A stretch of 64,000 nucleotides of DNA. Source: Candidatus Auribacterota bacterium. GTDB lineage: Bacteria > Auribacterota > Tritonobacteria > UBA1439. How positions within the stretch are numbered: position 1 is the first letter of the stretch; the number at the start of each line of letters is the position of its first letter. The position numbers and the translations under genes are program-made. Of this stretch, positions 1 to 64,000 are shown piece after piece. The DNA lies in contig JAPLCX010000083.1 in the NCBI GenBank assembly GCA_026392035.1, positions 4,597 to 68,596 of the forward strand, given 5' to 3'. Below the pieces are notes generated by a model, which made no database searches, was not told the origin of the DNA, and saw only the letters and a list, made by a program, of their open reading frames with translations.

Positions 1-8
1 AATCGCGC

Positions 9-911
9 TCACTCGAAATGCGAGAGGGGCATGAACTCGCGGTAGCGCTCGCCTATCGCTTTCTCCGTGAGCGTCTTCATCCTGTCGAGGCTGAAATCCT
101 CGACGTTGAACGAGGCCATCACGCTCCCGTAGATCACCGCCTGGCGCATGGTATTCCATTCAGTGTTCCCCGCCCGCGACAGGTGCCCCATGAATCCGCC
201 GGCGAATGTATCGCCTGCCCCCGTGGGATCAATGATGTTTTCCATCGGGTACGCGGGCGCCGCGAAGATGTGGCCGTCGCCGAACAGCAGCGCGCCATGC
301 TCGCCCTTCTTGATGACCACCCACTCCGGACCCCACTCCCTGATCATCCTTCCCGCACGCACGAGGTTCGGCTGGCGCGTGAGCTGCCTCGCCTCCGCCT
401 CATTGAGCACGGCCACATCCACCATGCCCAGGAGCTTGAGGAGGGTATCCCGCTTCCCGTCGATCCAGAAATTCATGGTATCGCACGCCACGAGCCTAGG
501 CCGCTCGATCTGCCCGAGCACTTCCATCTGGAGATCGGGATCGATGTTGGCGAGAAAAACGCACTCGCTCTTCTTGTATTCCTCGGGGATCTCGGGCTTG
601 AAATTTTGGAACACGTTGAGGCATGTCGAGTGGGTTATCGCGGTGTTCATGTCATATCCGTAGGCTCCCACCCAGTGGAATGTCTCGCCGTCCAGCACCC
701 GTAACCCCCGCGTATCTATCCCGCGGGATTTGAGGAGCTCGATGTGCTCACGGGGGAAATCCTTGCCCACCACCGCGACCATATTGACCCGGTCAAAAAA
801 GCTCGCCGAGAAAGAGAAGAACGTCGCTGAACCGCCGAGCGTGCGCTCCCGCTTGCCGAACGGGGTTTCCACCGTATCGAGGGCCACGGAACCGACCACG
901 AGAATGCTCAC
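9..911 (-). CDS. PfkB-family carbohydrate kinase (ribokinase-like; possibly heptose-7-phosphate kinase HldA)
   Basis: 300-aa ORF with C-terminal DPTGAGDTFAGGF anion-hole motif typical of PfkB/ribokinase kinases; start overlaps thiC stop by 4 nt. Confidence 0.75.
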   Translation of the reverse strand: MSILVVGSVALDTVETPFGKRERTLGGSATFFSFSASFFDRVNMVAVVGKDFPREHIELLKSRGIDTRGLRVLDGETFHWVGAYGYDMNTAITHSTCLNVFQNFKPEIPEEYKKSECVFLANIDPDLQMEVLGQIERPRLVACDTMNFWIDGKRDTLLKLLGMVDVAVLNEAEARQLTRQPNLVRAGRMIREWGPEWVVIKKGEHGALLFGDGHIFAAPAYPMENIIDPTGAGDTFAGGFMGHLSRAGNTEWNTMRQAVIYGSVMASFNVEDFSLDRMKTLTEKAIGERYREFMPLSHFE

Positions 912-2287
912 TCAACCTCCTCAGTTTGGGATTTGGGACCCGCCTGAGGCGGGTAAATTTGGGACTTGCCCGCCGAATGGCGGGTTTGGGATTTTTTAAA
1001 ATATTCCTCGACCAGCTTTATCGAGCAGTAGTCACCGCACATGGTGCAGACATCCGAGCTGCGCGAAGGGCTCGCTGCACGTATCGATTCGGCCCTGCGC
1101 GTGTCCAGGGCGAGCGCAATCATCCCCTCCCAGTCCCTCTGCTTGCGTTTTTTTGCCATGGCCAGGTCCCAGCCGGCCGCCCCGCGGATGCCCTTGGCGA
1201 TGTCCGCCGCGTGCGCCGCGATTCTCGTCGTGATGACTCCCTCCCTCACATCCGCGGGCCCCGGCAGGCCAAGGTGCTCCGTGGAGGTTACGTAGCAGAG
1301 GTAATCCGCGCCGGCACTCGCCGCGATCGCTCCGCCGATGGCCGAGGTGATGTGATCATACCCGGGGGCCACATCGGTCACCAGCGGCCCGAGGACGTAG
1401 AACGGCGCGCCATGACAGACCTCTTTCTCGAGCTTGACATTTTCCTCGATCTTCCCGATCGGCACGTGCCCCGGTCCCTCAATCATCACCTGCACGCCCT
1501 CCCTCAGCGCGTACGTTTGGAGCTCCCCCAGCGTGATCAATTCCTGAAACTGCGCCCGGTCGTTGGCGTCCGCGAGGCAGCCGGGCCTCATCCCGTCGCC
1601 GAGGCTCAGCGTCATGTCATGCTGCGCGGCGAGCTCGACCAGGCGGCTGAAATCGCTGTAGAGCGGGTTCTCTTTCCCATTGGCGATCATCCATGTCACA
1701 AGAAACGCTCCCCCGCGGCTCACCACGTCCAGGATGCGCCCCTCTCGCTTGAGCCGCTCGAGGGCCGAAAGGGTCACGCCGCAGTGGACAGTGATGAAAT
1801 CCACTCCATCCACCCCATGCTCCTCGATGGCGGCGAACATCTCGTCAGCGGTCATGCTCCCGATGCCGCCCCCGGCCCTGGCGCGACGTACCGCCGCCTG
1901 ATATATGGGGACCGTCCCGAGCGGAACGGTGCACGCGGCGAGCAGTTTCCTCCGTATCCCGGGCAGGTCGCCCCCCGTGGAGAGATCCATCACCGTATCG
2001 GCGAGCGCGTCGAGGGCCGCGTCGAGCTTCTCGCGTTCACGCGCCTCGTCCGCAACATCCATCGAGGTGCCGATGTTCGCGTTGACCTTCGTCCTCAACC
2101 CCTTCCCGATTCCGCACTGTCGGGCGATCCGATGGCGTCGGTTGTGGGGTATTACCACCGTGCCCCCGGCGACGGATTCCATGAGGGCCTCTGGAGGCAC
2201 ACCCTCGATCTCGGCCACCGCCCGCACCTCCTCGGTCAGATTGCCGCGCTTCGCCTCGACAACCTGCAGGATTTTTTTGTTCTTCAT
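908..2287 (-). CDS. thiC: phosphomethylpyrimidine synthase ThiC
   Basis: 459-aa ORF, ThiC-like along its length, with CTMCGDYCS cysteine cluster near the C-terminus; the last ~27 codons are encoded by a TTTGGGA repeat element. Confidence 0.9.
   Translation of the reverse strand: MKNKKILQVVEAKRGNLTEEVRAVAEIEGVPPEALMESVAGGTVVIPHNRRHRIARQCGIGKGLRTKVNANIGTSMDVADEAREREKLDAALDALADTVMDLSTGGDLPGIRRKLLAACTVPLGTVPIYQAAVRRARAGGGIGSMTADEMFAAIEEHGVDGVDFITVHCGVTLSALERLKREGRILDVVSRGGAFLVTWMIANGKENPLYSDFSRLVELAAQHDMTLSLGDGMRPGCLADANDRAQFQELITLGELQTYALREGVQVMIEGPGHVPIGKIEENVKLEKEVCHGAPFYVLGPLVTDVAPGYDHITSAIGGAIAASAGADYLCYVTSTEHLGLPGPADVREGVITTRIAAHAADIAKGIRGAAGWDLAMAKKRKQRDWEGMIALALDTRRAESIRAASPSRSSDVCTMCGDYCSIKLVEEYFKKSQTRHSAGKSQIYPPQAGPKSQTEEVE
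925..997. repeat. TTTGGGA heptamer repeat element, copy A (two heptamers, GC hairpin, heptamer, GC hairpin, heptamer)
   Basis: tttgggatttggga-cccgcctgaggcggg-...-tttggga-cttgcccgccgaatggcggg-tttggga; provides the last codons and stop of thiC. Confidence 0.7.
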
Positions 2288-2296
2288 ATATCAATT

Positions 2297-2347
2297 TTCA
2301 CCACGGACCTGCCTGCCGGCGGGCAGGGACACGGAGTGCACGGAGAA
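2297..2347. repeat. CACGGAG-repeat / CCTGCCTGCCGGC(A/G)GGCAGG palindrome element, copy 1
   Basis: ttcaccacgg-acctgcctgccggcgggcaggga-cacggag-tgcacggag, between thiE stop and thiC start. Confidence 0.65.
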
Positions 2348-2400
2348 GTAGAATTTAAGATGTTTTTATCTCCGCGTCATTCGTATCTCCGTGGTGCATA

Positions 2401-3039
2401 TTATTTCTCTCTAAATGCTCTTATTTCTTCCAGGAGGGCGCGGGCGACCGCAGCGGGATCAGGGGCGGATAGTATTGCCGAAGCCACCGCGATTCCCGTC
2501 GCGCCCGCACCCAGGACGTCGCTTACCCGTGGGCGCGTGATGCCCCCGACGGCGATCACCGGGAGCTTTACCCTCCGGGTTATCTCGGCGAGCCTCGCCA
2601 CTCCGACAACGCGCGCATCCGGCTTCGTGCGCGTTTGATATATCGCGCCGACACCAAGATAATCGGCCCCCTCGGCCTCAGCCCTCTCTGCCTCTTCCAC
2701 CAGCCGCGTGCTGCAACCGATGATCTTATCTTTCCCGAGGGTGCGCCGCGCCGCGACGACGGCCATATCGCCCTGGCCGAGGTGAACCCCATCGGCGCCG
2801 AGACGTGATGCGATATCCGCGCGATCATTCACAATGAGCCGAGCGCCAGCCTCTCGGCAGAGGGGGAGCATGCTGCTGACCGCGCGAGCGATTTCACCGT
2901 CTCCCGAGCACTTGTCCCTGTACTGGAACCACCTCACACCGGCATTGATGAGGGAATAGACTAGATCCTCTAGTCCCTTTTTAATGTATATTCCCCTATC
3001 GATAATCACACATAGATTAAAGGAAGGCACTACTATCAT
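2401..3039 (-). CDS. thiE: thiamine-phosphate synthase ThiE
   Basis: ORF extends to 3177, but ThiE-like sequence (LCVIIDRG..., VGAIYQTRTKP, IAVGGI) starts at Met-47 (ATG at 3039); the upstream codons span a hairpin-rich leader and do not look protein-like. Confidence 0.8.
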   Translation of the reverse strand: MIVVPSFNLCVIIDRGIYIKKGLEDLVYSLINAGVRWFQYRDKCSGDGEIARAVSSMLPLCREAGARLIVNDRADIASRLGADGVHLGQGDMAVVAARRTLGKDKIIGCSTRLVEEAERAEAEGADYLGVGAIYQTRTKPDARVVGVARLAEITRRVKLPVIAVGGITRPRVSDVLGAGATGIAVASAILSAPDPAAVARALLEEIRAFREK

Positions 3040-3082
3040 ATCTCGATTTTTTACGCGACACCGTTGAAGCTTTTTCACTCGC

Positions 3083-3153
3083 CTGTAGGGGCTTGATTTA
3101 TCAAGCCCGTCACCCATATATAATGCGGGTTCGATAAATCGAACCCCTACAAT
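3083..3153 (-). ncRNA. thiE leader with twin near-identical 9-bp hairpins and a competing outer stem (candidate cis-regulatory RNA; not a recognisable TPP riboswitch)
   Basis: Minus-strand RNA: GUAGGGG-[GGGUUCGAU uu AUCGAACCC]-gcauuauauaugggugac-[GGGCUUGAU aa AUCAAGCCC]-CUACAGG. Confidence 0.35.
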
Positions 3154-3188
3154 GAGAGACATATAATTCTGAAACAATAATCCCTAAT

Positions 3189-3686
3189 CTATTTCTTGGT
3201 TTTGATCACAATACCTATATCTTTAATTTCCTCTATGATACCTGTGGTGGACCGCCCTTTCACGAGAGGGATAATCGCCACGCGCCCTCCTGACGCTTCA
3301 ACTATTTCTTTCCCCACGACTTCCTCCGCCCGATAGTCCCCCCCCTTTACAAGAATATCCGGCCTGAGTTCCGCGATGAGCTCTGCGGGGGTATCCTCGC
3401 CGAAAACCGTCACGTAGTCAACCATCTCAAGCGCCGCGAGCACCTCCGCCCGCTCACGCTCCCCGACAAGGGGGCGGCCTGCGCCCTTCAGCCGCCGCAC
3501 CGACCTGTCGCTGTTCATGCCGATCACCAGGATGTCACCCAGCGCTCTCGCCTCACTGAGATAGCGCACGTGCCCCACGTGGAGAATGTCAAAACAGCCG
3601 TTGGTGAACACAACGCGCCTCCCCGCACGCTGGAGTTTCCGCACGATGGCGCGGAGCTTCGTCCTACTCGCTATTTTATCCTTCAT
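3189..3686 (-). CDS. D-glycero-beta-D-manno-heptose-1-phosphate adenylyltransferase (RfaE domain II / HldC-like cytidylyltransferase fold)
   Basis: [12 protein letters not shown] nucleotidyltransferase motif and ...DILVKGGDY...; ORF continues to 3758, likely start at Met-25. Confidence 0.75.
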
Positions 3687-3888
3687 GGGTTTATTACTCG
3701 GACACATGAACGCGCCTAGATAGCTGGAACACGATGATGCGGGTAACAGCGTGGCCACTCGTAGATTACAATCCCCGATGTCCCCCCTGTATCGTAGCGC
3801 ACCCTTAAGGGTGCGCTACAGACTTAAACGATGTGAGAGCCCGCGCCTATCGATTCATGATCCGGGGCACCACCGGACATTTCTGCTT

Positions 3889-4455
3889 TTAGAAGAGCGC
3901 CTTCTCGATCAGGGAGCAGAGTATATGACCGATCGCCCCATGCACCTCCTGGATGCGGGGAGAGACGTCTGAGGGGACCATGACACAGAGATCGGCGGCC
4001 CGCGCGAGCCTTCCGCCGCCCTTGCCGCTCAAGGCGATCACCTTCATTTTCAATCGCCTGGCCTGCTCGACAGCCTTGAGGATGTTGGGAGAGTTGCCGC
4101 TCGTGGATATCGCGAGCAAGACGTCCCCCTCCCTGCCGTGGGCCAGCACCTGGCGCGCGAATATTTCCTCGTACCCGTAGTCGTTCCCGATGGCGGTGAG
4201 CACCGAGGTGTCAGTGGTCAGGGCGATGCAGCTCAGGGGCTCCCGCTCCTTGAGGAACCGCCCCACCAGCTCACCCGCCAGATGCTGTGCGTCAGCGGCG
4301 CTGCCTCCATTCCCGCAGATGAGCAGCGTGCCGTTCTGACGGTACGATTCGATTACGAGTTCGGCCATCCGGCAGATGGTATCAGCCGATTCCCGCGCCA
4401 CCCTCGACGCGAGAGAAGCCGACTCCTCGAGCTGTGCCGCTATGTCCTTTTTCAT
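3889..4455 (-). CDS. gmhA: phosphoheptose isomerase (SIS domain)
   Basis: LICGNGGSAADAQH and ISTSGNSPN SIS-domain motifs; ORF extends to 4485, start probably MKKDIAAQLEE (Met-11). Confidence 0.8.
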   Translation of the reverse strand: MKKDIAAQLEESASLASRVARESADTICRMAELVIESYRQNGTLLICGNGGSAADAQHLAGELVGRFLKEREPLSCIALTTDTSVLTAIGNDYGYEEIFARQVLAHGREGDVLLAISTSGNSPNILKAVEQARRLKMKVIALSGKGGGRLARAADLCVMVPSDVSPRIQEVHGAIGHILCSLIEKALF

Positions 4456-4456
4456 C

Positions 4457-5482
4457 TCAGATGAAGAACATGCGCGCTTCGTCATAGAGCTCCCTTGGCA
4501 CCGTCCTCAGCTTTGCAACCGCGTCAGCGAGGGGGACGGACACCACCTCGTTACCCCTCAGGCTCACCATCCTGCCGAACGCGCCCTGCATGATCAACCC
4601 GACGGCGTGAACCCCGAAGCGGAGGCCGATGAATCGGTCGAGGGCGGTCGGGCTGCCTCCGCGCTGGAGGTGCCCCAGGACCACGCAGCGGGTCTCGTAC
4701 CCCGTGCGCTTCTCTATCTCCCATGCCAACCGCTCACCGATGCCGCCGAGCCTGACATGGCCAAAGGCGTCCCGTTCCTCGGTCTGCAGCGCCACGCTAC
4801 CCCCGAGCTCAGCCCCCTCCGCGACGGCCACAATGCTGAAATCGGCGTAGTGCTCGTGCCGCTCCCTGAGCACGCGGCAGAGATCATCCAGATCGGCCTT
4901 GACCTCGGGGATGAGGATGTAGCTGGCGGCGCCCGCCAGGCCTGCCCAGATGGTGATCCACCCCGCGTGCCGCCCCATAATCTCAACAACCATCACGCGC
5001 TCGTGTGATTCCGCGGTTGTCTTCAAGCGGTCGCACGCCTCCATGGCGGTGTTGACGGCGGTGTCAAAACCGAATGTCCTGTCCGTCCCCGACAGGTCGT
5101 TGTCGATTGTCTTGGGCACGCCCACCGCGGGAAGGCCTGCCTCAGACAACCTCTTGGCGGCCCCGAGCGTGTCATCGCCGCCAACCGCCACGAGGGCGTG
5201 AAGCCCCATCTTCTTGAAGTTGTCCATTACCAGGCGAATCTGATCATCGCTCTCGCATGGATTGGTGCGTGATGTACGGAGGATTGTCCCGCCCTGGCAC
5301 ACAATGCCGAGGATGTCCTTCATCGAAAGCTCAACCCGGTCACACTCCAGCATGCCTCGCCAGCCGTGCCGTATCCCCAGAACCCTGTACCCCTCAACCG
5401 TGGCTCTGCGCACCACCCCCGCGATCACCGCATTCAATCCGGGGCAGTCGCCGCCCCCCGTCAGAATCCCTATTGTCTTCAT
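4457..5482 (-). CDS. pfkA: 6-phosphofructokinase
   Basis: GILTGGGDCPGLN, GGDDTL and MGRHAGW motifs; ORF extends to 5575, start likely Met-32 (MKTIGILTGGG). Confidence 0.85.
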   Translation of the reverse strand: MKTIGILTGGGDCPGLNAVIAGVVRRATVEGYRVLGIRHGWRGMLECDRVELSMKDILGIVCQGGTILRTSRTNPCESDDQIRLVMDNFKKMGLHALVAVGGDDTLGAAKRLSEAGLPAVGVPKTIDNDLSGTDRTFGFDTAVNTAMEACDRLKTTAESHERVMVVEIMGRHAGWITIWAGLAGAASYILIPEVKADLDDLCRVLRERHEHYADFSIVAVAEGAELGGSVALQTEERDAFGHVRLGGIGERLAWEIEKRTGYETRCVVLGHLQRGGSPTALDRFIGLRFGVHAVGLIMQGAFGRMVSLRGNEVVSVPLADAVAKLRTVPRELYDEARMFFI

Positions 5483-5561
5483 GCCAACTCCCCCTACTGG
5501 ATAATGACAGATGACAAAGCGCAAAGAACAAATATTATTTGATCCGTTGTTCTGTCGCTCG

Positions 5562-6125
5562 TCAGAGCTGCTCATCCGCTGATTCGGCTGCCTCTTCGCC
5601 GCTGCCCACGATCTTCCCTATGCTCACGCCCACATAGCTCACATTGATGCCCAGGGAGTCCTGAACCTTCGTCTTGACGGCATTCTGCATCTCCTCGCTC
5701 AGCCTGGGGATGTTCGTTCCCGCCCACACATCGAGGCGGATGTCGATGCCGATCCCCTCCGGCCCAGCGTGGATCCTCGGCACCAGACTCTTTATCCCAT
5801 GGAACTCGCTCCCGCTGCGCTTGATAAAGTCCTCAACCGCATCCATCGAAATGGCCACCTCGCCTCCGGGGTTGTCAAAAGCGATGCACTGCTCCCGCCT
5901 GAGCTCCCTCATCTTCAGCATAATCATACCGGCACCGATCGCAAGGAGCGCCAGGCCCAATCGCCAGTTCCAGGGGCTAGAGCTGAAAAGCCGCACCGTG
6001 GCCACGAGATCAAAGGGCATCGCGACGATACCCTTCTCAGCGAGGAACGCCCAGATAAAAATGACGCCGAGGAAGAGTGAACCCGCGATAAATATCACCA
6101 CAATGACCGGCCGTATCAGTTTCAT
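5562..6125 (-). CDS. membrane protein with Asp23/Gls24-like soluble domain (hypothetical)
   Basis: 187 aa with two N-terminal hydrophobic helices and an acidic C-terminal tail; family assignment from memory only. Confidence 0.4.
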   Translation of the reverse strand: MKLIRPVIVVIFIAGSLFLGVIFIWAFLAEKGIVAMPFDLVATVRLFSSSPWNWRLGLALLAIGAGMIMLKMRELRREQCIAFDNPGGEVAISMDAVEDFIKRSGSEFHGIKSLVPRIHAGPEGIGIDIRLDVWAGTNIPRLSEEMQNAVKTKVQDSLGINVSYVGVSIGKIVGSGEEAAESADEQL

Positions 6126-6216
6126 TTCGCCTTCTCCCGTTGTATAGTATCACACACCAGAACGCCCGCGTGCCTGCCGCCGCGGTGCGCACGGAGTGCC
6201 CACGCGGCGAGACCAC

Positions 6217-7578
6217 CTACGCCCTCTTCTTCTTCTGCACCTCAACAAGTTCGTCGACAAAATCCGTGTAATATTTGCCTCTGCGGAACCGTGGGTCGCT
6301 CAGGATGAGCCGGTGCAGGGGGATCGTTGTCTTCACTCCTTCAATGATATACTCGTCGAGCGCCCGCCGCATCCGGTTGATCGCGCTCTCCCTGCTGTGC
6401 CCGACGCAGATGACCTTGCCCACCATCGAATCGTAGTATGAGGGGATCTCATAGCCGGCATACACATGGGAATCCACGCGAACCCCCGGTCCCCCGGGGG
6501 CACTGTAGGCTGTTACCCTCCCGGCACAGGGAGCAAAGTCTCTCTCCCAATCCTCAGCGTTGACGCGGCACTCAATCGCGTGGCCGAAAAGAACCACGCC
6601 ACTCTGCTGGAGCTTGAGCGCCTCGCCCTGGGCGATTCGCACCTGCTCCTTCACAATGTCAACCTGCGTGACAATCTCCGTCACGGGGTGCTCCACCTGA
6701 ATGCGCGTATTCATCTCAAGAAAATAGAAATAGTCATCCCTGTCGAGCAGGAATTCAACCGTCCCCGCGCTCACGTACCCGATCGCCTCCGCCACGCGCA
6801 CCGCCGCGCGCCCCATCTTCGCGCGCAGCCTGGGGGAGAGCCTGGGCGATGGCGATTCCTCGATGAGCTTCTGGTACCGCCGCTGAATGCTGCAATCCCT
6901 CTCATTGAGGTGAATCACGTTCCCGTGCGTATCCGCGAGAATCTGCACCTCTACATGCCGGGTACGATCGAGCCGCTTCTCGATGTAGACGGCGGGATTC
7001 CCGAAGCCGGCCTCCGATTCCGCCTGGGCAGTGAGGAACGCATTGGCGAGGCTCACGTCGTTATGAGCCATCCGCATCCCCCGGCCGCCGCCGCCGGCGA
7101 CCGCCTTGATCATTACCGGATAGCCGATCCGCCTGGCCACGGCGAGCGCATTGTCGCGATCGCTCACCACACCCTCGCTGCCCGGCAGTATGGAGATGCC
7201 CGCTTTTTTCACCGTCTTGAGGGCTTCCACCTTATCGCCCATCAGCCGCATATTCTCAGGCCTCGGCCCGATGAACCTGATGCCGCAGCTCTCGCATATT
7301 TCGGCGAAATGCGCGTTCTCCGCCAGGAAGCCGTAACCCGGATGGATGGCTTCGACATCCGCGATCTCCGCGGCGCTGATGATCGCGGCGATATTCAGAT
7401 AACTCTTCGCGCTCTGCGCCGGGCCGATGCATATCGCCTCATCGGCCTGCCGGACATGCATGGAATTCACATCCGCTTCTGAGTACACCGCCACCGTGCG
7501 GATCCCGAGTTCCTTGCACGCCCGGATGATCCGAAGGGCAATCTCGCCACGGTTTGCGATCAAAATCTTTTCGAACAT
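6217..7578 (-). CDS. accC: acetyl-CoA carboxylase, biotin carboxylase subunit
   Basis: 453 aa starting [17 protein letters not shown] with ATP-grasp motifs ([17 protein letters not shown]). Confidence 0.95.
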
Positions 7579-7629
7579 ACCCTCACCTCAGCGCGGCGCT
7601 CGCAGATTACTTCGAGCGCGCAATCGCGC

Positions 7630-8076
7630 TCATCCCACGCTGATCCTGAAGAGCTTTTTCCCAAACTCGACCGCCTCTCCGTTTTCCACGAACGCCTCGA
7701 GGATTTTACCCTTCCTCTCTGACTTGATCTCGTTCATGACCTTCATCGCCTCGATGATACAGACAACCGTCTCTCCGTCAACTTCCTGGCCGACCTCCAC
7801 AAAGGGGCGGGAGTCAAGGGAGGGCGCAGAATAAAAAGTCCCGACCATCGGTGAGACGATGAACGCGCCCTCCGGTTCCTTGGTCCCCACGGTCGGAGGG
7901 GGGGGAGACGACACCCCCGGTGCGATCGGCAATGCAACCTGCGTGATCGCCGGGCCCTTTTCGAACTGCGGCCCCTTCCTGATAGAGAGCTTGAAACCCT
8001 CCCGCTCGATCACAAACTCGGTAATCTCATTCTCGTTCATGAGCGTGACAATATCCTTGATCTCTTTTATGTTCAT
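7630..8076 (-). CDS. accB: acetyl-CoA carboxylase biotin carboxyl carrier protein
   Basis: EAMKVMNEI biotinyl-lysine motif with Pro/Ala-rich linker; directly upstream of accC; ORF reaches 8124, start likely Met-17. Confidence 0.85.
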   Translation of the reverse strand: MNIKEIKDIVTLMNENEITEFVIEREGFKLSIRKGPQFEKGPAITQVALPIAPGVSSPPPPTVGTKEPEGAFIVSPMVGTFYSAPSLDSRPFVEVGQEVDGETVVCIIEAMKVMNEIKSERKGKILEAFVENGEAVEFGKKLFRISVG

Positions 8077-9164
8077 AGCACACTTTCCTCTATCCCTTTC
8101 GCCGAGGACGTCAACACCCTGCAACCGCCTGCTTCAACCAGCACCATATCCTCGATCCTCACGCCTCCCCACCCGGGCATGTAGATTCCCGGCTCCACGG
8201 TGCACACCATGCCCGCCTCCAGCGTTTCCAGGCTCTTGCGGTTGAGCCGGGGGGCCTCATGCACCTCGAGGCCAAGGCCGTGCCCGAGACCATGCCCGAA
8301 ATGGCGCTCGAATCCCCTCGAAGCGATGTGCTCGCGGGCGCAGGCGTCAACGGACGAGGCTGCTGCCCCTGGTCTAATTTCTTTCAGCGCAAGTTGTTGC
8401 GCTTCCAGCACTATCCCGTAGATCTCACGGTACCGTTTCGTTAATTTACCCAATTGAAATGTGCGAGTCAAGTCGGAATTATACCCGCCCACCTCGAGGC
8501 CGAAATCGATCAGGAGCGGCTTCCCCCGGCTCAGCCTGTACCTGCTGCATCTGTAATGCGGCATGGCGGCTCTCGAACCGGACGCGACAATAGGACGGAA
8601 TGCCAGCGCGTCAGCGCCAGCTGTTCGGGCGTTGTATTCCAGGCGCGTCTCCACCTCTCGCTCCGTCATGCCTGCCCTGATCTCCCCGAGACAGCAGGAG
8701 AGAACATTGTCTGTCATGCGCGCCAGCCGGAGGATCAGTGCGATCTCCTCTTTGTCCTTGAGCATCCTCAGGCGCTCCACCATCGCCCCTGCGGGATAGA
8801 GCCGGCAGGCCCCTGAGAGCGCGCGTTTCATCTCACGGTAACTCCCGTAGGAGAGCGAGGCCGGTTCAAATCCAAGCTGCGTGAGATTAAGACTGCGCAC
8901 CCGCGCGGCGAGCTGTGGGAACAGTTCACCGGCGCCCACCGTCGCCACGTCAAATCCCCGAATCTCTCCGCGGGCCTGAAGCTGGTAGCGGAAATCCGTA
9001 AAGAAGAGGCAGCCCGCTGAGGAGACGAGGCAGCTCGCCGAGCTCCCGGTAAAACCGGTGAGGTAGCGGATATTCGGGATGCTCGTGACGAAGAGGCTCT
9101 CCAGGCCGTGCGATTCCAGAAGCGCGACGAGGCTTTTGAGACGCCTATTGTGTGCCATGCGCAC
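8073..9164 (-). CDS. M24-family Xaa-Pro aminopeptidase/dipeptidase
   Basis: Creatinase-like N-domain followed by a pita-bread fold with [13 protein letters not shown] metal-site motif. Confidence 0.8.
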
Positions 9165-9597
9165 GATCTCTCAGGAGGGCCGCGGCGGCTCTAAATCCGA
9201 GGTAGTAGCTCAGCGCCCCGAATCCGGACACCTGCCCGACCGCCACAGGCGCGATGAGCGAGGTGTGGCGGAATTCCTCCCGCGCGTAGATGTTCGAGAG
9301 GTGCACCTCAACCGTGGGGATTTTTACGGAGAGAATGGCGTCCCTGATCGCGACGCTCGTGTGGGTGTAGGCCGCGGGGTTGATGAGAATCGCATCGCAC
9401 GCGCCCATCGCCCTGCCGATTCTGTCCACGATTTCACCCTCGTGGTTAGACTGGAAGATTTCAACGCCAATCCCCTCCTCGGCGGCGATCTTCTCCAGCG
9501 TCGCATCGATCTCCTCAAGGCGCGCATCTCCGTACACGTCCTTTTCCCTCACGCCGAGGAGCTGGAGATTGGGCCCATGGATAACCAGAATTTTCAT
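9145..9597 (-). CDS. aroQ: type II 3-dehydroquinate dehydratase
   Basis: 150 aa, [18 protein letters not shown]...[13 protein letters not shown]; heads the classic aroQ-accBC arrangement. Confidence 0.9.
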
Positions 9598-9649
9598 ATC
9601 GTTCTCCCGCGTTTCGCTTCGGTAATGTCAAAAGATATTGTAAAGCAAC

Positions 9650-9719
9650 CACAGATTTCTCTGATTATTTATGCCTTTTCTGAGTAAATCAGTGGTGATT
9701 CATCTGTGGTAACATCCGT
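9650..9719. promoter_or_regulatory. ATC(A/T/C)GTG half-site cluster upstream of aroQ
   Basis: CACAGAT 9650; ATCAGTG 9688, ATCTGTG 9702, ATCCGTA 9714. Confidence 0.35.
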
Positions 9720-11849
9720 ATAATTAAGCCGCTGTATAGAAATTCTTTCCTTTCTCCATTTATGCTCGATCTCAGCCACCCGCTCCCTGACCATCGCGTC
9801 CAGCCTCTCGTACTCGGCGGGGCTGTGGCGGCGGATTCTCTTCGGTTTCTCACGCGCGACATGGATCAATCCCAACCCGCGGCGGTATTCACCCAGGGAC
9901 TCCGCCGGTCTCCCTGTCGTTTCGAGCCAGTAGGCCAGCAGGAGGTGATAGTCAACATCGTGCGGACTGCACGCGATGGCCTTCCGGAGCTCATCCATCG
10001 CTGCGGCGGCTTTTCCCTTGTCAGAGCCGCCGCCCGCATGGCGCCAGTAGCAGGCCGCGAGACGGAAATGGTAGGCGGGGATGCCCTCCCCGCGCACCGC
10101 AGCCTGCCGATATGCGGCCAGGGCGCCCCCGACATTCCCTGCCCTTTCCAGTATTTCCGCGAGGGAGTTCCAGTAGACCGGGTTATCACCCTCGAGTGAA
10201 AGCGCCTTGAGAACCTCTTCGCCGGCCCGGTCCCGCATCCCCCGTGTTTCCAGTTCTTGAGACCTCAGGCGGTGCCACTCAGCCCCGGCACGCGGCCCGA
10301 TCCAAAAAATCGCGGCCCCGAGGACGAGAAACCCCAGGAGCACACCGGACAACGCGGGCAGCCGGCGCGCGCGCGAGTGCGCCGTGGAAGCGCCGATTCC
10401 GAGCCCCGCGAGGGCCCAGAGCGTGAGACTCGTTTCCGGCACGCTCAGGTTCACGTCTATCGCGCCGTGCACCAGGAAGGCGCAGATGGAGATTGTCACT
10501 GCAAACGGGATAGCCTTTTCTGCCCGCGCCTGGTCGCATGAACAATTACTCTGGGATTTGGGATGCGCTTGTCCCGAGCGAAGCCGAGGGAAGATTTGGG
10601 ATTTAATAAGTGCCCGGATGCAGGAAACCCAGAGGCATATGAACGCGGCGAGGCCGATGGCGCCCATTTCTGAGGCGAGCCCCAGGTAGATATTATGGGG
10701 TAACCTCCCCTCCTCGGACCCCGGCGCCCTGAAACGCGCGTACGCGCCCGCAAAGCCTCCCGGCCCAAGTCCGCGCACCGGATTCTCCCGCCACATCCCC
10801 AGTGCGGCCCGCCAATAGTCAACGCGCGCCCCGGCGCTGTCTTTCATACCGGCTGGAACCATGTCCGCGAGCACCGCGACCACCACCAGGGCGAGCACCA
10901 CGAGTCCTATGGCAGACGCGATCTTGTACCTCCCCCGCAACAGGAGCGGGGTGAAAAGGACGGAAAATAGTAACGCGAGCCATGCCCCTTCGGACGCGGT
11001 GAGCGAGAGCGCCCAGAGGGGAAGGATCACCAGCGGGAGGGCGCACAGGTTCAGCAAGAGCCGGCTCCCTTTTCTCTCGGCGATGGCGAGCCCCGACAGG
11101 ACGGTGCTCGCGGCGGCAAAGAGGCACACCAGGAGGAGCGGCCTGGCGCTGAGATCGCTGAAGAATCCCCAGGCGACCGATGCGGCCAGGAGCGCGCCCA
11201 GGTACGTGCCGTAGCACGCGGCCAGTGAATCCGCCCGCGGCCAGAAAAATATCGAGGCGACGAACGGGATCGCGATGATGAGGTACCCCGCAAGTGCGTT
11301 CGGATAGAAAAAGGTTGAAAAAATGGCGTTCGAAGAAACTCTGCTCACGAATGCCGAACTTTGGTCGCCGGCCATCATTGCCCCGCTCAGGAGCGCGCGG
11401 GTCTCGCTCAAACCATAGAAGTATTGATGCAGACCGTACAGCGACACAAGGATAACGCCGGAAGCCACGCCGATAGAGAGGGCAATCCTTGCGGGGCGCG
11501 AGGAGCCGAGGTTCTCCGCGAGGAGGTACGCGGCGGTACAGGCGGCGGTCTGAAAAAAGAAATCCCTCGCGAGCCACTGCCGGCCCGAGCACATGGAGAG
11601 CAGGAGTACCACAAGGAAATAGAGCAGGACAAAGGCGCCGGTACGGGTCACACGCCATGGTATTCCGCCCCTGAGGGCAGAGCTATACAGGGAGAAGGCG
11701 AGGAGCATGGCGAGGATGAGGAGGATGGCCACGTTGCTCTCGGGGTAGGTCACTCCAGACCAGAGGACCCTCAGGACAAGGACTGCGCCAAGCGCGATGC
11801 CCAGTGCGATCGGCGCGGCTGATCCACTTTTTCCCGCTTCGCTGCTCAC
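9669..11849 (-). CDS. O-antigen ligase (Wzy_C)-like polytopic membrane protein fused to C-terminal TPR repeats
   Basis: About 12 TM helices and a Wzy_C-like loop, then TPR-like repeats (AAYRQAAVRGEGIPAYHFRLAACYW...); carries an in-frame TTTGGGA-repeat insertion (KSQIFPRLRSGQAHPKSQ). Confidence 0.7.
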   Translation of the reverse strand: MSSEAGKSGSAAPIALGIALGAVLVLRVLWSGVTYPESNVAILLILAMLLAFSLYSSALRGGIPWRVTRTGAFVLLYFLVVLLLSMCSGRQWLARDFFFQTAACTAAYLLAENLGSSRPARIALSIGVASGVILVSLYGLHQYFYGLSETRALLSGAMMAGDQSSAFVSRVSSNAIFSTFFYPNALAGYLIIAIPFVASIFFWPRADSLAACYGTYLGALLAASVAWGFFSDLSARPLLLVCLFAAASTVLSGLAIAERKGSRLLLNLCALPLVILPLWALSLTASEGAWLALLFSVLFTPLLLRGRYKIASAIGLVVLALVVVAVLADMVPAGMKDSAGARVDYWRAALGMWRENPVRGLGPGGFAGAYARFRAPGSEEGRLPHNIYLGLASEMGAIGLAAFICLWVSCIRALIKSQIFPRLRSGQAHPKSQSNCSCDQARAEKAIPFAVTISICAFLVHGAIDVNLSVPETSLTLWALAGLGIGASTAHSRARRLPALSGVLLGFLVLGAAIFWIGPRAGAEWHRLRSQELETRGMRDRAGEEVLKALSLEGDNPVYWNSLAEILERAGNVGGALAAYRQAAVRGEGIPAYHFRLAACYWRHAGGGSDKGKAAAAMDELRKAIACSPHDVDYHLLLAYWLETTGRPAESLGEYRRGLGLIHVAREKPKRIRRHSPAEYERLDAMVRERVAEIEHKWRKERISIQRLNYTDVTTDESPLIYSEKA
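10551..10604. repeat. TTTGGGA heptamer repeat element, copy B (inside the ligase-TPR CDS)
   Basis: ctgggatttggga-...gcttgtcccgagcgaagccgaggg...-atttgggattt; keeps the reading frame. Confidence 0.65.
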
Positions 11850-12937
11850 CTCTTACCCCTGCCGAAGTATTCCAGTATCGCGATTACTGAAACGATGAGA
11901 ATCGTCTGGGCGAACACAATCATTCCCCCTCCCCACCCCACCCGGGGGAGAAGCAGGGCCGATAACCCCGTGGCGAGCGTCACGAGATAAATGAAACAGA
12001 CCGCCCCCCGCTGCGACATTCCCAGCGTGACGAGCCGATGCGAGAAGTGGCGCCTGTCCGCTGTGAATATGCTCTCGCCGCGCGAGATCCTGATCGCGAC
12101 CACCGAGAGGGTATCGTACAGCGGCACCGCGAGGATCACCAGCGGCATGAGCACGGCGAGCGGCCCGCCCTCCGCGGGACTGTAATAGGTCTGTATGACG
12201 GTCATGACCGCGATGAAGTAGCCGATGAACATGCTCCCGGCATCACCCATGAAGATTGTCGCCGGGTGAAAGTTATAGCGGAGGAACCCAAGGAGGCTCC
12301 CCGCGAAAACCAGGAGCATGACGGAGATGAAATACTGGCCCCTGGATGTCGAGATCCCCAGGAATACCGCAGACGCGACGAGCGCCACGCCCGCGCAGAG
12401 GCCGTCCATGTTGTCGAGGAGATTGAACGCGTTGGTGATCACCACGATCCATGCGATGGTGACTGCCGCGCTCAAATAGTAGTTCGGCATAAATAAGGTG
12501 ACCCGTATGTCGAGGCAGACGAGGCTGATCGCCACGAGGAGCTGCCCGAGGAGCTTGACGCGCGGCTTTAGATCAGTCACGTCGTCCCAGATCCCGATAC
12601 AGAAGATCGTGAAGCCGCCAATCAGGATAACCGCGAGTTTGGGAAAGACCGAACGTGCGCCGCTCAGGTACGCCGCGAGCGACGAGGGGATGAGCGAGGC
12701 GCGCGCAGCGCAGCGGGAGACCAGAAATACGAGCGCCGAGTTAACGAGGAGCGCAATGGCCACCGAGGTGAAAATGGCGGCACCGCCGAACAAAGGTATC
12801 GGGCGCTGGTGTGGCTTTCTCCCGCCGGGCAGATCCAGCATGCCCGCGCGTCCGGCGATCCTCCTGGCGATCGGCGTCAGGACGAGGCTGAGCGCCAGCG
12901 CGAGGACGAACACGTAGCAATAGACAACGATCCACAT
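11846..12937 (-). CDS. polyprenyl-phosphate N-acetylhexosamine-1-phosphate transferase (MraY/WecA family)
   Basis: NAFNLLDNMDGL and FMGDAGSM motifs of the MraY/WecA family; ORF runs to 13039, but the first 34 codons cover a direct-repeat region and a Met-35 start (MWIVVYCYVF) fits homologues. Confidence 0.75.
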   Translation of the reverse strand: MWIVVYCYVFVLALALSLVLTPIARRIAGRAGMLDLPGGRKPHQRPIPLFGGAAIFTSVAIALLVNSALVFLVSRCAARASLIPSSLAAYLSGARSVFPKLAVILIGGFTIFCIGIWDDVTDLKPRVKLLGQLLVAISLVCLDIRVTLFMPNYYLSAAVTIAWIVVITNAFNLLDNMDGLCAGVALVASAVFLGISTSRGQYFISVMLLVFAGSLLGFLRYNFHPATIFMGDAGSMFIGYFIAVMTVIQTYYSPAEGGPLAVLMPLVILAVPLYDTLSVVAIRISRGESIFTADRRHFSHRLVTLGMSQRGAVCFIYLVTLATGLSALLLPRVGWGGGMIVFAQTILIVSVIAILEYFGRGKR

Positions 12938-12979
12938 GGCGTGGATAAGTGTAAGCTCCGGGATAAAACTTGTAAACAA

Positions 12980-13005
12980 GGATTCGCACACGTGGATTCG
13001 CACAC
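12980..13005. repeat. tandem 12-bp direct repeat GGATTCGCACAC (two copies, spaced by GT)
   Basis: ggattcgcacac gt ggattcgcacac, just upstream of the probable WecA-like start (12937). Confidence 0.5.
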
Positions 13006-13243
13006 GCATTTCGTCGCTCGATAGAGGTGGTACACCCAATCCTACAAAGAGTCTACAGACGTCACCTTGAGGGAGGGAGTTGTATCACTGTTTGAGTCAA
13101 GGGGATACCCCCATCAGGATAATTGTATCTGAAAATAGCGTCTGTGGAATCCCCCTGTACGGAAGAGAATGCTCGGGAGCATCACGACGGCGACGAGCAG
13201 TAACAGCAGCAAAATGATGGCGATTCCTTTGCCCATCTCCCTA

Positions 13244-14050
13244 CTATCCTTTCGCATTCTGCTTGAGGAAGAGGTACTCCGTGTTCGCCTCGCCCGTGCT
13301 GATATTGATCAGCTCCAGATTAAGTTTGTTGCGGCAGAATCGCAGCACGTCTTCGATCTTCGCATCCTCGTAAGGCCATCCCCCAAGCCAGTCTCTCAGA
13401 TCCGTGAGATACGACATCCCCCGCATACTCTCGTAGTTTCTTATCCATCGCAGCGGATTCTTCCTGTGGAGGAGCTGCGGGAGGAAGGTGTGGCGCACGA
13501 TGTAGCGCAACTCCATCAGCCTCTTCTGGAAAGCTTGAGCACTGTTGTATCGCTTTTTCACCTTCACCCAGTAATCGGACTTTGAGCTTCTCGTGTAGAG
13601 CGCCACATAGAACACTCCATGTTCCCTCATCAAACCCGCGGCATATTCAATGGCTTTCCACATCTGGCCGGTATGGTGCAGCACTCCCCACGCGTACACG
13701 ATATCCGCAGGTTCAAGTGACGCAACAAATGCCTCATCGAGGATAGATCCACGTAACACGGTCCAGTGGGGCGGGCTCCCGCTCATCTGCCTGACCCTCT
13801 CGGTCGTCCTCACTGAATCGGGATCGCTGTCAAAACTCACAACTCTCTCCGCGCCTGCCTCGAGGGCCGCACGCGAGGAGAGCCCGCTTCCACATCCCAC
13901 GTCTAAAAAGTATTTCCCCGCGAGATCCGGCAACTCTAGAAACTTGAGGATGTGCTCCCGTGAAATACGAATCCGCTCATCGCTCAGCGCGCGCCGTATG
14001 AACAGGTCCCAGTTTTTGCCGAATCTGAACGCGCGTCCGCTGTCATCCAT
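13244..14050 (-). CDS. class I SAM-dependent methyltransferase
   Basis: LDVGCGSGL SAM-binding motif I. Confidence 0.7.
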   Translation of the reverse strand: MDDSGRAFRFGKNWDLFIRRALSDERIRISREHILKFLELPDLAGKYFLDVGCGSGLSSRAALEAGAERVVSFDSDPDSVRTTERVRQMSGSPPHWTVLRGSILDEAFVASLEPADIVYAWGVLHHTGQMWKAIEYAAGLMREHGVFYVALYTRSSKSDYWVKVKKRYNSAQAFQKRLMELRYIVRHTFLPQLLHRKNPLRWIRNYESMRGMSYLTDLRDWLGGWPYEDAKIEDVLRFCRNKLNLELINISTGEANTEYLFLKQNAKG

Positions 14051-15617
14051 GATTCACACCCCCTACCCTCTCCTTCACCACTTTAGTCACATAATTCAAC
14101 TCTTCAACTTTCATGAGGAAACCGAGCACGCCGAAAATAAGGCAGCCTGAGACCACCGTGATGAGCACGCACACCGCGCCGCTCATCTCAGTCGGCTGTA
14201 CCATCATCCGCCGGCACAGTCCGTATATCACGTGCATCCCCAACCCCATCACCACGGCGACCGCGACTACCTTAACAATACCGATCGCCACAGACCTTCC
14301 ACTCATGGCGCCGATTTTCTTCCTCAGCGCCACGAAGAAGGCGGCCGTCATGATCATCTGCACGCATGAGGTGGACAGCGCGATCCCCGCAGCGGGTGGC
14401 CGAACCAGCCGTATAAACAGCACATTGAGCAGCACGTTCAAGAGCACTCCCGCCGATGCCACCTTCACGAGTATCGCCATTTCCTGAAACGCGAGAAATA
14501 CCCTGATGATGATGATGCCCACGGTGTAAAAAAAGAGCTGCAATGAATAGCAGATGAGGAGTGCCGAGGTCAATTCCGTTGCGTCGCGCCCAAAGGCACC
14601 CCGTTGGAACACAAGCTGAATAATCGGTTTTGCCAGGACGATCAGCATCGCGGTCAGCGGTATGAAAATCAATCCTGATATCCGTATGCTCTTCGACAGC
14701 GAATCTTTCAGCTCCTCGATTCTTTTTTCCGCTACCTGACTCGAAAAAAATGGGTAGACCGCGGTGGCGAGGGAACCGGTGAAGATAATAATCGGGACCT
14801 GAATCAATTTCTCCGCATAGCCCAGCGCCGCGATGCTCCCGGGGGCGAGATATGAGGCCATCACACGGTCAACGAGAAGATTTACCTGCGCGGCGATAAT
14901 CGCCCAGAAATACACGCACGAGAGGGAAAGCATTTCCTTCACCGCCGGATGACCCGCAGTGAGAGAGAGGGAGTGATGGAAGCCCTTCGCCCTCAGCATC
15001 GGGACGAGGAAAAGAAACTGGGCCACGAGGCCGGCGAGCAAACCATAGGGGAGCACGAGGACGCCCCATCGATTTACAAAAAGGACAATGCACAGGATCG
15101 CGCTCGCCGTAATCATCATATTTGAAAATGCGGGGGCAGTGAAATGCTCCTGCGCGTTGAGGATACCGGTCATGATGCCTATCATCCCGCTCAACACAAC
15201 CGTAATACACAAGATCCGCAACATGTGCACGGCCATCGCGGCCGTATCCCTTGAGAGGCCGTGAAATCCGTATTGTATTATCCACGGTGCGCATAGTGCG
15301 AGGAAGAGTGCGGCGAATACCAGAAATATCACGAGGTAATTGATCGTGATCGAGGCAAGGAGGTTCGCTTCCATACGGTCTTTGAGCCTGTACCTGATAA
15401 AGAGAGGTATGAACACTGCACCGAAGGTGGTGAGGAGCACGTTATTGATCAGGGCGGGGAACGCAACCGCTGCGTAGAACGCGTCCATCGCCTTCGTGAT
15501 GCCAAAGTAGTTTGCCACCATAATCTCTTTGACCAAGGAAAGGATATAGCCGAGACTGCTGGCGGTGATCAAAATGATCGAGGCCTTCGCGATTTTACGG
15601 TTTGTGCTCATGTCCAT
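14043..15617 (-). CDS. MOP-superfamily flippase (MurJ/MviN-like polysaccharide or lipid II flippase)
   Basis: 524 aa, about 14 TM helices, MviN-like N-terminus (VANYFGITKAMDAFYAAVAFP). Confidence 0.7.
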   Translation of the reverse strand: MDMSTNRKIAKASIILITASSLGYILSLVKEIMVANYFGITKAMDAFYAAVAFPALINNVLLTTFGAVFIPLFIRYRLKDRMEANLLASITINYLVIFLVFAALFLALCAPWIIQYGFHGLSRDTAAMAVHMLRILCITVVLSGMIGIMTGILNAQEHFTAPAFSNMMITASAILCIVLFVNRWGVLVLPYGLLAGLVAQFLFLVPMLRAKGFHHSLSLTAGHPAVKEMLSLSCVYFWAIIAAQVNLLVDRVMASYLAPGSIAALGYAEKLIQVPIIIFTGSLATAVYPFFSSQVAEKRIEELKDSLSKSIRISGLIFIPLTAMLIVLAKPIIQLVFQRGAFGRDATELTSALLICYSLQLFFYTVGIIIIRVFLAFQEMAILVKVASAGVLLNVLLNVLFIRLVRPPAAGIALSTSCVQMIMTAAFFVALRKKIGAMSGRSVAIGIVKVVAVAVVMGLGMHVIYGLCRRMMVQPTEMSGAVCVLITVVSGCLIFGVLGFLMKVEELNYVTKVVKERVGGVNHG

Positions 15618-16786
15618 TGTTCGCGCCCCGACAGTTCGGTATAGAGGCGGGTAATATCGTTGAGGAGCCTCTGCTTCGCGTAGCGACCGCGCACGAACTT
15701 TTTCCCCGCCTCCCCCATGATCTCCGCGCGCGCCCGGTCTCCCAGGAGATCGAGCATCAGCGCCGCGATTTCCCGCGGATCGCGCGTTCGCGCGAGTAAT
15801 CCGCTCACCCCATGCCGGACGACATCGCCCACCCCGCCGACATCAGTCGCGACGACCGCCCTGCCCGCGGCCGAGGCCTCGATGAGAGAAACGGGCGTCC
15901 CCTCGTTGAGAGAGGTGAGCGCAACCAGATCTGAATCCGCGTAGACCCGCTCAAGGTCGCTGTGCCACCCAAGGAAGAATATCCTATCCCCGAACCCTCG
16001 CCCGCGGGCAGTCTCCTCGAGTTCCCCCCTGAGCGGCCCGTCTCCCACCACCAGGAAAACGGCGTCCGGGCGCTCGTCGAGCACGCGGCGGGCCGCGCTG
16101 AGGAACAGATCGTGGTCCTTGATGGGGACCAGCCGCCCCACCGTGGATACGATTGGCGAGGTAGGGGGGATGGCAAGTTCCCGTCTCAGTTCGCCCCTCA
16201 GCGTCTGTGAGTGATCGAATCTCTCCAGATCAAAGCCGAGGGGGATAACCGCGTACTGCGATGCCCGGCCTATCCTGTACCGCCCCACGAGCTCTTCGCG
16301 CTGTGATTCGCTCAGGACGACAATCCTGTCAGTGTGTCGGGCGAGCCATCGCTCGAGGCGCAGATACAGGCGCGTGCGCGCGGGTGAGAAATAGCCGCTG
16401 AACACATGGCCGTGAAACGTGTGCACTGTTTTTACCCCCGGACAGAAAAGCCCCGCGATCCTCCCGATCGTTCCCGCCTTCGCCAGATGCGTGTGTATGA
16501 TATCCGGCCTCTCCCTCCTCACAATGCCGATAATTTTAACGAGGCTCCTGATGTCGTCACACGGGTTGAGCTCGCGCTGGAGGGCGGGAATGACCACGGG
16601 CGTGACGCCCCGTTCCTCCGCGCGCGCGCGCATATCTCCCTCGCGCGGGCCCGGCCTGCCGCACACGAGCGTCGTCGTGAATTTATCCGCCGGCAGATCG
16701 GCGCTGAGCGCGATGGCGTGGATGGACGGCCCTCCGATATTCAGGCGCGTGATGAGCCTGAGTATCTTGAGGGGGCGGGAACTCAC
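15608..16786 (-). CDS. glycosyltransferase family 4 (GT-B, group 1)
   Basis: N-terminal IGGPSIH GT4 motif and C-terminal E-x7-E-like region (SLNEGTPVSLIEASAAG). Confidence 0.8.
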   Translation of the reverse strand: MSSRPLKILRLITRLNIGGPSIHAIALSADLPADKFTTTLVCGRPGPREGDMRARAEERGVTPVVIPALQRELNPCDDIRSLVKIIGIVRRERPDIIHTHLAKAGTIGRIAGLFCPGVKTVHTFHGHVFSGYFSPARTRLYLRLERWLARHTDRIVVLSESQREELVGRYRIGRASQYAVIPLGFDLERFDHSQTLRGELRRELAIPPTSPIVSTVGRLVPIKDHDLFLSAARRVLDERPDAVFLVVGDGPLRGELEETARGRGFGDRIFFLGWHSDLERVYADSDLVALTSLNEGTPVSLIEASAAGRAVVATDVGGVGDVVRHGVSGLLARTRDPREIAALMLDLLGDRARAEIMGEAGKKFVRGRYAKQRLLNDITRLYTELSGREQWT

Positions 16787-18672
16787 GGCAGCCCCCCGCG
16801 GTCAATAAACGCCCTGTGCCAGAGCTCCAGGACCAGCAGCGCCCAGAGTCGGGGCGCATGGTCCGTGATCCCTTTTTGATGTGCGTCGACAAGTTCCCTG
16901 ACGCGCGCCGGATCAAAATATCCCCTCGAGAGAGAAGACGGGTCGAGGATGATCTCGCGGAGGTACTCCCTGAGCTCTCCCCTGAACCAGCCGCCGATCG
17001 GCACGCCGAACCCCATCTTCCCCCGGTGGAGGATACGCGGGGGCAGGAGATCAGAGAATGTCTCCTTGAGGATATACTTGCTCTTCCTCCCCCGGAGCTT
17101 CCATGCCGAGGGGAGGGACGCCGCGAACTCCACGACCCGGTGGTCAAGGAAGGGGGAGCGCGCCTCCAGTGACGTCGCCATCGTCGCGATATCCACTTTC
17201 ACGAGAAGGTCGTCGGGCAGGTAGCTGTGGAGATCGACAAAGAGCAGCCTGGCAATCTCATCCTCGGAACGGCATGACCTGAACAGGCGCACAAGAAACC
17301 CCCCGGCATCATACCCATGGCTCAGCGCCCGCATCCCCGGCAGGTAGAGCTGCTCTTTCTCCTCGTCATCGAAAAAAACCATGTAGGTCAGGTAGCGGTC
17401 GGGCCCATCACAGATGAGCGAGGGCATAAAGCGCCTCACCTTGCCCAGGAATGAGCCGCGCCGTGAGGAGCGGAGGACACGCTTCCAGAACTGCGCCTGG
17501 CGCTTCAGGAAAGGGATTCTGTCAAGCCGGCCGGCGAGCGTGTAGGCGAGATATCGAGGATAGCCGGCGAAGAGCTCGTCGCCGGCGTCGCCGTTCAGCG
17601 CCACGGTCACGTGCCGCCGGCTCATCTCCGCGACGTAGTATGTGGGGAGGGCGGAAGAATCGGCGAACGGCTCGCCGTAATGCCATACAAGCTTGGGGAG
17701 GAGGTCAACGGCGCTCGGCTTGACGATAAATTCGTGGTGGTCCGTCGAATACCTCCGCGCGAGCGCCCTCGCGTAGGGGAGCTCGTTGTAGCTCTGGTCC
17801 TCAAAACCGATGGAGAAGGTTTTGACCGGTCGATCCAAAAGCCCGCTCATGAGGGACACCACGATGCTCGAATCGATCCCGCCGCTCAGAAATGCCCCCA
17901 GGGGGACGTCGCTGATCAACCTCAGACGCGTCGCCTCGGTCAGGAGATCGCGCAGCCGCTCCCGGGTCTCATCGTAGTCCATTGTCACGGTCCCGGGAGG
18001 ATTGACCTCCCAGTAGCGCGTGATCGAGAGGCGCCCGTCTTTTAACAGCAGGTAATGGGCGGGGGATAACTTCTTCATCCCCTCAAATATTGACAGCGGC
18101 GAGGGGACATACTGATAGGTGAGGTAGAGATCCAGCGCGCGGAGATCAACGGCGCGCTCGAAACCGGGGAAGCGGAGGAGCGGGGCCGGGGTAGAGGCGA
18201 AAATGAAATCGCCGTTCGTGACGCTGTAGAAAAAGGGCTTCACCCCGAGGCGGTCCCGCGCGCAGAAAAGCTGCCGCTCCCGCTCGTCCCACAGCGCGAA
18301 CGAGAACATCCCCCTCAGATGGCTCAGGCAGTCCGTCCCGTACTCCTCGTAGAGGTGCAGGATGACCTCGGTGTCGCATCGCGTGACAAACGTGTGTCCC
18401 CGCGCTTTCAGATCCCTGGTCAATTCCTGGAAGTTGTATATCTCGCCGTTGTAGACGAGCCAGAGCGAGCGGTCCTCGTTCGTCATCGGCTGGACGCCGG
18501 CCTCGACGTCGATAATGCTGAGGCGGCGGTGGCCGAGCCCCACGGGGCCGTTCAGATAGTACCCCTCACCGTCGGGTCCCCGGTGGGCCATCAGCCGGGT
18601 CATCGCTTCAAGTGCCTCTCTGTCAACAGGTCTTGAACGATCGGCGTATACAACTCCGCAGATACCACACAT
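16783..18672 (-). CDS. asnB: asparagine synthase (glutamine-hydrolysing)-like amidotransferase
   Basis: MCGICGVV Ntn glutaminase start and SGGIDSS PP-loop; lies inside a polysaccharide locus (sugar-amidating role possible). Confidence 0.85.
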   Translation of the reverse strand: MCGICGVVYADRSRPVDREALEAMTRLMAHRGPDGEGYYLNGPVGLGHRRLSIIDVEAGVQPMTNEDRSLWLVYNGEIYNFQELTRDLKARGHTFVTRCDTEVILHLYEEYGTDCLSHLRGMFSFALWDERERQLFCARDRLGVKPFFYSVTNGDFIFASTPAPLLRFPGFERAVDLRALDLYLTYQYVPSPLSIFEGMKKLSPAHYLLLKDGRLSITRYWEVNPPGTVTMDYDETRERLRDLLTEATRLRLISDVPLGAFLSGGIDSSIVVSLMSGLLDRPVKTFSIGFEDQSYNELPYARALARRYSTDHHEFIVKPSAVDLLPKLVWHYGEPFADSSALPTYYVAEMSRRHVTVALNGDAGDELFAGYPRYLAYTLAGRLDRIPFLKRQAQFWKRVLRSSRRGSFLGKVRRFMPSLICDGPDRYLTYMVFFDDEEKEQLYLPGMRALSHGYDAGGFLVRLFRSCRSEDEIARLLFVDLHSYLPDDLLVKVDIATMATSLEARSPFLDHRVVEFAASLPSAWKLRGRKSKYILKETFSDLLPPRILHRGKMGFGVPIGGWFRGELREYLREIILDPSSLSRGYFDPARVRELVDAHQKGITDHAPRLWALLVLELWHRAFIDRGGLP

Positions 18673-18719
18673 AAAAAACTCCGCTCAGGCAACACCGCCC
18701 ATCATCGCCTTACAGCAGG

Positions 18720-19472
18720 CTAATTTCCCAAAAAACATATCCCCAGATTCCTAAAAATACGATACTGCAAGTGGTGTCTTCTGCAAAAGTATTTGAATGC
18801 GTTCTTCTTTAATGGAGGACAAAGAACATCATGAGATGACAGCATTCCATTAGGTTTGAGATAACCAAGTGCTGTCTCATATTCCCAGAGCATGTGATTA
18901 AATGTGTGGAGGCTATCATGATGAAAATGATCTATCTGGCTCAAACTCTCTAACAGATTAGGCAGCTCTACCTTGATGTCTCCAAGTAATAACCTCCACC
19001 TATCCATAACAATTTTTCTTACAAGAAAGTTCTGCGATGGCTTTCCTTCCTCACCGGGCAGGTCTATACTATACAACATGCCAAAGCCGTTTTCCCTCAA
19101 CGCTTCGAGGATATGAGAACTGGAGGCGCCATACAGCACCCCTGTTTCAACAACTACTGATGGCTTCGCTGCCCTCACCAGTAGATACAGGGTATCGCAA
19201 TCAAAATCAGAGCTCGTGCCAACGCCCCCTACGAGTTCTATGAGTCTAGATTTCTGAATGCCATACCATGACTTAAATTCCGAACTTAAATAATCTTTAA
19301 AAATAGAACCTATATCAATGTCATATTTTGCAGACAGAAAATCCAGCAGCATGCACCGTGCCCTATTGAGATCAATTAAAACCTTCCTTTTATTAATCAA
19401 AAAGTCGTTGAACTTTCTCATTATCAAGGATGGCTCATTGATTGCCCTTAGAATCTTATTCAACATGTTCAT
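18720..19472 (-). CDS. class I methyltransferase-fold protein (TylF/CmcI-like O-methyltransferase family)
   Basis: VVETGVLYGASSSHILEAL motif-I-like segment; gene is clearly AT-richer than flanking DNA. Confidence 0.45.
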   Translation of the reverse strand: MNMLNKILRAINEPSLIMRKFNDFLINKRKVLIDLNRARCMLLDFLSAKYDIDIGSIFKDYLSSEFKSWYGIQKSRLIELVGGVGTSSDFDCDTLYLLVRAAKPSVVVETGVLYGASSSHILEALRENGFGMLYSIDLPGEEGKPSQNFLVRKIVMDRWRLLLGDIKVELPNLLESLSQIDHFHHDSLHTFNHMLWEYETALGYLKPNGMLSSHDVLCPPLKKNAFKYFCRRHHLQYRIFRNLGICFLGN

Positions 19473-19568
19473 CTCAGCCGATGTATCTTAACATGCATAT
19501 TTTGTCTCACCAGTAACCAAGGTTTTAAAAGATAGTTACATCACCGATTGCGCCGAGGCTCCCCCCAC

Positions 19569-20723
19569 TCATCTTCTGGATAAGAGCGCATTGTATAAAT
19601 TTATATATCTCGGAATAACATACTCGCTGGAATAGCACTTTCCGATCTTTTCCCTTGCTCGCCTTCCCAAAAGCCTTGCGCCCTGTTCATCATTCAATAT
19701 TCCCAGGATAGCCTGCGCCAACTCCTCACTACTGCTTGGTCGCACCAGAATGCCATCAACGCCATCCTCAATCAGATCAGTATTGCCGCCTATCACTGTA
19801 GCAACACACGGGAGGCCGCAAGCCATAGCCTCCATAAGTGAGTTGGATAAACCTTCAGAGAGCGAGTGAAGGATGAAGATATCGCTGGCTTGAAAATAGG
19901 AGGAAATGGTGCTCGTCTTAGGTAAGAACAATACCTTCCCTTGTAAGTTTAAGTCGCATATCTGATTTTCTAAATCCGCTTTCAGCTTCCCCTCACCAAT
20001 CAGCACAAGGATGGAATGCGGGTAGTGAAAAGATACTTCAGCCCATGCTTCGATCAAACACGAAGGAGTCTTCTGGGGAACTAACCTCCCTATAAACAAT
20101 GCTATTTTGTTATCTGCGGGGAGGCAAAGGTCGCTCCGTAATCGCATCTTTACGCCATCTTGAACAGGATGAAACTTCTTCAGATCTACAAAGTTGGGTA
20201 TATGGAATATTTTTCCAGGGCTCAAGCCAAGCATCCCTAACTCATATTCTATTTGCCTGCTAATAGCAATGAAGGCGTCCACTCGATTGCAGATCGCACT
20301 GAGAAGTCTGGTCCCTATTATCTTCCTTATCCTTGCTAATTCACCGAACTGTCCTCCACATGCGATTTTAACTACAACCTTTTTATTGAATAACCAGGAA
20401 ATAACCAATGCAGACAAAGTGTGGTGATACAGAATATGAGTATGAATAACATCGTAATCATCCCTTTTTCTGTAGAGAAATACAAAGGTACTTAACAAAT
20501 AGCTTATGCCGCATATAAATCTCCATCTCAAGGGCATGATATCTCTGTAAACAAGCAGGCCATCTAAATCCTCTACCCTTTGCAAACCCCTTATCCTCTC
20601 AGTAAGGACGAATACTTTCAGGCCGCCTTTTATCAATTCCCGGGCCAGGTTCTCCGTCTGTTTCTCTGCCCCGCCGATAACGGGATGGAACAGGGAGCAA
20701 ATCATGCAAATCCTAGGACTCAT
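19569..20723 (-). CDS. glycosyltransferase family 4
   Basis: HPVIGGAEKQ N-terminal GT4 motif and C-terminal LSEGLSNSLMEAMACGLP; AT-rich gene. Confidence 0.75.
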   Translation of the reverse strand: MSPRICMICSLFHPVIGGAEKQTENLARELIKGGLKVFVLTERIRGLQRVEDLDGLLVYRDIMPLRWRFICGISYLLSTFVFLYRKRDDYDVIHTHILYHHTLSALVISWLFNKKVVVKIACGGQFGELARIRKIIGTRLLSAICNRVDAFIAISRQIEYELGMLGLSPGKIFHIPNFVDLKKFHPVQDGVKMRLRSDLCLPADNKIALFIGRLVPQKTPSCLIEAWAEVSFHYPHSILVLIGEGKLKADLENQICDLNLQGKVLFLPKTSTISSYFQASDIFILHSLSEGLSNSLMEAMACGLPCVATVIGGNTDLIEDGVDGILVRPSSSEELAQAILGILNDEQGARLLGRRAREKIGKCYSSEYVIPRYINLYNALLSRR

Positions 20724-20804
20724 ATCAAATCTCGGATCATGTTCGATGGTCTGGGCTGCAGCCCGGACTTCTGCTCAGGATTAATCGGCATTCTGCGGGA
20801 AAAA

Positions 20805-20978
20805 TCATTTGCTCTTTGCTTCCGGCACCTCGGCCTCGTCAATGAGCATTATCGGAATGCCGTCTCTTATGGGGTACCTGCGACCGCATTGTGTGCAGAC
20901 GATCTTCTCGTCTTCGAGTTTGACATCCGCCTTGCAGGCAGGACATGCGAGAATATCTAATAATTCTTTGTCAATCAT
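20805..20978 (-). CDS. Trm112-family zinc-ribbon protein (UPF0434)
   Basis: LLDILACPACKADV...CTQCGRRYPIRDGIPIML; ORF reaches 21002, start likely MIDKELL. Confidence 0.7.
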   Translation of the reverse strand: MIDKELLDILACPACKADVKLEDEKIVCTQCGRRYPIRDGIPIMLIDEAEVPEAKSK

Positions 20979-21001
20979 CCTTTGTCCTCCTCTCTCATGC
21001 A

Positions 21002-21101
21002 ATCCGCAATCTTGCTATTCAGCAAATGCTTTCTCCCGCGGATAAACGCCTCTTTGAAAGATACTCTGATAATCCGCGATTATCCGCGCCTATCCGCGGA
21101 T
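21002..21101. promoter_or_regulatory. ATCCGCG half-site array (three sites phased at 10 bp, the last palindromic ATCCGCGGAT, plus a mirrored CGCGGAT) in the radC–trm112 intergenic region
   Basis: ATCCGCG at 21072, 21082, 21092; CCGCGGAT at 21036; ATCCGCA at 21002. Confidence 0.45.
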
Positions 21102-21105
21102 TAAA

Positions 21106-21777
21106 TCATAATAAGTTATTCTCTGCAAAGCTGAAATACCCATCCCTGCCGACCACCAGATGGTCCAGGATGCGGATGTCCATGGTACGGCAGGCTTCTG
21201 CGATCGAACTCGTGATGGTTTTATCCTCCGCCGAAGGTTCCGGATGGCCGCTCGGATGATTGTGGACCAAGATCAGCCCCACCGCATGGTGCGCGAGGGC
21301 CGATTCGACAATCTTCCGCGGGTAGACCACCGCGCGGTCAACCGTCCCCTCATGGATGGTCTCGTAGTCCATCACCTCATTCTTGACATTGAGAAAGATG
21401 ACCATAAAATCCTCGCGAGGGAGGGAGGCGAGCTTCATCCTGGCGAAATCCACGACCGCGCGGGGCGAGGAGAGCAGGTCCCGGCTCATCATCTTCTCTG
21501 CCATATACTCCGTGCAGAGCTCTTTGATCAGTGGGATGAGCAATGCCGACCGCGGCCCGATCCCCTTCACCGACTCGAGCTCGCGCGGGCTCGCGTCAAT
21601 GACCGCCGAGAGGCTGCCGAATCGCTCGATGAGACTTTTGGCGAGCGGCTTGACGTCCCTTCGAGAGATCACATAGGTGAGGAGAAGTTCGAGCGACTCG
21701 TAGTCGTGCATCGCCACCGCGCCGCTCTTCTCGAACCGTTCCCGCAGCCGCGTCCGGTGATGGAGATAGTGTGGCAT
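21106..21777 (-). CDS. radC: RadC-like JAB/MPN-domain protein
   Basis: HNHPSG JAMM motif and helix-hairpin-helix N-domain; ATG at 21777 lies 5 nt from the left arm of a 25-bp inverted repeat. Confidence 0.8.
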   Translation of the reverse strand: MPHYLHHRTRLRERFEKSGAVAMHDYESLELLLTYVISRRDVKPLAKSLIERFGSLSAVIDASPRELESVKGIGPRSALLIPLIKELCTEYMAEKMMSRDLLSSPRAVVDFARMKLASLPREDFMVIFLNVKNEVMDYETIHEGTVDRAVVYPRKIVESALAHHAVGLILVHNHPSGHPEPSAEDKTITSSIAEACRTMDIRILDHLVVGRDGYFSFAENNLL

Positions 21778-21781
21778 TTTT

Positions 21782-21911
21782 GAAAAAGGGGACAGGCTAC
21801 TTTTTCTGTTGAGTTTATGCATCGGTAGTGCTTTTCATCTGTGTGAGAGAGTGATTTTTTCTTTCCTTTTGATTCTTATCCGAGGTGAAAAAGTAGCCTG
21901 TCCCCTTTTTC
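21782..21911. repeat. perfect 25-bp inverted repeat (gaaaaaggggacaggctactttttc / gaaaaagtagcctgtcccctttttc) enclosing an 80-bp AT-rich loop
   Basis: Arms at 21782-21806 and 21887-21911; the loop holds the rfbD stop codon and the motif CACACAGATGAAAAGCAC (minus-strand reading). Confidence 0.75.
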
Positions 21912-22750
21912 ATGTACTCCCCTACCGCCTCTCTCCATTGCCGCATCGGGGCGCCAGTCAGCCCGGCGTAGCGTGAGCCATCGAGCGCCGAGAACGGCGG
22001 CCGCGGGGCGGGGCGAGAGAGGCGTTCGCTCGTGATCTCGTTCACCCTCACACCGCTGATCCCCCCGAGTTCGAGGATCGCGCGGGCGTACTCGCACCAG
22101 GAACAGACGCCGCTATTCGTCACATTGACGATGCCCCGGCAGTCTGTCATGAGCAGCGAGCCGATTGCCTTGGCGAGATCGCGCGCGTAGGTGGGGCAAC
22201 CGCGCTGGTCTCCCACCACCTCAAGGACAGGCTGCCTGGCCGCGGCCCTGAGTATCGTGTCAACAAAGTTCTTCCCGTGCAGGCCGAAGAGCCACGAGGT
22301 TCTGACAATGATATAGTCGTCGAGGCCGCGCCGGACCGCCTGCTCCCCGGCCAGTTTCGATTTCCCGTATGCGCTCTGGGGATTTGTCGCCGCGTCCTCT
22401 CGGTAGGGCTTTTTCGCGCGGCCGTCGAAGACGTAGTCCGTGCTCAGGTAAATCATCCTGGCGCAGGCGGCGCGGCAGGCCGCGGCGACGTACCCCGCCC
22501 CCTGCGCGTTAACGGCGAACGCACCGTCCGGGTCACCCTCGCACCCATCGACATCCGTGCGCGCGGCCGCGTTGACGACAGCATGCGGCCTGAGCTCCCT
22601 GATATACGCCTCCGTGCCCTCTCTATCGGTGATATCAACCTCGCCGATGTCAACGCCGGTGAGCTCCCACGCGGGCGAGAGAATATCCATCAGCTCGTGC
22701 CCGAGCATGCCCGCTGCCCCGATCACCAGGATTCTCTCATGTGTGGCCAT
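21815..22750 (-). CDS. rfbD: dTDP-4-dehydrorhamnose reductase
   Basis: ILVIGAAGMLG Rossmann start and YGKSK catalytic motif; the C-terminal ~30 codons run into the inverted-repeat element. Confidence 0.85.
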   Translation of the reverse strand: MATHERILVIGAAGMLGHELMDILSPAWELTGVDIGEVDITDREGTEAYIRELRPHAVVNAAARTDVDGCEGDPDGAFAVNAQGAGYVAAACRAACARMIYLSTDYVFDGRAKKPYREDAATNPQSAYGKSKLAGEQAVRRGLDDYIIVRTSWLFGLHGKNFVDTILRAAARQPVLEVVGDQRGCPTYARDLAKAIGSLLMTDCRGIVNVTNSGVCSWCEYARAILELGGISGVRVNEITSERLSRPAPRPPFSALDGSRYAGLTGAPMRQWREAVGEYMKKGTGYFFTSDKNQKERKNHSLTQMKSTTDA

Positions 22751-22880
22751 TGTTCAACCCTGAAGGCAATCTCTTGATCCGAACCGGCGAACCGGTGTAT
22801 CGGCGAAAAGGAACGTTGATCATTGAACTGTGTATGCTATTGCGCCGTCTCGCCGATTCGCCCTGTCGCCGTTTCGCGGG

Positions 22881-23891
22881 CTATGCCTGCTCACGCTCCA
22901 CGTACTGCTTCCGGTAGTACTCCCAGTACTCCCCGCTCTTCAGCTTATCCCACCACCACTCGTTGCGGGCGTACCAGTCAACCGTCTCCCCCATCGCCTT
23001 CTTGAAATCCCCCCGCGGCCGCCAGCCGAGCTTTTTCACCTTGTCGCAGTTGAGCGAGTAGCGCCGGTCATGCCCCTGCCTGTCCTTGACCTGTTTTATG
23101 AGAGTGCGGGGCTTTTTCAGGCAATCAAGAATGAAATGGGTAAGTTCGACATTGGGAATCTCGTTCCCCCCCCCGACGTTGTACACCTCGCCGTCAGTTC
23201 CCGCTTCGATGAGGAGCGCGACCGCGGCGCAGTGGTCCTCCACGAACAGCCAGTCCCGCACGTTCATGCCGTCGCCGTAGAGCGGGACGGGAATGTCCCT
23301 GAGCGCGTTGGTGACGAAAAGCGGTATAACCTTTTCCGGATACTGGTATGGCCCGAAGTTGTTGGAGGCCCTCGTGATGACCACCGGGAGCTGATAGGTC
23401 GCCCAGTAGGAATAGGCGAGCCTGTCGGCGCCGGCCTTGCTCGCGGCGTAGGGGTTCCTGGGCATGAGGGGATCGGTCTCCTTGAACGACCCTTTCTCGA
23501 TGCTCCCGTACACTTCATCGGTGGAGATCTGTATAAACTTTTTGATCTTGTGCGCGCGGGCGCTCTCGAGCAGCACGAAGGCCCCGTAGACGTCTGTGCG
23601 GATGAAATCCCCCGCGTGGCCGATCGCGCGGTCAACGTGCGTCTCCGCCGCGAAGTTGGCGATCACCTCGATACCCTCACCCACTATCCTCCGCACCAGC
23701 GACGCGTCGGCGATGTCACCCTTGATGAACCGGTAGCGCGGATCCGACTGGATATCCTTCAGGTTGTCCAGATTCCCCGCGTAGGTGAGCTTGTCGAGGT
23801 TGACGATCGAGCAGTCCCTGTGTTTTGAGAGATAGTACCGTATGAAGTTCGAGCCTATGAATCCGGCGCCGCCGGTCACGAGCAGTTTCAT
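22881..23891 (-). CDS. rfbB: dTDP-glucose 4,6-dehydratase
   Basis: LLVTGGAGFIGSNF and YAASKAGAD motifs; ORF reaches 23951, start likely MKLLVTGG. Confidence 0.9.
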   Translation of the reverse strand: MKLLVTGGAGFIGSNFIRYYLSKHRDCSIVNLDKLTYAGNLDNLKDIQSDPRYRFIKGDIADASLVRRIVGEGIEVIANFAAETHVDRAIGHAGDFIRTDVYGAFVLLESARAHKIKKFIQISTDEVYGSIEKGSFKETDPLMPRNPYAASKAGADRLAYSYWATYQLPVVITRASNNFGPYQYPEKVIPLFVTNALRDIPVPLYGDGMNVRDWLFVEDHCAAVALLIEAGTDGEVYNVGGGNEIPNVELTHFILDCLKKPRTLIKQVKDRQGHDRRYSLNCDKVKKLGWRPRGDFKKAMGETVDWYARNEWWWDKLKSGEYWEYYRKQYVEREQA

Positions 23892-23955
23892 GAAGTCACC
23901 ATGTATTGTTGAGGGTTGGGAGTTGAGGACATGAGGCGTTATAACTCTCAACTGC

Positions 23956-24693
23956 TCACATATCCATCTTATTGGCCCCGCGTTCGTAGACGAGCATGTT
24001 GACCTTCATCAACCGATCAATGGAAGCCCCCGCGTCAGCCCACCATCCCTTCAGTATGTCATAGGTCATCTTACCCTTCTCGATGTACGCGTTGTTCACA
24101 TCGGTGATCTCGAGCTCGGCGCGGCCGGAGGGAGTGATGGTTTTTATGATACTGAAAACATCATGATCGTACAGGTAGATACCGATCACGGCGTAGTTGC
24201 TGACAGGTTTATCAGGTTTCTCTACGATATGGACAATCCTGTCTCCTGTGACCTCCGCGACGCCATAATCTTGAGGGTTGTCGACTACCTTCAGGAGGAT
24301 CTTCGCTCCGTCGGCCTGCCGCTTGAAATCACTCACCGCTTTGAGGATGTTCCCCTCGATAATGTTATCGCCCAGCATGACCGCGAGCTTTTCCCCTTCC
24401 GCAAAGTGCTCGGCGAGTGAGAGCGCCTCCGCGATCCCCCCCTCCCGCTCCTGATACGCGTACTGCAACTCCTTGAGGCCGAACTCCCTCCCGCTCCCCA
24501 GAAGCCGGAGAAAATCGCCTGCATTATTGCCCCCCGTCACGATGAGGATATCGTCGATTCCCGCGTTGACCAGAGTCTGGAGAGGATAATAAATCATCGG
24601 CTTGTCATAGATAGGGAGAAGGTGCTTGTTGGTGATTTTTGTGAGCGGCGAGAGCCTCGTCCCAAGCCCTCCCGCGAGTATCACTCCTTTCAT
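23956..24693 (-). CDS. rfbA: glucose-1-phosphate thymidylyltransferase-like sugar nucleotidyltransferase (short form)
   Basis: MKGVILAGGLGTRLSPLT nucleotidyltransferase signature. Confidence 0.8.
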   Translation of the reverse strand: MKGVILAGGLGTRLSPLTKITNKHLLPIYDKPMIYYPLQTLVNAGIDDILIVTGGNNAGDFLRLLGSGREFGLKELQYAYQEREGGIAEALSLAEHFAEGEKLAVMLGDNIIEGNILKAVSDFKRQADGAKILLKVVDNPQDYGVAEVTGDRIVHIVEKPDKPVSNYAVIGIYLYDHDVFSIIKTITPSGRAELEITDVNNAYIEKGKMTYDILKGWWADAGASIDRLMKVNMLVYERGANKMDM

Positions 24694-24771
24694 GGTCACC
24701 CCCTTAATGTGCATGCCGCCACTATTATTCCGCAGCCCCTACCTACTCGCTACCAGCTGCTCACTACCGTA

Positions 24772-25227
24772 CTACTTCTCCTTGATGCCCCACTCATAGG
24801 GAATGTCGTTCTCATGAGGGGGGATCCGGTACTCATCAGGTTCGCTCCTGTTGTAGCATCGCGTGGGCAAATTGATCAGGAGACAGGGTTCACCCCCCAC
24901 CGTTTTATAGCCGTGCATGACGAGTTCGGGGATACGGATGATAATCCTGTTGTGCTCACCCACGAAAAACTCATTCACCTCACCATGCGTGGGGGAGCCC
25001 TCACGCCCGTCATAGGCCACGATCTTTGCCATCCCCTTGACCACCGCGATGAAGTCGACCTGCTTCTTGTGATAATGCCACGCGCGCACCACGCCGGGAT
25101 AATTCAGGGATACGTAGAGCTGGCCAAACCCCTCGAAGAACTCTTCATCGCAGCGCAGGATCTCCTGCAGGCACCCCCGCTCATCGGCATGCGGCCTCAA
25201 CTCTTTGATTTTAACTCCGCTGATCAT
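24772..25227 (-). CDS. rfbC: dTDP-4-dehydrorhamnose 3,5-epimerase (cupin)
   Basis: 151 aa cupin with ...AWHYHKKQVDF... motif; completes the rfbCABD set. Confidence 0.85.
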   Translation of the reverse strand: MISGVKIKELRPHADERGCLQEILRCDEEFFEGFGQLYVSLNYPGVVRAWHYHKKQVDFIAVVKGMAKIVAYDGREGSPTHGEVNEFFVGEHNRIIIRIPELVMHGYKTVGGEPCLLINLPTRCYNRSEPDEYRIPPHENDIPYEWGIKEK

Positions 25228-25354
25228 TGCGTCTCTCCTTTCAGGTTACAGCTCACAAAATGGAAGAGAATCAGAGTTATTATATCACGATGCCGCGGAG
25301 ATTCAGCACTGCTTTTCCCCTCACCCGGTAAGGGGTCACTTATAGAGGGGGGCC

Positions 25355-25451
25355 ACGGATCCCGCTAAGCGGGACGGATTATGACGGATATTCACAGATG
25401 AAAAGAAAGCTTCATCTGCGGCCATCCGTGTGGTTATCCGTGAAAATCCGT
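25355..25451. promoter_or_regulatory. symmetric array of 10-bp-phased ACGGAT/ACAGAT half-sites mirrored by CATCTG/ATCCGT half-sites (putative regulator operator) upstream of rfbC
   Basis: ACGGAT at 25355, 25374, 25384; ACAGATGAA at 25394; then TTCATCTG at 25412 and ATCCGT at 25424, 25436, 25446. Confidence 0.5.
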
Positions 25452-25463
25452 GGCGAACATCAT

Positions 25464-26516
25464 TTAGAGCATCCCGCCGATGAGGCTCCATGACATCACG
25501 AGGGCGCGTATGACCAGGTCAAGTGCCAGGGCTTGATCTGCGTGGATTCCCAGCGCGCCAAACAATTTGCAATACGCGACCTCCCCCGTCCCCCAGCCCG
25601 AGGGGGTAACGGGTATCGCGCATATTGTCCCGATGAGAGGAATGAGGAGGAGGAGGTGTCCATAGGTCACCTCCGCCATGCCGAGCATCTTTGCGATCCG
25701 GTAGACAATGGCGATCGTGACGAGCTGCAATACGAGCGAAATGAGCAGCGCCCCGCAGAGTGCGGATTTGTGCGTGCGATATGTGTACAGCGCGCGGTAG
25801 AGCCGGCGGACATTTTCCTCAAAGGGGAGCCGGCTGAGCGCTCTTTTCGCGAATGGAATTCTCCTGAGGATATCCTTACTGTAGAGCACCAGGAGACCGG
25901 CGCAGGTCACGAGAAAGAACGCGAGAAACAGACATGACGCCGCGCGGAGGCGGGGATTACGGCCATTGATCATAATGCCAGCGAAGCCAATGCCGAAGAA
26001 CGTCAGGAATCCGACAGTCCTGTCTGCGATGACCGAGATGAGGGCGCCCTCCCCCCTCCCCGGAGCTGCCCGCGCTAGGTAATACGCCTTGAGCACGTCG
26101 CCGCCCATCGAGCCGAGCATGATGTTGTTGAAAAAGAGGCCGATAAAGCAGTATCGCAAGATATTGATATACCGAACGCCGATATCCTGGACCTTCACGA
26201 GCATCTGCCAGCGCCAGGCGCTCATCAGCCACAGGACTCCATAGGCCGCCCCGCAGGCAAGAATGCTCCCCCGGTTCACGCCGCGGAGATAGCCGGCGAG
26301 CTCATGCAGGTCCACCTTCCTGTAGATAACGAAGGCGACTATCCCTGCCGCCAGCCCGATCTTACAAAGCATGAGAAGCTTATTCCGCAGCGATATGTTC
26401 ATATGGTGGACCAGGCACATCGATGTGCGAGCTGGCTGAGTGCGAAACTTTGTCGTGATACGCCTCGGCGCTTGATTCTGAGCTGTCGTTTGTGATAGTG
26501 TATTACTGTATAACAA
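25464..26516 (-). CDS. flippase-like membrane protein (lysyl-phosphatidylglycerol synthase TM-region/UPF0104 family)
   Basis: Multi-TM protein with ...NNIMLGSMGGDVLKAYYLA... motif of this family; start codon uncertain (no clear RBS). Confidence 0.55.
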   Translation of the reverse strand: MLYSNTLSQTTAQNQAPRRITTKFRTQPARTSMCLVHHMNISLRNKLLMLCKIGLAAGIVAFVIYRKVDLHELAGYLRGVNRGSILACGAAYGVLWLMSAWRWQMLVKVQDIGVRYINILRYCFIGLFFNNIMLGSMGGDVLKAYYLARAAPGRGEGALISVIADRTVGFLTFFGIGFAGIMINGRNPRLRAASCLFLAFFLVTCAGLLVLYSKDILRRIPFAKRALSRLPFEENVRRLYRALYTYRTHKSALCGALLISLVLQLVTIAIVYRIAKMLGMAEVTYGHLLLLIPLIGTICAIPVTPSGWGTGEVAYCKLFGALGIHADQALALDLVIRALVMSWSLIGGML

Positions 26517-26538
26517 CTACGGACTGGGGAGAAGCACA

Positions 26539-26859
26539 ATGGTGAAGAGATTATCGCTCGCGTGCCTGATACTGCTGCTCGCCGCGGCCCTTGACCGCGC
26601 GGCATGGCCGCAGGGGCCTCAACCGCTACGGCCACCGGACGCTCCCCCGATCGCATCGGCCGGCAGGATGGTCGGTGATAAGAGCCGTGATACCTTTCTC
26701 GCCGCCGGGGGGTTTTTCACGAAATTCGGCGCGACGGTAGCGCAGGAAAGCACACGTCTCTTTATCAAGCAGGGGAAGTTCTGGAAAAGGTTCGGTCAAT
26801 CCTTCGCTGATTTTCAGGAGCAGCCGGTCGGCCAGCCGCGGAAGATCGATCAGCTATGA
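26539..26859 (+). CDS. small predicted secreted protein (hypothetical)
   Basis: 106-aa plus-strand ORF between two minus-strand genes with an N-terminal signal-peptide-like segment (MVKRLSLACLILLLAAALD); no homology recognised. Confidence 0.3.
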   Translation: MVKRLSLACLILLLAAALDRAAWPQGPQPLRPPDAPPIASAGRMVGDKSRDTFLAAGGFFTKFGATVAQESTRLFIKQGKFWKRFGQSFADFQEQPVGQPRKIDQL

Positions 26860-27620
26860 AGGGCAAGGGCCGTTCCCTTGCCGATTTGCCAGGCACGCCC
26901 TATTTCCCGGCTCACATACGCCTTGCCGGCGCGCACCGCTTTCCCGAGCGGCATACCCTTTGCCAATCCCGCAGCGATTGCGGCAGAGAGAATGCAGCCC
27001 GACCCATGCAATTTCCCGCGCGCGCTCCGCGGGGCGCGCAACGTTGACAATGCCGTGCCGTCGTAATACCAGTCTGTCGCTCCCCCACCGCCGTGCCCTC
27101 CCTTGATGAGCACCGCCCGCGGCCCGTGCGCCCTCAGACGTTTCGCCGCCTCAAGAATATCGCCCCTGCCCCTGATCGTTATCCCCGCAACCTCCTCGGC
27201 CTCAAGGAGATTCGGAGTCACCAGGTCCGCGAGGGGGAAAAGATGCCGCACGAGGGCCTTTTCAGCACGCCGTGACAGGAGGCGGCTCCCACCGTGCGAA
27301 GTGATAACCGGATCGATCACGAGATGCGGGATCCGATACTTTAACAGGCTGCGCCACACCGCAATGATTATCCCCTCGCTCCAGAGCATCCCTGTTTTTA
27401 CCGCGTGCACGCGCATCTCTCCGAGGACCGCATTTATCTGCTCCGATACGATCCGTGGTGAGAGCGGCAGCACGTCCGTCACGCGCGCGCTGTCCTGCGC
27501 GGTTACCGCCGTCACCGCGCAGACGCCGTACACCCCGCACCGCTGGAATGTTTTGAGATCCGCCTGGATCCCCGCCCCGCAGGAGGAATCAGAACCGGCA
27601 ATCGTGAGCACCGTACGCAT
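26850..27620 (-). CDS. thiD: hydroxymethylpyrimidine/phosphomethylpyrimidine kinase
   Basis: VLTIAGSDSSCGAGIQADLKTF... and HGSGCILSAAIAA motifs; ORF reaches 27668. Confidence 0.85.
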   Translation of the reverse strand: MRTVLTIAGSDSSCGAGIQADLKTFQRCGVYGVCAVTAVTAQDSARVTDVLPLSPRIVSEQINAVLGEMRVHAVKTGMLWSEGIIIAVWRSLLKYRIPHLVIDPVITSHGGSRLLSRRAEKALVRHLFPLADLVTPNLLEAEEVAGITIRGRGDILEAAKRLRAHGPRAVLIKGGHGGGGATDWYYDGTALSTLRAPRSARGKLHGSGCILSAAIAAGLAKGMPLGKAVRAGKAYVSREIGRAWQIGKGTALALHS

Positions 27621-27640
27621 CACTCTTCGCACCTCCGCCG

Positions 27641-28057
27641 TTAGCGCGCGTTGAACAGACAGTTGCAAACCTTTGCGACTATAGGAATGTCAGCTGCGGC
27701 AAAATCAAAGCGCCCTATTTCGCCGCTCCCCACCCACCTCAGGTCGTGGCACTCAATGGGGCGTGGCTGGCCGCGAAGGTAGGTGCAGAGATAGCAGAGC
27801 AGGAGCACATGGTACGTTTCGCCGCCCTTCTGGTAGTTGTGTGAAACGACCTCGAAAATGTCATTGACCTCGATATCGAAATCCATTTCCTCTTTGATCT
27901 CCCGGGCAAGACAGACCCGCGGATCTTCCGTGAATTCAATTTTGCCTCCGGGGAACTCCCACTTCAGCGGCTCGAGATTGGAGTCATGCTCCCTCTGGGC
28001 GATGAGGATCTTATCACCTCTGCGGATCACCGCTGCCGCACAGATGATCGGCTTCAC
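27641..28057 (-). CDS. NUDIX hydrolase
   Basis: Nudix box GGKIEFTEDPRVCLAREIKEEMDF; likely GTG start at 28057 overlapping the upstream stop (GTGA), since earlier codons overlap the ArsC-like gene. Confidence 0.65.
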   Translation of the reverse strand: MKPIICAAAVIRRGDKILIAQREHDSNLEPLKWEFPGGKIEFTEDPRVCLAREIKEEMDFDIEVNDIFEVVSHNYQKGGETYHVLLLCYLCTYLRGQPRPIECHDLRWVGSGEIGRFDFAAADIPIVAKVCNCLFNAR

Positions 28058-28461
28058 GCCTTCTCCCTGGACTGCCTGATCAGCCCCAGTATCCGCGCTC
28101 CTATTTCCTCCCGGGCCTTCCGGTACGCGGCGTAGGGCTTGCCCGCGGGATCGGCTATGCCCCCCCAGTCCACGCGTCCTCCGGCACACAACGCGGCGGG
28201 GAGGTCAGCCTCCGGACAGCCGAAATGCACGCAGAGGTCAAATGTTTCATTGTGGAGCGAGTCCAGCCCCCTGGGCGTGAACTCTCCGACCTCAAAGCCG
28301 CGCTCTCTCATCGCCGCTTTCGCCATCCGGTCACCTTCCGGTGCCGGGTGAATACCCGCACTCCTGGCGTCAATGATCCCCTTGCCGAATCTCACCGCGA
28401 ACGCCTCCGCCATCTGGCTGAGGCACGAATTATCCCTGCAGATAAATACAATCTTCTTCAT
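28054..28461 (-). CDS. low-molecular-weight phosphotyrosine-phosphatase / ArsC-family arsenate reductase
   Basis: MKKIVFICRDNSCLSQMAEA P-loop (C-x5-R) at the N-terminus. Confidence 0.7.
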   Translation of the reverse strand: MKKIVFICRDNSCLSQMAEAFAVRFGKGIIDARSAGIHPAPEGDRMAKAAMRERGFEVGEFTPRGLDSLHNETFDLCVHFGCPEADLPAALCAGGRVDWGGIADPAGKPYAAYRKAREEIGARILGLIRQSREKA

Positions 28462-28542
28462 CGGGATCTCTCCTCACGTACCAACACCCGGAATCAGGAA
28501 TACTGAATTCAGTAACCAGAACCGGCGCTCTATGATAGCATA

Positions 28543-29568
28543 ATGGCAATCAACCTTCACCTGTGCATGAAAACGCATTGGAAATCCCATCGGGACAAGC
28601 TCCTTGGAACAAAAATCAGCAGGCTTGGACTTAGCCTCGGCGCCCCGCCGCTCTCACGCTGCGTTGCCGCCCTCTACCGCGAGCTCGCGGATGCGGGCAT
28701 TCGGTTTCGACCGCCCTGCTATCTCTCAGACGCGTGGGGGTGTCCGGACCTGACCCCCGTCATCAGCATTCCCTTCTACCTCGCACGCCCCGACCTGTCC
28801 CGCCTCCACAGGGAAATGGGCTATGACGTTGAGGATGCGCCGGCCATCATGAGGCTCCTGAGGCATGAGGCCGGCCACGCGCTCTGCTACGCGTACCAAC
28901 TCCACCGGCGGCCGGACTGGCAGGAGCTATTCGGCCCCTTCCACAAGGCGTACCACGATCACTACGTCCCAAACCCTTTCAGCGGGCGGCACGTGACACA
29001 CGCCAAACACTACTACGCACAGAAGCACCCCGACGAAGATTTCGCCGAAGCGTTTGCCGTGTGGGCCGCCCCCCGCAGCGGCTGGAGAAGAATGTATGCG
29101 GGCACATCGGCGATCCGCAAACTCTTTTACATCCATGATATTGTCCGGGAGATCGGCGCATCCCCCCCCACGATGCGCAGCCGGAAGAAGGATGTTCCCG
29201 TGAAGGAGATGCGCTTCACCCTTCTGGAATATTACGGCCTCACCCCTGAAGCGCACCGGCGAGAAATGGCCGCCTACAGAGATGAAATTTTAAGAAAGGT
29301 ATTCTCTGCCGAGGCTGCGCCACGGTCCATGAGCGCGCGCGAGTTCATGCGCCTGCACAGCCCCATGCTCGTTGAGAGGATCTCGTTCTGGTCCGGTCTC
29401 GACCGGTCGGACGTAAAAAGACTGCTCCATGGCTTCATGCGAAGAGCCGCGCGCCTCACGCTCCGGGTGCCGCAGGGGCGCTCCCATTCAACACTGATAG
29501 ATCTCGCGTCGCTCCTTACGTTCTTTGTCCATACGTACATTCACACGAAAAAAATTGCAATATATTAG
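28543..29568 (+). CDS. HExxH zinc-metallopeptidase-like protein (putative zinc-binding metallopeptidase family)
   Basis: LLRHEAGHALCYAY HExxH motif; family assignment from memory. Confidence 0.55.
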   Translation: MAINLHLCMKTHWKSHRDKLLGTKISRLGLSLGAPPLSRCVAALYRELADAGIRFRPPCYLSDAWGCPDLTPVISIPFYLARPDLSRLHREMGYDVEDAPAIMRLLRHEAGHALCYAYQLHRRPDWQELFGPFHKAYHDHYVPNPFSGRHVTHAKHYYAQKHPDEDFAEAFAVWAAPRSGWRRMYAGTSAIRKLFYIHDIVREIGASPPTMRSRKKDVPVKEMRFTLLEYYGLTPEAHRREMAAYRDEILRKVFSAEAAPRSMSAREFMRLHSPMLVERISFWSGLDRSDVKRLLHGFMRRAARLTLRVPQGRSHSTLIDLASLLTFFVHTYIHTKKIAIY

Positions 29569-29771
29569 TGTAGCGACTCGTACGTGTCTTCATATCTGAC
29601 TATGTCACTCCTGCGAACGCAGGAGTCCAGCTTCTATTCCGGATCCCTGCCTATGCCGGAGCGGCTTCGCGCAGGCAGGCCCGCTTCCGCGGAAATGACA
29701 GACGCTTAAATTAAGGTTGTCGTATATAATTTTACTTTCAACGTTACGCCTTACACGTTGGGCTGTAGTTT

Positions 29772-31178
29772 ATGTATGACCAACTGCCCATAGACAATAA
29801 ACTGCTGGGGGATTTTCTCGCGCTTCCCCCGCAGGAGCACCTCGATCTGCGGGAGAAAATACTCCGGCGCTCGCTCACGCGCGGGCTCACCTACCAGAGG
29901 AAGGCCGGCCTCACCCAGGCAATGAACCTCATCCCCCTTCCCGCCACGCTCCCCGTCACGCACGCGCGCTACCTCGCATGGCTCTGCCGTGAGATTATCG
30001 CTCTCGTGAAGGGGATCGTACCACGCTATCTCGACACTCCCACGTTACGGGAAGCCCTGCCACTGCTTCCGCGAGAGGGGAAATGGCTCAGGGAATGCTG
30101 GCATCCGACACACGGGACCCGCCAGCCGATCATCTACCGTCTCGATGCGGATATGCCACTCGCATCACCGCGCGCCGGGCAGTCGGCGCGTTTCTTCGAG
30201 AACAATTCCGTCGCGGTGGGGGGCATGCTCTACGCGCCGGTGGCTGAGTCGATCATCGCCGACGTGACGCTCCGCGCCCTCTACGGGGCGAGAGGCATCT
30301 CCAGTCTCCAGCCCAACGAGGACACGCGGCTCATCATTCTCAGAGAGCTCGCCTCTCACGCCCGAGCCCTCGGCCGCCGAGGGCTCACGGTCGCCATGAT
30401 CGAAAACAAGAGCTGGGATGTGGGGACCACTGAACTGCCGTCACTCGTCAAATTCTTCAGGCGCCACAGGGTCAGGGCATACCTCGCGGATCCCCGGGAG
30501 CTTTCGCTGCGGCGCGGCGAGGTCTGCTATCGGGGCCGCGTCATTGACATCGCCTACAGAAACGTTGAGCTCCGCGATCTGCTCGAACTGGAGGACCAAG
30601 GGGCGCGGCTCCCCGCGCTCAGGGAGCTCTTCAAACGAAATCAGATGGTCTCGAGCCTCAGCGGGGAGTTCGACCACAAGAGCCTCCTCGAGGTGTTCAC
30701 CGATGACCGGTTCCACAAACTCTTCACCAGCCGGCAGCGGGCCCTCCTCGCGCGACACATCCCCTGGACGCGGCTCATCTATGAGAGAACCACCACCGAT
30801 CGAAAGGGGCGGAAGATAGATCTCTCTCGCACCATCACCAAAAACAGGGAGCAGCTCGTGATAAAACCCAACAGGCACTGCGGTGGTGAGGGAGTTGCGA
30901 TAGGCCTGGAAATGGCACAGGGGCAATGGGAGCGCCTCGTTCAACAAACGCTCAAGGAATCACGAGAGTGGGTCGTACAGGAGTGGATCGACAATAAGGT
31001 CAAGCGCCTGCCGTGGTTCGCGGGGAGGAATGGCTTTCAGGCGGTCCCCATGTATACGACGTATGGTTTCATCTCAACGCCCCACGGGTTCGGGATGGTG
31101 GGGCGCGCGTGCCGGGAGAGGGTGGTCAATATCGCGAGCGGCGGCGCCCTCCTGTCAGTGTTTAAGTCGCAGGGCTAG
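29772..31178 (+). CDS. glutathionylspermidine-synthase-like ATP-grasp amidoligase
   Basis: 468 aa, same strand and directly downstream of the metallopeptidase-like gene; pre-ATP-grasp plus ATP-grasp-like organisation recognised from memory. Confidence 0.55.
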   Translation: MYDQLPIDNKLLGDFLALPPQEHLDLREKILRRSLTRGLTYQRKAGLTQAMNLIPLPATLPVTHARYLAWLCREIIALVKGIVPRYLDTPTLREALPLLPREGKWLRECWHPTHGTRQPIIYRLDADMPLASPRAGQSARFFENNSVAVGGMLYAPVAESIIADVTLRALYGARGISSLQPNEDTRLIILRELASHARALGRRGLTVAMIENKSWDVGTTELPSLVKFFRRHRVRAYLADPRELSLRRGEVCYRGRVIDIAYRNVELRDLLELEDQGARLPALRELFKRNQMVSSLSGEFDHKSLLEVFTDDRFHKLFTSRQRALLARHIPWTRLIYERTTTDRKGRKIDLSRTITKNREQLVIKPNRHCGGEGVAIGLEMAQGQWERLVQQTLKESREWVVQEWIDNKVKRLPWFAGRNGFQAVPMYTTYGFISTPHGFGMVGRACRERVVNIASGGALLSVFKSQG

Positions 31179-32088
31179 CCGCGGGGCTCAATGTGCCAAA
31201 AAGGGCGGAGACTTTGGCTTCAATCTCCGCGAGCTTGTTCGATGCCCCCGCCGGCTCCCCGCACATCAACGCGCGTGCTTCTTTGATCCCCGCCGCGATC
31301 TTTGTCAGGGCGTCTGCCTCAGCCTCATCGACCAGGTAGCTCCCCTTTCTGATTTTTCTCGCGCCGCGCCACAGTGCCCACCCTGCCCTGCAGCGCTTGC
31401 CGTCTCGCAGCATGAGGCGCGCGTGAGCGAGGATTATCTTCGCCTGTGCGAGCCTCGCCCCCAGATAGGCTCTGCGGAGTGAATATTTTGCTTCAACGAT
31501 GGCCTTCACGGCGTCCATTTCATATCCCTTTGAGTGCTTCTCTCGCGCGACCTTCAATTGGGCGCCGGCACTATCGAGGCATCGCTGCAGCGGGTCGATC
31601 CGCACGAGGTCGGCGAGCGACTGTACGCCGGCGAGCGCCGTCTGAGCATCTCCCTTCTCCACAAGGGCGGAGAGCTCGCCCATCTTCGCCTCCTCGCCAC
31701 CGACATCCCAGACGCTCGCGAGCTTGTGGAGTTCATCCGTCGCGCGTTTCACGCTCCAGGCTGCCTTCTTATTATTTTTTTTCTCAAGGTCCGCGCGAAC
31801 CTGTGAAAGCCTTTCATGAAACTCGGCATTGGGCAAGCCGCCGCGCGCATCGGCCAGCATGCTCTGGGCAGATGAGAGCAGCCAGCGGCCAATGGTCTGG
31901 TGGTTGGTGTCAATGGCCTGCTCGGCCTCGGTCAGGACAGAGATGGTGTCTCTGATCCTGCGCGAGGCGGTGTCACCGGCGTAGCTCATGAAATATTGAG
32001 CACTCGCCGTGCCCGGCAGGACGAGCACGCTCAACGCCGCCATGGATGCAGCGGCACATGACCATCGCCTTACCGCGACTATGAACAT
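31162..32088 (-). CDS. hypothetical secreted alpha-helical protein
   Basis: Signal peptide (MFIVAVRRWSCAAASMAALSVLVLPGTASA) then an Ala/Lys/Glu-rich helical domain; ORF reaches 32109. Confidence 0.45.
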   Translation of the reverse strand: MFIVAVRRWSCAAASMAALSVLVLPGTASAQYFMSYAGDTASRRIRDTISVLTEAEQAIDTNHQTIGRWLLSSAQSMLADARGGLPNAEFHERLSQVRADLEKKNNKKAAWSVKRATDELHKLASVWDVGGEEAKMGELSALVEKGDAQTALAGVQSLADLVRIDPLQRCLDSAGAQLKVAREKHSKGYEMDAVKAIVEAKYSLRRAYLGARLAQAKIILAHARLMLRDGKRCRAGWALWRGARKIRKGSYLVDEAEADALTKIAAGIKEARALMCGEPAGASNKLAEIEAKVSALFGTLSPAASPAT

Positions 32089-32181
32089 ACCCACCTCCTT
32101 GTCATGCAATCACGCCGCTCGCACAATTAAATTACCCGCATACATGCTTCATGCCCCCACACGATACGCACGCGCCCCATG

Positions 32182-32685
32182 CTACTGGTCTGCGAACCGA
32201 CCGCTGTAGTGCCCCTTGCCTATGGTCTTTTCAAAGATGAACTGGCAGATTTTCGTCCCCGGATGAACGGCGAGCGGGATCGGGCTCGCATTATACATCT
32301 CCAGCACCTGATGGTTGGATATTCCGGGATGCATGAATGACGCGGTGATGTGCACCAGGAGGCCCAACCTCGAGAACCTGCTCCGGCCCTCGAGCCTTCC
32401 GCAGATGTCATCCGGGAGCGTAATTTTTTCAACCGTTTTCGCGAGCGCGGATTCGCCCGGCATGAGCACGAAAAAGTCGTGGACGCGTATCGTCTCGCTG
32501 ATCATCCGGTAGTCGGTATCATCCTTGATATGGAAGACCTCCCGCACCTTCTTGAAGACGGTGAATTCATTCCCCAGGTGAAGGTCTATCGAGCCGGGGC
32601 CGAGCTGTTCCCGCGTGAACGGTTCGACCTTTATGATCCCTTCCCTCAGCAACTTCTCAAGCTCAGTCTGCGCGATAACGCTCAT
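32182..32685 (-). CDS. dcd: dCTP deaminase (dUTPase superfamily)
   Basis: 167 aa, GSIDLHLG and ...PGESALAKTVEKITLP... motifs. Confidence 0.8.
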   Translation of the reverse strand: MSVIAQTELEKLLREGIIKVEPFTREQLGPGSIDLHLGNEFTVFKKVREVFHIKDDTDYRMISETIRVHDFFVLMPGESALAKTVEKITLPDDICGRLEGRSRFSRLGLLVHITASFMHPGISNHQVLEMYNASPIPLAVHPGTKICQFIFEKTIGKGHYSGRFADQ

Positions 32686-32811
32686 TGATCCTCCTCATCT
32701 ATTTTCGAAGTGAACGTATCCTACCATATGGCGAGGGAACGGTCAATCGCCACCAGAGTCGTTTGAGTTCTCTACGGGCATATTTCCTGCTGACCACCAG
32801 AAGCGTTTGCA

Positions 32812-34440
32812 TCACTTTGCGACTCTGTAGATACTCACTCCTCCCCCATCGTAAATCTTTTCGAGATAACCGGCTGTCTCCAGGCTGAAGGGGCCTTTCA
32901 TGCGTTCGAAATTTCCAAAGTAGATATAACTGATGCCGTTCGCCTTTAAAAATTCTCGCTTCTCTCTCTCGGCCCTGGGACCGTAGAGCACCCAGTCCGC
33001 CAGCCGTGCTTTATCAGTGAACCTCAATGTCTCAGACCAGTGCCCCACATACACCCTGTTTCCGGTGTAGGCAGGCAGATAGAGGCCGCTCTTGTATGAA
33101 GAAATGACTGCAGCATCCTCATTATTGTTCTCCTTCATCCATCTCATTGCCGCGACATCTCCCTCATACAGGTAGAACTCGAGCGGCTTGGTTTTCATAT
33201 CGGTGATGCAGCTCATGACCTTGACGATGTTGGAAGGGGTGGTCATCAGAAAGATGAGCACGAGGATAATCGCCTCCACGTGACGTCTCTTCCCCGTGTC
33301 GAGGGCTGTCACCGGGATAAATATGCCAGAGCACGCGGGCAGGAGGTACCTGAATGTCCCCCGCGCCGCAAGGATGCACAGCGGCACGTGGACGGCCGTT
33401 GAGAGCCTCCGCTGGAAGGAGAGTGGCGCGTAGAGGAGTATTGCCACAGCGATTACCCATACCGCAAGGAGCCAATCGTCGCGATTTCCCCTCCTAAAAA
33501 TCCACGCCAGCTCAGGCATGGCGATGAAGAGCACGATGCCGTAGCCGATGACGTAGCTCAACGGGTGCGGGGACAAAAACTTCTCTTTCGACCACTCGAT
33601 GAATACGGGCTCCGTCCTAAAGAGATAAAGCATGTAGAGGAAGGCGGGCAGCGCGACGAGAGCGATAACCGCAGAGGAAGCAAGGACGCGCGCGGCGTCA
33701 TGCCGGTACTTGAAATACACCGTGATGCAATACGTCACCATAACTACCGTGATGGTCACCATGTCGACCGTGTGCACGAAGCTGAGGGCAACGAGCGAGA
33801 GCCCCCCATAGATACTGTTGACCAGTAGCCTCCCCCTGAGCGCCCTGAGCAAGAAGCCGAACCCGAGCAGCATCAGGGCCGCGGTGAGCGCGAATTGGGG
33901 GAATGAGAAAATCGTTTCAAACGTGATCGTCTCCGCGATCCAGTAGTCTATCGGGACGATGTTGAGCCTCGAGAAAAGCATCTCCCACTGGTGATCGGGG
34001 ATCACCCAGCAGAGCCCCGACGAGAACGCGCACAGGGCGAAGGCAAAGGTGCGCTCCCGTTGATCTTCGATAAAAAAGCCGATAAACCAATAGATCACAT
34101 AAAAGAGCAGCAGGGTGTAAAAAACCAGCGCGCCGTAGTAGACCGCGAGGGGGCTCAAACGCGAATAACGCGCCACGATTCCAAGCGTCCACGTGAACGG
34201 ATTGAAAAAAAGCGGCCGCTGTTCCTCCAGCGTAAAATCGCGCCTGATGAAAAATTTTCCCTCGGACGCCTGCTGGATGCGGGAGAGGTAGCTGTTCTGA
34301 TCATAGGGATGGTCGGGGAATCCCATGTACACCATCCCCGGAAGAGTATTGAAGTATCCCCAGGTATACGGGATGAACACAATCGCCACGACCGCGATTG
34401 CAATCGCCCTGACCACACATGCGTGTTTATCTGCGCTCAT
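32812..34440 (-). CDS. polytopic membrane protein, putative GT-C glycosyltransferase
   Basis: 542 aa, about 12 TM helices plus a C-terminal soluble domain; first gene of the GT-C block; upstream ATC(C/T)GTG array. Confidence 0.5.
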   Translation of the reverse strand: MSADKHACVVRAIAIAVVAIVFIPYTWGYFNTLPGMVYMGFPDHPYDQNSYLSRIQQASEGKFFIRRDFTLEEQRPLFFNPFTWTLGIVARYSRLSPLAVYYGALVFYTLLLFYVIYWFIGFFIEDQRERTFAFALCAFSSGLCWVIPDHQWEMLFSRLNIVPIDYWIAETITFETIFSFPQFALTAALMLLGFGFLLRALRGRLLVNSIYGGLSLVALSFVHTVDMVTITVVMVTYCITVYFKYRHDAARVLASSAVIALVALPAFLYMLYLFRTEPVFIEWSKEKFLSPHPLSYVIGYGIVLFIAMPELAWIFRRGNRDDWLLAVWVIAVAILLYAPLSFQRRLSTAVHVPLCILAARGTFRYLLPACSGIFIPVTALDTGKRRHVEAIILVLIFLMTTPSNIVKVMSCITDMKTKPLEFYLYEGDVAAMRWMKENNNEDAAVISSYKSGLYLPAYTGNRVYVGHWSETLRFTDKARLADWVLYGPRAEREKREFLKANGISYIYFGNFERMKGPFSLETAGYLEKIYDGGGVSIYRVAK

Positions 34441-34531
34441 CTGCGGCTATTGTGGACCAATGAAGAAATTTTACTCAGTATCTTCTGCGACTATTTCCAA
34501 GACAATCCGTGTCTATCTGTGTTCATCTGTG
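34428..34531. promoter_or_regulatory. ATC(C/T)GTG half-site array (three sites phased at 10 bp) upstream of and over the start of the first GT-C gene
   Basis: ATCCGTG 34505, ATCTGTG 34515, ATCTGTG 34525; ATCTGCG at 34428 and 34439. Confidence 0.45.
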
Positions 34532-34542
34532 GCTAATACTAA

Positions 34543-35682
34543 TCATCGAATGTAATCATTTTTTCTCAGATAGTCAATCATCGCATCAGCAACAACCCTG
34601 TGGCCATAGCTATTCCAGTGCCCTACTTTCCTATGCACCACCGGGCGAATCCTGCCATGGAGACAGGGTCCGAGATCCACATACCCTATCCTTGCTCCCT
34701 GGCAGAAGCGCTTGAGAAGCGGTGAATAGACTGAGTGTATGTCAGCGATTATGAAGCGGGCGCTATTTTCACGGCAGAGATCGTCAATCCGTTTGAGGAG
34801 CTTTTCTGTCAATGCTAACTCACGCGCCAGTTTCTCCGGGTCGCCTTCTCCCGCAACAGGTTCCGATCCAGCCCATACAGGGTGCGCGAGTCGGAATGTG
34901 AGCCAGTTATACAGGTGGGAGTGGGTAAGAAGTTCTCTCTTCAGATAATCCACCGACCAGTGCGATTCGGACTCTCTACCGGGGATGCCATAGCTCTGGG
35001 CGAGCAGTCTCTTTTTTGCCCAGTATGCCGGCTCGAAGGGAACAGGCGTATTCTTCAACACCAGCCGGTCCCCCTCCCCGACAAAGAACGGCTTCGGCTG
35101 CATCCCGTCTATCACCTTTGCGTTATTCCCCTCAACCACGTCGTTCCGGTCGAAGAGGAGGATCACGATGTCCGGGCGATACTTAAGGCCTTCGGTTTCC
35201 AGGACGAGAAGCTCCTGATCCGTGGAGTAACCGGCTTGGGCGAGGTTGATCACCTCCCATCCGGGGAGCCGCCGCTCCAGGATATCTGAAAATCTCTCCA
35301 ACGCCTCAACCCCCCAGCCCCACGCCGTCGAATCGCCGAGGACGACAATCCTCTTTTTGCCCCACTTTTCGTACGATCGCTCCCGCTCCCTGAATCCTCG
35401 CGAGTTATTCACGATTCTGTGCTTAAAATCGGGGAGGATGAACCACGTCTCAAGGTTCGGCACACCGGCATAGCCGAGGAGTGGATCGTATTGGTCGGGG
35501 AACGAATGAATTGTATCAGAGGTATAATCCGGGAATGGCGCGAAGAGGCGCAGGACTATCTCTGCTGCCGCCAGCGCAATCACAACGGCACCGAGCAGGG
35601 CGCACAGCCTCTTCGCCAGAGCAATCTTACCGCCAGTATCCATAATCCCGCCCGTGTCCACCTCGCAGGTGGATTTGAACAC
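34543..35682 (-). CDS. SGNH/GDSL-hydrolase family protein with N-terminal membrane anchor
   Basis: IVVLGDSTAWGWG block-I serine motif; start may be Met-14. Confidence 0.65.
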   Translation of the reverse strand: MFKSTCEVDTGGIMDTGGKIALAKRLCALLGAVVIALAAAEIVLRLFAPFPDYTSDTIHSFPDQYDPLLGYAGVPNLETWFILPDFKHRIVNNSRGFRERERSYEKWGKKRIVVLGDSTAWGWGVEALERFSDILERRLPGWEVINLAQAGYSTDQELLVLETEGLKYRPDIVILLFDRNDVVEGNNAKVIDGMQPKPFFVGEGDRLVLKNTPVPFEPAYWAKKRLLAQSYGIPGRESESHWSVDYLKRELLTHSHLYNWLTFRLAHPVWAGSEPVAGEGDPEKLARELALTEKLLKRIDDLCRENSARFIIADIHSVYSPLLKRFCQGARIGYVDLGPCLHGRIRPVVHRKVGHWNSYGHRVVADAMIDYLRKNDYIR

Positions 35683-35692
35683 GTTTGTTCAC

Positions 35693-37288
35693 CTACGATG
35701 TGGATTTCGGTCTGAGCTCGTAAAGTCTAAGACTCCCGTTATAATACGAAGTCACCGGCACAAAGTTAAAATCCTTTTCCAATGCCGCGCGGTACCGCGC
35801 CCACCAGTTGAACGTGAAACCGTCCATGTAGACCCTCTTCCCGCTGGCCAGGAGGCTCCTGATATACCCCGGGTTCTCCATGGCGACCTTGAGCGGAAGA
35901 TCCCTCTGCCTGATATACTCCACCTCCCTCGATATAGGCATATACGTACGGTGGGTGCCCCCTATGAAATAATGAGTCACATACACCCCATCAATACCTG
36001 ATATTAGAAAGGCATCATCCGGGGCGATTTGATTCAGCACCTTGAATCCCTCATACCACCACGTCGGGGCATGATGTGTGAGATCTCCGCCCATGAACGG
36101 CTTCGCGCAGCCCCACGCAGTGACCGCGAGGAGGATCGCCACGGGTACGCGCAGGAGAAGCCGGCGACTGACGCTCCCACCTCTGAATACGCCAAGGAGC
36201 ATCACCGTGCCGTTTGCCGCGAGCATGCACACAAACGGCACGACCGGCAGGAAAAACTTGGCCATCTGGAAGGCATAGAAGAGGAGCATGAAAAGGGTGC
36301 CGAAAATGAGTGAAAGTATCATCACTGCAAAACTGAATCTCACCCCTCCCCTATTTTGTCTCACACAGCCAGCGACTCCGAATATCGCGAGCAGAAGCAC
36401 GGCCGGGAAATATGGGGCGAACAGCGTCGGCCAGCTCAGGCCGAAGAAATGCCAGAGATAATAGACGATGTTTCCCCGTTGGTCTCCCCGTTCTGAAACG
36501 GCAGTGTTTCTGATTGCATAGTGCAGGGAGAAATAATCTTTACCTCCCTCCCATCGCTCCCAGTAGTAATAGCCAGTCTTGAATATATCGCCAAACGCCA
36601 TACCGTTATACATAAGGACAGGTGAAATGCCAACAACAAATCCAGCGACAAGATACGCGAGAGAAATGGCTTGGCAACGGATATTCCTGCGGGAACCGAT
36701 AAGGCACGTGGCGCATAGAGGCAGGAGAGTGATGATCCTCATTATATGTACCGCTGTTGAAAAACCACATAGCGCACCCGCAGCGAACCAGAGCCGCGAC
36801 GTTTTCCTCTCACCGACTGCGGCCATCCACGCGAGCCAGAGGCCTGCGATCATAAAGGTGTTGGAGACCATATCACTGATGAGTACCTGGCTGTAACCCA
36901 CATACGAAGGAGCTACCGAGAGAAAGAGGGCTGCAAGAAGAGCCGTCGGGCAGCCGAATACGGATCGCGCAAACAGGTACGCGAGCACTATGGAAGCGAG
37001 GCTAAATGCGAGAACCAGGTAAATCGCCGTGTGGAGTGCTGCCCCTGTCAGCAAGTAATAGAGCGCCAGTATGAGCGGAAAACCGCAGGGGTACATCAGC
37101 GGGAGCCTCAGATCATTTATATATATCCATAACCCCCTACCGTGTGCGAGATTATATCCCGCCACCGCGTACTGGGCGGAATCAGGAACGATCGCGAGAT
37201 CGGCGAGGTAGTACGGCTCAGTATAGCGGAGCGCAAACGCCAGGACCAACACCGCAGCGAGTGACAGCACTTCAAGTGGTTTTTTCAT
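35693..37288 (-). CDS. GT39 (ArnT/PMT-like) polytopic membrane glycosyltransferase
   Basis: About 530 aa, about 12 TM helices, ArnT/PMT_2-like N-terminal region; ATG at 37288 (ORF track extends to TTG at 37300). Confidence 0.7.
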   Translation of the reverse strand: MKKPLEVLSLAAVLVLAFALRYTEPYYLADLAIVPDSAQYAVAGYNLAHGRGLWIYINDLRLPLMYPCGFPLILALYYLLTGAALHTAIYLVLAFSLASIVLAYLFARSVFGCPTALLAALFLSVAPSYVGYSQVLISDMVSNTFMIAGLWLAWMAAVGERKTSRLWFAAGALCGFSTAVHIMRIITLLPLCATCLIGSRRNIRCQAISLAYLVAGFVVGISPVLMYNGMAFGDIFKTGYYYWERWEGGKDYFSLHYAIRNTAVSERGDQRGNIVYYLWHFFGLSWPTLFAPYFPAVLLLAIFGVAGCVRQNRGGVRFSFAVMILSLIFGTLFMLLFYAFQMAKFFLPVVPFVCMLAANGTVMLLGVFRGGSVSRRLLLRVPVAILLAVTAWGCAKPFMGGDLTHHAPTWWYEGFKVLNQIAPDDAFLISGIDGVYVTHYFIGGTHRTYMPISREVEYIRQRDLPLKVAMENPGYIRSLLASGKRVYMDGFTFNWWARYRAALEKDFNFVPVTSYYNGSLRLYELRPKSTS

Positions 37289-37293
37289 TTCTG

Positions 37294-38372
37294 GGGTCAA
37301 ACCCGAAGTTCTAAGTTATTGACTCCATTATTTTTCCTACGCGCTCTTCTAGCTGCTTGTTCTGCTTCAGCTCTATCTGAACCTTCTTATGAACCTGGTT
37401 GATTCGCTCACCGCTAACCCCACCCAATTCTTGGCCCATTTCTTTAAGACTCATAATCTTGAAATTAGTTCGATACGTTATATCGAGTAACACTTGCCGG
37501 GCTTCCTTATGTCTCGATCTACTCTTGCTAATTTCTTCCGCTTTGACTCCATATTCTTTTGCTACCGCTTCAGCCAATTCCTTAATTGGAATCGCCTTCT
37601 TAATCTCTTTTAAATGCGAGTAATCATAAACCAGCAATTCTCTTTGTTTCAAGATATTCGTAGAAACCCAGGTCACAAAATTATCAGTTCCCAACAAAGC
37701 ATTTGCTCTTGCTTTTTCCAATGGATTGTTTAGATCCAATGCTATCCCCTTCAAAACAAAATCCCTATACGCCGCCCTGCACAGCTTATCATCCCCTCCC
37801 ATATAGGCCAATACCATGTCATAACGCATAAAATCATCCCGTTCTCTTGACCTAATATAACCAAGAAAACTGCTCCAATAATACCCCCCCAATATACCAA
37901 TCTTTTTTTCAAGCGGAAGATTGCGATACTTCTCTAACCGCACAGGATTTAAATGAATGTAGCGGCTCAGTTCCAACAAGTATTCATCTGCTTCGATTAG
38001 AATAGCCTTATATCGACCTTGATAGAGATGCCCCGCGCGGTGATGGCGCAGATTGTAATACGTGATATAGGTAGTGTTAAAGCGCTGCATAAATCTACTT
38101 AGATTTGCATCTAATGTCCTCAACAAAAAATGGAAATGGTTACCCATTAATACATAACCGTGCACTTCTATATTGAATAATGCTGCGCTTTCCCTTAGAA
38201 TCTGAAGAAATTTGTTCCGATCTTTATCATCCCTAAAGATATTTGCCCTCTGGTTTCCTCGAGAGGTTACATGATACCATGCATTGTGATATTCTATTCT
38301 CAATGGTCTGGCCATGTTTAAAGAATATCATCAATGAGCACTATTGTCAATTTAGAACTTCGGGTTTGACCC
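37294..38372. mobile_element. compact transposase cassette bounded by perfect 21-bp inverted repeats (gggtcaaacccgaagttctaa / ttagaacttcgggtttgaccc)
   Basis: Repeats at 37294-37314 and 38352-38372 exactly enclose the AT-rich transposase gene, between two divergent GT39 genes. Confidence 0.6.
37311..38315 (-). CDS. IS200/IS605-like Y1 (HUH) transposase with C-terminal DnaA-type HTH (RAYT-like)
   Basis: HUH motif EVHGYVLMGNHFHFLL and catalytic-Tyr region, plus a C-terminal Bac_DnaA_C-like helix-turn-helix; markedly AT-rich. Confidence 0.75.
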   Translation of the reverse strand: MARPLRIEYHNAWYHVTSRGNQRANIFRDDKDRNKFLQILRESAALFNIEVHGYVLMGNHFHFLLRTLDANLSRFMQRFNTTYITYYNLRHHRAGHLYQGRYKAILIEADEYLLELSRYIHLNPVRLEKYRNLPLEKKIGILGGYYWSSFLGYIRSRERDDFMRYDMVLAYMGGDDKLCRAAYRDFVLKGIALDLNNPLEKARANALLGTDNFVTWVSTNILKQRELLVYDYSHLKEIKKAIPIKELAEAVAKEYGVKAEEISKSRSRHKEARQVLLDITYRTNFKIMSLKEMGQELGGVSGERINQVHKKVQIELKQNKQLEERVGKIMESIT

Positions 38373-38373
38373 T

Positions 38374-39843
38374 ATGAGATTCATGAGTTATCTATCATCG
38401 GTTTATTCACATAACAAAATCATATACCTCTCTCCGGTATTCTTGATAGGCATAATTTTTGCCATACTCAATAAGCCACTTTTGCTCAAAGAGCCTCCGG
38501 TATGGCCCGACGATTCCCTCTTCGCAAGCCCTGCGTATATCCTCGCCACCCATGGGTATCTGGGATCAGAGCTCTACTATGGAATTGTGCCCGGCCTGGA
38601 GCGCTACACCTATTCCAATCCCCCCCTCTATTTCCTTTTCCTGGCCGGGATCATAAAATTATTTGGCATGAACATCCTGGTCCTGCGTTGGACCTCTGTC
38701 GCCTTGGGGATGTCGCTTTTTGTCCTGCTTTTCTTCCTTGCAAAAGCGGTGGCCCGAACCGGATGGGTCGGCATCCTCGCCTGCACCCTTCTTGCCATCG
38801 ATCCGGAGTTCCTGCGAGGATGCCGTATCGCCCGCCCCGATATCTTGTGCGTGGTGCTGATAACCGCGGCATCGTACTTCTATGCGCGATGCATAAACTG
38901 TCCGGCACATAAAGTGAACCTCACTATGACAGGCCTCTGCATGGGGCTGGCGGTGCTCACCCATCCTCTGGGACTCATTGCCGTCATATCCATTTGCATC
39001 CATTATTTCATAAACGTCGCGCGCGGCAAAGCCAGGTTAAGCGGCACTGTCTATCTGCTCATCCCTTTTCTGCTATTGATTGCCCTCTGGGGGATATATA
39101 TCGCACAGCACTATACATACTTTGAGAAGCAGATGCTTGGCCAATTCGGCCGTAAAATGGGTGTCAGATACTGGCTGTGGTCGCTTTGGGGGCAGAGCGG
39201 ACGCCGGGTCTCATTGCTAATATATATCGCGGCAACGCTTGGCATATTTACAATATCATTAAGGGGAAAAGATAACTCCCTCTTCTTTCTCTCACTATTA
39301 TGCTCCACGGCATTAATCATGGCGCTCAGCGGCAGAGAGATGTGGTACTCGATTTACTATGCGCCCTTTTGCGCATTCGCGGTGGCATTATGTGCAGGCC
39401 GGCTATGGAGAATACGCGCGCCGGTGCCATGCATCGCTCTGTTCTTTATCGGATTCCTCATATACAATAATGCGGCTGATTACCGATGGACCTATATCGC
39501 CACGATGCGCTATGACTACTCCGGCATCTGCGAGGATATAGAGAAGGAACTGCGCCCACATTCAACCATTTTCCTGCACTGTGTTCCCGACCCTTATTTC
39601 TGCCTGATAAATAGCCCTAAGAGCCTCACTATCCGGGAATTTCATCCTACCGCCCCCCTTGCTGACTTAAAGGCAGCCATCGCGCGTTCGGACTATCTGA
39701 TCATCAGTCCGGGCGATACGTACCTGGTCAAGGACATGCCGCCGTGGCGCATCAAGCGTATTGTGCGCATCGGCGCCCATCAACCGGGGCAATATCAGTT
39801 GCTCTTAGTAGAATTTAGAAATATCCGGCGGGAGGAAGAATAA
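38374..39843 (+). CDS. GT39 (ArnT/PMT-like) polytopic membrane glycosyltransferase
   Basis: 489 aa, the only plus-strand gene of the block; ArnT-like N-terminal loop and about 11 TM helices. Confidence 0.65.
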   Translation: MRFMSYLSSVYSHNKIIYLSPVFLIGIIFAILNKPLLLKEPPVWPDDSLFASPAYILATHGYLGSELYYGIVPGLERYTYSNPPLYFLFLAGIIKLFGMNILVLRWTSVALGMSLFVLLFFLAKAVARTGWVGILACTLLAIDPEFLRGCRIARPDILCVVLITAASYFYARCINCPAHKVNLTMTGLCMGLAVLTHPLGLIAVISICIHYFINVARGKARLSGTVYLLIPFLLLIALWGIYIAQHYTYFEKQMLGQFGRKMGVRYWLWSLWGQSGRRVSLLIYIAATLGIFTISLRGKDNSLFFLSLLCSTALIMALSGREMWYSIYYAPFCAFAVALCAGRLWRIRAPVPCIALFFIGFLIYNNAADYRWTYIATMRYDYSGICEDIEKELRPHSTIFLHCVPDPYFCLINSPKSLTIREFHPTAPLADLKAAIARSDYLIISPGDTYLVKDMPPWRIKRIVRIGAHQPGQYQLLLVEFRNIRREEE

Positions 39844-39852
39844 GGGTTTCTT

Positions 39853-41553
39853 TCAATCAGGTATTGGGTTGCCCTTTCGGACAAAATCAGCTTCTTTCAA
39901 CACAAGTTGATCATTCTTGTATACCACTTTTACGCTCCGGGGATCAATCCGGATAAAGCTCTCATCTGACACATACACAAACGGAATGTGCACCGCACCT
40001 ATAAAAAGTAGCTTGTCCATCTGTCCGCTGCTGGCGAGACCCATGATTTGCTGAGGGCTTTTGAGTTGCCTCATTCGATAATTTTTAGAATATAGCCTGA
40101 AGTACTTATCAATGATATCTGGCGCCCGGGGTTGCGACAACGATAGCGGCAACACGTATGTTTTAGCATCAAAATAATGATCCAGATTCACCGCCAAATT
40201 GTAAATATCCTTATGACTGAATAGCATAAAGCAGAAAGGCGGCCATCTCCATTTCTTGGAGCTTTTTTCGGCCTGCAGGTGACCTGTCGTTACATCAATC
40301 AGAAGACGGGTATTATTAATATTGGCCCACACCAATACCGAGAAGACAGCTATTGCCCCTGCAAGATAAGCCCTCTTCAATAGCGGATAACATCTCCGAA
40401 TATGATTCAGGAGCAGTTCATCGCTGCACATACCTATAGTAAGAAACATCGGGATCAATATCGAGTCCCACCTCTCGTATACCCATGAGTCATATACCGA
40501 TGAATGCAGGAAGTGGAGAAGAAAGAAGAAGAAAAGGATTCGACTCGCCCTTTGTGTTCTTGTTTTGAATAATGCGATCAAGTATAGCAGGAAAAAGGAA
40601 CCTATCACTACGTGGCCGAGAATATCATGGTCCATAATATTCAAAAGAAACAGCTCAACTTCCGCATACAGAGACGATTTTATGCCCTGATACACAAAAT
40701 CCACCTGCACAGAGAAAGGCTGGCTCCCCTGGATGAAAAAGAAACGCCCAGGCACACGGTGAAAAACCCAGAAGTCCGTCTTTGAACCAATCGGCTCAGC
40801 GCTGCTCTGATACCAGTAAATACAATACAGACTTCCCATACACAGCACAATGCTCAGTATTATGTGAGCCATCGCCTTCAGCCTTGTTTTCCGTGAGAAG
40901 TCCTTTAGGAAAAGCGGTGTCAGAATAAGCGGCGATGTAACGATACTCTTCATGTGTATTGCCAAACCAAGCGAAACAGAGACACCGATGAGCCATGCGG
41001 CCTTATAAGTATGATGTCTGGCCCAATCGCCGCCCAGAGCGCCCGCAAAAAACAAAAGGGCCATTATAAAAAGCAGATCGCACAGTGTTGCAATAACGTT
41101 ATCGTCACAGGTGGTGATAAGCCAGCATGGCCCAAACGTCAGAAATGGAATAAGACTGATGACCAGGCCGATCCAAAAGTTATTAATCAACTTGCGACAG
41201 ATATAATAAAGCAGGCCGAATGTGCCAAGGGCGGAGAGATACGAGATAATTTTGAACCCCATCAAAAAATCCCATCCGTTCCACAGCGAATATGCGCCCG
41301 TCACCAAATACACCAAGGGGAAAAACAGCAGATGGAACTTGGAAAACCAACCCGTCACCCCAAAGGTCTTGAAAAAAGTCAGTGTATCCTTCTTCCCATC
41401 GAGATCCATGACATAATTCAACGTGTCACTGTCAATGCATAGGTTGCCAAATATCCGCGAGTAATAAAAAATCGCCAGTCCGGAAACAGCAAGTAGGAAT
41501 AGAAAAAGATGAAGATATTTACTGAAATCTTTATTCATACATGCATCCCACAT
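39853..41553 (-). CDS. polytopic membrane protein, putative GT-C glycosyltransferase (AT-rich, likely acquired)
   Basis: 566 aa, many TM helices plus a C-terminal soluble domain; strongly AT-biased codon usage unlike its neighbours. Confidence 0.45.
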   Translation of the reverse strand: MWDACMNKDFSKYLHLFLFLLAVSGLAIFYYSRIFGNLCIDSDTLNYVMDLDGKKDTLTFFKTFGVTGWFSKFHLLFFPLVYLVTGAYSLWNGWDFLMGFKIISYLSALGTFGLLYYICRKLINNFWIGLVISLIPFLTFGPCWLITTCDDNVIATLCDLLFIMALLFFAGALGGDWARHHTYKAAWLIGVSVSLGLAIHMKSIVTSPLILTPLFLKDFSRKTRLKAMAHIILSIVLCMGSLYCIYWYQSSAEPIGSKTDFWVFHRVPGRFFFIQGSQPFSVQVDFVYQGIKSSLYAEVELFLLNIMDHDILGHVVIGSFFLLYLIALFKTRTQRASRILFFFFLLHFLHSSVYDSWVYERWDSILIPMFLTIGMCSDELLLNHIRRCYPLLKRAYLAGAIAVFSVLVWANINNTRLLIDVTTGHLQAEKSSKKWRWPPFCFMLFSHKDIYNLAVNLDHYFDAKTYVLPLSLSQPRAPDIIDKYFRLYSKNYRMRQLKSPQQIMGLASSGQMDKLLFIGAVHIPFVYVSDESFIRIDPRSVKVVYKNDQLVLKEADFVRKGNPIPD

Positions 41554-43260
41554 TTAATGTCTTGCCTTGCACCATAGGATAAGAATAGCAAATCCTCCCA
41601 ACATTGACACTACCACCCCCGTATAATAAAGTGGTGGTCTATAATACAAGGATACTTCCGCGTCAGAAGGGGCGATAGGCACCGAAAGGAGCCCATTCTT
41701 TGAAATTGCCTGCTTCCCTCCTTCCGTGCGCCAGCCTGGATCGTAACGCTGATTTATCATAAGCAAATCCCGCGCGGTACATCGAACTCTGTAGCACAGC
41801 CTGTTCGGGCTCCACATAACAGTTTCTACAGAACCGCTCCCATGAGCAAGCCAGACCTCGCCCCGGTAGCCTGGTTCATCGAAGGCATTCACGCCCACCA
41901 GCGGCAGATCGAATCCGTCGTAATTATTAATCAAGCCTTCGTTCTGAAGAAAACAGAGGAACGAGCGAGGTCCCTGCTGCTCTTCTTTAGGAAGTCGCAC
42001 CTGGTGGAAGGGACCTGACCTTTTTGGCTCAAGCGGAGCACTGGTGGAGACGCTGGTGTAGATTGGGGCTGACACCACCATGAGGTCCGTCACCACAGCC
42101 ACAGTAGCTATCCCTAATGCCATGGTGAGCGCCCATGGCCATTCTCCGTGAAGCACGCGCACCAATTCCTCCAATCGCGAAACGGTCATCGCGCTCATCA
42201 GCGCGAGACAGAATATCAATATCACCCGGAACCTAACCGGATCATGAAGGGATGTGAACATGGGGAGCAGATGTATCCAGTGCCATGGTGACATCATTCC
42301 GTAATCACCAAACATGAGGCAGAAGAATAGCAGTGCCATAATCCCCATGGGGAGCGCTCTTTTACGCGCAAGAAAAGGCGCGCTCACGGCGAGGAGCATC
42401 GGGAGCACCCCGACGTAGGCTCCATATTCCCACCATCCGAGCCAGGCACCCGTAAAGTTGGTCTCACTTATCTGGTCGCGCCCGAGAAACATGCGTGGTA
42501 GCGCCAACCAAGAAAGCACCGGCTCTCTCCAAAACGTCGGCCGAGGATTCCTTGAGAGAAATTCCGTCATCGGGACTAGCTTCACTCCGCTCAGTGCCAG
42601 GCCGAGTATCACCGTGATGAGAAAGACTCCAATCGGTAAAAGACGCTTTCTCATAACAGCCTCGATCAGCGCGTATAGCGAAAGGAAGAGAAGCGCGTAC
42701 GGCACCGGATATATCCCGCCTTCGAAAATCATGAGCGCAAGCACCAGACCTCCTCCCGCGCACCAGCGCATATTCTCCAGCGCCTTTTCATAAAAAAGGA
42801 TCAGCCATGGAAGATATGCAAAGGGAATAAATTCGTCATGCCAGTGCGACATATAGAGCGGGTACCAGCTGCTGAACATGTACACGAAGGCACATAGAAA
42901 AGGTGCGAATCGCCCTGGCGTAAAACGCCTTCCGAGCAGATATCCCCCGCAGAGCCCTACCCAGAGAACCAAGAGAATGCGCAGCTTCGACCCTACCACC
43001 GGTCCAAAGGCCACGGTGAGTATAAAGGCGGGAGAAAAAAATGAGGAAATGGGATACGCGAAAAATGGCACTCCTCCCGATGCCCATGGATTCCAGAAGG
43101 GGAACTGGTGATACCTCAAGAGAGTGAGCCGCGGCACGCCGGCAAGGAGAAAGGCCCGGTGCCACACGTCTATACCCCACCCCCCCAGCTGGAAGGCGAC
43201 GGGAAGCCACATCACAACTGAGAGTGCCAGAAGCAGCTTTACCGCTGCCGACGTTTTCAT
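41554..43260 (-). CDS. YfhO-like polytopic membrane protein (GT-C)
   Basis: QFPFWNPWASGGVP motif typical of the YfhO family; ORF reaches 43368, start likely Met-37. Confidence 0.55.
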   Translation of the reverse strand: MKTSAAVKLLLALSVVMWLPVAFQLGGWGIDVWHRAFLLAGVPRLTLLRYHQFPFWNPWASGGVPFFAYPISSFFSPAFILTVAFGPVVGSKLRILLVLWVGLCGGYLLGRRFTPGRFAPFLCAFVYMFSSWYPLYMSHWHDEFIPFAYLPWLILFYEKALENMRWCAGGGLVLALMIFEGGIYPVPYALLFLSLYALIEAVMRKRLLPIGVFLITVILGLALSGVKLVPMTEFLSRNPRPTFWREPVLSWLALPRMFLGRDQISETNFTGAWLGWWEYGAYVGVLPMLLAVSAPFLARKRALPMGIMALLFFCLMFGDYGMMSPWHWIHLLPMFTSLHDPVRFRVILIFCLALMSAMTVSRLEELVRVLHGEWPWALTMALGIATVAVVTDLMVVSAPIYTSVSTSAPLEPKRSGPFHQVRLPKEEQQGPRSFLCFLQNEGLINNYDGFDLPLVGVNAFDEPGYRGEVWLAHGSGSVETVMWSPNRLCYRVRCTARDLLMINQRYDPGWRTEGGKQAISKNGLLSVPIAPSDAEVSLYYRPPLYYTGVVVSMLGGFAILILWCKARH

Positions 43261-43301
43261 AACTGGTTCACCACTACCGTTATCCCCTCCAGTCCCTCGT
43301 A

Positions 43302-45278
43302 TCAGGGAGTCAGCCCTGGACTCACGTGCGACGCCGCCTCCCTGTCTCTTTGCGCAGCGGCGGAGCACCCCATCCTATCGAGGAGGGCGGCGCGTCCGAG
43401 CAGGAGTTCTCTCTGTTGAGGAGAAGAATCGATCACGTTTGAAACATCCACAATGCGCGCGAGCAGCGCTGCTCGTGCCTTTATTTCCTGCTCCTCTGGC
43501 CTCACCGCGAGCGCGCGGAGATGAATCTCGAGCGATTTCCGATACTCACCTCTCTCAATGAGAATCGCCGTGAGGTCGTTGAGCACGAGCGGATTCAAGG
43601 GATCCATTTGAAGGGACTTCTCAAAATAGGGGATCGCCGCCTCCCTGTCACCCGAATAGTCATAGCTGTGCCCGATCACCGCGTACCTGTAGGCGCTCTC
43701 CGGTGTCTCATAGAATATGAAGAGAAGAATCATTGCACATGTGATCAGAATACAGAGCCACAGAAAACACATGTCCAGCGATGTCAAAGGAGATCGTGCT
43801 CCCACTGTTCCCATTCTTTTCCCCGTGGCTAGGAACAAGGCGATACCTCCGCCAATGAGTGTGACCAACACCACGAGGCTCGCCCCGCGAGGACATCCCA
43901 GGAGTGTGAGCCAGTTCGGCCGCACATTACCCCTCAGGAAGGATGGCAATAAAAATTCCCTCACTGGATTATGCAGGTGCTCATGGGCAGATGCCCCCGC
44001 CGCGGTGCCAATAAAATTAAAGATTACCGAATAAATAACGAGAACGCTGAGCATCCAGCCGTACCCCTTGGGCTGCCGCGCCATGAGGGACGCGATCGGT
44101 ACTATAAAAAACGGAATCACAGGGACTAAAAACCTCGGACCGTAACCCGCGCCGCCCGCCCACGCAGTGTACGAAGAGTTGAAGATGGCATAGCCGAGAA
44201 CAGTGATAAGGCATAGCCAAAAAAGTCTCCCCCTGCCCAGGCCGACGACACTCTCCACCGCATCGTTATCTGTACTCCTTTTTGCGAGCGAATACAGCCC
44301 TGGCACTATCAGCAGCAAAAACGGCGAGACAAAAAATATGCCGCGAAAAGGGCTCACCATCAACATCAGGAACGGGATGAGTTCCGGCATTCTCACGCCG
44401 AAAAGACCCTGTGACTGAACCTCCCTCGCGATCGGCATCGCCTCGTGGGCATAGGGGAAACTGAGCATGTCACCAAAGCAGGCGTAGTTATACAAGAGGA
44501 TTAAAAAAACACCGGGGATGCACCCGAGGGCAAAAATGATGGTATCTCCGATCCGCCGGAAAGAGAATGCAGTGAAGATGAATATCACGCACAGAATGAG
44601 CATCACCTGGTAGTCAGCCGCGACCGCGAGCCCGCCGAGCACTCCCGCCACCAGAAGCGACGAGCGGGCGAAACGGCCCCTCGACTCCGCTCGGGACAAG
44701 CTCGTCGGCGAAATGGCGGAAGCCAAGACTCTTCTCCATTTTAGCAATACTATAAAACAGCCGAATAACAGTACGGCAGCGAGCTGGTGTCCCACAAACT
44801 GAGTGCTGTATGGGAAGGCCATGGTCCCCAGGCTGTAGGCGACGACGAGCAGATCGGCATAATATTCAGATCGCACGAAACGGTTGAGAACATCGTGCAG
44901 GAGAAGGGCCAGGAGCACGCTCGGCAGGGCGATCACGCACACCTGAACCAGGTAGAGATAAACCCAGTCGGGAATGGCGAAATACCTTCCGACTGTTTCC
45001 CATGCCAACCAGTACACAGGAACGGCGAGGAACGATGTCGCGGGAGCCTTCCCGCTGTAGTAATGGCCCTGATAAAACGCGGCGTCTATTCCGCCGAGGT
45101 AATATTTCTCTATGGAAAAGCTCCGATCGAGCGCGAGGCTTTTGGCGAGATAGAACCTGACGCTGGTGTTCGTACCGAAATTTTCCGGGGACGGCGGCGG
45201 CACGAAAAAGGTGTAGGCAATCAGAATGGTGCACGTCAGCGCCGCGCAGTGCAGCATGCGATTGGACCGCTTGGCCAT
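43302..45278 (-). CDS. GT39-like membrane glycosyltransferase with C-terminal TPR repeats (TMTC-like architecture)
   Basis: About 500-aa polytopic N-domain then TPR repeats (YRYAVIGHSYDYSGDREAAIPYFEKSLQMDP...). Confidence 0.65.
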   Translation of the reverse strand: MAKRSNRMLHCAALTCTILIAYTFFVPPPSPENFGTNTSVRFYLAKSLALDRSFSIEKYYLGGIDAAFYQGHYYSGKAPATSFLAVPVYWLAWETVGRYFAIPDWVYLYLVQVCVIALPSVLLALLLHDVLNRFVRSEYYADLLVVAYSLGTMAFPYSTQFVGHQLAAVLLFGCFIVLLKWRRVLASAISPTSLSRAESRGRFARSSLLVAGVLGGLAVAADYQVMLILCVIFIFTAFSFRRIGDTIIFALGCIPGVFLILLYNYACFGDMLSFPYAHEAMPIAREVQSQGLFGVRMPELIPFLMLMVSPFRGIFFVSPFLLLIVPGLYSLAKRSTDNDAVESVVGLGRGRLFWLCLITVLGYAIFNSSYTAWAGGAGYGPRFLVPVIPFFIVPIASLMARQPKGYGWMLSVLVIYSVIFNFIGTAAGASAHEHLHNPVREFLLPSFLRGNVRPNWLTLLGCPRGASLVVLVTLIGGGIALFLATGKRMGTVGARSPLTSLDMCFLWLCILITCAMILLFIFYETPESAYRYAVIGHSYDYSGDREAAIPYFEKSLQMDPLNPLVLNDLTAILIERGEYRKSLEIHLRALAVRPEEQEIKARAALLARIVDVSNVIDSSPQQRELLLGRAALLDRMGCSAAAQRDREAASHVSPGLTP

Positions 45279-45316
45279 AATTCCCCTTATCCTCTCGGGA
45301 GAAAGAATGACACCCG

Positions 45317-47296
45317 CTAGCGTTCTCCTTTTCCCATCTTCAGTCGCCCGCCTACTACCGCGAAAAAGACTATTATATATAACAAGATTATGGTGAAGAT
45401 ATTGATGTATGAGGCACCCTTAAACTGGAAGTTCTTCGGCCTTATGGAAAGCCATACGCTGTCGAGCCATCCTGTGCGCTGGCCAAGCTCGACGCCATAA
45501 TCGACCCCGTCAATGCGGCATCTGGTCACTTTGACCTTCCCGTCAAGCATGTGGCCGTACGGGTCCCAATCCCTCCCCTGTCCGATCAGGCGCGCCGTGA
45601 TGGTATTGATCCCCCGTATCGAACAGAGATAATTTATGATGGTCACCTTGAATCCACTCTCCCGTAATGCCTCATAGGTGAGGGGGTATGAGATCCCCCA
45701 CCAGAAGCTGTAGAGTTTATTCCCGTCACCCCGATAGGGGCCCAGGGTGTGATTCGCGAGTCGGATCAAAAAGTAGGAATCCCCTGACACACGAACTGCG
45801 TCACCCGGCCTCATGCCGGTGAATTGCAACTCATATTCCCCTCTGCCTCCATACCAATTCAGGGTAGATGGAGGTTCAAGCATGGTGTTGCAATTTACCG
45901 CCTCCGGGAATCCATTGTCAGGATAGGAGAAGGGATTCCCTGCGAAACGCATGCTGAAGAACGACAGCCCCCAGAGTAAAAGGAGCGCTCCGCAGAAAAG
46001 GCGTCTGAATGTCAGGCTGATTTCCCTTGAAAGGGCTCCGGCATTCTGCCTCCCACCTTGTGCTGGCAGATATATCCACACGAAGAGGAAGGACGCAATG
46101 AGATAGAGATATCCCCAGACGTACAGGGAGATAGGTTCCTTGAGCCTATCCCAGAATACCAAGGCTCCGGGACTGATCGACATGAAATTCAACACCCTGA
46201 GGAGACAGTAGCTACCGTTCATTTCCTCGTCAAGAAGATAAAAGAAGACCAAAATAATCGCATAGGCAGCATTGGCGAAGATGAGCGCCCCTTTTCTTTT
46301 GGCCAGCACTGCAAATGGGATTACGAAAATGAAATATTGCGGGGCATTCTTCACAGAGAAAAGCAGGAGAAGAGCGAAGTAGAGCCCCATCGAACGAAAT
46401 AGTGTGATCTTGCGGAACAAAACGAGGAACCCTGCCACCAGAACAAGAACGATGGCAATCCATTGAAACGAAAAGTCCGCGCTCGTAAACAGCCGCCTGA
46501 CGAACCAGGCATATAGCCCCTCTCCCTGTGCCGCCATCGCGATACGGTTCAAACCGAAACGGCAGACGTAGCTATGACCGATGGCATCGGCGTACGTCTT
46601 CGCCCACCCTATTGTGCACAGCCAGGGAATTTCCGGGATTATAAAGAAAAGGGCGACGCTCATATAAAAAATGGCCTTATCCCTCGTACGACTGCTCCTG
46701 TCGAAGATAAACAGGGGGAGCAGGAGGAGCGGGAAGGCCTTGATGCTCACCGCGACAGCCCAGCTCATACCCGCCAGGATTTTCGAGGGTGCCCCTTTTG
46801 CATTATAGAGGGCCAGCCCGGTGATCATCAGGAATAGAACCGTCGCGTCTGATTGCACGTGGTAATGGATGGCGAACATGGCAACCGGATTAAAGGCAAG
46901 CATGATAAACCACCATGGGGAGGACCCGGTTCTGCGGTTGTGAAAAATTGTCACCACAATATACGAACAGGCAATCCAGCTGAGTGCGTGAATACACTTC
47001 GCACACGTCGTGAGAGGGATATCACATAGACATGACAGCAGATGGGGGATGGCGAGGACACTGAACGACGCGCTGAAATAGTGGCAGCGCCCGCTCGGCA
47101 TACCAAATGCATACTGGCTGTAATAGCTAAAAAAGTTGGCCCCATCGACACCGGTATAGTTATGGAATGCCATAACCGCGTGAACTACTATCGCACTCCA
47201 AACATACGGCGTCAAGGAAGCGCGCGCGTGTGCTACAGCCCGATTAGGATTCTCCGATAGCCCTTTCATAACACAGGGGATAAACGCACGACGCAC
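45317..47296 (-). CDS. GT-C membrane protein (DUF2029/GT87-like) with C-terminal extracytoplasmic domain
   Basis: 659 aa, about 12 TM helices and a roughly 200-aa C-terminal soluble region. Confidence 0.5.
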   Translation of the reverse strand: MRRAFIPCVMKGLSENPNRAVAHARASLTPYVWSAIVVHAVMAFHNYTGVDGANFFSYYSQYAFGMPSGRCHYFSASFSVLAIPHLLSCLCDIPLTTCAKCIHALSWIACSYIVVTIFHNRRTGSSPWWFIMLAFNPVAMFAIHYHVQSDATVLFLMITGLALYNAKGAPSKILAGMSWAVAVSIKAFPLLLLPLFIFDRSSRTRDKAIFYMSVALFFIIPEIPWLCTIGWAKTYADAIGHSYVCRFGLNRIAMAAQGEGLYAWFVRRLFTSADFSFQWIAIVLVLVAGFLVLFRKITLFRSMGLYFALLLLFSVKNAPQYFIFVIPFAVLAKRKGALIFANAAYAIILVFFYLLDEEMNGSYCLLRVLNFMSISPGALVFWDRLKEPISLYVWGYLYLIASFLFVWIYLPAQGGRQNAGALSREISLTFRRLFCGALLLLWGLSFFSMRFAGNPFSYPDNGFPEAVNCNTMLEPPSTLNWYGGRGEYELQFTGMRPGDAVRVSGDSYFLIRLANHTLGPYRGDGNKLYSFWWGISYPLTYEALRESGFKVTIINYLCSIRGINTITARLIGQGRDWDPYGHMLDGKVKVTRCRIDGVDYGVELGQRTGWLDSVWLSIRPKNFQFKGASYINIFTIILLYIIVFFAVVGGRLKMGKGER

Positions 47297-47568
47297 CTAT
47301 GAGTACCTATCCCTCCGACGGCACCTGAACAAGTATTTGCTCCCCCTCCTTCGAACATTCGCGCGGATTCCCCAGCGGATGAACTTTCGTCTTCCGCCCC
47401 ACATCCTTTCCGTTATCCACCACTATGACGTGGAATGATACTATAGTGCGCCTCTTCCTTCCATAATATACGCGGTTGCCATAAGTCCTGATAAATAAGA
47501 AGTGCCTACGCCATCTCGCGGCGCACCATGAGGCACTCGAGATTAAGACCATACCGCAACCACCATTA

Positions 47569-48336
47569 TCATTCTTCTGGCATGCCTTTCTTTTCGGCAA
47601 GCGCAATGAGACTGAGCCCGAATGGGAGTGTGCATCTCCGCAACAGAAACCGTTCTGCACCCATAATCCCCTCAAACATGCGATTAAAAGGTGGAGGGGG
47701 AAACCAGAAATCAGTTCTATAGCGCGCACCCTTCCGCAAGGGGAGGATGAGCTTTCTGAGCAGCCGAATAATAATCGCGGGGAGGCAGAGCAGTGAATTA
47801 TAATACGAGATGTAACTGATTTCGAATCCAGATTGTGCCAGTTCCTTTTGAAGGCGGGAGCGATTATAACGCCTCAGATGCCCGAAGGCGAGGTCATGCT
47901 CGCTGAAGATGCATTGACCTGCGGGCACGGTGACGAGCAGGAGAGTGCCTGCGGCCACAGATGAAGAGAGCGTGGCAAGAAAGCCCACAGTATCTTTCAG
48001 GTGCTCCAATAGGTCGAGGAGGAGCACCCCCTTGATATCACCCTCCATCCCGATGAGGCCATCAAGACCATCTCCAAGAAATACAGGACACCCTGTGCGC
48101 TTTCGTGCCACGTCGGCAGCGAATTCGGATATCTCTGTGCCGACCGCCCGGTAATACTTATTGAGCTGTACAAGGTTGCCGCCCGTGCCACACCCAACTT
48201 CCACAACGGTGAAGCCCTTCTGCGGGGGGATGTATCTCGTGAGGAGGTCAATGATAATCCTTCTCCTGGCCAGGAACCACCAGTGTGTATCCTCTATCTC
48301 ACGATGAAGTTCATATCGTGGCAGCGGCATCTCCCT
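47569..48336 (-). CDS. class I SAM-dependent methyltransferase
   Basis: VVEVGCGTGGNL motif I; ORF reaches 48516, start likely MREMPLPRYELHREIEDTHWWF. Confidence 0.7.
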   Translation of the reverse strand, partial: REMPLPRYELHREIEDTHWWFLARRRIIIDLLTRYIPPQKGFTVVEVGCGTGGNLVQLNKYYRAVGTEISEFAADVARKRTGCPVFLGDGLDGLIGMEGDIKGVLLLDLLEHLKDTVGFLATLSSSVAAGTLLLVTVPAGQCIFSEHDLAFGHLRRYNRSRLQKELAQSGFEISYISYYNSLLCLPAIIIRLLRKLILPLRKGARYRTDFWFPPPPFNRMFEGIMGAERFLLRRCTLPFGLSLIALAEKKGMPEE

Positions 48337-49438
48337 CATGGAATGGTCCCCCGATCTCCTCGGCGATGAGGCTATGGGGCCGACGTTTGACCTCGATGTA
48401 CACATGCCCCAGATAGCACCCGATGATGCTGATGTAAAGGGAGAGAAAGCCGCCAAGCCCGATGAGAAGGGTGGTATAGGTCGCCCACCCCGGTATAGCC
48501 CGACTGGTAAATGCACGGATGCACACGATCACCAGGATCGCGATCAGACTGAGCGCACAGCTTAAAACGCCTATACCGAGGCCAAATTGGAGTGGCGCGC
48601 TCGAAAAAGACGTGAGTGCCTCGATGGCCATCTGGACCAGAGTGAATAATGATTGCCTGGGAGTCGCATCGTAGCGCCTGTCTCGGGAATAATGTACCTC
48701 TGCCTGGGAAAATCCGACCCACGTCCGCAATCCGGGAATATAACGCACACGCTCCGGGAACTGTGCGATCACGTCGACGGCCCGTCGGTCGAGCAAGCAG
48801 AAAAGCCCTGACTGTGGAATCATCGGGGGAGACGCGAGTCGTGTGAAGAGCGAATAAAATGCTTTGAAAAGAAGGCCCTTGAGCACGCCCGCCCTTCGAT
48901 CTTCTTTGACAGTGTAAACGATCTTTGCTCCATCCCGCCATTTCTGATAGAGCGTTGGAATGAGCTCGGGGGGATCCTCGAGATCGCCGTCAATGATGAC
49001 CACCGCCCGTCCGCGCGCCTTTTGGAGAGCGGTGGTAACCGCCGCTTGGAGCCCGAAGTTTCGAGAGTGCCGGATGCCGCGGAGGTATGGCTTTTGTCGC
49101 GAAAGCCGCGTGATTTTCTCCCACGTCGCATCGCGGCTCCCGTCATCAACGATAATAATTTCAAATTCGCGGCTACAGCTTAAGGCAGCACGGGCGGCAC
49201 GCTCAACAAATGCCTCGACAACACATTCCTCACACCACATCGGCGCACAGATTGAGAGATCAATCGGAATGCGTTGAGCGTTGAGCGGCGTTTGGCAGAA
49301 CGGGCACACGCGAGCCACCGTGACACCCGCAGAGGCAAATACCTCCCTGCATTTATTGCACGTATACATTTTCATCATGCACCACACACCAATGCTAGCA
49401 CGGAGCGATCGTAACGGCAAGTACCTCTCTATCCCCAA
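48311..49438 (-). CDS. GT2 polyprenyl-phosphate sugar synthase-like glycosyltransferase with N-terminal zinc ribbon and C-terminal TM helices
   Basis: CNKCREV...CPFCQ zinc ribbon; GT-A core IIIVDDGSRD...VIIDGDLEDPPE (DXD); two C-terminal TM helices, as in ArnC/DPM1-like enzymes. Confidence 0.7.
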   Translation of the reverse strand: MGIERYLPLRSLRASIGVWCMMKMYTCNKCREVFASAGVTVARVCPFCQTPLNAQRIPIDLSICAPMWCEECVVEAFVERAARAALSCSREFEIIIVDDGSRDATWEKITRLSRQKPYLRGIRHSRNFGLQAAVTTALQKARGRAVVIIDGDLEDPPELIPTLYQKWRDGAKIVYTVKEDRRAGVLKGLLFKAFYSLFTRLASPPMIPQSGLFCLLDRRAVDVIAQFPERVRYIPGLRTWVGFSQAEVHYSRDRRYDATPRQSLFTLVQMAIEALTSFSSAPLQFGLGIGVLSCALSLIAILVIVCIRAFTSRAIPGWATYTTLLIGLGGFLSLYISIIGCYLGHVYIEVKRRPHSLIAEEIGGPFHEGDAAATI

Positions 49439-51114
49439 AGAAGGGGCGCAGGGAGGGGCTTGTTCATACCCTTCTTTGTTTCCACGGCATCGCCGTGAGT
49501 CGCGACGTCATGCCCGACATCCCTTCTCCTAAAAATGAGAAAATCCTCAATTCCCCTATCGAATATATAATTTCCCGCGATGAACTTCTCTATACCTGGA
49601 TATCTCCCGAGGCTTCTCAGCGAATCGTCACGCGTCCCAGTCGCCCACCAGGCAGGATCGTTTCTCACAATGAGAATAAGCTTCGGCCTGCCCCGAACCA
49701 GGGACGCGAGAAGCTCATCACCATAGCGGTCAGGGGACCAGTTGCAACGCAGCGGGAAATTGTGAATAAAGCGCGAGACATGCGGCCTCCCGGCACAATA
49801 GTACACGAGTGTCTCGCACCCCCATATAAAAACCGTCTCGTCCGGTCTTGTAGTATGCTTAATGTAATCTGCCACGACCAGGTCTGCGGGCAGGGAGAAA
49901 TCATCCGAGGTGAACCTCACGTTCATGTAATAATCGTTCAGATCCCTTCGTTTTAGCAACCGGTCTGCGAGCGCGCGCGCGCTGTCCCTATACACCTGCA
50001 TACAATACACATTATACCGGCTGTTTACGGTAAGGAGCGGTATCGCGACGACAAGCACAAGCACCAGCACTGCCACGCGCCTGAGGGGCTGCGCGTGATG
50101 CTTCCGAAACGGGAACGCCAGCGCGGATGAAGCGCCTATCGATAGAGGCGCGGCAAGGGGAGCAAAATGGTAGATGTAGAACTTGTTCTGGATGTAAAGA
50201 TTCATCAGCGCGGCAAGCGCCCAGAGGGCAATCAGGTTGATTCGGAGACCGGGAGATCTCGTCGTCGCCGCCCAGGCATAGCTGATCAGCGCGAGGATCG
50301 CGAGGCTCACAAAACTGAAATGCGAGCTGAAGATGTCGCCGAGATGCAACAAGCCGGACACAGTGTGCGGCGGGGCGCCGACACGGCCGTACTCCCTTGC
50401 CCAGGTGAATTCTGTATACAGGAATTCTCTCCAGGCCCCTGTCAAATAAAGATAGACGGCATAACTCCCCACACAGAGAACGAACCCGCCCACCATGCAG
50501 GCGAGGCCCCCGAACGTTCTCCTGCTCCTCCCTTTCCCTACCAGCAGCACCACCATGCAGACGGCGAGCATCAATCCCATGGGATACTTGAGATAAAAGG
50601 CCGCCCCTACAAGGATTCCCTCTGCGAACGACAGAAAGAGAATCCGCTCCCTGTCGAGGGAGCGGAGCAGCAGAAGAACCGCGAGCGCGAGCGGGAGATT
50701 GAGAAAATCGTCCGGCTGCGCGGTGTTCCACCATCCCCTGCTCGCGTAGGCACTCACATAGATAAGGCCGGCGATCACCGCCACGTCATCGCTCTTTGCG
50801 ATACGCCTGGTGATCTGGAAAAGCACCGCCGCGGTTGCAACCTGCCAGAAAAGGTCCAGCCATCTTATTGCGTGTATTGAATAGCTGAACAAAAACTCAC
50901 TCAACGCATAGATGTAATAAATCGCAGGGGGTTTCGTATCCCAGAAATCCCTGAAGGGGACCGCTCCTTTGAGCACGAGATGTCCCGCGTAGGCAAACAT
51001 CCCCTGGTCCCTGCCTGGTGGGTAGATGAGGGTCGGGAGCATTACAAAGAGGGCGAGCCCAACCAGCAGGAGAAGCTTGACCGGCGAGGTATTTTTGCTA
51101 AAAATAATGTTCAT
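49429..51114 (-). CDS. GT39 (ArnT/PMT-like) polytopic membrane glycosyltransferase
   Basis: 561 aa, ArnT-like N-terminal loop (RDQGMFAYAGHLVLKGAVPFRDFWDTKPP), about 13 TM helices. Confidence 0.7.
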   Translation of the reverse strand: MNIIFSKNTSPVKLLLLVGLALFVMLPTLIYPPGRDQGMFAYAGHLVLKGAVPFRDFWDTKPPAIYYIYALSEFLFSYSIHAIRWLDLFWQVATAAVLFQITRRIAKSDDVAVIAGLIYVSAYASRGWWNTAQPDDFLNLPLALAVLLLLRSLDRERILFLSFAEGILVGAAFYLKYPMGLMLAVCMVVLLVGKGRSRRTFGGLACMVGGFVLCVGSYAVYLYLTGAWREFLYTEFTWAREYGRVGAPPHTVSGLLHLGDIFSSHFSFVSLAILALISYAWAATTRSPGLRINLIALWALAALMNLYIQNKFYIYHFAPLAAPLSIGASSALAFPFRKHHAQPLRRVAVLVLVLVVAIPLLTVNSRYNVYCMQVYRDSARALADRLLKRRDLNDYYMNVRFTSDDFSLPADLVVADYIKHTTRPDETVFIWGCETLVYYCAGRPHVSRFIHNFPLRCNWSPDRYGDELLASLVRGRPKLILIVRNDPAWWATGTRDDSLRSLGRYPGIEKFIAGNYIFDRGIEDFLIFRRRDVGHDVATHGDAVETKKGMNKPLPAPLLWG

Positions 51115-51135
51115 GTGCGATAATCATTATATGAC

Positions 51136-52662
51136 CTACCTTACAGAGAGCGGAATATATTTCCCGCTTTTTTCATCATAGGCCATGATGGGTTTTTCTT
51201 TAAGGTGGTTCCAGCACCGGTAGCCGGCCAGGGCATAGTAGATTTCTTCGTATTGATCAACCGGCCTTCCGAGCCCGTCGATGAGCATAAGTCCCTTGCC
51301 TTCCTCTGTGTGCTTCAACCAAAAGTCCAGAGATTCTGAAGGGGTGGACTTGACGTCATACCATACTATAACACGATAAATGCTGGGATTATCCAGATTA
51401 GAAAGATTTTCCGGATATGCCAGCAGATGATGGATCGGGAGGAGCAGGCAAATCAGTATGCCGGCCCATTTGAGCCCCGCAGGCCGGGTTTCCCGACCGG
51501 TCAGATAATACCAGACGATCGCGTAGACGGCATAGATTGCCGCTAGGATTCCCGTGCACCGGCGGATGCCCGGCGCGTTCATGTCCAGATTGGGAAGAAT
51601 AAGATTGAGGACAAGCAACAACCAGCTGAGAAGCAGGACGAGCCGGAGCGACCTTCTTGTAAAAAACAAAACTATCCCTGCAATCATGACAAATGCAACC
51701 GGGATGATCCCCGTCGCGCCTGAAAATTCGGTGCGTGAGAGCTCGAAGTGATAACCCTGGCCCCGCACAACCAGTTCTCTGAAGACAACTTTCAGACATC
51801 CGGCAAGAGCGGACAGATCCGGCTTGATGCCGCCTCCGCCGCGGAATAAGCCCCTTGTCGTAACTGGGTCATAAACGAGAATACTTCTGTTCTTTACATA
51901 CAGGAAGCCGACCAGTAAGGGCACCATGAAGGCAGCAATGCTTAAAAGCACATTTCCCGTTACATACAGGGCACCGCGCATTTTAGCCCGCTTCCCGAGC
52001 TGTCGAAGATACAGAATAATCAGAACCGGCAGGTAAAGGATAAAAACAGGATACGACGTGCACGCTATCATAACCAGTCCCCAGAGCGCTATTTGTATGA
52101 TGGCAACCAGCCATTTCTTATCGAAATTGAGCTTCGTTACCAGAAAGAGACAAATGGGGAAGTACTGAAGATCGAAGCCGTAGCCGCCTTGCATCATGCT
52201 GAAATAGAGAAAAATCGGCGAGAGTCCTATAGTGATAAGGGGCAGCCAGGCCCTGCCTGCGCCCATCAAGTTCCGAAGCACGCCTGCCAGGCAAAAGATT
52301 GAAACGAGATGGATTGCCAGCCGGACGATCTTGGCCGTGTGAAGTCCGAAGCCAAAGCAGTTATAAACAAAAAGCAACAGACCGTACCACCCGATGTTGG
52401 TTGACGCCCCGTTGTAGACAATGCGGTGCTGTAGCAAATACACGTTGCGAACAGATTCCATCAGTTCTTCATAACGGATCTGATTCATGGAGCGGAAGGA
52501 GTAAACGGCCTGTAAGCCAAAAAGCAGCGCTGCAAGCCACCAGTAGAGTGAAACCGTAGCACCGGTTTTCCCTGAAATAGACTTGCTCGATAAGTTCTGC
52601 AAGAAATTGAACCCCTGAAATAGTTTTCCCGTAACCGGCGAGTAACCGACTCCAAACCTCAT
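51136..52662 (-). CDS. polytopic membrane protein, GT-C-like
   Basis: 508 aa, about 12 TM helices, within the GT-C block. Confidence 0.5.
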   Translation of the reverse strand: MRFGVGYSPVTGKLFQGFNFLQNLSSKSISGKTGATVSLYWWLAALLFGLQAVYSFRSMNQIRYEELMESVRNVYLLQHRIVYNGASTNIGWYGLLLFVYNCFGFGLHTAKIVRLAIHLVSIFCLAGVLRNLMGAGRAWLPLITIGLSPIFLYFSMMQGGYGFDLQYFPICLFLVTKLNFDKKWLVAIIQIALWGLVMIACTSYPVFILYLPVLIILYLRQLGKRAKMRGALYVTGNVLLSIAAFMVPLLVGFLYVKNRSILVYDPVTTRGLFRGGGGIKPDLSALAGCLKVVFRELVVRGQGYHFELSRTEFSGATGIIPVAFVMIAGIVLFFTRRSLRLVLLLSWLLLVLNLILPNLDMNAPGIRRCTGILAAIYAVYAIVWYYLTGRETRPAGLKWAGILICLLLPIHHLLAYPENLSNLDNPSIYRVIVWYDVKSTPSESLDFWLKHTEEGKGLMLIDGLGRPVDQYEEIYYALAGYRCWNHLKEKPIMAYDEKSGKYIPLSVR

Positions 52663-52718
52663 AATCCCTTACTGATTAAGCTAAATAAGGAAGATTGCGC
52701 CCAAGATAATCGAAAAGC

Positions 52719-55133
52719 TCACCTGAGCGGATGAGGCAGGGCGCCCCGCCGGCAAGCCAGAGCGCAAAAATACAGCCCCAGAATTGCCAGTGCCCCTAAT
52801 GTTATTCGCGCACCCAGAGCAAACGATCGCGACTCATAGCGGAATGTCACCATGTGCGCCCCCGCATCAAGTGCAACCGCCCTGAATGCATAGTTCGCGC
52901 GGAGTATTTCATTGCGCTGACCATCGACGTACGCCATCCATCCTGGATAATAGACATCGCTCAGGACAAGCACGCCAGCATCGGGGAGCGTCGCTCTGAT
53001 GACGACCTCCCGCGGGAGCGAGCTCGTCAGCTCAACCCGGGTTATCTGTCCCGCCACCATCTTCTCAGGCAACGTCACGCCCGGTTTCTTCTCAAGGATG
53101 ACCTCGCGGGCGAAATCAAAATGCTCACCCAATTCGTGAAGAATTTTCTCGCGATCGGAAATAATCCGGGCTTTATGGACCACGTATGCGCGGGGAATGG
53201 GTGTCTCCCGCTCATAGATATTTGTCCCGTCGCCTCCAAAACTCAGCCGATAGCCCGCCCTCATAAAACGCTGCTCCGCGGGAAGGATCAGATATCGGAG
53301 GCCAAGTGCCTCCAGCATCGGCGTGACGGTGTTGATGGCAAAGGTGAGCTGCGTTGCGGAGGAGACCCCCTGTGAGAAATCCACATATTCCTTGTAACTT
53401 CCCACGTTCGTCGTCTCATACCCATCAATGGCATAGATCCCCACGTTCATGTTCTGATTGGCGCCGGGCACTGCGATACTGGGGGCGAGGATTCTGAAGT
53501 CCGAACGGTCAGACGTAAAAAAATCAGCCACTCCCCTCGGCCAGTAGCAGGACGAGAGCGGGCTCACCATGATGTACTTCGAACCGTAGTGCCAGAGGTC
53601 AGTGAGGGAGATGCAGAGGATGAGCGCGCTCACAATCGCCGGCCATTGTTTCTTGTGCGTTGCAATCAAGATAACAGAAGATGATACTCCCAGCCAGATG
53701 GCAGCAGTGAGAATGCCTCTCCACGCAACGTGGTAGGTGGCGCGTATCAGCTGGATGTCTGCGGGATGGGGCGGAGGAGTCCCCTCAAAACCCCTCGCTG
53801 CGCGATAACGTAATGCCGCCTGCCAGAGAGAGGAGCGTTCCCCTCCGCTGGCGGCCATGACCAGACAGAGCAGCAGAAGAAGAAGGGCCAGCGCAAGCGT
53901 TGCGCCGCCAACGATCAGGAATTGCTTTTTTCTTTCCCCGGAGCACCTGGTCACACAGTGGCACCCATACCCTGCAAGCACGGAGAGAGAAAACGTCGTC
54001 AGGAATATGAATTTAGCCTGCCCCCTGAAGAGGGTAAAGCCGGGAACGTGATAGTAGAATATTTTAAAAAGCGGAGAATAGGCCCCGAATGCCAGCAGGA
54101 GTGAAAAGAGCGCCAATCCTGAAAAGAACAAGGTATAGCGATTCCGGATAAACAGCGATCCTATCAACGCAAGCACGAGTGGGAGGATTCCCACATAGGC
54201 GCAGGTCTCCCAGAGCAGCCATCTCCCCCAATATCGCACCTCGTGCATGTCACCCAAGAAACCGGGGACAAGGAAAGTGACGATATTCTCCGGAGGGAAA
54301 GAAACATCGCTCACCGCCTTTGGATCACGAAGCAACGTGCGACTTGAGTGAGTGGTGAATTCCATGCTCGGGAATAGCTGGATCGCGGAGAGTGCAATGC
54401 CCACCACAAGAATGACCACGATGCCCCCGCATACGTATCCGAGGGGCGAAATACTCCCCGCCCCGCGGCAGTCGATGAGCCCCCGGAACAGCAGATACAG
54501 CACAAGCGCACCCAGGCAATACGCCATGTATTGGGGGTGCCCGGCAAGGACCTGCAGCGCGAGCACGGCCCCCCCGAGGATATAGTAGCGCATCTCCTTC
54601 TTGCGCAACGCAATCTCGGCGAGGAGCAGGGAGAGCGGGAACCAGGACAACGGATTGAATATATGGCCCGGAAAAAGCTGGACGAGGTACGGCCCGGAGA
54701 AGATAAAGGTGAGTGCAGAAACGAGCGCGCTGAAGCGGTCTCCCAGGAGATACCTCACGAACGCGTACGTGAGGACACCGGTGAGAAAGAAATGAAAAGC
54801 GATCGAGTAGTTAAGGGCGCTGTGGACAGGTATAAAGAGGAATATGAGGTTGAGGGGATAGAATATTGCGGAGTGCCAGTTTGCAACAAATGGCACCCCG
54901 CAGAAGAGATACGGATTCCAGAGCGGGATCACTCCCTTTTTCAGAAGACCAAACCCGAAGAGCCTCAAGGGATATATGTGGTGGGTGAGATCGAGAAAAA
55001 TGGGATGGCTGAGGATAACCTGGGAATTGAAGAACGATTTCCTGAAAAGGGCAACTGTAACAAAGAGAAGGAGCAGGATACAATACCGATCTCTCAACCG
55101 CGGCATCGCTTCCTCGGGTGCATTGTTACTCAT
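52719..55133 (-). CDS. YfhO-like large polytopic membrane protein (GT-C)
   Basis: 804 aa; VIPLWNPYLFCGVPFVANWH YfhO-like motif; long C-terminal soluble domain. Confidence 0.6.
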   Translation of the reverse strand: MSNNAPEEAMPRLRDRYCILLLLFVTVALFRKSFFNSQVILSHPIFLDLTHHIYPLRLFGFGLLKKGVIPLWNPYLFCGVPFVANWHSAIFYPLNLIFLFIPVHSALNYSIAFHFFLTGVLTYAFVRYLLGDRFSALVSALTFIFSGPYLVQLFPGHIFNPLSWFPLSLLLAEIALRKKEMRYYILGGAVLALQVLAGHPQYMAYCLGALVLYLLFRGLIDCRGAGSISPLGYVCGGIVVILVVGIALSAIQLFPSMEFTTHSSRTLLRDPKAVSDVSFPPENIVTFLVPGFLGDMHEVRYWGRWLLWETCAYVGILPLVLALIGSLFIRNRYTLFFSGLALFSLLLAFGAYSPLFKIFYYHVPGFTLFRGQAKFIFLTTFSLSVLAGYGCHCVTRCSGERKKQFLIVGGATLALALLLLLLCLVMAASGGERSSLWQAALRYRAARGFEGTPPPHPADIQLIRATYHVAWRGILTAAIWLGVSSSVILIATHKKQWPAIVSALILCISLTDLWHYGSKYIMVSPLSSCYWPRGVADFFTSDRSDFRILAPSIAVPGANQNMNVGIYAIDGYETTNVGSYKEYVDFSQGVSSATQLTFAINTVTPMLEALGLRYLILPAEQRFMRAGYRLSFGGDGTNIYERETPIPRAYVVHKARIISDREKILHELGEHFDFAREVILEKKPGVTLPEKMVAGQITRVELTSSLPREVVIRATLPDAGVLVLSDVYYPGWMAYVDGQRNEILRANYAFRAVALDAGAHMVTFRYESRSFALGARITLGALAILGLYFCALACRRGALPHPLR

Positions 55134-55236
55134 TACGTTCTCGTGGAGATTGTCAGTGCAGACGCTTTACGCGCCAAAACTATCACCAACACTGATTCAC
55201 TGTGCACACCAGCATAATTTTGTACTGTGCCCCCTG

Positions 55237-55948
<712 letters not shown>

Positions 55949-55956
<8 letters not shown>

Positions 55957-57193
55957 AGCGCAGCGCCTCCACCGGGTCGAGCCGGGAGGCCTGCCACGCC
56001 GGATAGAGCGCAGCAGCCGTGCTCAGGGCGATGGCGATGGCGGCGGTCAGGGAGATCCTCACCCATGACAGTTCCACGGGGATCTTGTCCAGGTAGTAGA
56101 TATCGCTCTTGAACAACTGGAACCCCGTGAGCCAGCCGATGAAATCCGCGATCGGATTGATCGAATCCGAAAAGAGGTATCCCGCCGCCACCCCCATGAG
56201 GGCGCCTGTGATGCCGATGAGCGCGCCCTCCATCGTGAAGATGGTCATGATGCTGCGGGGTTTTACCCCGATCGCCTTCAGAATCCCGATATCCTTCGTC
56301 TTCTCCATCACCACCATGATCATGGTGCTCGCGATATTGAGGGCGGCGACGAGCACGATGAGGGCGACAATAAAGAACATGACCTTCTTCTCCATCCTCA
56401 CCGCGGCGAAGAGGTTGGGGTTCTTCTCCATCCAGCTCTTGACCAGATACGGGGAGGGGAACGCCGTCTTGAGCTCCCGTTCCACCCTGCGCGTCAGGTC
56501 CATATCTCTAATCTTCACGCTCACGCCATGGACCGCGCCATCGAACCGGAAGAGCTTCTGAGCGGTGTTCAGGTCAACATAGACGAGCGAGGAGTCGTAC
56601 TCGTACATGCCGGAGTTGAAAATGCCGGCGATGACCCGGTCGAGCACGACGGGGACGGGCCCCGCGGGGGTCTGCACCTCAACGGGGGAGACGATCTTGA
56701 CCTCGTCGCCCACGTCAAATCCCATATCCTTCGCGAGCTCCTCCCCCACGATGATCCCGGCCCCCGATTCGAGGAGATTCCCCTGCGCAATGTACTTCCT
56801 GAGCGCGGTCGTCTTCCCCTCGCGCAGGGGATCAATTCCCTTCACAACCACGCCGCGCGCCTGCCGTGCGCCCCTCACAATCACCTGGCCGATGATATAC
56901 GGCGCCGCGGCGAGCACGTCCGGGAGCTGCTCGGCATTCCTGATCACCCCCTCGTAGTCCCGCATCACCGGCCTCACCTCGATCGTGAGCTCGGAATACA
57001 CTCCAATCACCTTATCCTTCATCTCGCGCTCAAACCCGCTCATCACCGCGAGCACCACGATGAGCGCCATCACCCCGAGCGCCACGCCTGCCAGGGATAT
57101 CACGGTGATAAAGGAGATAAAGCGGTGCTTGCGCTTCGCCTTGAGGTACCTGAACCCCACGAACAGTTCGAATGGGAGTTGCATGAGATACAC
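55949..57193 (-). CDS. FtsX-like ABC permease, LolC/E family
   Basis: 414 aa, four TM helices with a large periplasmic loop; overlaps the ATPase gene. Confidence 0.8.
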
Positions 57194-57210
57194 CTTGATG
57201 CTGATGCTGT

Positions 57211-57368
57211 TTCACCACGGAGACACGGAGAACACGGAGAACAAGAGATTATTACAAAGGGCAAAAGAACCGAATGAATAACATACCTGGAAGCTCCACC
57301 ACAGAGGGTATGAGACTGCTTTCATAAGCCATATCCTTACTCCGTGCTCTCCGTGCCTCCGTGGTAAA
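57211..57368. repeat. inverted pair of CACGGAG-repeat arms flanking about 100 bp (MITE-like or long stem)
   Basis: Left ttcaccacggagacacggagaacacggaga at 57211-57241; right tccgtgctctccgtgcctccgtggtaaa at 57341-57368 is its near reverse complement. Confidence 0.6.
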
Positions 57369-57389
57369 AATCCCTACGATATTTTCGTC

Positions 57390-58886
57390 TCACCTCTCAA
57401 GTCCCACTTCTGACTTATCTTCCGGTTTTAATTGCGGGAACAGGATCACGTCCCGGATGGACTCCCTGCCGCTGAAGAGCATGACGAGCCTGTCAACACC
57501 GATCCCCAGCCCCCCCGCCGGCGGCATGCCGTACTCGAGCGCCCTGATGAAGTCCTCATCCATCCGGTGCGCCTCATCGTCTCCCCTGTCCCTCGCGGCC
57601 CGCTGGGCCTCAAACCGCTCCCGCTGGTCGAGGGGATCGCAGAGTTCCGAGAAGGCGTTGACAACCTCCAGGCCGCCGATGAAAAGCTGGAATCGCTCCG
57701 TGAGTAGTGGCTTCTCCGGTATCTTTTTCGCGAGGGGGGAGAGCGCAACGGGATAGTCAATGAGGAAGGTGGGCGCGATCAGGATGGGGACCACGCGGCT
57801 CTTCACCACCTCATCCACGATCTTGGCATATGTTTTCGGCCCCTCGATCTGGAGCTCCAGCCTCGCCGCAGCCGCCGCGGCCGCCGCTTCTCCCCTCTCG
57901 GGAGAGAGGTCCTCGCCCGTGTGCGTTCGTACCGCCTCAAGAATGGGCAGGCGCGGCCAGGGTGGCGAGAGGGAGATGTCGTGTCCGCGAAAGCTGATGC
58001 GCTCAGACCCCAGCACCTCCCGCGACAGCGTGCCGATCATCTCCTCGACAAGCTCCATGATGTTCCTGTAGTCGGCGTACGCCTCGTAGAGCTCGAGCAT
58101 CGTGAATTCGGGGTTGTGCCTGGTGGAGATGCCCTCGTTGCGGAAATTCCGGTTGAGCTCGTAAATCTTCTCCATTCCCCCGACGAGCAACCTCTTGAGG
58201 TACAGCTCCGGCGCCACGCGCAGGTAGAGATCCGTGTCGAGCGCCCGATGGTGGGTGACGAACGGCCTCGCGGTCGCCCCCCCGGGGAGCGGCTGCATCA
58301 TCGGGGTTTCAACCTCTATAAACCCGCGCGCATCCAGAAACGCGCGCAGGCCGCTGATGACGCGGCTCCTGAGCATGAACACGCGGCGCGATTCCTCGTT
58401 GGACATGAGATCCAGGTACCGCTGCCGGTAGCGGGTCTCCACATCGGCGAGGTTGTACCAGTGCCTGTCTTCCTTGCTCTTGCCGAGCGGAGGCTCCCTG
58501 AGGGCTTTCACGAGGATCTCGATGCGCTTTACCTCAAGCGTCTTTTCGCCCATTTTTGTCGTGAAAAGCTTCCCCTCCACGCCGACGATATCGCCGGTAT
58601 CGAGATTTTTCACCTGGGAGAACACGTCGCTCCCGAGCACATCCTGCCTCAGATAGAGCTGGATCTTTCCGCTCGCATCCCGGAGGTCGGCAAAGATAGC
58701 CTTCCCATGCCCCCGCATTGAGACAAGCCTGCCCGCGAGGCGCGCCTCCCCCCCTTCGGTAAAACGTTCCACGGCTTCGCCCACCGCCTGGCGGCGCGGG
58801 AATGCGTCCTGGTACACGCGCGCCCCCGCCTCGCGGAGCCGCTTCAGTTTCTCCAGCCTCTGTTCGTACAGGTTGTCTATTTCCAT
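57390..58886 (-). CDS. lysS: lysine--tRNA ligase (class II)
   Basis: 498 aa with N-terminal OB fold and class II motifs. Confidence 0.95.
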   Translation of the reverse strand: MEIDNLYEQRLEKLKRLREAGARVYQDAFPRRQAVGEAVERFTEGGEARLAGRLVSMRGHGKAIFADLRDASGKIQLYLRQDVLGSDVFSQVKNLDTGDIVGVEGKLFTTKMGEKTLEVKRIEILVKALREPPLGKSKEDRHWYNLADVETRYRQRYLDLMSNEESRRVFMLRSRVISGLRAFLDARGFIEVETPMMQPLPGGATARPFVTHHRALDTDLYLRVAPELYLKRLLVGGMEKIYELNRNFRNEGISTRHNPEFTMLELYEAYADYRNIMELVEEMIGTLSREVLGSERISFRGHDISLSPPWPRLPILEAVRTHTGEDLSPERGEAAAAAAAARLELQIEGPKTYAKIVDEVVKSRVVPILIAPTFLIDYPVALSPLAKKIPEKPLLTERFQLFIGGLEVVNAFSELCDPLDQRERFEAQRAARDRGDDEAHRMDEDFIRALEYGMPPAGGLGIGVDRLVMLFSGRESIRDVILFPQLKPEDKSEVGLER

Positions 58887-58918
58887 TGCCTCACCCGAAA
58901 CCGCTCCTCAGTTCTCTA

Positions 58919-58983
58919 ACCACTGAAAACACTGAATATTCTGAATCGTTGTTTCTCCAGTGATTTCTGTGTCTTCAGTGGTT
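58919..58983. repeat. 10-bp inverted repeat (aaccactgaa / ttcagtggtt) enclosing a ctgaat-rich 45-nt loop
   Basis: Lies in the lysS–TIGR04073 intergenic region, directly next to CACGGAG element copy 3. Confidence 0.5.
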
Positions 58984-58999
58984 AAAACATTACACGATC

Positions 59000-59050
59000 T
59001 TCTCCGTGCCCTCCGTGCCCCTGCCTGCCGGCAGGCAGGTCCGTGGTGAA
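59000..59050. repeat. CACGGAG-repeat / CCTGCCTGCCGGCAGGCAGG palindrome element, copy 3 (inverted relative to copy 1)
   Basis: tctccgtgccctccgtgcc-cctgcctgccggcaggcagg-tccgtggtgaa. Confidence 0.65.
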
Positions 59051-59128
59051 AACCAATTAAACAAAAGCGCACGGGCGCTCCATTCCTCCACGCCCGCGCG
59101 CCTCGCGTGCTGCGCCTCTTCAACAACC

Positions 59129-59539
59129 TCACTGCGCCTGAATGGGTTGCTCCTGTGCGGGTGGGGGCGGGGCATCAGGCGGCTTCTGCTGCAATGGCCC
59201 CTCCGGCGCCTCGACCCACGGATTGTACTCGGGCTGAACCAATCCATTCCATTCTGTTTTCGGCAACGGCATGGGGAAGGTTGCAAGGTCCGCCGCGCCC
59301 GAGAGGACACGCAGCGGCACCATGATGATTCCCTTCCCCACTCCCATCGGGGCTCCCCGCATGATGCCCTTTTCCTTACACATCGCGTACGGCTGGTAGG
59401 GAAGTTCCAGCCAGCAGCCCAGCACGTTGGAGAATCCCCTGTCCGCCTTATGGCTGACATCGTCCCAGTAACCGGCAAACGCAACCGCGCTCAGCACCAC
59501 GAGCAGGATCCCCGCGCATAATACACGTATCACACTCAT
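59129..59539 (-). CDS. small secreted protein, exosortase-system-associated TIGR04073-like
   Basis: 136 aa from ATG 59539 with strong RBS (AAGGAGGAGGGC); signal peptide, GFSNVLGCWLELP and GAADLATFP motifs, Pro-rich C-tail. Confidence 0.5.
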   Translation of the reverse strand: MSVIRVLCAGILLVVLSAVAFAGYWDDVSHKADRGFSNVLGCWLELPYQPYAMCKEKGIMRGAPMGVGKGIIMVPLRVLSGAADLATFPMPLPKTEWNGLVQPEYNPWVEAPEGPLQQKPPDAPPPPAQEQPIQAQ

Positions 59540-59565
59540 GCCCTCCTCCTTTCCAACCGGGTGAG

Positions 59566-59595
59566 ATTGTACCGTATATTCGCTCCCCGCGTAAA
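59566..59595 (-). promoter_or_regulatory. candidate sigma70-type promoter (TTTACG-N18-TACAAT) for the TIGR04073-like gene
   Basis: Hexamers read on the minus strand about 30-55 nt upstream of ATG 59539. Confidence 0.3.
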
Positions 59596-59636
59596 GCCCA
59601 TTGCCTTTTTTCTTTTCACTATTCACCATCCACTTT

Positions 59637-60735
59637 TCACTCTCCACTGTGTCTGAGGTACGCCTCGATAAACGGCTGGATCTCTCCATCCATGACCGCC
59701 TGCACATTGCCTGTTTCATGCCTGGTCCGGTGGTCCTTGACCATCTGGTAGGGCTGGAAGACGTAGGAGCGGATCTGGCTTCCCCAGGCAATTTCCTGTT
59801 TCTCCCCCCGCTCCTTTGCAAGTTCCTCCTCTTTGATCCGCCGGAAGTGCTCCGCCACGCGCGCGGTGAGCACGCGCATCGCGGTCACGCGGTTCTTGTA
59901 CTGCGAGCGCTCGTTCTGGCACTGCACGACGATCCCGGTCGGGAAGTGCGTGATGCGGACGGCGGAGTCCGTCTTGTTCACGTGCTGGCCGCCCGCCCCG
60001 TGGGCGCGGAAGGTGTCGATCCTCAGATCCTCGTCCTTGATCTCGATCTCCTGCTCTCCCTCCACCTCCGGCACCACGTCCGCCGATGCGAACGAGGTGT
60101 GCCGCCGCTTATTCGAGTCGAACGGGGAAATCCGCACGAGCCGGTGAACGCCGCGCTCCGCCTTAAGGTAGCCATAGGCGTAGGCTCCCCTGACGGACAG
60201 CGTGACGCTGCGGAATCCGGCCTCCTCGCCCGGGGTCATGTCGAGGACCTCCACCGCGCACCCGCGCTGCTCCGCCCACCGCCGGTACATCCGAAGCAAC
60301 ATCGCGACCCAGTCGCAGGACTCGGTGCCGCCGGCCCCCGCGTGGATCATCATGATCGCCCCCGCCTGGTCGTGCGGGTCAGCCAGCATCGACTTGAGCT
60401 CGAGCTCGCGGTACTCGCCTTCGACGCGCTCGAGGTCCTTCGCCAGTTCTGGGGCGGAGCTCTCGTCCCCCTCAGCCCTGATGAGTTCGAGGAATACGCC
60501 GATGTCCTCCGCTTCCTTGCTGATCTTCTCCCAGCACCCGACTGTCTCCTTGATCCTGCTGAGCGTTTCGGTGACGGTCCGTGCGCCGGCCTGGTCGCTC
60601 CAGAAACCCGACCTGCCTATCTTCTCCTCGAGGCCGGAAATCTCCTTCCGCTTGCCGGGGACGTCAAAGGTAGTCTCCGAGCTTCTGCAGGCCATCAATG
60701 AGCCGCATTTGCCGGTCGATCAGTTCGTCAAGCAT
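59637..60735 (-). CDS. prfB: peptide chain release factor 2, requiring programmed +1 frameshift
   Basis: Frame-0 MLDELIDRQMRLIDGLQKLGDYL* ends at CTT TGA C (60669-60663); the +1 frame continues DVPGKRKEISGLEE... with RF2 GGQ and SPF motifs. Confidence 0.9.
60660..60675 (-). promoter_or_regulatory. prfB: prfB autoregulatory +1 frameshift site (CTT TGA C preceded by internal SD-like GGAG)
   Basis: Minus strand reads ...CTCGGAGACTACCTTTGACGTC...; canonical RF2 recoding heptamer. Confidence 0.85.
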
Positions 60736-60749
60736 ATAACCCTCCGGAT

Positions 60750-60802
60750 AAATCCCAAATCCCAAACCTTAAATCCCAAATCCAAAATCCCAAATCCCAA
60801 TA
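60750..60802. repeat. TTTGGGA heptamer repeat element, copy C (seven tandem heptamers in the prfB 5' leader)
   Basis: Minus strand reads ATTGGGA TTTGGGA TTTTGGA TTTGGGA TTTAAGG TTTGGGA TTTGGGA, ending 15 nt before the prfB ATG. Confidence 0.75.
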
Positions 60803-60838
60803 TAGCAACTGCATCTCCAGGCGGCAATCGTCACATAA

Positions 60839-62320
60839 TCAGGAGCGCCTGAACAGCCTCCCGCAGAAGATGGTGAGTACTGCCGCCAGGCAGTAGATCG
60901 AAAAAACATTCCCCCACTTCGTATACAGCGTGGGTGTTCCCCCGATCCGGATGTTCTCCACCGCCGTTCCCTGGACGCAGAGCTCCCTTCCCAACGCATC
61001 CCGCAGAACATGATACACCCTTCCATGTCGATCGATGAAGCATGAGAGGCCGCTGTTGGTGGCCCGCACCATGGGAACCGCGTTTTCAACGCACCGGAAC
61101 ACCGCGTAGGCGGCGTGCTGGTATGGCTGGCTCGACCTGCCGAACCAGGCATCGTTCGTTATATTGACGAGGAACCGCGCCCCCCGCTGCACGGCCTCGC
61201 GCGCGAGATCGGGGAATATGTCCTCGAAACAGATGAGCGGGGCGAAGTCCACCTGAGAAATCGAGAAGACGGTCGCGGTCTTCCCCTGGCTGAAGCCCTC
61301 CTCGAAGGGGACGAGCTTTTTCAGGAACGGAAAAAACCGCTTGCACGGGATGATCTCGCCGAAGAGGACGAGGTGGATCTTGTCGTAGCGCGCGACCGGG
61401 CCCCCCTGTGCGTCAAGAAGGAAGGCGCTGTTGAAATAGTCAGTGCCGCGGTCCGTCGCAATCGCGTGCGTACTGCCGAAGAAGAGCGGCGTCCGCGTCT
61501 CCTGCTGGAGCGCGGCAAGCGAGTCCCTGAGAACCGGGTCATACATGTAGTAACCGGGCGCCGAGGTCTCCGGCCAGACAATGATGTCCGGTTTCTCGTT
61601 CATGACCGAGAGGGTGAGGTCATGGAAGCGTTGGATAATCTCCCGCTGGAAACCCTCCCCGAATTTTTCTTCCTGTGGCACATTCCCCTGGATGACGGCG
61701 ACCTTGACCAATTTCGCCTCCGGGGCGCCTATGACAAGGCTCACGGCGCCATACGCGGAGCACAACCCCACCACCAGGAATGTCGCGGCAGCCGGCGCCA
61801 CGCATCGCCGGCCGCGCCTGAGCGCACACTCGTATATCACCGCGTTCACGAGCACGACGATGAATGACACGCCATAGACCCCGGTCAAAGAGGCTATCTG
61901 TATGAGGTGCAGAAACCGGTACTGCGTCGCTCCCAGCACACCCCAGGGAAGCCCCGTTAAGGCGTACGTCCGAACGTATTCCAGGGCGGTCCAGAAGAGC
62001 GGGGCGAAGAGCCAGCCGGGTACTCTCCCTTCCCGGCGCACCCAGTTCATGCCGATCCCGAAAACCGGGAAGTAGAGGGCGAGATAGAGCGTGAGGACGA
62101 AAAAGCCAGCGACAGTCACGTTATTGAGCCAGTAGAAGAGGCTCCAGTAAAAGGCGACTCCCCCCGCGTACCCGATCCGGAGTGTCTCCTTCCATCCCCT
62201 GCCTTCGATGGCCGTGAAAAAAGGTATCAGGCAGATCCAGGCGAGGCAATTCCAGTCCGTGTTCGGGAAGGACACGGTCATCATCAGACCGGATAAAATC
62301 GACAGGAGGTATGGTTGCAT
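60839..62320 (-). CDS. lnt: apolipoprotein N-acyltransferase
   Basis: Eight-TM N-domain plus C-terminal nitrilase-like domain (VVWPETS..., CFEDIFP catalytic Cys region). Confidence 0.9.
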   Translation of the reverse strand: MQPYLLSILSGLMMTVSFPNTDWNCLAWICLIPFFTAIEGRGWKETLRIGYAGGVAFYWSLFYWLNNVTVAGFFVLTLYLALYFPVFGIGMNWVRREGRVPGWLFAPLFWTALEYVRTYALTGLPWGVLGATQYRFLHLIQIASLTGVYGVSFIVVLVNAVIYECALRRGRRCVAPAAATFLVVGLCSAYGAVSLVIGAPEAKLVKVAVIQGNVPQEEKFGEGFQREIIQRFHDLTLSVMNEKPDIIVWPETSAPGYYMYDPVLRDSLAALQQETRTPLFFGSTHAIATDRGTDYFNSAFLLDAQGGPVARYDKIHLVLFGEIIPCKRFFPFLKKLVPFEEGFSQGKTATVFSISQVDFAPLICFEDIFPDLAREAVQRGARFLVNITNDAWFGRSSQPYQHAAYAVFRCVENAVPMVRATNSGLSCFIDRHGRVYHVLRDALGRELCVQGTAVENIRIGGTPTLYTKWGNVFSIYCLAAVLTIFCGRLFRRS

Positions 62321-62324
62321 AAAA

Positions 62325-62430
62325 GTTCAAACGGTTTAAACCCCTGCACTCAGGTTCAAACCGTTCAAATTGTTGAAATTGTTAAAGTCGTTCACCGTAT
62401 CGAATCAAACGGCTCCAACGACTTAAACGA
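62325..62430. repeat. degenerate 9-bp tandem repeat TT(C/A)AA(A/C)N(C/T)G, about 8 copies, in the secA–lnt intergenic region
   Basis: ttcaaacgg tttaaaccc ... ttcaaaccg ttcaaattg ttgaaattg ttaaagtcg ttcaccg ... tcaaacggc ... ttaaacgat. Confidence 0.5.
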
Positions 62431-64000
62431 TTACGATTGCCCGCAGCACTTCTTGTACTTCCTGCCGCTGCCGCAGGGGCATGGCTCGTTGGGACCCACC
62501 TTCTTGTCCTTCCTCACAAATGGTTTTTTCACGGGCTGCTCTCCCTCGTCGCCCCCGCCCGCTGAATATGCGAGCTCACCCCGCGCCCCCACTCCCGCGA
62601 GGGCCGGTTCTTCCTCCTCGGCCATGTGGAAGGCGCTCACTTCCCTGTGCACGTACTGCTGCGCCGATGGCTCCTGGGCAATCTTCCGCATCGCCTCGGG
62701 AGAAAAGGTGATCCGGAAGATGCCGCTCACGATCTCTCCTTTCACGCTCCCCATCATCTCGGCGAACATATCAAAGCCTTCCCTCTTGTACTCCACCAGC
62801 GGGTCCTTCTGACCATATGCCCTGAGGAAGATGCCCTCGCGCAGCGCATCCATGTTGTAGAGGTGCTCTTTCCAGAGCCGGTCCACCACGCTGAGCATGA
62901 GGAGGCGCGTGAGCCGCTGCATCGCTGACTCCGCTCCCTCGCCGGCCTGGCCCATCTGCCGCGACGCCTCATCTTCGAACCGCCCCTTCCGTTCGTAGGC
63001 GGAAGAGAGCGCGGACACTATCGCCGCCCTGACCTCCTCAGGGCCGAACCCTTCCTTTTCGAGGTCCGCCGGTTTGAGAAACACGGGGAACGTAAGATTG
63101 AGCCAGCGGAGGAAACCGTCCAGGTCCCACTCATCCCGGTGAGCCCCCTCGGGAATATAGAGGGGGAGCTTTTCATCAACGGCCTCCGTGATCAGCTCCA
63201 TCACCATGCCCGTGGGGTCATCGGTCCTGAGAATCTCTTCCCGAAACTCGTAGATGACCTCCCGCTGCTTGTTCATCACGTCATCGTACTCGAGCGTGTG
63301 CTTCCGGACGGCGAAGTTGCGCTGCTCGACACGCTTCTGCGCGGTCTCAATAGACTTGGTGAGCAGCGGGTGGACGAGCTCTTCGCCCTCTTTCATCCCG
63401 ATCCTGTCCATGACCCTCGCAATACGGTCTGAACCGAACAGCCGCATGAGGTCGTCCTCGAGCGAGAGATAGAAACGCGACGAGCCCGGATCCCCCTGGC
63501 GCGCGCTCCGCCCGCGGAGCTGACGGTCTATACGCCGCGCCTCATGGCGCTCCGTGCCGATGATGTGCAGGCCGCAGGGCGGGTCGTCCCCGCACTCGAA
63601 CATCCGCACCGTCTTGCCATCCGGCGGCTGGGCCGCGCGCCTGCATTCTTTTTCTCTCGCGCACTTCATGCAGCACCAGCGCGCACCCTCCACGATGCAC
63701 TCAGGATTGACGACCCCCTCGCCGAGCTTGATATCGGTGCCGCGCCCGGCCATGTTCGTGGCGATGGTGACCGCGCCCTTCTGTCCCGTCCCGGCGATGA
63801 TCTCCGCCTCCTGCTGGTGGTGGCGCGCGTTGAGGACGGAGTGCGTGATCCCGCGCCGCTGGAGGAGCCGACTGAGCACTTCCGACTGCTCAACGCTTAT
63901 GGTCCCGACCAGCACCGGTCTCCCCTTCTTGTTCAACGCTTCGATCTCGTCAACGACCGCGTTGTATTTCTCGCGGCGGGTCTTGTAGATCACGTCGTGG
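62431..64000 (-). CDS. secA: preprotein translocase SecA (3' portion; gene continues beyond window end)
   Basis: C-terminal zinc-binding tail KKVGPNEPCPCGSGRKYKKCCGQS and upstream SecA helical scaffold and wing domains. Confidence 0.9.
   Translation of the reverse strand, partial: HDVIYKTRREKYNAVVDEIEALNKKGRPVLVGTISVEQSEVLSRLLQRRGITHSVLNARHHQQEAEIIAGTGQKGAVTIATNMAGRGTDIKLGEGVVNPECIVEGARWCCMKCAREKECRRAAQPPDGKTVRMFECGDDPPCGLHIIGTERHEARRIDRQLRGRSARQGDPGSSRFYLSLEDDLMRLFGSDRIARVMDRIGMKEGEELVHPLLTKSIETAQKRVEQRNFAVRKHTLEYDDVMNKQREVIYEFREEILRTDDPTGMVMELITEAVDEKLPLYIPEGAHRDEWDLDGFLRWLNLTFPVFLKPADLEKEGFGPEEVRAAIVSALSSAYERKGRFEDEASRQMGQAGEGAESAMQRLTRLLMLSVVDRLWKEHLYNMDALREGIFLRAYGQKDPLVEYKREGFDMFAEMMGSVKGEIVSGIFRITFSPEAMRKIAQEPSAQQYVHREVSAFHMAEEEEPALAGVGARGELAYSAGGGDEGEQPVKKPFVRKDKKVGPNEPCPCGSGRKYKKCCGQS

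Follow-up and report, generated by a model that had tools for sequence, protein, structure and literature searches.

Tandem repeats with a seven-nucleotide unit have been described in several groups of bacteria. Heptameric simple sequence repeats (SSRs) are known in Xanthomonas (GGGAATC) and in Nostoc/Anabaena, whose GGGGA(C/T)T arrays are of the cyanobacterial STRR type (Rehm et al., 2015; PMC4692102); long SSRs are covered by Mrazek et al. (2007), as cited by Rehm et al. (2015). Heptamers of the forms GGGNATC and GGGGAYT are concentrated near the ends of open reading frames (ORFs), within 50 bp, and may overlap stop codons; for their own repeats, whose function was not established, Rehm et al. 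identified no regulatory role (PMC4692102). Direct repeats of TAACTGA, found in marine Beggiatoaceae, Cyanobacteria and Bacteroidetes, likewise overlap stops and form unconserved C-termini of MurG and of a glycosyl hydrolase, and it has been proposed that such insertions survive chiefly at protein termini (MacGregor, 2015; PMC4679880). Tandem repeats in Borgs are reported to evolve rapidly and to create intrinsically disordered protein regions (PMC9879509).

Here we analyse a heptamer array at the end of thiC in a 64-kb stretch of DNA, referred to as the window. We put at roughly three in four the probability that a heptanucleotide microsatellite, (TCCCAAA)n in the sense strand, became part of the 3' end of thiC, a reading that also takes the downstream kinase to be coupled to thiC and the repeat to be near-neutral. 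As a natural series, the locus would illustrate how a stop-free microsatellite erases a stop codon and adds a disordered tail to a conserved enzyme, turning an intergenic spacer of 55-95 nt into an overlapping stop and start, with intermediate alleles preserved in sister strains.

The end of thiC and its repeat-derived tail

The thiC coding sequence lies on the minus strand (908..2287 in the ORF list, 459 aa), and its conserved core, residues 1 to ~432 (…EEYFKK; 992..2287, minus), was delimited by homology and by AlphaFold pLDDT. The Pfam family PF01964 (ThiC_Rad_SAM) spans residues 8-427 (E = 1.3e-184) and the NCBIfam ThiC equivalog PRK13352 residues 8-436, while alignments of crystallised ThiC proteins to the window ThiC run out at residue 429-435; together with 36 aligned orthologues, none of which has homology to the tail, these comparisons place the end of homology at FKK. 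The pLDDT is high through residue 432 and below 50, without secondary structure, over residues 433-459. The C-terminus reads …CSIKLVEEYFKK-SQTRHSAGKSQIYPPQAGPKSQTEEVE*, in which the 27 codons of SQTRHSAGKSQIYPPQAGPKSQTEEVE (911..991, minus, from the translation) are repeat-derived and the last five, TEEVE, are the kinase ribosome-binding site read through in the thiC frame. The first-pass annotation had assigned the last ~27 thiC codons and the stop to a TTTGGGA element, which the sequence, the ORFs and the end of homology near residue 432 all bear out; it had drawn that element across 925-997, of which 925-991 is indeed repeat and 992-997 (TTTTTT) lies outside it and encodes the two lysines of the conserved FKK.

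On the sense strand, no frame meets a stop within the repeat. Past it, translation would end at GTGA in frame 0 and at CTGA in frame +2, the only earlier stop of frame +2 being a TAA within the FKK codons, and frame +1 continues 65 codons into the kinase gene. The unit itself, TTTGGGA/TCCCAAA, has no stop in any of its six frames, and capture by an ORF is possible in either orientation.

Judged from these alignments and the structure model, the 27-residue tail is unconserved, predicted to be disordered, and an unselected by-product of repeat read-through, its translation being itself a prediction. It may well be tolerated, because ThiC proteins elsewhere have C-terminal extensions past the Fe-S cluster motif; the Caulobacter and Arabidopsis chains reach ~35-55 residues beyond the aligned region. 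Several strains have such a tail, most alleles ending in …TEEVE*, as a functional, selected ThiC extension might; yet outside the parts dictated by the heptamer and by the kinase ribosome-binding site these tails differ completely between strains, and disorder is predicted for this one (pLDDT < 50). Wherever a tail resembles that of the window ThiC (KSQ…, …TEEVE), TCCCAAA heptamers are present in the DNA, as is the conserved kinase ribosome-binding site, and no orthologue was found to share the tail without the repeat at DNA level. A conserved protein tail is ruled out by the sequences of orthologues and cluster members. The A6 run just ahead of the repeat, homopolymers being error-prone, could instead suggest a frameshift introduced by sequencing or assembly, but an error there would not restore a stop just after FKK, because frames 0 and +1 are stop-free before the kinase ribosome-binding site and the TAA of frame +2 lies inside FKK. 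Furthermore, 4 Logan contigs that were assembled independently, one found in 8 samples, encode an identical 459-aa ThiC, and a second variant (P0001) with two other residues changed bears the identical tail; an assembly artefact is ruled out by these independent contigs. Functional extension and artefact alike are thus very improbable accounts of the tail.

Alleles of the junction and the inserted hairpins

On the plus strand, the repeat at 925-991 (locus A) consists of two TTTGGGA heptamers, a hairpin, a third heptamer, a second hairpin and a fourth heptamer, that is, a tandem 7-nt iteration with two adjacent and two spaced copies. The adjacent pair (at 925 and 932; 925..938), TCCCAAA TCCCAAA in the mRNA, is followed by a 19-nt insert relative to hairpin-free alleles (939..957), made up of the GC hairpin CCCGCC-TGA-GGCGGG (CCCGCCTGAGGCGGG, 939-953; -10.3 kcal/mol as RNA, z = -3.7) and a TAAA linker. 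After the third heptamer (958..964) comes a 20-nt insert (965..984), a CTTG linker with the GC hairpin CCCGCC-GAAT-GGCGGG (CCCGCCGAATGGCGGG, 969-984; -11.6 kcal/mol, z = -3.3), and the fourth heptamer (985..991) abuts the last conserved Lys codon, where orthologues carry their stop codon. The two inserts share a layout in opposite orientation, and because they add 39 nt (20 + 19, or 13 codons) neither the frame nor the GTGA stop is lost. The GC hairpins reported earlier between the heptamers, ahead of the kinase ribosome-binding site, are therefore present and stable, but they are specific to the window allele, both being missing in L163, L164 and L165.

Within the 64-kb window, TTTGGGATTTGGGA with up to 2 mismatches has 6 matches against 0.79 expected (0 of 100 shuffles reach 6), CCCGCC-N3-6-GGCGGG has 2 against 0.08, and single TTTGGGA heptamers number 15 against 8.1, with 10 of the 15 falling in three clusters; the CCCGCC hairpin occurs nowhere in the window besides locus A. 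An Rfam scan of the whole window returned no family at gathering score, and a TPP riboswitch was also absent. The junction as a whole does not fold unusually (z = -1.5), nor is structure conserved between alleles. A sense-strand intrinsic terminator was rejected: the sole terminator-like match at the hairpins (962-987, then GGGATTTTTT) runs antisense to both genes, on the plus strand, and what follows the hairpins in the sense direction is CAAG or UCCCAAA.

Comparison of the same junction among relatives with ThiC at least 90% identical yields an allelic series with 0, 4 or 5 heptamers and varied inserts. L163 and L164 read AAA(TCCCAAA)3 TTCCAAA CTGAGGAGGTTGAGTG, with four heptamers, no hairpin and a 14-aa tail, SQIPNPKFQTEEVE. 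L165 has five heptamers, and its frame-shifted tail, SQIPNPKSQIPN*, stops at CTGA, 9 nt earlier; the copy number differs by a whole unit, (TCCCAAA)3 in L163/L164 versus (TCCCAAA)4 in L165, with ThiC and the flanks otherwise identical. L161 combines four heptamers with a different, 52-nt GC-rich insert and a 37-aa tail, the window allele four heptamers with its 20-nt and 19-nt inserts and 27-codon tail, and L166 and P0128 have no heptamers. ThiC ends in FKKK* or FKKDVHGR* in the heptamer-free alleles of the series (FKKK* in P0128), in FKK* in P0006, and in short unrelated tails in other orthologues. Farther off, at 76% identity in L002 and 78% in the Candidatus Auribacterota MAG L008, a TCCCAAA array likewise begins straight after the FKK codons and holds an insert of its own. 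Orthologous alleles carry 3-4 perfect tandem copies, and the inserts of L161, L002 and L008 are mutually unlike and unrelated to the window hairpins.

In the sequences compared, the heptamer array is thus a copy-number-variable SSR, and the hairpins are secondary insertions. The array starts exactly at the stop codon position of orthologues; between strains that are nearly identical, its length shifts in steps of one entire heptamer, the pattern expected of replication slippage; and GC-rich inserts of differing sequence have entered it in different strains, those of the window being two 19-20-nt modules of CCCGCC hairpin and 4-nt linker in opposite orientation. The earlier idea that thiC captured an intergenic repeat is supported to this extent, with a microsatellite bearing strain-specific inserts in place of one fixed element.

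The REP/BIME elements of enterobacteria are small GC-rich palindromes that lie between operon genes in alternating orientation with short conserved linkers; they are transcribed in polycistronic mRNA, affect the stability of upstream mRNA and, near a stop codon, translation termination. It is conceivable, though we consider it unlikely, that heptamers and hairpins together make up a single non-autonomous mobile element (REP/BIME or MITE type) whose transposition into the thiC-kinase spacer produced the locus, with the heptamers as its ends or target-site duplications. Both inserts combine CCCGCC-loop-GGCGGG with a YAAR linker, and their opposite orientations recall the alternating REPs of a BIME. 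In this region, however, it is the heptamer linker that is conserved rather than the palindrome. At 15-16 nt the palindromes are also shorter, they vary from locus to locus and are unrepeated elsewhere in the window, and in place of one palindrome repeated many times the spacers differ at locus B (described below), L161, L002 and L008. In an unrelated IMG/VR contig (L154, L160), TTTGGGA arrays enclose CCGCC-GAA-GGCGG, a hairpin almost identical to these, together with a CTTG linker, and a ~220-nt foldback unit with heptamer arms recurs there after three or four genes. In L008 inverted arrays, (TCCCAAA)4 … (TTTGGGA)2, stand on either side of the insert; these inverted arms show that relatives of the TTTGGGA repeat can form foldback units. 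The window arrays at 2288-2400 and 25228-25463, too, enclose GC hairpins. Yet locus A has no inverted arm of the kind a MITE would have, its closest strains carry hairpin-free arrays at the same site one heptamer apart, and no target duplication is visible, because the heptamer count is four with and without the two inserts. Furthermore, GC hairpins adjoin only 12% of the 148 TTTGGGA arrays surveyed in metagenome and viral contigs, against 22% of control windows, so that a conserved composite of heptamer and hairpin was also rejected.

The kinase start and possible regulation

Downstream of thiC in the same operon lies a PfkB-family sugar or nucleoside kinase of 300 aa (9..911, minus; Pfam PF00294, with no NCBIfam equivalog above its cut-off), and the gene order thiE-thiC-pfkB is conserved in all relatives. 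The thiC stop TGA (908-910) and the kinase start GTG (909-911) form GTGA at 908..911 (minus), confirming the 4-nt overlap of the first-pass annotation. From the junction sequences, this overlap follows from a repeat without stop codons in its sense frames and is not a property that the repeat brought with it. The kinase start position is conserved in all orthologues (ATG or GTG, then AGCAT), and the Shine-Dalgarno GAGGAGG (916..922, minus), within the thiC reading frame, keeps its context as ACTGAGGAGGTTGAGTG in all heptamer-bearing alleles.

Since heptamer and hairpins hold no stop codon in any sense frame, ribosomes translating thiC would continue to the first stop past the repeat, the TGA overlapping the kinase GTG. 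As thiC translation would thereby end on or within the kinase ribosome-binding site, we infer from the geometry of the junction that the main functional consequence falls on the kinase, whose synthesis, by termination and re-initiation, would depend on translation of thiC. In the window allele, passage of the thiC ribosome would additionally open a duplex predicted between GCCUCAG of the proximal hairpin and CUGAGGAGG of the Shine-Dalgarno region; this duplex is the minimum-energy structure of a 49-nt segment (-17.7 kcal/mol, 63% of the ensemble, z = -1.7). This sequestering of the Shine-Dalgarno is probably incidental, because hairpin-free alleles are without it.

Stops fall at GTGA in five distinct alleles and at CTGA in a sixth, with the run-on frame unused, which hints at selection on the thiC stop position that is not significant ((2/3)^6 = 0.09). 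The missing third frame, 65 codons into the kinase gene, and the pair L163 and L165, in which one heptamer moves the stop from GTGA to CTGA with ThiC otherwise identical, are what a regulatory device might leave, be it a phase-variable contingency repeat, switching the kinase through the dependence of the thiC stop on copy number, or a G-quadruplex or protein-binding site that governs transcription or translation at the junction. Such a device seems improbable to us: thiC and a sugar kinase would be atypical contingency genes, the close strains L166 and P0128 lack the array, and no regulatory role was found for the repeats of Rehm et al. (PMC4692102). Nor is TTTGGGA a special heptamer, two composition-matched controls being as common in viral contigs (27 and 13 loci versus 11). 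The window loci do fit the published bias of G-rich heptamers at locus A (<50 bp upstream of an ORF, antisense) and locus C (<50 bp after a stop, sense), and crude ORF calls give a C-rich sense strand in 21 of the 26 arrays upstream of ORFs, but the sense strand is C-rich at loci A and B and G-rich at locus C. Four perfect TTTGGGA copies are predicted to prefer a G-quadruplex (-8.4 versus -3.6 kcal/mol), but the ViennaRNA prediction needs at least 4 perfect copies, as in L161, L165 and L008, and its quadruplex option predicts none at loci A or C. The G-tracts of locus A are parted by loops of 4 nt and then of 13-18 nt holding the hairpins, and the arrangement of Rehm et al., at least 4 G3 tracts with short loops, is not found there.

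Perhaps the array is instead a functional module, either a slippage-driven switch or a landing pad for mini-hairpin elements, which strikes us as a long shot. As a switch, copy number modulo 3 and hairpin insertions would set thiC termination at GTGA, at CTGA in the Shine-Dalgarno or in run-on, and would tune or gate kinase synthesis. As a landing pad, the array would draw 19-20-nt mini-hairpins (YTTR and a CCCGCC stem) that insert in both orientations, a BIME-like mosaic system undescribed in Auribacterota and the PVC-related candidate phyla. The captured microsatellite is most likely a mutational product, neutral or nearly so, rather than an evolved device.

The heptamer elsewhere and its described counterparts

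The TTTGGGA unit is found at three loci in the window, one of them inside a coding loop. It had been claimed that the same element recurs at two other loci; what recurs is the heptamer, the hairpins being absent from loci B and C. Locus B (10550..10601, plus) reads TCTGGGA, TTTGGGA, a 31-nt spacer and TTTGGGA, in frame within a Wzy_C/TPR membrane-protein gene (9669..11849, minus), where it encodes the loop segment …IKSQIFPRLRSGQAHPKSQS…; its spacer is barely structured (-5.6 kcal/mol, z = -0.45), unlike those of locus A. In L161 and L163 the locus is orthologous, of equal length and decaying by point mutation. A recent insertion was rejected: orthologues at 83% identity have equal length, and the segment is missing only from the 49%-identical L009, whose loop is ~23 aa shorter. 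On these comparisons, locus B is old and decays by point mutation. Rickettsia palindromic elements (RPEs) are selfish repeats inserted in frame in protein-coding genes, as palindromic units of 100-150 bp and defined sequence. Locus B, an in-frame membrane-protein loop segment absent from a distant orthologue, resembles them, as does the tolerance of stop-free repeat DNA in ORFs at surface loops or termini; RPEs, however, are not microsatellites and have no sequence similarity to the heptamer.

Locus C (60753..60801, minus; ATTGGGA TTTGGGA TTTTGGA TTTGGGA TTTAAGG TTTGGGA TTTGGGA) lies between lnt and prfB, with seven tandem heptamers and no hairpin (Tandem Repeats Finder period 7, 7.3 copies, score 74). 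Here the sense strand is the G-rich strand, and the array ends 17 nt ahead of the prfB ATG. Each of six independent Logan unitigs breaks inside this array, a point of practical relevance to assembly. Other short-repeat arrays in the window that enclose GC hairpins lie at 2288-2400 and 25228-25463.

TTTGGGA arrays are present in at least 120 unrelated metagenome contigs, and a literature search with the exact repeat strings returned eukaryotic primer matches only. Slippage alone does not explain one heptamer at three loci in 64 kb, and some form of spreading or sequence-specific bias must exist; spreading is likewise unexplained for the published heptamer families (PMC4692102, PMC4679880). The locus opens no new mechanism, and it shares with the STRR and GGGNATC repeats the question of why one heptamer spreads to many loci. 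For annotation, it would mean that C-terminal tails of the 'KSQIPNPK' type, and ORFs lengthened through such arrays, are to be read as repeat read-through and not as conserved domains.

Among described systems, the tandem repeats of Borgs also make new disordered protein segments; their in-gene unit lengths are divisible by three and reported to be under selection (PMC9879509), whereas the 7-nt unit here shifts the frame at every change in copy number, with no sign of selection on the peptide. The likeness to the TAACTGA repeats includes short arrays (2-6 copies) just upstream of starts and between co-directional genes, some overlapping the upstream stop, and, in the stop-free orientation, unconserved C- or N-terminal ends on conserved proteins. 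The units differ, TAACTGA having stops in all forward frames and TCCCAAA/TTTGGGA none in six, and the thiC-kinase junction has a canonical Shine-Dalgarno. The repeats of Rehm et al. and the STRR type share with this one a heptamer unit that contains a G3 tract, (TGGGATT)n being one base from the Nostoc GGGGATT; tandem copies, often about four, with occasional inverted array pairs; and variation of length and sequence at the same locus among close relatives. The described repeats occupy many loci of a genome, most of them between co-directional genes and close to ORF ends, where stop codons may be overlapped; in the 64 kb of the window the unit is at three loci. The unit here is GGGATTT rather than GGGNATC or GGGGA(C/T)T, the host belongs to an uncultured lineage whose nearest named relatives are Candidatus Auribacterota, and the window array is broken by GC hairpins, with no canonical quadruplex predicted. 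Both stop-codon overlap and C-terminal capture have been reported before for the GGGNATC/STRR and TAACTGA repeats, and the thiC tail is not a new system but of the strain-variable, unconserved kind already described for bacterial heptamer repeats.

The thiC–kinase junction and the limit of ThiC homology

A co-directional PfkB-family kinase gene (9..911, minus strand, 300 aa) comes next after thiC (908..2287, minus strand, 459 aa), whose frame terminates …CSIKLVEEYFKK SQTRHSAGKSQIYPPQAGPKSQTEEVE*. Read on the plus strand, the repeat at 925-991 is TTTGGGA TTTGGGA CCCGCCTGAGGCGGG TAAA TTTGGGA CTTG CCCGCCGAATGGCGGG TTTGGGA, where CCCGCCTGAGGCGGG and CCCGCCGAATGGCGGG are hairpins stable in isolation (-10.3 and -11.6 kcal/mol), and 992-997 encodes the two lysines of FKK, at which conservation ends. 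The window sequence and its ORFs agree with the first-pass annotation that the final 27 thiC codons are repeat-derived, the thiC TGA (908-910) being overlapped by the kinase GTG (909-911) with its Shine-Dalgarno sequence, GAGGAGG, 4 nt upstream. The kinase start is secure, since orthologous kinases place ATG or GTG at the equivalent position, followed by identical AGCAT… codons. Within the window, the double-heptamer 14-mer (up to two mismatches) occurs six times against 0.79 expected and the CCCGCC…GGCGGG hairpin twice against 0.08, both times at this junction; the pattern of heptamer and hairpin is not due to chance.

Alignment of ThiC with its orthologues ends at …EYFKK, and the repeat-derived tail lies beyond. 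This is the end of the consensus of 36 aligned orthologues; the Pfam ThiC_Rad_SAM match covers residues 8-427, the NCBIfam ThiC equivalog match residues 8-436, and alignments with the crystallised Caulobacter and Arabidopsis proteins reach no further than residue 429-435. An AlphaFold model based on the 36-orthologue alignment is confident through the last helix (residues 422-435); residues 433-459 lack secondary structure and score under 50 in pLDDT. Solved ThiC chains extend 35-55 residues beyond the aligned region, and the family therefore tolerates C-terminal additions downstream of its Cys-x2-Cys-x4-Cys cluster motif. An artefact is ruled out by recovery of the same 459-aa protein from four contigs that were assembled independently (one is present in eight samples), by a second ThiC variant, P0001, with two substitutions elsewhere and an unchanged tail, and by frame analysis: sense frames 0 and +1 are open across the repeat and the sole interruption of frame +2 is a TAA within the FKK codons, so that a homopolymer error in the A6 run could not recreate a stop just after FKK.

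Allelic variation at the junction and its possible consequences

We compared DNA at the junction across the 90%-identity ThiC cluster, whose proteins (433, 437, 444, 446, 459 and 469 residues) differ essentially only beyond FKK. In thiC sense, where the heptamer reads TCCCAAA, the close alleles L163 and L164 carry AAA (TCCCAAA)3 TTCCAAA CTGAGGAGGTTGA GTG, giving the tail SQIPNPKFQTEEVE and the stop GTGA; L165 has one heptamer more and a shifted frame, giving SQIPNPKSQIPN* and a CTGA stop 9 nt ahead of the GTG. The L161 allele has (TCCCAAA)4, a 52-nt GC-rich insert and …TCCCAAA (37-aa tail, stop GTGA), and the window allele has four heptamers with 20-nt and 19-nt hairpin inserts (27-aa tail, stop GTGA), the two inserts amounting to 39 nt, or 13 codons, the exact gap between the 14-aa and 27-aa tails. 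L166 has no heptamers, an 84-nt spacer with a different short-repeat family (GTCCATGG) and the end FKKDVHGR*, and P0128, available as protein sequence only, ends FKKK*. Among more distant relatives, L002 (76% ThiC identity) follows TCCCAAA TCCC with a 34-nt GC hairpin and degenerate heptamers, and its GTGA overlap is that of the window. L008, a Candidatus Auribacterota MAG (78% identity), carries (TCCCAAA)4 directly after FKK and then a ~190-nt insert within which its ORF stops, at residue 487; an inverted (TTTGGGA)2 comes next, then a GC hairpin, then the start of the kinase. L007 and L029, which have unrelated hairpins in their spacers, end FKK* and FKKNR*.

From the allelic series and the distant relatives we conclude that the array of heptamers is the primary component and varies in copy number, that the hairpins are secondary and allele-specific, and that the tail peptide is simply what the underlying DNA encodes. 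Among the tails, only two peptide pieces recur: KSQ/PKSQ (heptamer in frame) and TEEVE (kinase ribosome-binding site in frame). The thiC 3' ends of related strains form a series of arrays, inserts and array-free ends, with unusually complete intermediates, and this series, as the decisive evidence, together with the end of homology at FKK, supports the earlier proposal that a repeat was captured into the thiC 3' end.

The alleles show that heptamers have been gained or lost by slippage-type change, that unrelated GC-rich segments have been inserted and that the orthologous stop has been lost, the frame then reading through to the next available stop. The tail would then be a tolerated, disordered appendage, and termination at GTGA or CTGA atop the kinase ribosome-binding site would couple kinase translation to thiC. 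Ribosomes translating thiC would, in the window allele, additionally unwind a pairing predicted between GCCUCAG in the proximal hairpin and CUGAGGAGG in the Shine-Dalgarno region. This pairing, the minimum-energy structure of a 49-nt segment (-17.7 kcal/mol, z = -1.7), is regarded as probably incidental, since hairpin-free alleles lack it and the fold statistics are unremarkable. The frame that would run on 65 codons into the kinase gene is used by none of six comparable alleles, which suggests purifying selection at a level short of significance (p about 0.09).

Heptamers and other short repeats in the window

The suggestion that the same element occurs at two other loci holds for the heptamer; the hairpins are not shared and orientation to transcription varies. 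At 10550-10601 the heptamers form an in-frame part of a 726-aa membrane/TPR protein, in a loop that follows its Wzy_C domain. The 147-nt segment has equal length in orthologues of 83% identity, in which the heptamers are decaying by point substitution (e.g., TCCCAAA to TCCCGAA or CCCCGGA), and an orthologue of 49% identity has ~23 fewer residues in the loop; the putative hairpin is weak (-5.6 kcal/mol, z = -0.45). The locus at 60753-60801, in the lnt-prfB spacer, is a plain array of seven copies on the opposite strand that ends 17 nt ahead of the prfB ATG. The three loci therefore have only the heptamer in common.

Several observations adjoin these loci. The spacer at 10564-10594 is CCCTCGGCTTCGCTCGGGACAAGC, read as PRLRSGQA, and shares the motif GGCTTCG…CTC(G/A)GGACAAGC with the thiC-junction inserts of L161 (11325-11376) and L008 (~11390-11420); the motif may represent a widespread GC-rich repeat family travelling with heptamer arrays. 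Six independently assembled Logan unitigs carrying the window lnt (L207-L212) begin within the upstream GTTCAAATT array and all stop at the same base within the 60753-60801 array (…TTTGGGATTTTGGATTTGGGAT), the assembly graph evidently branching at the lnt-flanking repeats through polymorphism or multi-locus k-mers. The prfB gene has a classical programmed +1 frameshift (minus strand, 60663-60735): its short ORF runs from the ATG at 60735 to …GAC TAC CTT TGA C (CTT TGA C at 60669-60663), preceded at 6 nt by a Shine-Dalgarno-like GGAG, and the +1 frame then encodes the body of RF2 as far as 59637. Only the downstream 353 aa of it appear in the mechanical ORF list, under an artificial TTG start.

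The genome is evidently prone to short-repeat arrays, because several further tandem families, such as inverted CACGGAG triplets, GCGGATAA, GTTCAAATT and TTCACTA, lie between window genes; nearly every longer intergenic spacer has its own family. The CACGGAG/CACGGAT/CACAGA family (57194-57389, 2288-2400, 25228-25463, 34441-34542, 58887-59005) is laid out as a forward triplet, a ~100-nt spacer and an inverted triplet (e.g., CCACGGAGgCACGGAGagCACGGAG … CTCCGTGttCTCCGTGtCTCCGTGG), giving 25-nt terminal inverted repeats composed of sub-repeats, in two cases with a GC hairpin embedded between units. Other arrays (GATTATCCGC/GCGGATAA, CGGCGA-type, TTCACTA, GTTCAAATT) lie at 21068-21103, 22751-22880, 59615-59648 and 62354-62394. 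Between a cytidylyltransferase-like gene and thiE, a REP-like compound palindrome (3085-3150, minus strand) reads GTAGGGG-ttcgatttatcgaa-CCCGC … CGGG-cttgataaatcaag-CCCCTAC. The mechanical thiE ORF reads across it as …GVRFIEPALYMGDGLDKSSPYRR…; the true start is probably the ATG at 3039, since the Pfam TMP-TENI match begins at residue 55. No TPP riboswitch at 2288-3200, and no Rfam family in the whole window, reached the gathering score, despite thiE-thiC being a thiamine operon. The crude gene map has no ORF of at least 80 aa in ~900 nt at 41554-42457; the sequence looks coding and may be a frameshifted or degraded gene.

Heptamer arrays elsewhere and known repeat classes

The pattern TTTGGGATTTGGGA-N(0-30)-TTTGGGA was found in at least 120 metagenome contigs and 11 IMG/VR contigs, with GC contents from 19% to 69% among the matches listed. 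Many of these are inverted pairs, (CCCAAAT)n-loop-(ATTTGGG)n, directly after a stop codon, and many adjoin sister heptamers (TTTCGGA, TTTGCGA, TTTGGAA, GCGGATT). Heptamer arrays in general are common, and TTTGGGA is not special: it had 11 viral loci, compared with 27 and 13 for two control heptamers matched in composition. Among the matches listed, crude stop-to-stop ORF calls tentatively place arrays mostly at gene boundaries, with the C-rich strand as sense in 21 of 26 arrays upstream of ORFs. GC hairpins are not enriched beside the arrays (12% of the 148 listed, against 22% of control windows).

A mobile-element component in the heptamer repeat is possible in the light of one IMG/VR contig. 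L154 and L160 (contig 3300009784_000469) carry a recurring ~220-nt foldback unit with heptamer arms and a CCGCC-GAA-GGCGG hairpin much like the window's, copies of which follow successive co-directional genes (L154 1250-1475, 3280-3500 and 4625-4815; L160 850-1145). Each runs from a stop codon through (TCCCAAA)4-5, in some copies accompanied by a CCGCC-TTC-GGCGG hairpin, and a CA-rich core bearing a conserved CGCGCGAAGCGCG hairpin to (TTTGGGA)4-5, and the unit looks like a MITE-like or cassette-boundary element.

The thiC-junction repeat itself was rejected as a REP, MITE, Rfam RNA or terminator, fitting the definition of none. Heptanucleotides are the commonest long simple sequence repeat class in many bacterial genomes, a prevalence ascribed to polymerase slippage (Mrazek 2007, as cited in PMC4692102 and PMC4679880). 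The G-rich heptamers of Rehm et al. (PMC4692102), GGGAATC in Xanthomonas and GGGGA(C/T)T in Nostoc, lie mainly between co-directional ORFs, up to 50 bp from ORF ends and sometimes overlapping stop codons; their length differs among close relatives, inverted pairs occur, and they form quadruplexes in vitro with no established function. Unlike these, the window loci are not predicted to form a quadruplex. The TAACTGA heptamers of MacGregor (PMC4679880) overlap upstream stop codons and, in their stop-free orientation, make up the unconserved ends of MurG and of a glycosyl hydrolase. The thiC-junction repeat behaves like this known bacterial heptamer class, in which its unit (GGGATTT) and its lineage are new.

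Follow-up and report, generated by a model that had tools for sequence, protein, structure and literature searches.

A candidate composite of dispersed short repeats, tolerated in frame within a putative O-antigen ligase-like gene of an uncultured bacterial phylum

Rickettsia palindromic elements (RPEs), the subject of reports from 2000 and 2002 that are summarised in PMC10969869, are dispersed repeats that lie in frame in unrelated genes, contain no stops, show presence/absence variation and contribute a peptide that the host protein tolerates. The REP, REPIN and BIME elements, described together with the RAYT transposases (PMC2817692; PMC3116915; PMC3337134), consist of short GC-rich units (20-40 nt) that linker motifs join into mosaics, and leave no target duplication; the substrates of Y1 transposases likewise insert without duplicating their target (PMC2817692). 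Cyanobacterial STRR (short tandemly repeated repetitive) sequences are dispersed arrays of tandem heptanucleotides that sometimes occur within a functional gene where extra sequence is tolerated. The RNase P RNA gene is one that contains such copies (Vioque 1997). MITEs are small, non-autonomous and dispersed, and sometimes give rise to in-frame fusions (PMC10969869). Each of these systems shares the features just listed with the locus that we describe here.

The locus lies in a window (the whole 64,000-nucleotide stretch of Candidatus Auribacterota DNA that was analysed), within a Wzy_C+TPR gene (9669..11849, minus strand) whose 726-aa ORF encodes a multi-pass membrane protein. From sequence comparison we consider it likely that dispersed short repeats were inserted into this gene in frame, as a composite, and that they are tolerated there as small-scale selfish DNA. 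Pfam detects Wzy_C (O-antigen ligase/polymerase-like, PF04932) at aa 273-404, scoring 60.7 bits (cutoff 31.7; 1.9e-16), and at the C-terminus the TPR repeats are matched by several TPR families. Structure searches returned TPR matches only, the fold search being dominated by that domain, and a search by sequence found no solved relative. The product is a predicted Wzy_C family member and a putative ligase, polymerase or O-oligosaccharyltransferase. Its AF2 model has a mean pLDDT of 83, its syntenic orthologues share 62-93% amino acid identity with it, and homologues are labelled Candidatus Aureabacteria or Chlamydiota.

On the plus strand, positions 10551-10604 read GGGATTTGGGAT, GCGCTTGTCCCGAGCGAAGCCGAGGGAA and GATTTGGGATTT in succession, as given in a preliminary description made from the sequence, and the minus-strand ORF across the element reads ..CIRALIKSQIFPRLRSGQAHPKSQSNCSCDQ.. 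without interruption of the frame. The description of this segment as an in-frame, repeat-derived insertion is borne out. Its extent was put at 20 codons; DNA alignment to two orthologues with an empty site, L001 and L007, instead assigns 69 nt or 23 codons to the insertion (10540..10608, minus strand; aa 415-437, IKSQIFPRLRSGQAHPKSQSNCS), and 10551-10604 is only a core that misses the AT-rich flanks of the inserted DNA. Nor does the segment behave as the single element first proposed. Alignment resolves it into a composite of two nested repeats, a heptamer array and a 24-nt unit that has a distribution of its own. In the sense of the gene, the 5' part is a remnant of an AAATCCC array (10591..10604, minus strand; AAATCCCAAATCTT), aligned to the perfect (AAATCCC)4 of L004, L003 and L009. 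It is followed by the nested GC-rich 24-nt unit (10567..10590, plus strand; GCTTGTCCCGAGCGAAGCCGAGGG), whose gene strand encodes PRLRSGQA, and by a 3' heptamer array remnant (10553..10566, minus strand; GCATCCCAAATCCC) that is decaying in unit-bearing relatives (CACCCCGAATCCC, CACCCCGGATCCC). At most 1.7 contiguous heptamers remain on each side of the 24-nt unit, which accounts exactly for the 24 nt by which the window exceeds L004 and L003. The GC-rich core had been thought partly self-complementary; we find no statistical support for this, the DNA folding z being close to zero (-0.08 and +0.35 for the two strands), and no Rfam family reaches threshold anywhere in the window.

Comparison of the ligase site was extended to ten orthologous loci, nine with full-length ORFs and one, L006, partial. 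Six relatives carry the segment, in three versions, and two orthologues are empty: L001, a very close strain that is ~96% identical in the rest of the gene, and L007, of a deeper lineage. The site accordingly measures 0, 45, 69 or 72 nt, and is in frame every time. L003, L004 and L009 have the array alone, with exactly four perfect AAATCCC units; four loci have the 24-nt unit, in each case with an interrupted array; and L008 has four plus one heptamer units, with a small hairpin filler in place of the 24-nt unit. Relatives with the array of four perfect units stand at 71-82% nucleotide identity. Assembly artefacts are an unlikely source of the insert-bearing alleles because six independent assemblies show them. 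Comparison of these alleles shows that an ancestor of the insert-bearing orthologues (71-94% nucleotide identity to the window gene) gained 45 nt, made up of four AAATCCC units and AT-rich flanks. Within a subclade of ~87% or higher nucleotide identity the 24-nt (8-codon) unit subsequently became nested between heptamers 2 and 3, and the L008 lineage received its small hairpin filler instead. That most lineages, deeply diverged as they are, still have the insertion counts against the reading that we favour.

L001 and L007 are nested among insert-bearing relatives, an arrangement that would also suit a segment that is ancestral and was deleted wherever it is now lacking. We give this reading almost no credence: the segment is absent from 14 of 14 distant homologues (45-50% identity), as it is from P0002 and P0008; the inserted DNA consists of repeats that recur at other places in the window as well as in unrelated genomes; and the 72 nt next to the site are different, too, in the empty alleles, which is beyond what deletion produces. 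The homologues that lack the repeat also lack the peptide, so that the segment is not, as the preliminary description had allowed it might be, conserved at the protein level without the DNA repeat.

This flanking difference lies in a 72-nt patch just downstream of the insertion in the gene (10468..10539, minus strand; CDQARAEKAIPFAVTISICAFLVH), which varies together with the state of the insertion site, filled or empty, and encodes ARRREP in empty alleles as against ARAEKA in those with the insert. Between the window and L001 the patch is 62.5% identical and the rest of the gene 95.9%; between L003 and L007 the corresponding values are 52.8% and 78.3%; and between the two empty alleles, L001 and L007, they are 75% and 69.5%. 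Clean excision in L001 was considered and rejected, since ~40% of the adjacent 72 nt differ while the gene is 96% identical in the remainder. The empty haplotype of L001 and L007 is distinct in this neighbouring patch too, so that alleles with and without the insert have been swapped by short-patch homologous recombination and not by clean excision. It is unlikely that L001 is a chimeric assembly, because a distant genome would need to have exact 31-mers in common on both sides.

The insertion had been placed in a periplasmic loop. Our prediction is that the loop, a short one between two transmembrane helices just past the Wzy_C catalytic loop, is cytoplasmic, because the helix before it is the one leading out of the periplasmic loop of Wzy_C and because the ARRREP of empty alleles fits the positive-inside rule. 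Within this loop the insertion could conceivably be useful, for example as a regulatory or interaction site selected at the protein level, given that it is retained in six lineages with genes down to ~71% nucleotide identity and that the positive charge of the loop is conserved, the insert adding lysines while ARRREP changes to ARAEKA. We nevertheless judge such a role very unlikely. Residues other than the repeat-encoded KSQ vary freely among close relatives (F/L, K/E/G, Q/R/H, R/L and N/S), and there are many residue-changing substitutions in the insert among relatives at 87-94% nucleotide identity; three different fillers are tolerated; insert residues 423-429 and 431-437 have a pLDDT below 50 in the AF2 model; and genes that are nearly identical in all else occur naturally with an empty site. 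The peptide would therefore seem to be a passenger without specific function, tolerated in an unconstrained cytoplasmic loop.

The heptamer itself recurs in the window. TTTGGGA/TCCCAAA is found 15 times, against ~6.6 occurrences expected from base composition, and ten of these occurrences are grouped in three clusters (925-991, 10557-10601 and 60753-60794). In the first of these, copy A (925..991, minus strand), TCCCAAA heptamers flank two GC hairpins (z -3.9 and -4.1) at the ThiC/PfkB junction. Copy A is translated as the C-terminal tail of the ThiC ORF, in which the ThiC Pfam profile stops at aa 427 of 459, and the orthologous site in L012 has (AAATCCC)4 and a different filler. The third, copy C (60750..60800, plus strand), is an intergenic AAATCCC array of 7.3 units without filler (TRF period 7, score 74), located between an lnt-like gene and a neighbouring 353-aa ORF; six independent assemblies stop at one identical base within it. 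Copies A and C differ from the ligase site in their filler, as the preliminary description had stated, and the orientation of the arrays relative to transcription varies by locus. Outside the window, at least 1590 database ORFs are built of KSQIPNP or GIWDLGF repeats, most of them short 'hypothetical proteins' from many metagenomes and a few named taxa. Literature searches on the heptamer, on the sequence of the unit and on repeats in Aureabacteria returned nothing relevant, and nothing to which the heptamer or the unit is related. Resemblance to the plant telomere repeat, for which the hits were plant telomere papers only, was rejected, TTTGGGA being the mirror image of TTTAGGG and a different repeat.

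The peptides KSQIPNP and GIWDLGF are the only readings of the heptamer, which is stop-free in all six frames, and the gene therefore stays open after any insertion of a length divisible by three. A unit of 7 nt is not itself a multiple of three, and genes for surface-glycan enzymes are the classic phase-variable kind. With such an enzyme as host, the tract might be a contingency locus in which frameshifts from 7-nt slippage turn the surface-polysaccharide enzyme on and off, and the break of six assemblies within copy C would fit population heterogeneity of the array. The orthologues make this highly improbable: unit number is constant, at four (L003, L004, L009) or four plus one (L008), or the array is interrupted; none of the nine full-length ORFs is broken or frameshifted, and the partial locus L006 also reads through the site; and the short runs of contiguous units in the window are too few for efficient slippage.

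The uninterrupted (AAATCCC)4 is 100% identical in L003, L004 and L008, for which matching codons at identical residues elsewhere amount to 51-56% (L003-L004, L003-L008) and 76% (L004-L008). Perfect conservation of synonymous sites is not expected under simple neutrality and points to homogenisation or to a DNA-level function. One such function would be to form a G-quadruplex from the GGGATTT strand, or an i-motif from the C-rich one, and so to modulate transcription or replication through the gene; the array would be kept for this, with the coding insertion as a by-product. Four perfect units are the minimum for an intramolecular quadruplex; the arrays are identical at all synonymous sites even across lineages with the lower codon match; the uninterrupted array folds as a quadruplex at -11.1 as opposed to -8.2 kcal/mol (G4 option on, RNA parameters); and the heptamers decay once the 24-nt unit has interrupted them. 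We still hold this explanation to be unlikely. The window copy is interrupted and has no predicted quadruplex, yet it has persisted; the template, and not the mRNA, is the G-rich strand in the case of the ligase gene; the orientation of arrays to transcription differs among loci; and gene conversion among copies explains their purity equally well.

The 24-nt unit has a second copy at 44678..44701 (minus strand), in frame (SLSRAESRG) within a gene for a putative glycosyltransferase/TPR membrane protein (43302..45278, minus strand; 658 aa). This copy is oriented to its host gene oppositely to the ligase copy and sits within an array of TTTCGCC-type, heptamer-like repeats. The L010 orthologue of the glycosyltransferase-like gene (87% amino acid identity) lacks exactly these 24 nt and that of L011 (83%) has them. 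A 22-nt core is present at two places in the window and in none of 100 shuffles, and a degenerate 21-nt core is found in 18 viral-collection contigs, with 16 distinct flank contexts when both window copies are counted; one of these copies lies in frame within a GemA-like phage gene. The viral-collection contig L022 has related units as inverted doublets with strong folding (z -6.6 and -7.8), and doublets like them are present in eight Sphingobium plasmid records. Fillers differ by lineage at one site and recur across sites: the hairpin GCCATTCGGC is common to the L008 ligase gene and copy A of the window, and CCCTCGGCTTCGC to the window ligase unit and the ThiC-junction filler of L012. In its presence/absence polymorphism, its lineage-specific fillers at one site and the use of one filler at several sites, the repeat behaves as the mobile or recombinogenic sequence it was first suspected to be.

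A possible agent is the 334-aa Y1/DnaA-C protein encoded by a RAYT-like (Y1_Tnp) gene at 37311..38315, which is flanked by perfect 24-nt inverted repeats (GGGTCAAACCCGAAGTTCTAAGTT). The 24-nt unit, and perhaps the hairpin fillers, could be REP-like single-stranded DNA substrates of a Y1/HUH transposase of this kind, with the arrays as preferred targets. This would accord with the presence of the gene and its inverted repeats in the window and L010 and their absence from the same site in L011, with REPIN-like hairpin doublets of related units elsewhere, and with the position of both window unit insertions within tandem arrays. It would accord, too, with insertion of the unit without target duplication: neither terminal inverted repeats nor a target-site duplication were found at the filled-versus-empty junctions of either unit, in the ligase and glycosyltransferase genes. 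However, the flanking repeats share nothing with the unit or the heptamer and occur nowhere else in the window with 3 mismatches allowed; the NCBIfam RAYT score of 61 bits is below the cutoff of 80; a single unit forms no significant hairpin; the two junctions have no conserved target motif; and nesting in arrays may only mirror insertion-tolerant loops. We found no enzyme linked to the repeats, and we regard the proposal as rather doubtful.

Returning to the composite insertion that we favour, we infer that GC-rich units preferentially land in the heptamer arrays or use them as patches of homology, and that units may move between arrays via ectopic gene conversion or via single-strand (HUH/RAYT-like) transposition without target duplication. 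A bolder version would make the arrays dedicated landing pads for GC-rich units of 12-50 nt, some cross-phylum and phage-shared, which would pass from array to array, also within coding sequence, and leave no target duplication; the arrays would be kept perfect by a DNA-level mechanism (homogenisation or a G4-linked function) that fails after interruption. The existence of such an 'array plus cassette' system, apart from REP/BIME, MITEs and RPEs, seems to us a tentative suggestion with the balance against it. Whatever the mechanism, the series of 0, 45, 69 and 72 nt at one codon position offers a clean natural view of short repeats colonising and remodelling a coding loop in an uncultured phylum. 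A heptamer without stops in six frames has free entry into genes, further GC-rich units seem to be drawn to its arrays, one such unit sharing a 21-nt core with viral-collection contigs, and the synonymous-site conservation of uninterrupted arrays hints at homogenisation or a role in DNA structure. In practical terms, short-read assemblies break at the arrays, which are also the source of many spurious 'hypothetical proteins' in databases.

How far, then, does the locus depart from the systems considered at the outset? A contingency locus it resembles in having a short tandem repeat, with a unit that is not a multiple of three, in a surface-polysaccharide gene; it differs in that the ten orthologous loci show no frame-switching variation in unit number and no frameshifted alleles, and in that the window array is interrupted. 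MITEs are typically well above it in size, and the terminal inverted repeats and target-site duplication are missing here. The resemblance to RPEs extends to the number of hosts, with in-frame repeat insertions in the ligase loop, the glycosyltransferase-like gene and the ThiC tail, and the unit also in a GemA-like phage gene; contrary to the first impression that such insertions are uncommon, a second membrane-protein gene and the ThiC C-terminus thus carry them in the same window. RPEs, however, are ~100-150 bp, palindromic and Rickettsia-specific, whereas the insert described here is 45-72 nt without a significant palindrome, consists of a tandem heptamer array and a 24-nt unit, and belongs to an uncultured lineage with homologues labelled Candidatus Aureabacteria. 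The inverted doublets of L022 with their strong hairpins, and a RAYT-like gene flanked by inverted repeats in the window, bring REP/BIME elements closer. A REP unit is an imperfect palindrome of about 20-40 nt; here the copy A fillers (z of about -4) and the L022 doublets form significant hairpins and the single window unit does not. REPs are extragenic by definition, and both window units lie within ORFs, in frame, the ligase copy being translated; a cognate RAYT is flanked by the same REP in inverted orientation, and the flanks of the RAYT-like gene here are unrelated; and tandem direct heptamers take the place of BIME linker motifs. REPs often exceed 100 copies per genome, and the ~172 kb of sequence from this clade yielded only two units and three arrays. 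With STRR the locus has in common tandem period-7 units that are dispersed, here at three loci in the 64-kb window; assemblies break at the arrays. The STRR consensus is CCCCAGT and similar; the unit here is AAATCCC, in another phylum, and the array is translated and is the site of nested insertions. Taken together, the locus is an instance of small-scale selfish repeat DNA tolerated inside a gene, and no new kind of system, with in-frame RPEs, REP/BIME mosaics and STRR heptamers as its closest counterparts.

The ligase gene (9669..11849, minus strand, 726 aa) encodes a membrane protein with a Wzy_C domain at residues 273-404 (60.7 bits against a Pfam cutoff of 31.7) and TPR repeats, also assigned by Pfam, in its C-terminal third. 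Its reading frame continues through the segment 10551-10604, which on the plus strand reads GGGATTTGGGAT-GCGCTTGTCCCGAGCGAAGCCGAGGGAA-GATTTGGGATTT and is translated as ..CIRALIKSQIFPRLRSGQAHPKSQSNCSCDQ.. The preliminary description of this segment as an in-frame repeat insertion was correct, as was its remark that copies A and C of the repeat, at the ThiC/PfkB junction and in an intergenic array respectively, have other fillers. DNA alignment with two alleles that lack the insert (L001 and L007) places the net gain at 69 nt, or 23 codons, at 10540-10608 of the plus strand.

Of 26 relatives of the ligase protein retrieved from the database, the closest 22 were aligned. The segment is absent from 14 homologues at 45-50% identity, from P0008 (62%) and from P0002 (91-94%), and the homologues without it read ..SLCAGARRREP.. 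at the insertion point. P0001, P0003 and P0004 share the window's insert; in P0005 and P0007 it consists of KSQIPNPKSQ only, and P0006 has KSQIPNPKSQICHSAGKSQ. Conservation of the segment in distant homologues devoid of the DNA repeat had been named as the observation that would speak against an insertion; the opposite was found, since such homologues lack the segment. The contigs encoding these relatives, when retrieved and aligned, are syntenic orthologues and contain inserts of several sizes. In L004 and L003/L009 the insert is 45 nt long and consists of TTA, (AAATCCC)4 and an AT-rich tail; in the window, L002, L005 and L006 this version is enlarged by exactly 24 nt, which lie nested between the second and third heptamers; and in L008 it comprises 72 nt, with four heptamers, a small hairpin, TGCCATTCGGCA, and one further heptamer. 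Every version keeps the frame, and the ORF is intact in all nine full-length loci. Judged from these sequences, the ligase segment is an insertion that is polymorphic among relatives. The outgroups contradict a history in which the segment was ancestral and later deleted. Elsewhere in the gene, homologues lack the C-terminal tail that the window's ORF carries from ..HKWRKERISIQRLNY.. onwards (9669-9770), and the next gene lies 72 nt away in the window and approximately 300 nt away in L002.

Over the whole gene, nucleotide identity groups the window with L001 (95.9%), L002, L005, L004 and L008, and L003 with L007 (78.3%). L001 and L007 are empty and the nearest relatives of each are filled, so that the empty and filled haplotypes do not follow the gene tree. 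Clean excision of the insert could be considered, but is disfavoured by the 72 nt directly downstream of the site: here the window and L001 are only 62.5% identical, compared with 95.9% in the rest of the gene, and L003 and L007 52.8%, compared with 78.3%, while the empty patches of L001 and L007 are similar to one another (75%, with 69.5% over the remainder of the gene). These identities point to two old haplotypes, one empty and one filled with a diverged patch, and we infer that at least two short-patch recombination events took place at the ligase site.

The GC-rich core of the insert is a repeat unit separate from the heptamer. In a repeat scan, 10562-10590 matched 44678-44706 on the opposite strand, and the 22-nt core of the unit occurs twice in the window and in none of 100 shuffles. 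The second copy (44678-44701) lies in frame within the gene 43302..45278 (minus strand), which encodes a 658-aa membrane protein that weakly matches a putative glycosyltransferase family and bears a TPR tail. It translates as SLSRAESRG and thus runs, with respect to its host gene, opposite to the ligase copy. Exactly 8 codons (24 nt) are missing from P0028/L010, at 87% amino acid identity to the 658-aa protein, and are present in P0029/L011 (83%). The sequence common to both sites, GCTTGTCCCGAGCG[A/G]AG[C/T]CGAGGG, is 24 nt long and is the exact net gain at each. No target duplication or terminal inverted repeats were found at the junctions of either unit, and a single unit gave no significant hairpin on folding (z about 0), so that the term 'partly self-complementary', previously applied to the core, fails statistically. 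Like the first, the second copy sits within a short tandem array, here of TTTCGCC-type units. These (T)TTCGCC(G) 7-8-mers form a third short tandem family (22843-22877 and ~44650-44720, the latter housing the second unit), and more distant homologues of the 658-aa protein carry long, different repeat-derived segments in the same loop (RRFADSP.., SPTRPLSPSP..).

The window contains 15 occurrences of TTTGGGA/TCCCAAA (approximately 6.6 expected), ten of them in three clusters (925-991, 10557-10601 and 60753-60794), the last of which is a tandem array of 7.3 units according to TRF. As read directly from the sequence, the heptamer is stop-free in all six frames; gene callers therefore read through it and arrays can sit inside genes. 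A query peptide of both translations (KSQIPNP and GIWDLGF) matched at least 1590 database ORFs, nearly all of them 'hypothetical proteins' of 40-120 aa, from numerous metagenomes and a small number of named taxa (Desulfobacterales, Xanthomonas, a flavobacterium). These predicted 'proteins' (hits P0115-P0234 among them) are made up of GIWDLGF or KSQIPNP repeats, that is, translated (GGGATTT)n arrays, and in several the two orientations occur together, on either side of a GC-rich filler. They are probably spurious gene calls across heptamer arrays. Six independent short-read assemblies with an identical lnt protein (L013-L018) all end at the same base within the AAATCCC array at 60750-60800, and four of the six start within ~10 nt of one another, slightly beyond an included array of the 9-mer GTTCAAATT (window 62354-62394). 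Both arrays are sufficiently repeated or polymorphic to interrupt assembly.

In L003, L004 and L008 the array of four uninterrupted units shows 100% identity, compared with matches at 51-56% (L003-L004, L003-L008) or 76% (L004-L008) of the codons for identical residues elsewhere. For the first two pairs, array purity over ten codons has a probability of roughly p = 0.001-0.003 per pair, and heptamers decay where the 24-nt unit breaks the array. Simple neutrality does not explain this purity; homogenisation among copies or a function of DNA structure are possible causes. With the G4 option on and RNA parameters only, folding gives a quadruplex for the G-rich strand of the uninterrupted array and none for the window copy. 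Phase variation through heptamer slippage is contradicted by the constant unit number.

The earlier view of the repeat as mobile or recombinogenic finds its strongest evidence in the swapping of fillers between arrays. At the ThiC/PfkB junction of the window (908-1000), heptamers lie on either side of two strong hairpins (z about -4), and the ThiC ORF reads through copy A, with the Pfam profile stopping at residue 427 of 459 to leave a tail of ~32 aa. The ligase gene of L012 shares 87% nucleotide identity with that of the window; at the orthologous junction (19490-19586), L012 has (AAATCCC)4 and then a different 51-nt filler, which starts with CCCTCGGCTTCGC, the first 13 nt of the 24-nt unit on the gene strand. 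The hairpin GCCATTCGGC is common to copy A and the L008 ligase insert. Thus one site holds different fillers by lineage, and one filler is found at different sites.

Beyond the window, the exact 22-nt core was found in two contigs of a viral contig collection and a 21-nt degenerate core in 18, which together with the two window copies represent 16 distinct flank contexts; one copy lies within a GemA-like phage gene and is translated in a third frame. In the viral-collection contig L022, inverted doublets of related units, of the type GTC(C/T)CGAGCGAAGTCGAG(G/A)GAC, flank a 378-aa ORF on both sides (178-260 and 1436-1510) and fold very strongly (z -6.6 and -7.8). Similar doublets, at 76-82% identity, occur in unannotated DNA of eight Sphingobium plasmid records (H1-H8) of 0.9-1.0 Mb. 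The doublets are a REPIN-like family with a core common to the window unit, and these occurrences would place the unit in a REP/REPIN-like family that crosses phyla.

A candidate for moving the units is a Y1 (IS200-like)/RAYT-like gene at 37311..38315 (minus strand, 334 aa) whose product includes a DnaA C-terminal domain. The gene is flanked by perfect 24-nt inverted repeats (GGGTCAAACCCGAAGTTCTAAGTT; element span 37294-38372), and it is found at the same site in L010 and is missing there in L011. However, the repeat on either side of it has no relation to the unit and occurs nowhere else in the window. Other repeats in the window include a second mosaic family, with direct CACGGAG(A/AA) units around a GC hairpin (CCTGCCTGCCGGCGGGCAGG), at 2295-2348, 57216-57243, 57340-57363 and 58999-59052, two 54-nt copies of which are 94% complementary and 56.6 kb apart, and a perfect 26-nt inverted repeat (TGAAAAAGGGGACAGGCTACTTTTTC) at 21781-21806 and 21887-21912 with an 80-nt spacer.

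The AF2 model of the ligase protein has a mean pLDDT of 83, falling below 50 at residues 423-429 and 431-437, in the stretch that connects helices 387-419 and 446-464. PDB structure and sequence searches gave TPR proteins only and no topology template for this loop. Protein alignment identified invariant R342 and H385 in the Wzy_C loop, which is periplasmic in characterised family members; helix 387-419 would accordingly run from periplasm to cytoplasm. On that reading all cytoplasmic loops are Arg/Lys-rich, including ARRREP in the empty alleles. Taken together, these features argue for a cytoplasmic insert loop, and its initial assignment to the periplasm is probably wrong. An adaptive role for the loop is contradicted by free turnover of its residues.

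We propose that the insert is passenger DNA in which one dispersed repeat is nested within another. We ascribe its tolerance to three properties: the absence of stop codons, a length divisible by three and a position in an unconstrained loop. Further unit insertions and recombination have since remodelled it. The finding is genuine and well supported; in outline its mechanism is ordinary, namely tolerated selfish repeats. Of moderate interest are the nesting of units in arrays, the unexplained purity of the uninterrupted arrays, and the reappearance of the core of such a short unit in contigs of the viral collection, with doublets of a related kind in the Sphingobium plasmid records.

A literature search yielded no mention of the heptamer in a bacterial context, nor of the unit sequence. 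The insert misses defining features of each of the Rickettsia palindromic elements, REP/BIME and MITEs (palindromic form, extragenic location, cognate RAYT flanks, TIR and TSD), and is therefore not assigned to any of these families. In behaviour it is nearest to a group of in-frame selfish repeats, the Rickettsia palindromic elements (PMC10969869), and in architecture to REP/BIME mosaics with RAYTs (PMC2817692, PMC3116915), while its tandem heptamers are nearest to the cyanobacterial STRR sequences, which, as reported by Vioque (1997), are also found within a functional gene.

Follow-up and report, generated by a model that had tools for sequence, protein, structure and literature searches.

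A probable REPIN at the rfbD-radC junction, related to a 25-nt repeat that brackets RAYT transposase genes in other genomes

The closest described systems are of the REPtron or REPIN-RAYT type, known from the doublets of P. fluorescens SBW25 and from the REP/BIME sequences and TnpA-REP of E. coli (PMC3116915, PMC3337134, PMC5581495, PMC6006769). [quoted passage not shown] A REP is defined as a palindromic unit with a conserved 5' GTAG or GTGG tetranucleotide at the foot of its stem (PMC6006769). The IS200/IS605 elements and PATEs are built on a Y1 HUH core that acts on a single-stranded hairpin substrate and leaves no target-site duplication; the TnpA of IS200/IS605 is ~130-150 aa long and inserts 3' of a specific tetra- or pentanucleotide (PMC6006769).

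The element described here lies between rfbD and radC on the minus strand of a 64,000-nt stretch of DNA from a Candidatus Auribacterota bacterium (the window, by which we mean the whole stretch analyzed). The genes rmlB, rmlA, and rmlC are located upstream of rfbD, at higher coordinates, and glycosyltransferase genes follow radC. The features of the junction, in the order of transcription, are as follows.

21815 to 22750, minus strand: rfbD/rmlD, dTDP-4-dehydrorhamnose reductase, 311 aa (Pfam RmlD_sub_bind, 1.3e-88, residues 6-282)
21887 to 21912, minus strand: REP arm 1, 26 nt, the 5' arm once rfbD-radC is transcribed, minus-strand sequence TGAAAAAGGGGACAGGCTACTTTTTC
21807 to 21886, minus strand: spacer, 80 nt, 37.5% GC, holding the rfbD stop, an in-frame radC ATG, and a 13-mer
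21781 to 21806, minus strand: REP arm 2, 26 nt, the 3' arm of the transcript, minus-strand sequence GAAAAAGTAGCCTGTCCCCTTTTTCA
21106 to 21822, minus strand: radC, RadC-like JAB domain, 238 aa from the spacer ATG or 223 aa from the ATG at 21777 (Pfam RadC, 7.7e-44, and UPF0758_N)

An earlier note on this DNA had reported a perfect 25-bp inverted repeat around an 80-bp AT-rich loop. The arms are exact reverse complements, one base longer than stated (21781-21806 and 21887-21912, 100% complementary over 26 nt, 80 nt apart). Within the window the 25-mer occupies the two arm positions only, and none of 100 dinucleotide shuffles contains it; about 3e-9 perfect 26-nt inverted repeats within 200 nt are expected by chance per 64 kb. 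The spacer is indeed 80 nt long and AT-rich; its 37.5% GC compares with 56.7% in the window and 65.5% in the body of rfbD, and the GC content of the whole element is ~26 points under that of rfbD. Folding calculations show that the element would form a strong hairpin as RNA or as single-stranded DNA. As RNA, the minus strand pairs all 26 bp of the stem, at -59.9 kcal/mol (z = -8.4 versus shuffles), with UUUUU following; the doublet as single-stranded DNA reaches about -28.5 kcal/mol. The spacer has no sigma-70-like promoter match on the minus strand.

Both reading frames run into the element. The rfbD frame crosses the arm at 21887-21912, which is read as (M)KKGTGYFF, and ends at the TAA at 21817-21815 in the spacer, so that both the stop and the tail ...EYMKKGTGYFFTSDKNQKERKNHSLTQMKSTTDA are where the earlier note had put them. 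The last 32 residues of RmlD (M280 onward) are coded across the junction and by the element, stop codon included. For RadC the window offers two in-frame candidate starts, the ATG at 21822 in the spacer and the ATG at 21777, 3-4 nt beyond the arm. The spacer ATG (21822-21820) and the rfbD stop overlap in ATGCATAA; the frame opened by this ATG reads arm 2 as KSSLSPF. The second ATG (21777-21775) adjoins the arm as had been claimed, but the gap is 4 nt from the 25-mer, or 3 nt from the 26-mer, rather than 5.

The arm sequence is not confined to this locus. Copies of the 25-mer elsewhere, which the earlier note had proposed to look for, turned up in a scan for exact matches in one genome per species, at no fewer than 120 loci in at least 66 assemblies, under about 17 phylum-level labels among the matches listed. 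These labels comprise Nitrospirota, Aminicenantes, Clostridia/Bacillota, Syntrophales, Planctomycetota, Myxococcota, Thermotogae, Campylobacterota, Omnitrophota, Elusimicrobia, Aerophobetes, Bipolaricaulota, Desantisbacteria, WOR-3, Binatia, and others. Labels of metagenome-assembled genomes may be wrong; the breadth is backed by isolates, by contigs of 0.4-1 Mb, and by one complete chromosome. The cultured isolates with the 25-mer are Citrifermentans bremense R1 and Desulfoscipio geothermicus DSM 3669, whose copies (L076, L002) have short spacers. One Nitrospirae MAG alone has at least 12 of the loci, and a further MAG at least 10.

The 25-nt unit can be written as G-AAAAAGGGGACAGGCTAC-TTTTTC, and its conservation ends at the first G. 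Its usual arrangement is an inverted pair, GGGGACAGGCTAC ... GTAGCCTGTCCCC, around a variable spacer. Among the listed loci, 96 close pairs are in the (+,-) orientation versus 3 in the (-,+) orientation, and the spacers of paired copies range from 0 to 206 nt. Spacers depend on the lineage and the arms do not. The only self-complementarity of the unit is an 8-bp A/T-rich frame, TGAAAAAG/CTTTTTCA (-4.2 to -5.2 kcal/mol as single-stranded DNA). A GTAG is present (AAAAA-GTAG-CCTGTCCCC) and sits in the loop of this frame, not 5' of the stem. No direct repeats that would represent a target-site duplication flank the 96 listed pairs, and the 241 distinct flanks yield no target-site consensus beyond the first G. 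According to crude ORF calls, the listed loci lie between convergent (18), tandem (28), and divergent (13) genes with no strong bias toward 3' ends, and ~26 of 64 adjoining gene ends fall -8 to +7 nt from the edge of the element. A permissive Rfam scan returned only sub-threshold plant and animal miRNA hairpins (26 bits versus a gathering score of 83), which are explained by the generic long hairpin. Full-text literature searches with the core sequence on either strand retrieved only unrelated human primers, and the viral contigs of IMG/VR contain no exact match to the motif.

Four loci (L016, L111, L087, and L059) contain an ORF of ~220 aa with the motif on one side and its reverse complement on the other, together a unit of ~740 bp. 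The encoded protein scores 80.1 bits against NCBIfam REP_Tyr_transpos, only just passing the cut-off of 80, and matches Pfam Y1_Tnp at 1.5e-13. Its sole PDB match is E. coli TnpA-REP (4ER8), with an alignment that spans the HUH motif and the Y..NPV..G.V...DW.S region. Gene-bearing units make up 6 of the 120 listed motif loci; short doublets are far commoner. The association was also assessed on an independent set of 80 metagenome loci picked by protein similarity to the RAYT alone. The 13-nt core of the motif is found upstream (+) and downstream (-) of the gene in 45 of the 49 loci with at least 65% RAYT identity; of the other four, two show the core on a single side, one lacks it, and one lies at the end of its contig. 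Below 65% identity, bracketing on both sides is seen in 6 of 25 evaluable loci. Homologs of the RAYT number at least ~7,900 at E <= 0.001, and the best 120 of these are at least 69% identical to it; their sources include Nitrospirae, Aerophobetes, Deltaproteobacteria, Omnitrophica, and Elusimicrobia. The RAYTs tied to the 25-mer are 65-93% identical. As to possible vehicles of horizontal transfer, PLSDB plasmids and INPHARED phages contain no RAYT at 60% identity or above.

The arrangement is that of REPIN-RAYT systems. Inverted doublets of a short repeat give long hairpins, and in other genomes the inverted units enclose one Y1/HUH transposase gene. There is no target-site duplication, spacers are less conserved than units, and copies persist at orthologous sites. 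There are also differences. Classical REPs are GC-rich palindromes with a GTAG foot; this unit is not, and its GTAG lies inside an A5/T5 frame. The 25-mer is invariant over about 17 phylum-level labels among the matches listed, which sets it apart from published REPIN-RAYT pairs; spacers extend from 0 to about 200 nt, unlike those of published REPINs; and the window copy lies inside two ORFs, where other REPINs are extragenic. Since the core of the 25-mer brackets a RAYT in 45 of 49 loci picked by protein, the window element is best classified as a REP doublet of that family. It is very probably a REPIN, that is, a non-autonomous REP doublet of this RAYT clade, which entered the junction and supplies the end of RmlD and the start region of RadC. 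The earlier suggestion of a mobile hairpin is thus well founded: the 25-mer recurs, nearly always paired, at 120 or more loci elsewhere and brackets a RAYT. The element would have been spread in trans by the RAYT as a single-stranded DNA hairpin; to our knowledge, RAYT-driven mobilization in vivo has been demonstrated for no REPIN. The family spans phyla and is apparently undescribed. What appears to be new is a 25-nt unit invariant across phyla together with a very large RAYT clade; no Rfam family matches the unit above threshold, and its sequence is absent from the literature searched.

The DNA of five syntenic rfbD-radC loci (L126, L128, L130, L132, and L133) was compared with that of the window. 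The junctions are organized as follows.

Window: element present; RmlD tail and TAA in the element; RadC ATG in the spacer (21822) and ATG at 21777
L126, L128, and L130 (RmlD 75-79% identical): element at the same place; RmlD tail and stop in the element; RadC ATG in the spacer only
L132: element absent, with a different 20-nt GC-rich inverted repeat; RmlD ends ...EYIRNRVGVRRGASRRI*; native RadC start GGAG-N6-ATGAAAACCCCCCAC
L133: element absent, with a different 11-22-nt inverted repeat; RmlD ends ...EYIRQ*; native RadC start ATGAAACCCCCCC, no GGAG upstream

The tail of RmlD accompanies the element. Four RmlD proteins that are 75-79% identical (P0003, P0004, P0005, and P0007) carry tails of the type ...KKGTGYFFTSDK..., which is missing from the relatives P0002, P0008, P0010, and P0023. 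Orthologs that lack the repeat end differently and are shorter, and the tail is seen only where the repeat is present, in agreement with the proposal that the element encodes it. As the 25-mer is also far from unique, neither outcome that the earlier note had named as refuting came about. By this comparison, the element evidently supplies the 32 C-terminal residues of RmlD and the stop codon.

The start of RadC is affected as well. In L132 and L133 the native start reads ATGAAA(A)CCCCCC; in L126, L128, and L130 the same position reads AAAAAAGCCCCAC or AGAAAAACCTCAC, with no ATG. As a consequence, the conserved RadC N-terminus PHYL(K/H)HR.RLRE(R/K)FEKSG can be reached in these three loci only from the spacer ATG, which is found in the context ATGCATAAACTC or ATGCATAGACTC and from which arm 2 is read as KSSLSPF. 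The 238-aa RadC ORF is open in all loci with the element. In three orthologs, then, the only predicted start that keeps the conserved N-terminus lies within the element. The RmlD stop overlaps the spacer ATG as ATGCATAA in the window and L126; L128 and L130 have the RmlD stop at CACAGATGA and the RadC ATG ~15 nt downstream.

When the element is excised in silico from the window, no stop codon remains in any frame for a long distance, as read from the sequence. The element must therefore have replaced the native stop, the intergenic region, the Shine-Dalgarno sequence, and the ATG, and did not simply insert. The aligned junctions place the limits of this apparent replacement at the ...EY(I/M) codon and the native RadC start, with everything in between exchanged. 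Hence the insertion into the 3' end of rfbD put forward earlier holds in that the element is mobile and encodes the tail, but the event was a replacement that extends to the RadC start.

Between the window and L128, the arms agree at 48 of 50 positions (96%), the spacer at 63 of 82 (77%), and the coding flanks at 427 of 483. The arms are more conserved than the spacer (Fisher p = 0.003) and not significantly more conserved than the neighboring coding DNA (p = 0.15 and 0.07). Within the spacer, the 41 nt adjoining arm 2 are ~90% identical to L128 and the remainder ~60%, as judged by eye. One arm of L126 has decayed, with 3 changes. The element occupies the same site in four lineages, so its local inheritance looks vertical. 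The simplest reading is one ancient entry followed by vertical descent, in which the left half of the spacer would be largely neutral and the arms and the stop/start region constrained. The single entry into the junction would have taken place in the ancestor of this Candidatus Aureabacteria subclade, and inheritance would have been vertical since. An empty allele of the exact window lineage was not found, the nearest tail-less RmlD being 82% identical. As to a derivation of the spacer from ancestral intergenic DNA, it has a marginal 17-nt local match to the intergenic region of L133 (p about 0.03-0.04) and no homology to that of L132. Some inverted repeat is present at every orthologous junction examined, and the element-less L132 and L133 carry other ones at the same place. 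This might reflect a useful hairpin or, equally, a tolerant landing site.

The earlier note had listed a terminator or attenuator first among the possible roles. Could the hairpin be immobile and have evolved locally, as an intrinsic terminator or attenuator that separates radC from the rhamnose genes? It is very stable as RNA and precedes a UUUUU, and the inverted repeats at the element-less junctions would fit such a role. Intrinsic terminators have a G+C-rich stem, a 3-8-nt loop, and a U-tract directly after the stem. The element does resemble bidirectional terminators in its G+C-rich stem, GGGGACAGGCUAC/GUAGCCUGUCCCC, which has an A-tract on one side and a U-tract on the other. However, the 80-nt loop of the window copy does not fit the terminator consensus, and translation proceeds through it, with both ORFs reading through the arms. 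Its sequence is also mobile and common to several phyla: the identical 25-mer is found at 120 or more loci of unrelated genomes and brackets a transposase gene, and the GC content lies ~26 points below that of rfbD. We consider a local origin very unlikely. The earlier note had also pointed to the loop 13-mer CACAGATGAAAAG (minus strand, 21843-21831), which recurs upstream of rfbC, and had raised the idea of a regulator site. There is indeed a second exact copy, on the plus strand at 25393-25405, so that a common regulator of the rhamnose genes might be supposed to bind both, and CACACAGATGAAA is kept in all four orthologous elements. The second copy, however, is the center of a different palindromic insert, in which CACGGAT is repeated three times and also occurs as three inverted copies. 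L126, L130, and L132 lack this insert, and the counterpart in L133 is a related CACGAAT-repeat insert without the 13-mer. The two copies are oppositely oriented relative to transcription. Moreover, chance readily gives an exact match of at least 13 nt elsewhere, which is found for 24% of random 80-nt window segments and for 12% of those with low GC. CACACAGATGAAA overlaps both the RmlD stop (found at CACAGATGA in L128 and L130) and the RadC start region, which accounts for its retention. As a regulator site the 13-mer thus does not hold up, its match being at chance level and its second site unconserved in orthologous loci, and an operator module of this kind is extremely improbable.

If the element is mobile, it might still be of another class. 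Correia elements (CREE), which are restricted to Neisseria, are 100-155 bp long with ~26-bp terminal inverted repeats and are located at gene junctions; their transcripts form hairpins, and they are known to alter the expression of neighbors and to add coding sequence. They duplicate a TA target, and we know of no Y1 partner for them. The window element, with ~130 bp, perfect 26-bp terminal inverted repeats, and a gene-junction site, falls into the same size class and could on these grounds be a classical MITE, an internally deleted DDE-type IS moved by cut-and-paste with target-site duplication. Unlike Correia elements, it has a Y1 RAYT partner and a repeat that spans phyla, and it shows no target duplication: none of the 96 listed paired copies has a flanking direct repeat, and there is no flank consensus. 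This argues against a DDE-type MITE, as does the only gene found between full-length ends, which encodes a Y1/HUH RAYT and not a DDE transposase; we regard the MITE reading as highly unlikely. More serious is the suggestion that the element is a remnant or PATE-like miniature of an autonomous IS200/IS605, in which case the ~740-bp unit would be a jumping IS and not a domesticated RAYT. The protein matches the Pfam family named 'Transposase IS200 like', and its close relatives (at least 70% identity) in many phyla suggest horizontal movement. The ends of IS200/IS605 elements, though, are subterminal hairpins that differ between left and right and do not consist of one unit in inverted copies. 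Those of the 25-mer family are symmetric in 45 of 49 loci, which argues against an IS200/IS605 end. The transposase is also larger, at ~220 aa, it just passes the RAYT equivalog threshold of NCBIfam, and TnpA-REP is its sole PDB match. No fixed tetra- or pentanucleotide adjoins the insertions among the 241 flanks, and units with the gene are few (6 of 120 listed loci) beside the short doublets. An IS200/IS605 origin is therefore unlikely, and we retain the REPIN assignment.

Placed within the rml-radC transcript, the REPIN would form a hairpin of ~-60 kcal/mol unless ribosomes finishing rfbD melt its 5' arm. Ribosomes that complete rfbD would unwind this arm and reach their stop in the loop, 5 nt past the spacer ATG. 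The RmlD TAA overlaps this ATG (ATGCATAA), so translation of RadC is probably coupled to that of RmlD. In untranslated transcripts, the hairpin and U-tract could act as a partial terminator or attenuator, or could protect the 3' end of the rml mRNA. A role as terminator or attenuator is plausible for this copy. Family members with short spacers fit the intrinsic-terminator consensus on both strands. A terminator scan of the window element made no call; the stem and U-tract are present, and the loop is 80 nt. Given this loop and two ORFs that run through the arms, the element cannot be a simple full stop. The 32-residue low-complexity tail of RmlD and the 15-residue N-terminal extension of RadC should be annotated as mobile-element-encoded, and should be taken neither for native protein features nor for an operator.

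That one REP, with RAYTs at least 65-70% identical, occurs under about 17 phylum-level labels argues for horizontal spread. Tentatively, a single REPIN-RAYT system may have passed horizontally among many anaerobic and sediment phyla while its recognition unit stayed frozen, the unit resembling a portable bidirectional terminator, and one copy in Candidatus Aureabacteria may have been exapted as a module for the translational coupling of RmlD and RadC. Were the horizontal reading true, it would contradict the view of REPIN-RAYT systems as lineage-specific, vertically inherited, and essentially proteobacterial. A family that moves between phyla with one recognition unit would put the 'vertically inherited replicator' model to a natural test. 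It would also be a tractable system for studying RAYT recognition and REPINs as mobile terminators, since two cultured isolates carry copies. Locally, a fixed and partly exapted REPIN explains the odd rfbD-radC junction. The 64-kb window holds this single copy of the doublet, and no cognate RAYT was seen in it. Its own Y1 gene (37311-38315) is 37% identical to the RAYT and flanked by a different inverted repeat, and represents a distant paralog.

Neighbouring genes often stop right at the edge of the REP element in many of the loci, for example L013, L014, L030, L083, L092 and L099, and their stop codons are made from its first bases (T/GA AAAAGG or TA/G AAAAAGG, the slash marking the edge). 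About 26 of 64 adjoining gene ends fall between −8 and +7 nt from the element edge.

Two orthologous rfbD-radC junctions that lack the REPIN, L132 and L133, carry other inverted repeats in its place:

L132, 4860-4933: 20-nt GC-rich pair, 85% complementary
L133, 4875-4943: 11-nt perfect pair and 22-nt imperfect pair

The repeats of the two loci are not the same as each other, and the RmlD of L132 reads its GC-rich repeat as ...VGVRRGASRRI. The presence of hairpins in each lineage looked at hints that this junction attracts or needs them. A further RmlD orthologue, P0006, ends in ...KSQIPNPKSQNS. This tail could be a translated repeat, at the rfbD 3′ end of another lineage, like a short tandem array in the window:

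60749-60804: AAATCCC-like units, TAAATCCCAAATCCCAAA...

Among the orthologous loci with the REPIN, L126 encodes a mosaic RmlD (P0005). Its N-terminal third is almost identical to that of P0002, a relative without the REPIN, and its C-terminal third, together with the REPIN and radC, has 95-98% identity to the window. This two-part similarity indicates that recombination between lineages has occurred within the rml operon.

In two Aminicenantes loci (L018, 2802-2890, and L019, 6220-6295), copies of the main-family REP unit lie beside a related repeat, ATAAATGGGGCCAGGCTCCATTTT, and the inverted counterpart of that repeat, and more units of the GGGG(T/C)CAG(A/G)C type are present in other loci. 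These relatives suggest that the main-family unit is part of a wider superfamily of REP units. The unit also occurs in direct tandem arrays with a period of about 51-63 nt (L003, 93-168; L103, 2859-3240; L101, 7784-7925), in which each repeat has the same spacer next to it; the arrays are similar to BIME-like clusters.

The window itself holds a Y1 transposase gene in an island of low GC content:

37294-38372: 1.08-kb island, 40% GC, flanked by two membrane-protein genes
37311-38315, minus strand: Y1_Tnp ORF (IS200-like/RAYT-like), 334 aa, inside the island

The ORF product shares 37% identity across the core with the RAYT of the REPIN family, and its C-terminus carries a long extension. A 24-nt inverted repeat, GGGTCAAACCCGAAGTTCTAAGTT (96% complementary), encloses the island and differs from the REPIN unit; no further copies of this repeat were found in the window or in the 213 loci fetched.

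Palindromic repeats with CACGGA-containing units occur elsewhere in the window:

25290-25425 (approximate): palindromic insert of ~120 nt, upstream of rfbC
2295-2348 and 58999-59052: 54-nt inverted pair, 94% complementary, 56.6 kb apart
2360-2396 and 57213-57249: accompanying pair

The insert upstream of rfbC consists of three CACGGAT repeats, the hairpin CAGATGAAGCTTTCTTTTCATCTG at the centre, and the inverted repeat ATCCGTG three times over. The orthologous intergenic region of L126, L130 and L132 lacks this insert, and L133 has a related version with CACGAAT/ATTCGTG. The insert has the appearance of a further mobile element of palindromic form, not of a native operator array. The 54-nt pair, which has many CACGGA(G/C) repeats surrounding a GC palindrome, could be of one class with this CACGGAT insert.
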